DNA from: an uncultured Solirubrobacteraceae bacterium
Lineage (GTDB): Bacteria > Actinomycetota > Thermoleophilia > Solirubrobacterales > Solirubrobacteraceae
Reading direction: 5' to 3'
Length of the DNA stretch: 28,656 nucleotides
Assembly: GCA_964588985.1 (NCBI GenBank)
Contig: CAZPQW010000034.1
Coordinates: 1 to 28,656 of the forward strand
The notes below the pieces were generated by a model. It was not told the origin of the DNA. It did no database searches and worked only from the letters and a program-made list of their open reading frames with translations. This document shows, piece after piece, positions 1 through 28,656 of this stretch (within the stretch, counting starts at the first letter, position 1; each line of letters opens with the position of its first letter). The translations under genes and the position numbers were made by a program.

Positions 1-1664
<1,664 letters not shown>

Positions 1665-1754
1665 GGCTGGCGCAAAGCGCTCGGATCGGGTAGAACCGCA
1701 CCAGGCGGCCAGCGCGCCGCGACCAACCACCTGACGCCAACCTTCGGAGGAGCC

Positions 1755-2036
1755 ATGCCCACGTACATCATGCTCTCGACCCTCACCCCCGAGGGCGTGC
1801 AGACGGTCAAGAACAACCCGCAGCGCATCCAGGAGGTCAACAAAGAGGTCGAGCAGCTCGGCGCGCACGTCAAGGCGCAGTGGGCGACCCTCGGCCACGT
1901 CGACTTCATCTCGGTCGTCGAGGCTCCCGACGAGGCCACGATGGCACGCGTGTCGCTCGAGCTGGGCTCGCGCGGGACCGGCCGTTACGAGACGCTCTCG
2001 GCGATCCCGATAGCGGATTTCATCGCCTCTCTGTAA
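1755..2036 (+). CDS. GYD-domain protein (uncharacterised, 93 aa)
   Basis: GGAGG RBS. The sequence MPTYIMLSTLTPEG...AQWATLGHVDFISVVEAPD...GTGRYETLSA matches the GYD family pattern. Confidence 0.8.
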   Translation: MPTYIMLSTLTPEGVQTVKNNPQRIQEVNKEVEQLGAHVKAQWATLGHVDFISVVEAPDEATMARVSLELGSRGTGRYETLSAIPIADFIASL

Positions 2037-2046
2037 CGTAGCCGGC

Positions 2047-2544
2047 ATGGACAGGCCGACAAGCGCGCCGGGCATATCGCTCGTGCCAGAGCCGATGGAG
2101 GAAGCAGAAGTGCAGGCGCAGCTCGACGACATCGACGTGGACGCCCCGCGCGTGGGCATCGTGATGGGCTCCAAGAGCGACATGGAGACGATGGAGAAGG
2201 CCGCGAAGGAGCTCGAAGAGCGCGGCATCCTGCACGAGATGCGCGTCATGTCCGCCCACCGCGAGCCGGACGTCGTCGCGGAATACGCAAAGAACGCGCG
2301 CATGCGCGGGCTGCGCGTGATCATCGCCGGCGCGGGCATCTCGGCGGCCCTCCCGGGCGCGGTTGCCGCGCACACAGACCTCCCTGTCATAGGCGTGCCG
2401 CTCTCGGGCCGCCTCACCGCCGCGGGCGGACTCGACGCGATCCTCTCGATCGTGCAGATGCCTCCCGGCGTGCCGGTGGCCTGTGTGGGCCTGGACAACC
2501 CGCGCAACGCGGCCATCCTCGCCGCGCAGATCCTCGGCGCATGA
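2047..2544 (+). CDS. purE: PurE (N5-CAIR mutase / AIR carboxylase family)
   Basis: VGIVMGSKSD, SAHR, LPVIGVP, GGLDAILSIVQMPPGVPVA motifs. Acidic N-terminal extension. TAACGT lies 7 nt before the ATG. Confidence 0.95.
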   Translation: MDRPTSAPGISLVPEPMEEAEVQAQLDDIDVDAPRVGIVMGSKSDMETMEKAAKELEERGILHEMRVMSAHREPDVVAEYAKNARMRGLRVIIAGAGISAALPGAVAAHTDLPVIGVPLSGRLTAAGGLDAILSIVQMPPGVPVACVGLDNPRNAAILAAQILGA

Positions 2545-3833
2545 TCTCCCGCTACAGCCGCCCCGACCTGGCGGCCCTGTGGACCGACCAGGCGCGGATG
2601 GAGGCCTGGCGGCGTGTGGAGGTGGCCGCCTGCGAGGAGCTGCCCTCGTTGCTCGGCGACGGCGGTCCCGGCGAGGCGGAGCTGGAGGCGATCCGCGCGG
2701 CGTGCTTCACCGTGGCGGAGGTGAACGAGCGCGAGCGTACGACCGACCACGACATGGCGGCGTTCGTGGACGTGCTCGCCGCCTCCGCGGGCGAGGCGGG
2801 GCGCTGGATCCACTTCGGGCTGACCTCCTCCGACGTGCTCGACACGGCGCTCGCGCTGCAGCTGCACGAGGCCGGACAGGTGATCGCAGCGGGAGCGCAT
2901 GAGCTGGTCAACGCCTTCGCCACGCGCGCGCGCGAGCACGCCGACACGCTGTGCGTGGGGCGCACCCATGGGGTCCACGCTGAGCCGACCACGTTCGGGA
3001 TCAAGCTCGCGGGCTTCGCCTTCGAGGCCCACCGCAACGCGATCCGCCTCGACCGCGCCTTCGAGCAGGTCGCCGTGGGCGCGCTGTCGGGCGCGGTCGG
3101 CACCTACGCCGCGACCGGCCCCGAGTTCGAGAAGCGCGTGCTCGATCGTCTGGGCCTCGCGCGCGAGGACGTCTCCACGCAGGTCGTGCCACGCGACCGC
3201 CATGCGGAGCTGCTGAGCGCGATCGCGCTCGCGGGAGCGGGGCTGGAGCGCTTCGCCACCGAGCTGCGCCACCTGCAGCGCACCGAGGTGCGCGAGGCGC
3301 AGGAGCCGTTCCGCTCCGGGCAGAAGGGCTCCTCGGCGATGCCGCATAAGCGCAACCCGATCAAGAGCGAGCAGATCTCGGGGCTCGCGCGCGTGCTGCG
3401 CGGCAACGCCCAGGCGGGCCTCGAGAACGTCGCGCTGTGGCACGAGCGCGACATCTCCCACTCCTCCGTCGAGCGCATCGTGCTGCCCGACTCCACGATC
3501 CTGCTCGACTACCTACTGCACCGCACGATCGCGCTCGTGCGGGACATGACGGTGGACGCCGAGCGGATGCGCGCGAACCTCGAGTTGACGCACGGCGCGC
3601 TGTTCTCCCAGCGCGTGCTGCTCGCGCTCGTCGAGGCGGGCTCCTCCCGCGACGACGCCTACCGCGTCACGCAGGAGCTCGCGCAGTACGCGTGGGATCA
3701 CGGGACGCCGCTGCGCGACCTGCTCGCCGAGGACGACCGCGCGAGCGCCCTCGACCTCGACGCGATCTTCGACTACTCGCACTACACGCGCCACGCCGAG
3801 GCGATCCTCGCGCGTCTCGACGAGATCGCCTGA
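2541..3833 (+). CDS. purB: Adenylosuccinate lyase
   Basis: [19 protein letters not shown], and the fumarate-lyase signature [15 protein letters not shown] overlap with purE. Confidence 0.97.
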
Positions 3834-3879
3834 CAGCATCCGGGCGGCGGGTCCGAGTCGGTTGCTAGCATCGCCCCAC

Positions 3880-4800
3880 GTGACCCCCCTGCTCGCCGAC
3901 CTGCCCCTCCTCGCCAGCGGGAAGGTGCGCGAGATGTACGAGCTGCCGGGCGCCGAGCGGCGCCTGCTGATGGTCGCGAGCGACCGCATCTCCACCTACG
4001 ACGCGGTCCACCCGACGCTGATCCCGGACAAGGGCAAGGTGCTCACGGGGCTGTCGGTGTTCTGGTTCGAGAAGACCGGCCACATCGTCGCCAACCACCT
4101 CGTCTCCGCCACCGACGGCGTGCCGGAGTCCGAGCGCGGTCGCGCGCTGGCGGTGAAAGCGCTCGCGATGCTGCCGGTGGAGTGCGTGGTGCGCGGCTAC
4201 ATCACGGGCTCCGGCTGGAAGGACTACCAGGCGACGGGCAGCGTGTCGGGGATCGAGCTGCCGCCGGGGCTGCGCGAGTCCGAGCAGCTGCCGCAGCCGA
4301 TCTTCACGCCCTCCACGAAGGCCGAGACGGGCCACGACGAGGCGATCGACTTCGATCGCGCGGCGGAGCTGGTGGGCGACCGCGAGCTGATGCAGCGTGT
4401 GGCTGATGTGTCGATCGAGCTGTACTCGTTCGCCGCGGAGCACGCGCGCGCCCACGGCGTGATCCTCGCGGACACCAAGTTCGAGTTCGGGATCGACGAG
4501 AGCGACCCGGCCCGGCCATTGGTGGTCGGCGACGAGGTGCTGACGCCGGACTCCTCGCGCTACTGGCCCGCGGACGGCTACGAGCCCGGCCGCGGACAGC
4601 CGAGCTTCGACAAGCAGTACGTGCGCGACTGGGCCTCGGCGAGCGGCTGGGACAAGAAGCCTCCCGCCCCCGCGATCCCCGACGACGTGGTCGCCGGCAC
4701 CCGCGCGCGCTACGTGGAGGCGTACGAGCGCATCACCGGCCAGCCGTTCCAGGCGTGGCTCGATCGCTCTGGCGCGAGCGCCGCCGGCGAGCCTGCGTGA
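3880..4800 (+). CDS. purC: SAICAR synthetase
   Basis: SGKVRE, SDRISTYD, ECVVRGY, ADTKFEFG, DEVLTPDSSR, SFDKQYVRD. Start placed at GTG 3880 because TGcTAGCAT (3863-3871) precedes it. The ORF track start is 3862. Confidence 0.96.
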   Translation: MTPLLADLPLLASGKVREMYELPGAERRLLMVASDRISTYDAVHPTLIPDKGKVLTGLSVFWFEKTGHIVANHLVSATDGVPESERGRALAVKALAMLPVECVVRGYITGSGWKDYQATGSVSGIELPPGLRESEQLPQPIFTPSTKAETGHDEAIDFDRAAELVGDRELMQRVADVSIELYSFAAEHARAHGVILADTKFEFGIDESDPARPLVVGDEVLTPDSSRYWPADGYEPGRGQPSFDKQYVRDWASASGWDKKPPAPAIPDDVVAGTRARYVEAYERITGQPFQAWLDRSGASAAGEPA

Positions 4801-5030
4801 GGGCGCGTGTCCTGATCCGCCCGAAGGAGGGCATCCTCGACCCGCAGGGCGTCGCCGTCGAGCGCGCGCTTCCCGCGCTCGGCTTCTGCGGGGTCGCCAA
4901 CGTCCACATCGGACGGCTGGTCGAGCTGGACGTGGAGGACCCGTCGCAGCTGGAGGCGATGTGCGAGAAGCTGCTCGCCAACCCGCTCGTCGAGGACTAC
5001 GAGATCCAGATGCTCGGCGGTGACCTGTGA
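4797..5030 (+). CDS. purS: FGAM synthetase subunit PurS
   Basis: The GTG start overlaps the purC stop (GTGA). Motifs PKEGILDPQG and MCEKLLANPLVEDY. Confidence 0.95.
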   Translation: MRARVLIRPKEGILDPQGVAVERALPALGFCGVANVHIGRLVELDVEDPSQLEAMCEKLLANPLVEDYEIQMLGGDL

Positions 5031-5031
5031 G

Positions 5032-5070
5032 TATGTGCAGGTGTATATGTGCATGTGCTAATGTAGGCGT
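5032..5070 (+). promoter_or_regulatory. Leaderless extended -10 promoter with tandem ATGTGC repeats (putative RHH autoregulatory operator) for vapBC
   Basis: TGcTAATGT at 5056-5064, 6 nt before ATG 5071. ATGTGC occurs three times (5033, 5047, 5053) in this short AT-richer spacer. Confidence 0.6.
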
Positions 5071-5355
5071 ATGTCTTCCTCTGCTTCCCTGACACGCAGA
5101 ACCCAACTGCTGCTCGATGACGAGTTGCATCGGCGTCTGCGCGAGACAGCTGCGCAAAGGGGAATCTCGATGGGGGCGCTGATCCGCGAGGCGATTGACG
5201 AGAAGCTCTCCAGCACCCAGGATGCTCGCGCTCAGGCGATTCAGGAGCTGCTCGACGCGGAGCCAATGCCCGTCCAGGATTGGCCGATCATGAAGCGGCA
5301 GATGATCGAAGACATGAACGCTGGCGGTATGAGCCTGCTCGACACGTACGAGTGA
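5071..5355 (+). CDS. Ribbon-helix-helix (CopG-like) antitoxin, VapB type
   Basis: RRTQLLLDDELHRRLRETAAQRGISMGALIREAIDE has the RHH pattern. It lies directly upstream of a PIN gene. Confidence 0.85.
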   Translation: MSSSASLTRRTQLLLDDELHRRLRETAAQRGISMGALIREAIDEKLSSTQDARAQAIQELLDAEPMPVQDWPIMKRQMIEDMNAGGMSLLDTYE

Positions 5356-5362
5356 CCTGCCA

Positions 5363-5797
5363 GTGCGCAGGTTCCTCTTCGACACCGGCGTCTTCATCTA
5401 CGCGCTTGGAGGCGATCACCCATACCGTGAGCCATGCAGGGCCATCCTGCGCGAGGTGCAGGAGAGGCGCCTCGCGGCCGAGGCCAGCGTCGAGTTGATT
5501 CACGAGCTCGCCTATGTCCGCATGCGCCAGGTGGGACGCCGCGCGGACGCCGCGCGCTCCGCTCACGCAGTCAGGCGTTCCTTTTCGTTGCACACGGTCG
5601 AGCCGAACGACATGGAGCGCGCACTGGACCTGTGGTCCGAACACGAGCGGCTCGACGTACGCGATGCGATCTTTGCGGCCCAGGCTCTCAATCGCGGTAT
5701 CGATGCGATTCTCAGCCCCGATACGGACTTCGATGGCATATCTGGGCTCGAGCGGATCGACCCGGGAGACGCTGAGGCCGTCGCGGCGCTGGCATGA
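5363..5797 (+). CDS. vapC: PIN-domain toxin, VapC family
   Basis: FLFDTGVFIY, SVELIHE, DVRDAIFAA and ILSPDTDFD supply the conserved acidic PIN residues. The stop overlaps the purQ ATG (ATGA). Confidence 0.9.
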   Translation: MRRFLFDTGVFIYALGGDHPYREPCRAILREVQERRLAAEASVELIHELAYVRMRQVGRRADAARSAHAVRRSFSLHTVEPNDMERALDLWSEHERLDVRDAIFAAQALNRGIDAILSPDTDFDGISGLERIDPGDAEAVAALA

Positions 5798-6471
5798 AGT
5801 TCGGCGTCCTCCAGTTTCCGGGTAGCTGCGACGAGGTCGACGCGCTGAACGCCGCGAGGCGGGTGGCCGACGCGGAGCTGATCTGGCACGGCGACCGCGA
5901 CCTGAAAGGCGCCGACGCGATCGTCGTCCCCGGCGGGTTCTCCTACGGCGACTACCTGCGCGCGGGTGCGATCGCGCGCTTCAGCCCCGCGATGGAGTCG
6001 GTGATCTCCTTCGCAAACGACGGCGGCCTCGTGCTGGGGATCTGCAACGGCTTCCAGGTTCTGTGCGAGGCGCACCTGCTGCCGGGGGCGCTGCTCGGCA
6101 ACGCGAACCTGCGCTTCACCTCGCGCCAGGTGCAGCTCGAGGTGATCAACAGCGGCGGCTCGTTCACGATGGGCTGCGCGCTCGGCGAGCGCCTGTCGAT
6201 CCCCGCCAAGCACGCGTGGGGGCGCTACCACGCCGACCCCGACACGCTCGCCGCGATGGACCGAGCGGGGCAGTTCGTGCTGCGCTACGCGCCCGGCGAG
6301 AACTTCAACGGCTCCGTCCACGACATCGCGGGCGTGTGCAACGAGCGCGGCAACGTGTTCGGCATGATGCCCCACCCCGAGCACGCGGTCGACGAGCTCA
6401 CGGGCGGCTCCGCGGACGGGCTGAAGATCTTCCAGTCGATGCGCCTCGCCGTCGAGGGCGCGCGTGTCTGA
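5794..6471 (+). CDS. purQ: FGAM synthetase glutaminase subunit PurQ
   Basis: [23 protein letters not shown] (catalytic Cys), GMMPHPE (His-Glu). Confidence 0.96.
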
Positions 6472-8692
6472 GGTCGAGCAGATGCCTGGCCTGCAGGACG
6501 CGCTCGCGCTCGGGCTGACCGCCGCGGAGTATGAGCTCGTGTGCGAGAAGCAGGGGGGGCAGGCGCCCAACCAGGTCGAGCTGGCGATGTACTCGTTGCT
6601 GTGGAGCGAGCACTGCGCCTACAAGCACTCCAAGAAGCTGCTCCGCAGCCTGCCGACGGAGGGCGCGGCCGTGGTGATGGGTCCGGGAGAGAACGCCGGC
6701 GCGGTTGACGTCGGCGGCGGTCTCGTGTGCGCGTTCAAGGTCGAGTCGCACAACCACCCCAGCGCGGTCGAGCCGTTCCAGGGCGCGGCCACGGGGGTCG
6801 GCGGCATCCTGCGCGACATCTTCGCCATCGGCGCGCGCCCGATCGCGGTGCTCGACTCGCTGCGCTTCGGGGAGCCGGGCACGGGAGGCGGCGATGGCTC
6901 CCGGGCGCGCTACCTGCTCGACGGCGCGGTGTCGGGGATCGGCCACTACGGCAACTCGATCGGCGTGCCGACCGTCGGCGGCGAGGTGTACTTCGAGGGC
7001 CCCTACGAGCAGAACTGCCTCGTAAACGCGATGGCGCTCGGCCTCGCGCCGCGCGAGCAGCTGATCCGCAGCGCCGCCGCCGGCCCCGGCAACGTGCTGA
7101 TCCTGTTCGGCGCCTCCACCGGGCGCGACGGCATCGGCGGCGCGTCGGTGCTCGCCTCCGCGGAGCTCGGCGAGGGCGACGCGGACAAGCGCCCCACGGT
7201 GCAGGTGGGCGACCCGTTCGAGGAGAAGAAGCTGCTCGAGTGCTCGCTCGAGCTGCTCGCACGCGGCCTGATCGTCTCGCTGCAGGACCTCGGCGCCGCC
7301 GGCCTCACCTCCTCCGCGTCGGAGATGGCCTCCAAGGGCGAGGTTGGGATCGACATCGACGTCGCCAGGGTCCCGCTGCGCGAGCCCGGCATGGAGCCGT
7401 TCGAGGTGATGGTCAGCGAGTCCCAGGAGCGGATGCTCTGTGTGGTCGAGCCCGCGAACGTGGACGCGGTGATGGCGCTGTGCGAGAAGTGGGAGGTCAA
7501 CGGCGCCGCGATCGGCGTCGTCACAGACTCCGGGCGGATGCGCGTGCTCGATGACGGCGAGCTCGTGGGGGACATGCCAGTGCGCGCGCTCGTTGACGAC
7601 TGCCCGCTCTACGACCTGCACCCGGTCAAGCCGAGTGAGCCGGTCTACCCCGCACCCGCGGCCACGCCCGGCGTGTCGCTCGACGCCTCGCCCCGCGAGA
7701 CGCTGCTCGCGCTGCTCTCCAGCCCGAACATCGCCTCGCGCCGCCCGCTCTTCGAGCAGTACGACTCGATCGTCCAGTCCCGTACCGTGCGCCGCCCCGA
7801 GCAGGCTGACGCGGCCGTGCTGCTGCTCCCCGACGGCAGCGCGCTGGGCGTGTCGATCGATTGCAACGGTCGGCGCGTAGCCGCCGACCCCTACCGCGGC
7901 ACGATCGAGGCGGTGCTCGAGTGCGCCGCGAACCTCGCGTGCGTCGGCGCTCAGCCGCTCGGCACCACCAACAACCTCAACTTCGGCAACCCCGAGAAGC
8001 CGCACATCGCGTGGCAGCTCACCGAAGCGGTCCGCGGCCTCGGCGAGGCGTGCCGCGCGCTCGACGCGCCGATCGTCGGCGGCAACGTGTCGCTCTACAA
8101 CGAGGGCGCCACCGGCCCCATCTACCCCACGCCTGTCATCGGCATGGTCGGCCGCCTCCCCGACGCGCGCCGCGCCGGGCGGCTGGGCTTCGCGAAGGAG
8201 GGCGACGCGATCGCGCTCGTCGGGCCGTTCAACCCCGCGCTGCCCGCGAGTGAGTTGGCGAAGCTGCTCGGCCACGCGCTCCCCGACGGCCTGCCCGAGA
8301 TCGACATCGACGCCGTGCGCGCCACCCACGCGGCCATCCGCGACGCCGTGCGCGCGGGCGACCTGTCGAGCGCCCACGACATCGCCGAGGGCGGCCTCGC
8401 GACCGCGCTCGCCGAGTGCTGCCTCGCGGGAGACGTCGGCGCTCTGGTCGACATCGCGGCGGTAGCCACGGACGCCACCGACGCGCTCTTCGGCGAGGGC
8501 CCGGGCGGGTTCGTCGTCAGCGGCCCCGCCGAGGCGCTGAGCGAGCTGGGCGCCCATGCGCCGGTGCTCGTGCTCGGCGCGGTGGGCGGCCGGGAGATGG
8601 AGATAAATCACTCGGGCGCGAATGTCAACCTCAGCGCAACGCTCGCCGAGCTTTCCGAGTCACACGGCGCGCTCGCCGATCTCTTCTCATGA
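6464..8692 (+). CDS. purL: FGAM synthetase subunit PurL (small type)
   Basis: [50 protein letters not shown]. 742 aa. Confidence 0.97.
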
Positions 8693-8699
8693 TGGTCGG

Positions 8700-8727
8700 C
8701 CCAACACGCCCTGCTAGCTTGTTGGGA
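8700..8727 (+). promoter_or_regulatory. Internal leaderless promoter for purF, inside a 7-bp inverted repeat
   Basis: TGcTAGCTT at 8712-8720, 7 nt before ATG 8728. Inverted repeat CCCAACA (8700-8706) / TGTTGGG (8720-8726). Confidence 0.45.
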
Positions 8728-10215
<1,488 letters not shown>

Positions 10216-10218
10216 GCG

Positions 10219-10371
10219 CTAGCTGAAGTGGTAGTCGCGGGCGCCCGACGCGTCGTTGTGGCGGTTGTTGTACGGCCGGTGAGAGATCATCTCTCCGTCG
10301 CCTCGCTCTGAGCGCAGGCCGAAGCCGAGCGCCGCGACGATGATGAGGGTTACGAGGATTGCTGTGAACAT
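10219..10371 (-). CDS. Small (50 aa) single-pass membrane or secreted protein of unknown function
   Basis: MFTAILVTLIIVAALGFGLRSERGDGEMISHRPYNNRHNDASGARDYHFS. Hydrophobic N-terminus, AGGA upstream of the ATG, and it fills the purF-purN gap. Confidence 0.65.
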   Translation of the reverse strand: MFTAILVTLIIVAALGFGLRSERGDGEMISHRPYNNRHNDASGARDYHFS

Positions 10372-10475
10372 GGGCCTGTCCTGTGTTTCGATGATCGAGG
10401 GAACGTGCTTTCCCAGACATCGACGCCGCACGCGCCCCCGCTGACAGTAGTTTGGTGCACGCCGGCAGCGGACTA

Positions 10476-10491
10476 TGTGTGATGGGTCACA
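10476..10491. promoter_or_regulatory. CRP/FNR-like palindromic operator in the divergent small-ORF/purN spacer
   Basis: TGTGTgatgggTCACA is one mismatch from TGTGA-N6-TCACA. It also reads as a perfect TGTGA-N4-TCACA. Confidence 0.45.
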
Positions 10492-10508
10492 GCTATCGTG
10501 CGGATCGC

Positions 10509-11150
10509 GTGACCGACTCACTTCCCATCGCCGTGCTGGTATCAGGGACCGGCACCAACCTGGGGGCGCTGCTGGAGACGGTGCACGAGGCGCAGGCAGA
10601 GATCGTGGGGGTGGCTTCGAGCATCGCCGGAGTGCCGGCGCTCGAGCGGGCCGATGCGGCGGGCGTGCCCACGGCCGTGTTCCCCCGCGGCGAGTATCCC
10701 GACCGTGGTGCCCGCGACGATGCGCTCGCCGACTGGATCGAGGAGCGCGGCGCGCGGCTGGTGGTGCTCGCCGGCTACATGGAGCTGCTCGGCGCCCCGT
10801 TCCTCGACCGCTTCCCCGACGCGGTCATCAACGTCCACCCGTCGTTGCTGCCCGCGTTCACCGGCCTCAATGCGATCGAGCAGGCGCTCTCCTACGGGGT
10901 GAAGGTGTTCGGCGTGACCGTGCACTTCGTCGACGCGGGCGTCGACTCCGGCTGCGTGATCCTCCAGCGCGCCGTCGAGCTGCCCCACGCGCGCGACCCG
11001 CAGGAGGTGCTCGCCGCGCTGCGCCCGCTCGAGCACGCGCTGCTGCCGCAGGCCGTGCGGCTGATCGCCGCCGGTGCGCTGAGGGCCGACCCGGAGAACC
11101 CGCGCAGGCAGCTGATCGATCGCGCGGCGCTCGCCGCGGACGAAGGATAG
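10509..11150 (+). CDS. purN: Phosphoribosylglycinamide formyltransferase
   Basis: AVLVSGTGTNL, VLAGYM, INVHPSLLP, GVTVHFVDAGVDSG. Start placed at GTG 10509. Confidence 0.95.
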   Translation: MTDSLPIAVLVSGTGTNLGALLETVHEAQAEIVGVASSIAGVPALERADAAGVPTAVFPRGEYPDRGARDDALADWIEERGARLVVLAGYMELLGAPFLDRFPDAVINVHPSLLPAFTGLNAIEQALSYGVKVFGVTVHFVDAGVDSGCVILQRAVELPHARDPQEVLAALRPLEHALLPQAVRLIAAGALRADPENPRRQLIDRAALAADEG

Positions 11151-11161
11151 GCTCCGGGCAG

Positions 11162-12796
11162 ATGGCCTCAGACGGCGAGCACACCACCGATCGCGCAGCC
11201 GGGATCGAGCGTGCCGCGCCCGGCGAGGTGCGGCTGCGCAGGGCGCTGCTGTCGGTCTCCGACAAGCGCGGGATCGTCGACTTCGCCCGAGGCCTGGCCG
11301 ATCTGGGCGTGGAGATCGTCTCCACCGGCGGCACCTCGCGCGAGCTCGAGGGCGCCGGGATCGTGGTGCGCTCGATCGAGGACTTCACCGGCTTTCCCGA
11401 GATCATGGACGGGCGCGTCAAGACGCTGCACCCGCGCCTCTACGCGGGGCTGCTCGCGCGGCGCGACCAGGACGCCCACCTGAGCGCCGCCGAGGGGCAG
11501 GGGATCGAGCAGGTGGACCTCGTGTGCGTGAACCTCTACCCGTTCGAGGAGACCGTCGCGCGCGGCGACGCCAGCGACGAGGAGATCGTCGAGAACATCG
11601 ACATCGGCGGTCCCACCATGATCCGCGCCGCCGCCAAGAACGCGCCGTTCTCAGCCGTCGTCGTCGACCCCGAGGACTACGAGCAGGTGCTCGCCGAGCT
11701 GCGCTCCTCCGACGGCAGGCTGTCGCTAGGCACGCGTAAGGGGCTCGCCGCGAAGGCGTTCGCGTGCACCGCCCGCTACGACGCCGCCATCTCCACGTGG
11801 TTCGCCGCGCGCACGCACGAGGGCTTCCCGCCCACGTGGACCGACGCGTACGAGAAGGTCTCAGACCTGCGCTACGGCGAGAACCCGCACCAGCAGGCCG
11901 CCTACTACGCGCGCGTTGGCGCTCCCACCCACCTGCTCGCCGGCGTCGAGCAGCTGCACGGCAAGGAGCTGTCGTTCAACAACCTGCTCGACCTCTCCTC
12001 CGCACGCGAGCTCGTCGAAGGGCTCGACGGCGCCGCGTGCGCGATCGTCAAGCACAACAACCCCTGCGGCTGCGCCGTCGCCGCCACCGGCCAGGCCGCC
12101 TACGAACGCGCCTTCGCGTGCGACCCGCAGAGCGCCTACGGCGGCGTCATCGCCGTCAACCGTCCCGTCGACGGCGCGTTCGCCGCGGAGCTCGCCAAGC
12201 AGTTCATCGAGGTGCTGCTCGCGCCGAGCTACGACGCCGACGCGCTCGACGCGCTGCAGGTGAAGAAGAACGTGCGGCTGCTGCAGCTGAAGGACTGGCC
12301 CGAGCCGAGCACCGAGGTCGAAGGCAAGGGCGTGCTCGGCGGGATGCTCGTGCAGACGCGCGACGTCGTATCCGAGACGCGCGGGGAGATGCGCGTCGCG
12401 GGCACGCGCGAGCCGAGCGAGGCGCAGTGGCACGCGCTCGAGTTCGCCTGGCGCGTATGCCGCCACGTGCGCTCCAACGCGATCGTCATCGCCGCCGGCG
12501 ACGGAGCTTCCGCGAGCGCCACCATCGGCATCGGCGCTGGGCAGATGAGCAGGGTCGACGCCGTGCGCATCGCCATCGAGAAGGCGCACGCGTTCCAGCC
12601 CGACCTCCTCTCGGGCGCGGTGCTCGCCTCCGACGCGTTCTTCCCGTTCGCCGACGGCCCGCAGCTCGCGATCGACGCGGGCGTCACAGCGATCGTCCAG
12701 CCCGGTGGGTCGGTGCGCGACGAGGAAGTCCTCGCCGCTGCCGATGCCGCGGACGTCGCGATGGTCTTCACCGACCGCCGCCACTTCAGGCACTAG
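11162..12796 (+). CDS. purH: Bifunctional AICAR transformylase / IMP cyclohydrolase
   Basis: ALLSVSDK, DGRVKTLHP, IDIGGPTMIRAAAKN, LRYGENPHQ, KHNNPCG, ASDAFFPF, C-terminal RHFRH. ATG 11162 lies just after purN. Confidence 0.97.
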   Translation: MASDGEHTTDRAAGIERAAPGEVRLRRALLSVSDKRGIVDFARGLADLGVEIVSTGGTSRELEGAGIVVRSIEDFTGFPEIMDGRVKTLHPRLYAGLLARRDQDAHLSAAEGQGIEQVDLVCVNLYPFEETVARGDASDEEIVENIDIGGPTMIRAAAKNAPFSAVVVDPEDYEQVLAELRSSDGRLSLGTRKGLAAKAFACTARYDAAISTWFAARTHEGFPPTWTDAYEKVSDLRYGENPHQQAAYYARVGAPTHLLAGVEQLHGKELSFNNLLDLSSARELVEGLDGAACAIVKHNNPCGCAVAATGQAAYERAFACDPQSAYGGVIAVNRPVDGAFAAELAKQFIEVLLAPSYDADALDALQVKKNVRLLQLKDWPEPSTEVEGKGVLGGMLVQTRDVVSETRGEMRVAGTREPSEAQWHALEFAWRVCRHVRSNAIVIAAGDGASASATIGIGAGQMSRVDAVRIAIEKAHAFQPDLLSGAVLASDAFFPFADGPQLAIDAGVTAIVQPGGSVRDEEVLAAADAADVAMVFTDRRHFRH

Positions 12797-12845
12797 CCGG
12801 ACGCCCTCGCCTCGCCGCCGAAACCTGCCGTTCGAGCGGGGGGAC

Positions 12846-12874
12846 TTGAAGAATGTGTTTTAACGATATATCGT
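12846..12874 (+). promoter_or_regulatory. Sigma70-type promoter overlapped by a 12-bp perfect palindrome (probable PadR operator)
   Basis: TTGAAG (12846-12851), 17 nt, then TATCGT (12869-12874). Palindrome ACGATATATCGT at 12863-12874. A further half-site CACGATA lies near 12893. Confidence 0.7.
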
Positions 12875-12909
12875 GATGGTTCTTAGATAGCTCACGATAG
12901 GGAGTAGAT

Positions 12910-13545
12910 ATGTTTTCGCATCAAGTTCATTCGACAGGCGCAAAGCCCGGCTGCAGGTCGGGACGACACGGAGGAGGCGGCGAGCACAGCCGTCACTTCG
13001 CATACGGCCCGCGCGGCGAGTTCGGCGGGTTCGGCGGCCACCGCGGAGGACCGCGCGGTCGCGGACGCAAGGCGCGCCGTGGCGACATCCGCACGGCGGC
13101 GCTGCTGCTGCTCGCGGAGGAGCCGCGCAACGGCTACCAGATCATGCAGGAGGTCCAGGAGCGCAGCGGCGATGTCTGGAGCCCGAGCCCCGGCTCGGTC
13201 TACCCGGCGCTGGCTCAGCTCGAGGACGAGGGCCTGATCCGCTCCACCGAGCAGGACGGGCGCAAGCTGTTCGCGCTCACCGACGCCGGCCGCGAGGTCA
13301 TCGACGCGCGCGGCAAGGATCGCCCCGCCCCGTGGGAGGAGATGGGCGACGAGTACAGCAACGACGCGCACGCGCTCGGCAAGCTCATGCGCGAGGTCGC
13401 GTTCGCGTTCGCCCAGGTGATGCGCACCGGCAGCGAGAGCCAGATCAAGGCCGCCCGCGAGATCCTTGCGGGAACACGCCGCGACCTCTATCGGGTTCTC
13501 GCGGATGGCGACGAGGACGGCGGTACGGTAGACCAAGGTAAGTGA
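12910..13545 (+). CDS. PadR-family transcriptional regulator
   Basis: GDIRTAALLLLAEEPRNGYQIMQE...WSPSPGSVYPALAQLEDEGLI...RKLFALT winged helix. Gly/His/Arg-rich N-terminus. Confidence 0.92.
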   Translation: MFSHQVHSTGAKPGCRSGRHGGGGEHSRHFAYGPRGEFGGFGGHRGGPRGRGRKARRGDIRTAALLLLAEEPRNGYQIMQEVQERSGDVWSPSPGSVYPALAQLEDEGLIRSTEQDGRKLFALTDAGREVIDARGKDRPAPWEEMGDEYSNDAHALGKLMREVAFAFAQVMRTGSESQIKAAREILAGTRRDLYRVLADGDEDGGTVDQGK

Positions 13546-14546
13546 TCGAGCTGAGTTCTACGATGCCCCGCACCGCCCCGGCCGTCTCGGTCGACGGGCT
13601 CGTCAAGCGCTACGGCGAGCTCGAAGCGGTGCGGGGCATCGAGTTCGAGGTCCGCACCGGTGAGACGTTCGGCTTCCTCGGCCCCAACGGCGCGGGCAAG
13701 TCGACCACGATCAACATGCTCTGCACGCTCGCGCGCCCGAGCGCCGGCACCGCGCTCGTCGCCGGCCACGACGTGGTGAGCGAACGCGACGACGTCAGGC
13801 GCAACATCGGCCTCGTCTTCCAGGACACCACGCTCGACGGCTACCTCACCGCCGAGCAGAACCTGCGCCTGCACGCCGAGCTCTACGGCATGCCCCGCCA
13901 GACGATCCCCGAGCGCATCCGCCAGGTGATGGAGATGGTCGAACTGTGGGAGCGCCGCTCGCACCTCGTCAACACTTTCTCCGGCGGCATGAAGCGCCGC
14001 CTGGAGATCGCGCGTGGCCTCCTGCACTCGCCGCGCGTGCTGTTCCTCGACGAGCCCACCGTCGGCCTCGACCCGCAGACGCGCAGCTCGATCTGGGGCT
14101 ACATCACGCGCCTGAAGCGCGAAGAGGACATCACGATCTTCCTCACCACCCACTACATGGACGAGGCCGAGTACTGCGACCGCATCGCGATCATGGACCA
14201 GGGTCGGATCGTCGTGCTCGACACGCCCGAGGCGCTCAAGGAGAGCGTCGGCAAGGACCGCGTGCAGATCCACACCGCCGACGACCACGCGGCGATCGAC
14301 GCGCTGCGTGAGCGCTTCGGCATCGAGGCGCGGATCGCGGAAGGCGCGGTCACGTTCGGCGTGCCCGGCGGCGAGGAGTTCGTGCCGCGGCTGTTCTCCG
14401 AGCTCGGCCAGCAGATCCGCTCGGTGAGCGTCGCACGCCCCTCGCTCGACGACGTGTTCATGGCCTACACCGGCACCACCATCCGCGACGCCGAGGCCTC
14501 GAGCACCGATCAGATGCGCAACGTAGCGAGGATGCTGAGCCGCTGA
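13542..14546 (+). CDS. ABC-2 (DrrA-like) exporter ATP-binding protein
   Basis: Walker A GPNGAGKS, signature FSGGM, Walker B LFLDEPT, H-loop TTHYM. Confidence 0.93.
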   Translation: MIELSSTMPRTAPAVSVDGLVKRYGELEAVRGIEFEVRTGETFGFLGPNGAGKSTTINMLCTLARPSAGTALVAGHDVVSERDDVRRNIGLVFQDTTLDGYLTAEQNLRLHAELYGMPRQTIPERIRQVMEMVELWERRSHLVNTFSGGMKRRLEIARGLLHSPRVLFLDEPTVGLDPQTRSSIWGYITRLKREEDITIFLTTHYMDEAEYCDRIAIMDQGRIVVLDTPEALKESVGKDRVQIHTADDHAAIDALRERFGIEARIAEGAVTFGVPGGEEFVPRLFSELGQQIRSVSVARPSLDDVFMAYTGTTIRDAEASSTDQMRNVARMLSR

Positions 14547-15418
14547 TGGCGACGGTGGCGGCGAAACCGACGGAGACCGCGCGGGTGCGTGTGCCGGTCC
14601 GCAGCGCTCGCAGCGAGGCGCGCGCGATCAAGATCGTGTGGAAGCGCGAGCTGATCCGCTTCTGGCGCGACAAGCTGCGAATGGTCACCTCGCTCGTGCA
14701 GCCGTTCCTGTTCCTGTTCGTGCTCGGCACCGGCCTCTCCTCGATCGCCTCCGCGGGCACGCGCGGCGTGGACTTCAAAACCTTCGTGTACCCAGGCGTG
14801 CTGTGCATGGCGGTGATGTTCACCGCGATGTTCTCCGCCGCGTCGATGGTCTGGGATCGGGAGTTCGGCTTCCTGCGCGAGATGATGGTCGCGCCCGTGA
14901 GGCGCAGCTCGCTGGTGCTTGGCAAGTGCCTCGGCGGCACCACGGTCGCGGCGTTCCAGGGCGTGATCGTGCTCGCCCTCGCGGGACTCGTGCACGTCCC
15001 CTACTCGCCGATCCTGATCCTCGAGGTGTTCGGCCTGCAGCTGCTGCTCGCGTTCTCGATCACCGCGTTCGGGATGATGGCCGCGGCGCGCGTCAAGCAG
15101 ATGCAGTCGTTCATGGCGCTCACGCAGATGGCGATCATGCCGATGTACTTCATCTCCGGCGCGATGTTCCCCGTCTCGGGCCTGCCGCGGTGGCTCGCGA
15201 TCCTCAACCGCATCGACCCGCTCACCTACGCCGTCGACCCGATGCGCAGGGCCGTGTTCGCGCACCTGAAGATCGGCGCGGTCGCGCGGCGGGCGCTCGA
15301 TCCGGGTGTGACGTGGTGGGGATGGCACGTGCCCGGCCTGCTCGAGGCGGGCGTCGTCGCGGTGCTCGGCCTCGCGATGCTCGCCATTGCGATTGTTGAG
15401 TTCTCTCGCGTGGAGTGA
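14546..15418 (+). CDS. ABC-2 exporter permease (DrrB-like)
   Basis: Multiple TM segments, DREFGFLREMMVAPV, ISGAMFP, DPLTYAVD. Coupled to the ATPase gene. Confidence 0.92.
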   Translation: MATVAAKPTETARVRVPVRSARSEARAIKIVWKRELIRFWRDKLRMVTSLVQPFLFLFVLGTGLSSIASAGTRGVDFKTFVYPGVLCMAVMFTAMFSAASMVWDREFGFLREMMVAPVRRSSLVLGKCLGGTTVAAFQGVIVLALAGLVHVPYSPILILEVFGLQLLLAFSITAFGMMAAARVKQMQSFMALTQMAIMPMYFISGAMFPVSGLPRWLAILNRIDPLTYAVDPMRRAVFAHLKIGAVARRALDPGVTWWGWHVPGLLEAGVVAVLGLAMLAIAIVEFSRVE

Positions 15419-15463
15419 AAGAAATTGCGCACGGCGCTCGGCGGCGGTGGTATGTTCGCGGCA

Positions 15464-16882
15464 GTGGCTGCGCTCGGTCCTGACACCCCCGCGCTGGAGC
15501 TCGCAGCGGCGCTGCGCGAGCGCAAGCTCTCCGCGGTCGAGCTGCTCGAGTCGTGCCTCGCGGCGGTCGATGCGCTGAACCCGCAGATCAACGCCGTCAT
15601 CTGGCGTAACGACGACGACGCGCGCGCCGCGGCCGCGGACGCCGACCGCCGCCTCGCGGCCGGCGAGAGCGCGCCGTTCCTCGGCGTGCCGCTGCCGATC
15701 AAGGACCTCACGCCGGTCGCCGGCTGGCCCGTCACGTACGGATCGCACGGTGCCCCCGAGGGCGCGAGCGAGGAGAGCGAGCTGGTCGTCGACGCGCTCG
15801 CGCGCGCGGGCTTCGTGCTGTGCGGGCGCACCAACACCCCCGAGTTCGGTGTCATCACCGTCGCGGAGAACAGCCGCTACGGCGTCACCCGCAACCCCTG
15901 GGATCTCGACCGTTCGCCGGGCGGCTCCAGCGGCGGCGCGGCCGCGGCGGTGGCGGCGGGCATGTTCCCGATCGCCCACGCCAACGACGGCGGCGGCTCG
16001 ATCCGCATCCCCGCCTCCTACTGCGGCCTCGTCGGCCTCAAGCCGAGCCGCGGGCGCGTGCCGCGGCTCGCGCAGAGCTGGCTCGGCGCGGTCGTCGAGG
16101 GCGTCGTGGCGCGCACCGTGGCCGACTCCGCGGCGGTGCTCGACTCGATCTCCTACTTCGACCCGTGCGCCTGGTACAACGCGCCCGCTCCCGCGCGCGC
16201 GTTCTCCCAGGAGGTGGGCGCCTCGCTGGGCTCGCTGCGGATCGGCCTGATGGCGCAGGCGCCGCTCGGCATCCCCACCGACGAGGCGTGCGTCGCGGCT
16301 GCGCGCGCGGCGGCGGCGATGCTCGAAGAGCTCGGCCACACGGTCGAGGAGGTCGAGGTGCCGACGATCTCCGAAGAGATGGTGCCGCCGTTCATCGCCC
16401 TCACCCAGGGCGGCCTGGCGGACTACGAGGGCGTCGACTGGACTGCGGTGGAGCCGCACATCGCCCACCAGCGCGGACTCAGCGGCGAGACCGGCGCATA
16501 CGACTACGTGCTCGCGGCGCGCACTCTCGAGCTGCTCAGCCGCCGCGAGGTGGCGCGCTGGGGCAGGGACTTCGACGTGCTGCTCACACCCACCTCCGCG
16601 ATCCTCCCGCCCGCGGCCGGCTCGGTGATGGCGGCCCAGCACGCGGCCCCCGACCAGCCGCTGTTCGACGTCGTAGCGAGCGTGTCGTTCACCGCGTTCG
16701 GCAACGTCACCGGCCTGCCGGCCGTGAGCCTGCCGCTTCACAGCACCGACGAGGGCGTGCCGGTCGGCGTGCAGCTCGTCGCCGGTCCGTGGCAGGAGGG
16801 AAGCCTGATCGCCCTCTCGTCGCAGCTGGAAAAGGCGCGGCCGTGGGCCGAGCGCCGGCCGCAGCCTGCGGTAAACCCCTGA
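15464..16882 (+). CDS. Amidase-signature family enzyme
   Basis: [17 protein letters not shown] and [11 protein letters not shown] (Lys-Ser-Ser triad). Start placed at GTG 15464 after TGgTATGTT (15448-15456). Alternative starts are 15425 and 15452. Confidence 0.92.
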
Positions 16883-16957
16883 TCGTTCCACATCTTTAGG
16901 CAAATGCAGTGAGTTGTCTGTGGAACAAAGCGCTGCCAGACAGCAGGCTGCGTATGG

Positions 16958-17245
16958 ATGGGTGCCTACACGGCAGAGAGGGCGGAATTGCTGCAGCAGT
17001 TCGCGGCGGGATTGCGTGAGCTGCGCAAAGCCAACTACCCCTCTCAGGAAGCGCTCGCCGACGCCGCCGGCTTGCACCGCACGCAGATCGGGTCGCTCGA
17101 GCAGGGCAAGCGCGAACCCGGTCTGCTCACGCTGCTGATCCTCGCCAACACCTTCGGCATCACGATCGACAAGCTCGTCAAGGGCGTGCCCGTGCCGAAG
17201 GAGCGCCGGCCTCCGCCGAGCAAGAAGGGCGGGAAGCGGGACTGA
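16958..17245 (+). CDS. XRE/Cro-family HTH regulator (C-protein-like), 95 aa
   Basis: QFAAGLRELRK...SQEALADAAGLHRTQIGSLEQGKREPGLLTLLILA is a typical HTH_3 domain. Basic Pro-rich tail. Confidence 0.88.
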   Translation: MGAYTAERAELLQQFAAGLRELRKANYPSQEALADAAGLHRTQIGSLEQGKREPGLLTLLILANTFGITIDKLVKGVPVPKERRPPPSKKGGKRD

Positions 17246-17449
17246 GGGCCCTTGCGTAATCCGATTGAGTTCGCAGGCGTGTATGCCCCGGCAGTGGTTT
17301 CTAGCTCATCTCTGCTTCTGCAGCGTCCGCCCGGCCCATTCCGATGAATGTGGCCGCTGCTCAACGCTTGCGTATTCAGTGGCTGCCAGGGCACGAGACG
17401 CAAATACTCAAGAGTTCTTCGACCTAGCGCCGTAGAAGAGGAACTTCCC

Positions 17450-17555
17450 GACGGAGACATTTTGAAGATAAATTTCCGTCAGAAACGATCCTCGGTTTTT
17501 CCCCAAAAAGTCCTGCAAAACGGCATAAAAGTAGGAGACATTTTGCGGAAAATGT
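17450..17555. repeat. AT-rich tract with a 12-bp direct repeat and nested inverted repeats
   Basis: GGAGACATTTTG at 17453-17464 and 17534-17545. ACATTTT-gcgg-AAAATGT at 17538-17555. GACGGA...TCCGTC at 17450-17480. Confidence 0.7.
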
Positions 17556-17777
17556 GTCGAAAACGTGCCTTCTGGAGGCCGGTAGACGAGTTCGCGCTCG
17601 CGCTGAGGTAAGTTTGATAGTGCGTACGCGCCAGAGGCCCCGGGTGGGCAAGCGCCGACTTGCCATGTCGGAGTCAGCTAGCCCAAACCCGGGGTCTCCC
17701 CTCACTTCTGCAACGAGCGTAGCAATGGCCACACTCGCCCGCATTGCTTGCGGCGGCAAGCCTCAGCCTCACGAAGG

Positions 17778-17849
17778 TGCCCCGTGCGGGACTCGAACCC
17801 GCCCCACCGGATTAAAAGTCCGGCGCTCTACCAGATGAGCTAACGGGGC
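17778..17849 (-). tRNA. tRNA-Lys (TTT), CCA not encoded
   Basis: Reverse complement folds as GCCCCGT...CCGGA-CT-TTT-AA-TCCGG...GCGGG-TTCGAGT-CCCGC-ACGGGGC-A, a full cloverleaf. Confidence 0.96.
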
Positions 17850-17936
17850 CTTGCGCGCGACAGTCTGGCAGACCAGGACCGCTCGCGGCAGCCCTGGCCT
17901 GCTCAAACCCTGCGGCATATGGCGAAACGCGTGTTT

Positions 17937-19220
17937 CTAGCCGAACACGACGGCGGCGCTCGTCGAGGAGCTGCGCCCGTTGACCGGCGCGAACGACAGC
18001 CTGAGCGTCGTCCTGACGTGGCGCCCATGGCCGCGCAGCGAAGCGACGCCGGCCCTGGTGAGCGATGTGCGCAACTTCATCCGCTCGGCCCTCGAGGCCT
18101 GTGCGTGCTGCGAGCGCAGGCCGCGCCCGGAGAGCGCCAGCTTCCCCGCGGCCGGCACCTGCACGAGGAGCGTGACCGCGTGACCACGCACCCGCCAGCT
18201 CAGGATCCTGAGCTTGACGGTTCCGGCCTGTGTCGCGGATGCGAGCGTCGGTGCGCCCTGCGGGGCGAGCGCGTTGACGACGATCGTCGTGCCGCCGGGG
18301 GTACCGGACGAGCCGCCGGAGCTGCCGCCCGATCCTCCTGAGCCGCCCGGGCCACCACCCGAACCACCGGCCCCGCCACCCGAGCCCCCGCCTGCTTCTT
18401 CTTTTTCTTTCTGCGCCGCGCTCAGCAGTCCCAGCGTCAACCCTTCCACGCCGTTGAGCATGCCGAGGGTCTTGCCGTTCGTGAGCGGCGCCGTAAGCGC
18501 GAGCGCTTTGGCAGGCAGCTTCGAGGTGGTCGTGCCCAGCGCTTCGGCGAGACCTTCGTCGGTCGTGCCGAGCTGGCCCGCGAGGCCTTCCACGGTGCTA
18601 ACGCCCACGGCTTCGCCGTTGAGCGAGGTGCCCAGCAGCGTGTCGAGCTTTTCGGTGCTCACGGCCCCGAGCGCCTGTTCGATCAGCTGTTTGGGGTCTT
18701 TCGAGGAGCTCAGCAGGCCACCGAGCAGCTGGGTCGCTTCAGGGGTGCCCAGCCCGCTCGTGAGCAGGCTGGTGAGGCCTTCCCCTTTGAGCAGCGCCAG
18801 TAGTTCGGGCAGCGACAGCACTTCTTTCAGCTGGCCTTCGAGGCTCGTGATCAGTTCGGTGGGGTTGTTCAGCTGGGCGAGCGTTCCGCCTTCGCCGGCG
18901 AGCCCTTCGATCGACTTGGTGAGCGCTTCCTGGAGCTTGGCGGTGTTCACAGTCCCAAGCCCCGGCAGCTGCGAGAGCAGTTCGCTCAGCTGCGCGGCGT
19001 TGAGGTCTTCGAGCGGTATGCCGGACAGCACTTCCTGCACTTCTTTGGGCGGAAGCGTCGACACCGCGACCGGAACCGCGTGAGGGGAGGGGTTGGCCTG
19101 AGTTGCCCTCGCGGGAATGGCGTGCAGCGCAAGGATCAGCGCCATGACGAGGAACGTCGTTACGAGCGACCGAACGCGCGACAGTGGTCCAGTGGACGAC
19201 CACAAGGACGACACACACAT
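17937..19220 (-). CDS. Secreted or surface hypothetical protein: signal peptide, Leu-rich helical region, Gly/Ser linker, basic beta-rich C-terminal domain
   Basis: Strong RBS AGGAGG. Hydrophobic segment LVTTFLVMALILALHAIPARA. Repeated L-x-x-LL helices, GGGSGGGAGGS linker, Arg-rich C-terminal domain. Confidence 0.8.
   Translation of the reverse strand: MCVSSLWSSTGPLSRVRSLVTTFLVMALILALHAIPARATQANPSPHAVPVAVSTLPPKEVQEVLSGIPLEDLNAAQLSELLSQLPGLGTVNTAKLQEALTKSIEGLAGEGGTLAQLNNPTELITSLEGQLKEVLSLPELLALLKGEGLTSLLTSGLGTPEATQLLGGLLSSSKDPKQLIEQALGAVSTEKLDTLLGTSLNGEAVGVSTVEGLAGQLGTTDEGLAEALGTTTSKLPAKALALTAPLTNGKTLGMLNGVEGLTLGLLSAAQKEKEEAGGGSGGGAGGSGGGPGGSGGSGGSSGGSSGTPGGTTIVVNALAPQGAPTLASATQAGTVKLRILSWRVRGHAVTLLVQVPAAGKLALSGRGLRSQHAQASRAERMKLRTSLTRAGVASLRGHGRHVRTTLRLSFAPVNGRSSSTSAAVVFG
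18291..18392 (-). repeat. Low-complexity Gly/Ser linker-coding repeat
   Basis: Encodes GGGSGGGAGGSGGGPGGSGGSGGSSGGSSGTPGG. Confidence 0.75.
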
Positions 19221-19363
19221 GGAATTTAGCCTCCTATTGGAACAGTGATTTCCATAGTTCGGCTGGTACTACCCACTGGTTCACATCAGTGAAATCTACG
19301 TCGAACGGATGTCCAGTTCGCTAGATCGAACTAAAGGACGATGAATCGGGCGACGCCCGCGGA

Positions 19364-20791
19364 CTACGGCTGTTCGGCGGCAGCCACGCGCAGGAGCTCC
19401 TCTATGCGCGTGAGCTTCACTCGCGGCCTGCCCGCGGGCTCGCCAAGGCCGCGCTCGTGGCGGTCGATCGACTCCCAGCCGGAGTACGTCACGAGCTCGG
19501 GCTGGCGCGAGCGCAGAAGCGCCTCGACGGAGGCCGCGTCGGGTTCGCGCGGCTCGTGACTGGAGGGCGCGGCCGGAGCGGCGCCGTTGGCGGAGGAGCG
19601 CGACAGGTCGGCGAGCATCGCGTCGACGGTCTCCTGCGCGTCCTTCTTGTTCGTGCCGATCACGCCGGACGGACCGCGCTTGATCCAGCCCACGACGTAC
19701 TCGCCCGGGAGCGGCGCGCGGCTGTCGGGATCGAGCACGCGGCCAACGTCGTTCGGGATTACCGCCGAGCGCTCGTCGAACGGCACGCCCGGAAGGGGGA
19801 TGCCGCGGTAGCCGATCGCGCGAAACGCCAGACCGGCGACGATCGTCTCCCGCTCCTCTGTCGCCTGGGCGCGCAGACGCCCGTCGGCGCCGGGCACGAG
19901 CTCGTTGCGGACGAACTCCACCGTCCCGAGGCGCCCGTGCTCGTCCGCGTGCAGCTCCACCGGCGAGAGCAGGAAGCGAAGCACGATCCGCTTGCGGTGA
20001 CCCGAGGGCTCGCGGGCGGCGTAGGAGCGCAGGATCTCCACGTTGCGCCGCGAGGTCGCGTCCTGCTCGGCCTCCGCGTCGTGCACCGTCAGCGCGCGCT
20101 CGAGCTCGACCGGGTCGACGATCACGTCCGCATCCGCCAGCTCGCCCAGCTCGAGCAGCTCAGGGTTCGTGAAGGCGGCCTGCGCGGGTCCGCGGCGCCC
20201 CACCACGACGACCTCGCTCACGCGGCTGTCCGCGAGTACCTCGAGCGCGTGGTCGGCGGTGTCGGTGGGCGCGAGCTCGGCGGGCGCCAGCACGAGCATG
20301 CGCGCCACGTCGATCGCGACGTTGCCGTTGCCGATCACCACCGCCCGCTCTGCAGAGAGCAGGTCGACCTCGAGGTGGGTGTGGTCCGGGTGGCCGTTGT
20401 ACCAGCCCACGAACTCGGTCGCCGCATGGGAGCCGGGGAGCTCTTCGCCGGGGATTCCGAGCGGCCTGTCCGACGGCGAGCCGGTCGCGTACACGATCGC
20501 GTGGTAGCGCTCGAGCAGGTCCTCGCGGGAGACGTGCTCGCCGAAGGTGATGTTTCCGAAGTAGCGAAAGCGCGGGTGCGCGGCGGTCTTCTCGTAGATG
20601 CGCGTGACCGACTTGATCTTCGGGTGGTCGGGCGCGACGCCCGAGCGGACGAGGCCCCAGGGGGTCGGCAGGCGCTCGAGCATGTCCACTTCGATCCGTT
20701 CGGCGGGATCCTTGAGCAGGTGCCCGGCGGCGTAGAAGCCGGCAGGGCCAGAGCCGATCACGGCGATGCGGATGGGAGTGTCGTCGGTCAT
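19364..20791 (-). CDS. fprA: FprA / adrenodoxin-reductase-like NADPH:ferredoxin reductase
   Basis: GSGPAG FAD motif, PWGLVRSGVAPDH, FVGWYNGHP, GNGNVAID NADP motif, GWIKRGPSGVIGTN. Confidence 0.9.
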   Translation of the reverse strand: MTDDTPIRIAVIGSGPAGFYAAGHLLKDPAERIEVDMLERLPTPWGLVRSGVAPDHPKIKSVTRIYEKTAAHPRFRYFGNITFGEHVSREDLLERYHAIVYATGSPSDRPLGIPGEELPGSHAATEFVGWYNGHPDHTHLEVDLLSAERAVVIGNGNVAIDVARMLVLAPAELAPTDTADHALEVLADSRVSEVVVVGRRGPAQAAFTNPELLELGELADADVIVDPVELERALTVHDAEAEQDATSRRNVEILRSYAAREPSGHRKRIVLRFLLSPVELHADEHGRLGTVEFVRNELVPGADGRLRAQATEERETIVAGLAFRAIGYRGIPLPGVPFDERSAVIPNDVGRVLDPDSRAPLPGEYVVGWIKRGPSGVIGTNKKDAQETVDAMLADLSRSSANGAAPAAPSSHEPREPDAASVEALLRSRQPELVTYSGWESIDRHERGLGEPAGRPRVKLTRIEELLRVAAAEQP

Positions 20792-20823
20792 CGATCTTGG
20801 TGGGTGACCGCCGAGACGGTCGA

Positions 20824-20897
20824 TGGGCGCGGCCCGACTCGAACGGGCGACCCCCTCGGTGTAAACGAGGTGCTCTAGCCAACTGAGCTACGCGCCC
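20824..20897 (-). tRNA. tRNA-Val (TAC), CCA not encoded
   Basis: Reverse complement folds as GGGCGCG-TA-GCTC...GAGC-A-CCTCG-TT-TAC-AC-CGAGG...GCCCG-TTCGAGT-CGGGC-CGCGCCC-A. Confidence 0.96.
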
Positions 20898-20969
20898 CCG
20901 TTGGGGACCACAAGGCTAGCGTGACTGGGACTGACTGCCTGGTCGGGCCACCCGTGCAAAGCTTGTCGC

Positions 20970-21641
20970 GTGGGAAGAGTCGGCCACATCGGTTGGTGGC
21001 TGGCGGGGGCGGTCGTGCTGGTACTCGTCCTTGCCCAACTGCTGCTGCCGCGGATCGCCGCGAGCGTGGTCTCCTCGCGCGTGGGCCGCTACGGCAAGGT
21101 GGAGAGCGTCAGCGTGAGCGCGTGGCCGGCGGTGAAGCTCCTGTGGGGGAGCGTCGACTCCGTGCACGTGCGCGTGAAGAGCATCGCGGTGAGCCCCGAG
21201 GAGGCGGCCAAGCTGCTGTGGGAAGCGCACACCACGACCGACATGGACGTCTCCGCTGAACACGTCAGCGTCGGCGAACTGCAGCTGACGGGCGCCACGC
21301 TCACCAAGCGCGGGAACGCGCTCACAGCGCGCGGGAGCGCAACCGACGCGGCGGTGAAGGCGGCGCTGCCGACGGGGTTCGAGATCCAGCTGCTGCGCAG
21401 CGAAGGCGGCGAGGTGGAAGTGCTCGCCAGCGGCTCGCTGTTCGGCGTCGGTGCATCGGTGAAAGCGGTCGGGCAGGCGAGCGAAGGCAGGCTCGTCGCG
21501 CACCCGCTCGGGTTCCTCCTCAGTGGGTTTCGCCTGAACGTGTTCTCGGACCCCCACGTATACATCGAGGGCGTGGGGGCGAGCGTCGAGTCCCAGCAGC
21601 CGCTCAGCTACCGGCTGAGCATGACCGCGCGCCTGCACTGA
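20970..21641 (+). CDS. Membrane-anchored DUF2993/LmeA-like protein
   Basis: N-terminal TM WWLAGAVVLVLVLAQLLLP, then VSVSAWPAVKLLWGSVDSVHV, a pattern typical of DUF2993/LmeA. Beta-rich body. Confidence 0.6.
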   Translation: MGRVGHIGWWLAGAVVLVLVLAQLLLPRIAASVVSSRVGRYGKVESVSVSAWPAVKLLWGSVDSVHVRVKSIAVSPEEAAKLLWEAHTTTDMDVSAEHVSVGELQLTGATLTKRGNALTARGSATDAAVKAALPTGFEIQLLRSEGGEVEVLASGSLFGVGASVKAVGQASEGRLVAHPLGFLLSGFRLNVFSDPHVYIEGVGASVESQQPLSYRLSMTARLH

Positions 21642-21675
21642 CGCGCAACGCCCTCCGGCGCGGTGGCGCGGGCGC

Positions 21676-23130
21676 TCAGGCCGCGGCCGAGAGATCGGCG
21701 AGCGGCGCGCCGGTGCGCGGCATAACGACGGCCGGAAGGCCGTCCTTAGGACTGATTGTGGGCATCTGGCGGATGCTCAGCTGGAAGTCGTCCGGGACCG
21801 AGAGGGTGCAGCGCGACAGGATCAGCGTCGCGATCGCGCGGACCTCCAGCTGGCCGAAACGCATGCCGATGCACGTCCGCGAGCCGCCGCCGAACGGGAC
21901 GTAGGCGCCCTTGGGCAACGCCGCGCGGGCCTCCGGGGCGAAGCGCTCCGGGCGGAACTCCTCCGGCTCGGCGAACACGTCTGGCAGATGGTGCGATGCC
22001 CACGAGCAGTAGTTGACGAACGCGCGCGCCGGCACCGTGCGGCCCTCGAACTCAAACGCCTCAAGCGAGCGCCGCGGCCCGATCCACGCGGGCGGGTACT
22101 TGCGCAGCGTCTCGTCGAGCACCATCTCGAGCTCCGTCAGCTCGCCGGACATCAGCTGCGCCGCGGTCGGCTGCCCGTTCTCGAGCAGCGCGTCCTGCTC
22201 GGCGACCAGCCGCTCGATGATCCGCGGCTGGCGGGCTAGCTCGTAGAACATGAACGACACCGTCGAGGTGGTGGTGTCGTGGCCGGCGAACATCAGCGTC
22301 ATCACCTCGTCGCGGATCTGCAGGTCCGAGAGCGTGTTGCCCTCCTCGTCGTGCGCGTCCAGGAGCAGGCTGAGGATGTCGTGGCCGCGCTTACCGGTGG
22401 CGCGACGGCTCGAGATCTCCGAGTAGATCAGCGTGTCGAGCTTGCGCGCCGCCTGCTGGAGTTTGGCCCACGGGCTGAACGGGCCGCGCAGGATGCGCAG
22501 GACGTACTCGGTGGAGTAGAAGGAGAGCGCCTCCTCGAACAGCTCCGCGGCGTCGATCGCGCGGGCCTGCGGGCCGTCCGGGTCGAGGCCGAACAGCGCG
22601 CGCATCGCCACCCGCAGCGCCAGGTGCCGGGTCCACGCGTAGAGGTCGATCGTCGCGCCGGGCGTGAACTGCTCGAGCGCGCGGTTGGTCTCCTCGACGA
22701 TCGTGTCCGCCGAGGCGGCGATGTGCTCGCGGTGGAACGCGGGCAGCATGATCAGCCGCGAGCGGCGGTGGAACTCGCCGTCGATCGTCAGCAGCCCGTC
22801 GCCCATCAGGCCGATCAGATCGCGGAAGTGCGATTCGCGCCAGATGAAGTTCGACGCGTGGGAGACCGTGATGTAGTGGTTCGCCGCCGGCCCGAGCATG
22901 AACACCACGTTGCCGTGGAACAGCCGCAGCGTGAAGATCGGCCCGAAGCGCTCGTAGGCCTCAAGCAGCATCGGCAGCGGGTCATCGGCGAAGCGTCTCG
23001 TGCGCGCGAGCGAGAAGTTCGTTTCGCCGGGCGGGAACGGGACCGTCGCGGAGCGCTCCTCGCGGAGGTCCGTAAGAAGCACCGAAAGCGGGCTCGATTT
23101 CAGCAGCGGTGGAGGGCCGACGAGCGCCAC
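21676..23130 (-). CDS. Cytochrome P450
   Basis: I-helix FAGHDTT, K-helix ETLR, PERF, heme ligand loop PFGGGSRTCIG. Confidence 0.95.
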   Translation of the reverse strand: MALVGPPPLLKSSPLSVLLTDLREERSATVPFPPGETNFSLARTRRFADDPLPMLLEAYERFGPIFTLRLFHGNVVFMLGPAANHYITVSHASNFIWRESHFRDLIGLMGDGLLTIDGEFHRRSRLIMLPAFHREHIAASADTIVEETNRALEQFTPGATIDLYAWTRHLALRVAMRALFGLDPDGPQARAIDAAELFEEALSFYSTEYVLRILRGPFSPWAKLQQAARKLDTLIYSEISSRRATGKRGHDILSLLLDAHDEEGNTLSDLQIRDEVMTLMFAGHDTTTSTVSFMFYELARQPRIIERLVAEQDALLENGQPTAAQLMSGELTELEMVLDETLRKYPPAWIGPRRSLEAFEFEGRTVPARAFVNYCSWASHHLPDVFAEPEEFRPERFAPEARAALPKGAYVPFGGGSRTCIGMRFGQLEVRAIATLILSRCTLSVPDDFQLSIRQMPTISPKDGLPAVVMPRTGAPLADLSAAA

Positions 23131-23249
23131 GCCGACAGCCTAGACTAAATTTGGCTGGCCGGCCAGAATGGGTCGGGACGAGGACATCGGCCAAGCCTTG
23201 GCATACTGGTGGAGCACGGAAGGTCCCCCGAGGCCCTTACGAGCATCGC

Positions 23250-23323
23250 GGGGGCGTAGCTCAGTAGGTTAGAGCGCTGCCCTGTCACGGCAGAGGTCGC
23301 GGGTTCGAGTCCCGTCGCTCCCG
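23250..23323 (+). tRNA. tRNA-Asp (GTC), CCA not encoded
   Basis: GGGGGCG-TA-GCTC...GAGC-G-CTGCC-CT-GTC-AC-GGCAG...GCGGG-TTCGAGT-CCCGT-CGCTCCC-G. Confidence 0.96.
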
Positions 23324-23418
23324 CTTCCACCGCATTTCCCGCCGTCTCGACGGGCGTTTCGCCGCGGTGCCAACAGAGTGTTCGACTTACATCACTCCCG
23401 CTGTGACGGCGACGTGTG

Positions 23419-24306
23419 TCAGACGTCGATCTGGCGCAGCCCGAGTCGCCCTGTGGCGCGCAGCAGGTCGTCGACGAAACCGTGGGCGTCAGCAGCGGCC
23501 TCGTCGAGTTCGCTGTCAGCGCCGACAGTGAAGGTTGCTGTACGGCGAGGACCGGTGTGCTCGGGCGTGGCGAAGTCTCGGTGCAGGAATCCGAGGGCGC
23601 GCGCGACGATTTCGGCGTGGTGTTGGGTGTGAAGGTGCAGGCGCTCAGCGATTGCAGTGCCTCGTCCGGGGGTGTGGCGAATGACGTAGACGAGGTCGTA
23701 GGCGTCCTTGGGCTCGCCGCGGTGGCCGAGCGCAAGAGCCTTGAGGGCGACGAACGCGGCGGGTCCGCAGACGGGAACAGTGCGTCGTGCTCGCTCTCCC
23801 GTGAGGGTGTATCCGTCGAGTTCGATGTTGACGCGTTCGTCAAAGGCGAGTTCGAGGCCGGGGGTAACCACCGCCCCAAAGTCGGGCTCGAGGTTCTGCA
23901 CCCGAAGTGCTGGATCGTGAGCGGACGCGGGTGGCATCAGGAAGTCGATCGTCACCTTCAGCTCTCCGAGTCGCCATCGCTGGACGGTCTGGTTGCCTTG
24001 CGTGTTGGTGTCGGGTTCGAACCCCTCGCTGCGAAGTCGGCTGCTGATCTCGGCGTACCGCTCGTCGTCGAGTAGCGCGAGGGCGAGGCCGATGTCGAGG
24101 TCGTTGGTGCCTGGATGGATCTCGTCATCAGCACCGTCGGTTCGTGTGGTGTCGATGAGCAGCGGCGGTACGAGGCCACCGACGATGCAAATGTCATCGA
24201 GGAAGGCGCCGAGTGTGACCGCGACGGTGAGGCACACAGCCTTGACTTGCTCGGTCTCCTCGGCCGTGTAGCCGGAGCGGTGGCGTGGCTTGTCAGGGGC
24301 GGGCAT
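23419..24306 (-). CDS. AbiEii/AbiGii-like nucleotidyltransferase toxin (type IV TA)
   Basis: Pol-beta NTase motifs IVGGLVP and GTNDLDIGL, C-terminal ALKALA...PKDAYDL. ATG 24306 overlaps the end of the antitoxin gene. Confidence 0.8.
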   Translation of the reverse strand: MPAPDKPRHRSGYTAEETEQVKAVCLTVAVTLGAFLDDICIVGGLVPPLLIDTTRTDGADDEIHPGTNDLDIGLALALLDDERYAEISSRLRSEGFEPDTNTQGNQTVQRWRLGELKVTIDFLMPPASAHDPALRVQNLEPDFGAVVTPGLELAFDERVNIELDGYTLTGERARRTVPVCGPAAFVALKALALGHRGEPKDAYDLVYVIRHTPGRGTAIAERLHLHTQHHAEIVARALGFLHRDFATPEHTGPRRTATFTVGADSELDEAAADAHGFVDDLLRATGRLGLRQIDV

Positions 24307-25357
24307 GCCAGATTGCTCCCTCGTGGCGTAGCTCCTCCGCTGCCTCGCGAGCGCGCTCGGGTAGGGCGAGGAGGTCGAGGTAGACCTGTACGCGCGACAC
24401 GCACGGCAACCCTTCGACGTCCTGCTGGCCGTCGAAGACGCCGCGGTCGTCGGGGCCGATGAGCTGCACGTTGGCGCCGCGCTCGTTGTGTCGGAGCTCG
24501 ATCGCATCCGCGGCGGCGCGTGGGTCGCCGTGGACGTAGACGCTGTTGAGGCGGAAACGGGCGAAGTGGTCAAGCGCCCATGCGGCGGTCAGCCCGGTGA
24601 ACGCGTGGTCGACGTCGGCCTCACGTAGCCGATGGTCGAGCTCGCGCGCCAGCTCGATGCCGCTTCCCGAGATGTGCCCGGCGATGGTGTCGTGGCGACC
24701 GAAGTGGTACTCGTCGGCCCAGGCATCTAGCAGAAGGTCACGGTTGCGGGGGCGCAGCAGTGCTCGATCGCGAGCGATGAGCTCGTCGTCCTCCAGTCGC
24801 CGAACGACCCGCGAGACGCGGCCGGCGTCGAGGTCGGTGTGTTCGCTGAGCTCCTTTTGGCGCCACCAGCGCTCGGGGTCCAGCAGCAGGGTTCGCGCTA
24901 CACGAGAGCTCTTGGGTGCAAAGGCAGACGAAGGGCGACCCCGGGTCGGGAACTGATTGGGGCGGCCTTGAATCGAGACATAGAGATCCTTGTCGCGGAT
25001 GTGTGCGTTTCCCGAGAGGTCGAGCCAGTTCAGATCGCGCTCCGCGGCCGCTTTCGCGCCGGCTGGCGTCATGAACGGCACGACCAGCACGGCGATGCCG
25101 TCATGAGTCGAGAGGCGCGCCATCTGCTCTGCGGCCAATGCAACGACTCCCGGGCTGGCCGCTGCCTTGACCTCGATCAGCCAGAGACGGCCGTTGCTAT
25201 TGATGATCGCATCGTGGCCACCGTCGGGCGCCTGTTGCTGGGGTGGGCCGATGTCCGGCTCGTCGAGCAGGTCTTCGAGAATGGCCGGAAGGCGCCGCAG
25301 CGCCTCGCGCTCGAACTGCACTCCTGCGTAAGGGGCGTTGGTTGCACGGCTCAGCAT
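24293..25357 (-). CDS. AbiEi-like antitoxin: N-terminal PD-(D/E)xK-like domain, winged HTH, AbiEi C-terminal domain
   Basis: FE...DGGHD...IEVK, WLDLSGNAHI, HTH WRQKELSEHTDLDAGRVSRVVRRL, LLDAWADEY, and VSRVQVYLDLLALPERAREAAE. Confidence 0.8.
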   Translation of the reverse strand: MLSRATNAPYAGVQFEREALRRLPAILEDLLDEPDIGPPQQQAPDGGHDAIINSNGRLWLIEVKAAASPGVVALAAEQMARLSTHDGIAVLVVPFMTPAGAKAAAERDLNWLDLSGNAHIRDKDLYVSIQGRPNQFPTRGRPSSAFAPKSSRVARTLLLDPERWWRQKELSEHTDLDAGRVSRVVRRLEDDELIARDRALLRPRNRDLLLDAWADEYHFGRHDTIAGHISGSGIELARELDHRLREADVDHAFTGLTAAWALDHFARFRLNSVYVHGDPRAAADAIELRHNERGANVQLIGPDDRGVFDGQQDVEGLPCVSRVQVYLDLLALPERAREAAEELRHEGAIWHARP

Positions 25358-25403
25358 ACGGCGTATTTTATGCAGCTAGTTACCTAAAAGCAAGTAATTG
25401 CTT
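25358..25403 (-). promoter_or_regulatory. Near-consensus leaderless sigma70 promoter with a palindromic operator over the -35 box
   Basis: Minus strand reads TTGCTT, 17 nt, TAAAAT, 7 nt, ATG(25357). Palindrome AAGCAA-gtaa-TTGCTT at 25388-25403. Confidence 0.7.
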
Positions 25404-25526
25404 GCGCAGGCAGTCGGAGGCTTTTGCGCAACACGTGGTCCGCTCCAGGGCCACCAAAGGGCCGTGTGCGGGTTTCAGTCGGCCCTATAGTCGGATCTTG
25501 ATCCGGTGTCCAGAGCACGTCAGACC

Positions 25527-25539
25527 CCCGTCGCTCCCG
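25527..25539 (+). repeat. att-like duplicate of the tRNA-Asp 3' end
   Basis: Exact 13-bp match to 23311-23323. Both copies are followed within about 15 nt by CCCGCCGT. Confidence 0.65.
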
Positions 25540-25556
25540 TACTTTACCCCCGCCGT

Positions 25557-25597
25557 TCCTGCCGCTTCTTCGCGCCTGTTCTCGAAGAACGGCAGGA
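25557..25597. terminator. Strong stem-loop just after the att-like repeat (possible displaced tRNA terminator or bidirectional terminator)
   Basis: TCCTGCCG-c-TTCTTCG ... CGAAGAA-CGGCAGGA forms a 15-bp stem with one bulge. No clear U-tract. Confidence 0.5.
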
Positions 25598-25641
25598 TCG
25601 AGGGTTGTGGCTGACGTAGACGATGGTCTGAATCTACGTGC

Positions 25642-26037
25642 TCAGTGGTGAGGCAGCGGCGCGTCTTTGCATTCTCCGGATTCGTCATCGACTTCCACGA
25701 CGCGGTTGAGCATCCAGTCGGCCGGTGCTTCGCGGGCTTGCTCGGCGTGCTGCTGGATGTGGGCGATGGCGTCGCTGAAGAGCGGGAGCTGGGCATCGCG
25801 TGTGCGCTGTGGCAGAACTACGAGCCCGGTGTGCAGATCCGCGTTGGCGCAGAGTCCTATGAAGTCTGCGTGGTTGTTCGTGACGAACACGAACTCCTCT
25901 CCGACAGCGAGGGTGAGCAGCTCCTCGTCCGGCATACCGAGGTGGCCGCGGTCGCGTGTGCATGTGGCCTCGTACCCGTGCTCGTGCGCCATACCGACGA
26001 GCGCCGGAGTGAGGCACTCGTCGATCCAGAACCTCAC
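25642..26037 (-). CDS. DUF5615 / VapC45-like PIN toxin
   Basis: GTG start overlaps the upstream TGA. Motifs RFWIDECL, GMPDEELL, FVTNNHADF, HTGLVVL. Confidence 0.85.
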   Translation of the reverse strand: MRFWIDECLTPALVGMAHEHGYEATCTRDRGHLGMPDEELLTLAVGEEFVFVTNNHADFIGLCANADLHTGLVVLPQRTRDAQLPLFSDAIAHIQQHAEQAREAPADWMLNRVVEVDDESGECKDAPLPHH

Positions 26038-26648
26038 GCGCTCCGTGTGGTGCTGCGCTTGGGGGGCGCGGGACGGTTCTGGGCGTTGTCCCATGGTGCC
26101 GGTGGCCTGCCGCGGCGTGGGTTTGCGTGCGTCCACGGCACCGCGACGGCGTACGCCTCCTCTGGGATGTGCGGGTAGTCCTCGCGTAGCGCCTCGCGCG
26201 TCTCGCCCATCTCGATCAGGCCGGCGATCGTGCGGACGGGTACGCGTGTGCCGGTGATGACTGGCTCGCCGCCCATCACGGCTGGGTTGTGTTCGATGTA
26301 GAGGTCGCGAAGGTGGGTGTAGGACTCGGCACGCTCGATTGTCTGTGCGGCGTCCTCGGTCATCGCGACACGCAGTGCCTCGGACAGCTCGAACTCCGAG
26401 CCCACCGCAAGGGGCTGTAGGTGCGCCAGCCAGCTGCGCAGGCGTCCCTTCGTCTTGTTCGGAAGCGTGACGTCAATCTGCCGCAGCAGCACGAGCAGCG
26501 CGACTTCGTGTGCCGGGAGCAGTGGCTTGCCTGCACGACGTTTCGGCTTCACGATGCCCTGTTCGATTGCCTTGTCGATCGCGTTCAGCGGAACGCGGCC
26601 GATCTCGGCGGCCTCGCGGCGGGTGAGTAGTGCGGATGTCGATGCCAT
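26034..26648 (-). CDS. DUF433-containing antitoxin (VapB45-like) with N-terminal HTH
   Basis: N-terminal LLTRREAAEIGRV. C-terminal NPAVMGGEPVITGTRVPVRTI...GETREALREDYP is DUF433. Start could instead be 26675. Confidence 0.87.
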   Translation of the reverse strand: MASTSALLTRREAAEIGRVPLNAIDKAIEQGIVKPKRRAGKPLLPAHEVALLVLLRQIDVTLPNKTKGRLRSWLAHLQPLAVGSEFELSEALRVAMTEDAAQTIERAESYTHLRDLYIEHNPAVMGGEPVITGTRVPVRTIAGLIEMGETREALREDYPHIPEEAYAVAVPWTHANPRRGRPPAPWDNAQNRPAPPKRSTTRSA

Positions 26649-26693
26649 AGAAATCAGTCCCCAAGCCTGCAGCACTTTATCATGAGGCCACGG

Positions 26694-27947
26694 CTACGCC
26701 GGCGCGGCTGAGTAGCCATAGAACGCGTATGGGTTGAGGAACTGACGGCCCCAGAAGAGCGCCCGGTCGACTTCCGTCATCTGCGCGAGGTCGCACACCT
26801 CGGGCCACCCATGCTCGATCACCTCTATTTGGTGGTCGATCAACTCGCGCGCTTCGCTCTCGGTGAGCATGAACGTCGACGCGCGCTCGACGCAGCCGGC
26901 GAGCTGGCTCATACGGAAGCCGTCGGTACCGATCGTCATCGCCTGGCTCGTCTCGCCCCCGGCCCGCGGCTGTGGGCAGATGTCATACGCGGGGGTGAGC
27001 GTGAGCGACTCGCCGTCCCACAAGGCGGCGTGGTTGCGCGCGTGATCGTCGCTGTTGCCGGTGAGGATGTTGAACGTGATGCGCGCGAACAGCTCGCGGA
27101 GGGTGCCGCGCGCGTCGACGAAGCGTTCGCGCACGACCTGGGCGAGATCTGAGTAGCTCGCGTAGCGGGCCATCATCTCGTCCAGCCCGAGGATCGTGAG
27201 CGCCGACACGAGCGCTCGCCTCCGCTTGGTCCCCGGCACGCGGTCGAAGCGCTCGACGAGCAGGACGTCGCGACCCATCACCTCTCTCAGCTCGACTCTC
27301 GCGGTTCTCAACCCGGCGCGGGCCGCGAGCTCCATCGCCGCGAACTCGCCCTTGACGACTGGATAGGTGTCTGTGCTCGACGAGAACTTCGCGATCAGGT
27401 CCCGACCGTCGTCCTTCAGTAGTGCCTTCGGGCGCGCGCCGCCCACGGAGCTGCCGTGCAGAAGCGCGAGGTCGAGGGCGGGCGAGAGCCGTCTACCGGC
27501 GCTCACCGCGTCGGCGGCTTCCATCAGCTCCGCGAGCGTCGCGGACATTTCGTCGCGGCTGACGTACACGTCGGAGCGGGCCTGGAAGTCGAGCGCGCCG
27601 ATGCGGTTGGAGCCGGACCGCTGGAGATAGGTGAGCGGGCCGAAGGCCGCACGGTCTTTGCCCTCGGCGCCGAGCAGGTGCTGCATCACGACCCGCTGAC
27701 CCCATGCGTCCGGCCCCGCATCCTTGATGCAGCCGGCGATCGTCAGTCCTCCCATTGGTGCGATCGCCCCCGGCCGTAGCGGCAGCTCCGGAAGGTACAG
27801 CGGGATCGCGTCCGGGCGGCCGAGGTAGCTGCGGCCGTAGTTGAAGCTGACGATCCCGCCTGCCAGCTCGAGGCGGCCCGCGACGACCGGCTCCTCCGCA
27901 CCCGGCAGCCAGGTCCACACAAATGCCTCGGCGGGCTCAGAAGTCAT
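26694..27947 (-). CDS. hipA: HipA-family Ser/Thr kinase toxin
   Basis: N-terminal HipA-coupled domain (DAGPDAWG), P-loop GSSVGGARPK, IAKF, LLVERFDR, GNSDDHARN, LTPAYD. Confidence 0.92.
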   Translation of the reverse strand: MTSEPAEAFVWTWLPGAEEPVVAGRLELAGGIVSFNYGRSYLGRPDAIPLYLPELPLRPGAIAPMGGLTIAGCIKDAGPDAWGQRVVMQHLLGAEGKDRAAFGPLTYLQRSGSNRIGALDFQARSDVYVSRDEMSATLAELMEAADAVSAGRRLSPALDLALLHGSSVGGARPKALLKDDGRDLIAKFSSSTDTYPVVKGEFAAMELAARAGLRTARVELREVMGRDVLLVERFDRVPGTKRRRALVSALTILGLDEMMARYASYSDLAQVVRERFVDARGTLRELFARITFNILTGNSDDHARNHAALWDGESLTLTPAYDICPQPRAGGETSQAMTIGTDGFRMSQLAGCVERASTFMLTESEARELIDHQIEVIEHGWPEVCDLAQMTEVDRALFWGRQFLNPYAFYGYSAAPA

Positions 27948-28278
27948 CGTTCACCTCGTCAGTCGGGCGCGGGCGGGTGGGGCGCGGCAGGAGTGCGCTG
28001 CGCGCTTCGGTCCGGTCGAGATCGGCGCCGAGTCGTGAGCGCTCGGCATGGAAGAGCGGCACGCCAAGCAGCGCGGCAGCCTCGAACGCCGCGCCCAGGC
28101 CCACGCTGAGATCGCCGTGCTCGATCTTGTAGACAGTGCGGGCGGTGATGCCTGCGCGTTCCGCCAGCTCGTCCTGCGACCAGCGCCGCTCGCGCCGGGC
28201 GAGGCGGATCTGAGCGCCCAGCAGGCGCGCCGCCTCGATGGCGTACGGCGAGCGTGGGCGTGGACGCTTACCAGTCAT
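27937..28278 (-). CDS. HipB-like XRE HTH antitoxin
   Basis: LGAQIRLARRERRWSQDELAERAGITARTVYKIEHGD. Overlaps the hipA start. Confidence 0.88.
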   Translation of the reverse strand: MTGKRPRPRSPYAIEAARLLGAQIRLARRERRWSQDELAERAGITARTVYKIEHGDLSVGLGAAFEAAALLGVPLFHAERSRLGADLDRTEARSALLPRPTRPRPTDEVNDDF

Positions 28279-28325
28279 ATCAGAAATATATTATCTATAA
28301 AATGTTTTAGAGGCATTATTTTTCC
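28279..28325 (-). promoter_or_regulatory. AT-rich promoter/operator of the hipBA-like operon
   Basis: Very AT-rich. TAATAT on the minus strand 9 nt before the ATG. Palindrome TAAAA-tg-TTTTA at 28298-28309. Confidence 0.5.
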
Positions 28326-28439
28326 GATCTCGCCTTACGGGATCGCGCGTCGATTTCCATGCCTTCCGTTCGTCTTTAAGCTCGACAAGGCACACCGGGG
28401 TCGAGTGACCCACGACTTCAGGAGCGAACAAGACCCGTC

Positions 28440-28656
28440 ATGGCGAAGCCAACGAGGACGCACACGCAGCCGCCCACGCCGCCCGTCGCCGACAGCCACG
28501 ACGTCATCCGCGTGCACGGCGCGCGCGTGAACAACCTCAAGGACGTCAGCGTCGAGCTCCCCAAGCGCCGGCTGACGGCGTTCACCGGCGTGTCCGGATC
28601 AGGCAAGAGCTCGCTGGTGTTCGGCACGATCGCCGCGGAGTCGCAGCGGCTGATCA
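28440..28656 (+). CDS. UvrA-like ABC ATPase (class II / DrrC-like), 3'-truncated
   Basis: Absent from the ORF track because there is no stop in the window. AGGAG RBS, then MAKP...[54 protein letters not shown]. Confidence 0.88.

Follow-up and report, generated by a model that had tools for sequence, protein, structure and literature searches.

A VapBC-type toxin–antitoxin cassette lodged between purS and purQ in a Solirubrobacteraceae genus, with filled, empty, eroded and allele-swapped junctions among close relatives

The window analysed here is the whole stretch of 28,656 nucleotides of contig CAZPQW010000034.1, from an uncultured Solirubrobacteraceae bacterium (assembly GCA_964588985.1; genome G000 hereafter). 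On its + strand, open reading frames (ORFs) and Pfam matches delineate a pur cluster in the order purB, purC, purS, a 40-nt spacer, vapB, vapC, purQ, purL and purF (Table 1). The cluster is a chain of overlapping frames whose sole break is the 40 nt before vapB, the purC/purS overlap being only probable. The gene purC probably starts at GTG 3880, downstream of an extended -10 box TGCTAGCAT (3863–3871), and the probable start of purS, GTG 4797, is deduced from its overlap with the purC stop as GTGA. Seven nucleotides separate the vapB stop from the vapC start. At the other end, the vapC stop TGA (5795–5797) shares bases with the purQ ATG (5794–5796, in ATGAAG), and the purL GTG at 6464 precedes the end of the purQ stop (6469–6471), i.e., an 8-nt overlap. 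The inserted cassette is about 765 bp long, and GC content dips across it from about 0.71 to 0.58–0.63. A sequence-only reading of this DNA had described an intact RHH-antitoxin/PIN-toxin pair lying exactly between purS and purQ, a vapC stop laid over the purQ ATG with purQ laid over purL, and more A/T-ending codons in the pair than in its flanks. These descriptions hold: the Pfam matches exceed their cut-offs and the junctions are as described, both overlaps (5794–5797 and 6464–6471) were read directly, and GC3 is 0.75 in vapB and 0.79 in vapC against 0.93–0.96 in purB, purC, purS, purQ, purL and purF.

Table 1. Features of the pur cluster and of the inserted cassette (positions in the window)
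Feature	Position	Strand	Remarks
purB	2541–3833	+	
purC (SAICAR synthetase)	3862–4800	+	Pfam PF01259, E 5.6e-71
purS	4797–5030	+	Pfam PF02700, E 1.8e-23; stop TGA 5028–5030
Putative cassette promoter/operator	5031–5070	+	40 nt from purS stop to vapB ATG
vapB, antitoxin, 94 aa	5071–5355	+	Pfam PF22513 and PF01402
vapC, toxin, PIN-domain ribonuclease, 144 aa	5363–5797	+	GTG start; Pfam PF01850
ATGA overlap	5794–5797	+	purQ start codon is the source of the vapC stop
purQ, glutaminase subunit of FGAM synthetase	5794–6471	+	Pfam PF13507 (GATase_5), E 2.3e-33
purL, FGAM synthetase large subunit	6464–8692	+	Pfam AIRS, AIRS_C, FGAR-AT linker
purF	from 8689	+	ATG overlaps purL stop as ATGA, 8689–8692

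The two proteins have the features of a type II VapBC pair, i.e., a PIN toxin carrying the conserved metal-binding acidic residues, and an adjoining upstream antitoxin gene whose product carries an RHH DNA-binding domain. The product of 5071–5355 matches the FitA-like RHH (1.9e-07) and RHH_1 (1.7e-06) families of Pfam, both over the cut-off, and that of 5363–5797 matches the PIN family (3e-14, 54.1 bits for a cut-off of 23.6). VapB combines an N-terminal ribbon-helix-helix domain with a C-terminal tail that presumably binds the toxin; compared with PDB by sequence, it gives weak matches to the CopG-type antitoxin 7by2_A and to VapB26. The same comparison with VapC gave one insignificant and unrelated match from a single query (E 0.84) and no match from a 33-sequence profile. 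The AlphaFold model of VapC (pLDDT 92.1) was matched by Foldseek to the solved VapC toxins of Klebsiella, Shigella, Rickettsia and M. tuberculosis, with TM scores of 0.66–0.79. D7, E40, D98, D101 and D120 are invariant in the alignment of 33 orthologues, and the PIN ORF is intact, with 143–146 aa, in all 33 orthologues first extracted. Against the NCBIfam model TIGR00028 (Mtu_PIN_fam), VapC scores 23.4 bits (E 5.5e-05), below the curated cut-off of 73.6, and its sequence marks it as a PIN/VapC-like toxin outside that subfamily. Protein databases hold 508 clusters matching at E <= 1e-10, some of them named 'VapC family toxin' by NCBI.

Both cassette genes are under purifying selection, with median pairwise dN/dS of 0.167 for vapB and 0.174 for vapC, next to 0.153 for purS and 0.208 for purQ. 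Such selection across many species is equally compatible with a benefit to the host. Synonymous divergence is higher in the cassette (dS 0.87–1.07) than in the flanks (0.57–0.66), a difference that could stem from weaker codon bias instead of a history apart. From the intact ORFs, the invariant residues and this selection, the pair looks active, and by its sequence it would be an ordinary, though divergent, VapBC-type module with an RHH antitoxin.

The spacer in front of vapB contains an extended -10 box, TGCTAATGT, at 5056–5064, and six bases further on comes the vapB ATG. If the -10 hexamer occupies -12 to -7, the first transcribed base would be the A of this ATG, and the mRNA would be leaderless. 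Of 63 purS–purQ loci, 59 show the geometry TGnTAnnnT-N6-[AG]TG in the reading frame of vapB, and the overall figure is 60 of 66 loci, i.e., these 59 and one copy at another pur junction (in G232), with 0 of 2 copies located near metG (all three are described below). Our promoter scan relied on the TANNNT rule taken from the literature on M. tuberculosis, another actinobacterium. There, according to the portion of the source available to us (PMC3898074), 73% of primary transcription start sites have a TANNNT 7–12 bp upstream, the strongest promoters are of the TGNTANNNT type, and leaderless messages come from 32 of 37 toxin–antitoxin (TA) pairs. On the + strand of 3700–6700, TANNNT occurs only three times, and two of these occurrences are the TGCTAATGT box and the TGCTAGCAT box before purC.

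The same spacer is rich in short repeats. ATGTGC is present on the + strand in three copies within 26 nt (5033, 5047 and 5053), and TATGTGCA forms a direct repeat with a 14-nt spacing in 5031–5070. The entire window holds 12 copies of ATGTGC for 10.85 expected by chance; the signal is one of clustering and not of copy number. ATGYRC/GYRCAT repeats are conserved, at about 2 + 2 per upstream region, and in 62 aligned upstream regions, repeats of the ATGTGCA/TGCACAT type extend over both the -10 box and the start. They are the obvious candidates for an RHH operator to which VapB would bind. Taken together, the -10 geometry and the conserved repeats suggest a leaderless and autorepressed cassette promoter. 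The proposal that the pair has its own leaderless promoter with ATGTGC repeats agrees with the geometry in 59 of 63 loci and with the three clustered repeats, the leaderless start being deduced from sequence.

How are purQ and purL expressed in the filled state? No terminator-like site was found in 3700–6700, nor any match in an E. coli-type sigma-70 scan of the same interval, which says little about the promoters of a 70% GC actinobacterium. Inside vapC no TANNNT is conserved, the best positions being shared by only 7 of 63 and 11 of 63 orthologues, and the 4-nt [AG]TGA overlap of vapC and purQ is kept in 62 of 63 loci. We see no separate promoter for purQL, bearing in mind that about a quarter of mycobacterial starts have no TANNNT anyway. 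The sequence-only reading, which saw no room for such a promoter, is supported as far as a conserved TANNNT within vapC is concerned, and a promoter devoid of this motif would be compatible with our data. In the filled state, the message for purQL would then have to pass through the cassette, its source being the cassette promoter, read-through from upstream, or the two together. The further suggestion that purQL expression is tied to TA autoregulation fits this anatomy, with no terminator, no conserved internal -10 box and an overlap kept by 62 of 63 loci. Even so, purQL need not depend on it alone, because nothing stops read-through from the likely purC promoter TGCTAGCAT (3863–3871).

A bolder reading makes the cassette a working gate on FGAM synthetase. 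PurQ and PurL would be made only from messages that traverse vapBC, initiation of PurQ would need ribosomes that finish vapC, and the TA promoter, autoregulated and leaderless, would set the output of purQL together with the toxin:antitoxin balance. In return, induction of the pur genes would feed a vapBC message that is not leaderless and shift the toxin:antitoxin ratio. We regard this as speculative and rather unlikely; if true, purine starvation would be linked to growth arrest.

The distribution of the cassette was followed in an even draw of 401 species genomes from one Solirubrobacteraceae genus, a denominator that includes three unpublished genomes (G166, G405 and G057) entering the tallies only. 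A PIN match at E <= 1e-35 is present in 79 of the 401 species, and 75 of these matches, G000 included, show 64–99% identity; the cassette was not found in 326 of the 401. Almost all PIN-orthologue copies (72 of 75, at >=64% identity) occupy the purS–purQ junction. This placement comes from 29 of 30 best loci, from G002, G009 and G022, from PIN and purQ coordinates for 14 copies, and from 26 of 28 fetched regions. Three copies lie elsewhere. In G232, the whole cassette, promoter included, sits between purF and purN-purH and again ends in ATGA. In G049 and G083, copies of about 69% identity adjoin a further PIN-like ORF in the vicinity of metG and rsmI-like genes; each ends in a stop codon of its own and has 9 nt between the -10 box and the start. 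A scan of the GTDB species collection (185,579 genomes) with two peptide patterns recovered 77 loci, nearly all in Solirubrobacterales-type MAGs, namely the G232 site and 76 purS–purQ junctions.

The empty junctions are compact. In the genus, the purS stop of an empty junction is followed after 5–8 nt, or with a 4-nt overlap, by a GTG start of purQ. Such tight junctions imply that purQ was ancestrally read together with purS. Outside the genus, all ten order-level junctions that were read are empty. Within it, we read 35 unfilled junctions (34 empty and one remnant), and other cargo may occupy the purS–purQ site among about 270 further genomes that are positive for purQ and negative for PIN. 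Some wide 'empty' gaps (116 nt in L089; 18–43 nt in L023, L019, L020, L075 and L017) were considered as scars and rejected, as they hold neither ATGTGC nor a vapC tail; the only remnant counted is that of G289. Many genomes in the set are MAGs that contain indel errors (e.g., L073 and L208), and a putative second cargo of 50% identity in L208 turned out to be this very cassette, disguised by the frameshifts that abound in that MAG.

We placed these states on a tree of the flanks (purC, purS, purQ and purL) with 108 rows, i.e., 63 filled, 34 empty, one remnant and 10 outgroup rows. On this tree, the filled or unfilled state changes at least 20 times, 13 changes being forced by well-supported branches; the tree is based on about 850 columns of linked genes, which may themselves recombine. 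The turnover is visible even in the immediate clade of G000 (99% SH-aLRT), in which G414 is filled, G372 is empty with a purQ 97% identical to that of G000, and G289 carries the remnant. This remnant keeps the promoter, a 56-aa ORF that covers the C-terminal half of VapB but lacks the RHH domain, the final ~13 codons of vapC with the unusual ...AALA end of G000, and the ATGA. By its sequence, G289 would thus have had its toxin destroyed and the DNA-binding half of its antitoxin lost, i.e., a toxin-first erosion. In addition, a soil contig about 93% identical to G000 shows a clean empty junction, in which positions 5020 to 5795 are skipped and 18 other bases stand between. A metagenome run (X24), probably of DNA, covers only a relative's empty allele. 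The comparison of purS–purQ junctions that had been proposed for related genomes therefore returned empty, filled, remnant and different-allele states.

These observations bear directly on whether the cassette is a domesticated switch responding to purine stress. In such a switch, the cassette would act as an internal promoter and translational gate, making the supply of PurQ and PurL follow VapB/VapC autoregulation; or purine starvation would induce the pur operon, shift the toxin:antitoxin ratio and arrest growth. The lack of a terminator and of a conserved internal promoter from vapB to purL is in line with it, as are the ATGA overlap kept in 62 of 63 loci, the purifying selection, the G232 copy at another pur junction (purF–purN) that again ends in ATGA, and the retention of the promoter and of the coupling end by the G289 remnant. 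However, the cassette was not found in 326 of the 401 species; it is absent from G372, despite the 97% identity in purQ, and from the ten order-level junctions; it has undergone at least 20 losses or gains, with alleles exchanged independently of the genome background; and two copies stand outside the pur genes with a stop codon of their own. We consider this switch quite unlikely.

The patchy distribution and the allelic turnover are also typical of defence genes, and G000 has 17 PIN-domain matches. The cassette could then serve mainly in anti-phage defence by abortive infection, its placement among the pur genes being incidental. Against this, PADLOC has 0 families matching either protein, no defence gene or mobile element is found in the neighbourhood, and an incidental placement leaves one exact junction in 72 of 75 copies unexplained. 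Defence as the main role seems quite improbable to us, although it could coexist with the explanation that we favour below.

The cassette has also followed a path distinct from that of its flanks. G414 and G000 are 98% identical both in an unlinked rpoB segment and in purQ, yet only 70% identical in PIN. The reverse is seen with G233, which shares 92% identity with G000 in rpoB and 77% in purQ, yet 84–85% in PIN. At the nucleotide level, G000 and G414 show an identity of 0.87–0.97 in most 60-nt windows of the flanks and of 0.53–0.80 within the cassette, and the drop falls at the cassette borders. The cassette tree conflicts with the flank tree: in the tree built on RHH and PIN, a strongly supported clade of 15 cuts across the flank clades. 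In AU tests, the TA data rejected three flank clades (p < 1e-30) and the flank data rejected two TA clades (p = 2e-7 and 0.008), p-values that overstate the case, the tested clades having been picked after viewing the trees. The G414 and G233 contrasts are independent of these p-values.

Could the cassette nevertheless have descended purely vertically from the ancestor of the genus, with many losses and no lateral exchange, the tree conflict being an artefact of rate variation or short alignments? The junctions common to all copies, one clear intermediate of erosion and the presence of filled rows in all major subclades, among them L048, the row that branches earliest, would agree with such a history. 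But G414 and G000 differ in PIN after 98% identity in rpoB and purQ, with the drop exactly at the cassette borders, the AU tests reject congruence both ways, and the empty junctions of the genus resemble those of the outgroup, the only scar being that of G289. We hold strict vertical descent to be very unlikely.

No mobile element accompanies the cassette. Terminal direct or inverted repeats are absent from its borders (5021–5031 and 5794–5797). Among ORFs of >=40 aa between purS and purQ, only vapB and vapC match a protein family, which leaves no space for a transposase, and no transposase or integrase gene was found there. The cassette has the hallmarks neither of a transposon, nor of an IS element, nor of an integron cassette, and a search of a plasmid collection gave five weak haloarchaeal PIN matches and nothing else. 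A 13-nt likeness between the end of purS (5020–5032) and the vapB/vapC junction (5352–5364) was set aside as a chance match in two copies. The absence of a transposase and of terminal repeats noted earlier is therefore confirmed by both the border search and the ORF content. Finally, that an assembly or binning artefact joined the TA pair to the pur genes, which the 48 contigs of the genome assembly, the near-identical DNA in rhizosphere metagenome runs and the unlike GC of the insert might have suggested, is practically excluded, since in metagenome runs not marked as possible sources the X6 contig spans 4700–5958 with 0 differences and the X7 and X8 contigs bridge each junction (three runs of one year and habitat, which may share one sampling campaign), and since the same arrangement recurs in 72 species, single-contig chromosomes among them; an artefact had been named as what could undo the sequence-only reading, and the insertion is genuine.

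The explanation that we favour, and that we hold to be probable, is that of an active VapBC-type module which entered once, without a mobile element, became coupled to purQL, and has since been moved and lost through recombination of its flanks. A single original insertion is the simplest account because the junctions are common to all copies; it would have been one splice, exactly at the point where purS stops and purQ starts, in an ancestral member of one genus-level group of uncultured Solirubrobacteraceae. Thereafter, the cassette would have behaved as a semi-autonomous and dispensable passenger, inherited, cleanly lost, eroded toxin-first or replaced by other alleles. It would most likely spread by homologous recombination through purS and purQ, the strongly conserved genes on either side. 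In other words, a TA module may gain mobility without any mobile element, near-invariant core genes serving as homology arms between species, a proposal less speculative than the gating of FGAM synthetase considered above.

At the molecular level, this passenger module would work in four steps. First, the extended -10 promoter TGCTAATGT (5056–5064) would initiate a leaderless message on the first base of the vapB ATG, as its conserved geometry suggests. Second, VapB or a VapB–VapC complex would bind the ATGTGCA/TGCACAT repeats and repress this promoter, by analogy with VapBC systems. Third, the cassette would be co-transcribed with purQ and purL, because neither a terminator nor an internal promoter could be detected and the reading frames overlap, with read-through from the purC-purS promoter in addition. 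Fourth, translation of purQ would be coupled to the termination of vapC at the overlapping ATGA, which prolongs the series of overlaps joining the other pur genes. The position in the operon would thus guarantee transcription of the cassette, and an imprecise deletion would come at a price, the disruption of purQL expression; loss would be penalised further by addiction to the toxin. The sequence-only reading had left two alternatives, a domesticated stress-to-purine switch or a selfish module that shelters within a core operon. The second is favoured because of the scatter over 75 of 401 species, the at least 20 changes of state, the empty, eroded and allele-swapped close relatives and the conflict of the trees; the first is not supported, and nothing that we found points to domestication.

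The closest known systems are VapBC pairs with an RHH/CopG-type antitoxin, such as those of Klebsiella pneumoniae (7BY2/7BY3) and M. tuberculosis (VapBC26, 5X3T), together with those of Shigella (3TND) and Rickettsia felis (VapBC2 on its promoter DNA, 3ZVK). The cassette shares with them the PIN fold and its acidic residues, an RHH antitoxin gene placed first, a tight bicistronic organisation and repeats over what would be its promoter. It differs from them in that its VapC is only 12–22% identical to the solved VapCs, and in that its toxin gene, lacking a stop codon of its own, terminates on the start codon of the next gene, a housekeeping one. With the M. tuberculosis TA operons expressed from leaderless messages, as given in the accessible portion of Cortes et al. 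(2013; PMC3898074), it shares a TANNNT or TGNTANNNT -10 box and a presumed transcription start at the start codon, with the difference that the mycobacterial starts were mapped experimentally and that of the cassette is deduced from a geometry found in 59 of 63 loci.

Two other systems resemble the cassette by their genomic relations. In Staphylococcus aureus, according to the parts of the source available (PMC3920265), mazEF lies upstream of, and is co-transcribed with, host genes of the sigB operon, and its promoter adds to downstream expression by read-through; co-transcription would be the same here. Unlike the cassette, as far as these parts tell, mazEF is not a VapBC pair, is not autoregulated, has a weak terminator before sigB, shares no codon overlap with it, and stands in front of an operon, not between the subunit genes of one enzyme. 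The TAs of Photorhabdus, in the available portion of Belot et al. (2026; PMC13617665), are likewise patchy, repeatedly acquired at one site, and removed by deletion or by toxin-first pseudogenisation, a pattern of acquisition and erosion that the authors read as selfish behaviour. They occupy spots of high turnover with transposases and integrases, whereas the neighbourhood of the cassette is highly conserved and devoid of mobile-element genes, and the cassette appears to move through the homology of its core flanks. Our literature searches, judged on titles and the beginnings of abstracts, returned no work on vapBC with purQ and, among the papers listed, none relevant on TAs with purS and purL. 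As far as these searches show, three aspects are unusual: a site between two subunit genes of one enzyme with a codon overlap, the lack of any mobile-element gene, and a set of filled, empty, eroded and swapped junctions in close relatives within a maximally conserved neighbourhood.

Chromosomal TA pairs usually reside in variable regions beside mobile elements, and whether they are selfish or useful has long been debated. Here, despite a site within the operon of an essential pathway, what would be a full selfish life cycle, i.e., filled, empty, eroded and allele-swapped states, can be followed among close relatives. This genus may thus provide a natural experiment on three questions: whether a TA pair is protected from loss by its place inside a core operon, whether conserved flanks can serve as a vehicle for spread, and whether a TA promoter imposes its regulation on host genes placed downstream. 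It also carries a warning for predictions of function based on operons: membership of a pur operon need not make a gene a pur gene.

In the window, the pur genes are chained together by overlaps, and the insertion of the vapBC cassette between purS and purQ preserves this chain on the downstream side only. Further upstream, we identified an extended -10 box (TGCTAGCAT, window 3863-3871) located 3' of the purB stop codon. Since an in-frame GTG (3880) follows this box after 8 nt, the purC start is probably this codon rather than TTG 3862, which would make the message nearly leaderless. The box is likely to be the upstream promoter, from which transcription would run into purS and the cassette.

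Features of the pur gene cluster and of its downstream flank
Feature	Window position	Description
purB stop	3831-3833	5' of the likely purC promoter
purC/purS overlap	4797-4800	GTGA
purQ/purL overlap	6464-6471	8 nt
purL/purF overlap	8689-8692	ATGA
Genes 3' of purF	10452-16882	Probable purN, then purH (AICARFT/IMPCHase), then PadR regulator, ABC-2 transporter pair, amidase

Among the loci in which the purS-purQ junction is empty, five (L017, L019, L020, L075, and L089) have a purS tail ending in ...EIIVE and a longer spacer (i.e., 18-116 nt), with a purQ start that is mostly ATG and is GTG in L019. We looked for a cassette scar at these five junctions, and none was recognisable. The eroded cassette of genome G289 (L072, oriented 1240-1501) retains the old promoter and, 3' of it, an intact 56-aa ORF corresponding to the C-terminal half of VapB. 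This ORF could encode an orphan toxin-binding peptide, conceivably with an anti-addiction role, or it could be a mere stage of decay. In another genome (G198, locus L069), the vapB homology and vapC share one frame without an intervening stop, reflecting either a gene fusion or an assembly indel; frameshifts occur in many of these metagenome-assembled genomes, for instance in L073, where purQ is affected, and in L208, where every gene is. The vapC gene of the window itself carries an 11-nt perfect tandem duplication (two copies of GGACGCCGCGC, 5534-5555) within its most variable loop region.

The cassette is also found away from purS-purQ. In one species (G232, L052, 1179-1935), the same cassette, with an identical promoter sequence and the ATGA end, occupies the junction between purF and purN-purH. 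This adds another junction of the pur operon to the sites used by a single lineage of the cassette. Outside the pur genes, copies of about 69% identity (L113 in G049 and L117 in G083) are flanked by an rsmI-like gene on one side and by a second PIN-like ORF and metG on the other; they possess a stop codon of their own, and 9 nt separate their -10 box from the start. Paralogues of 46-50% identity are likewise located elsewhere, at six more loci, one of which (L126) adjoins metG. Finally, the 3.4-Mb genome holding the window gives 17 PIN family matches over the cut-off, so that the organism is a carrier of many VapC-like genes.
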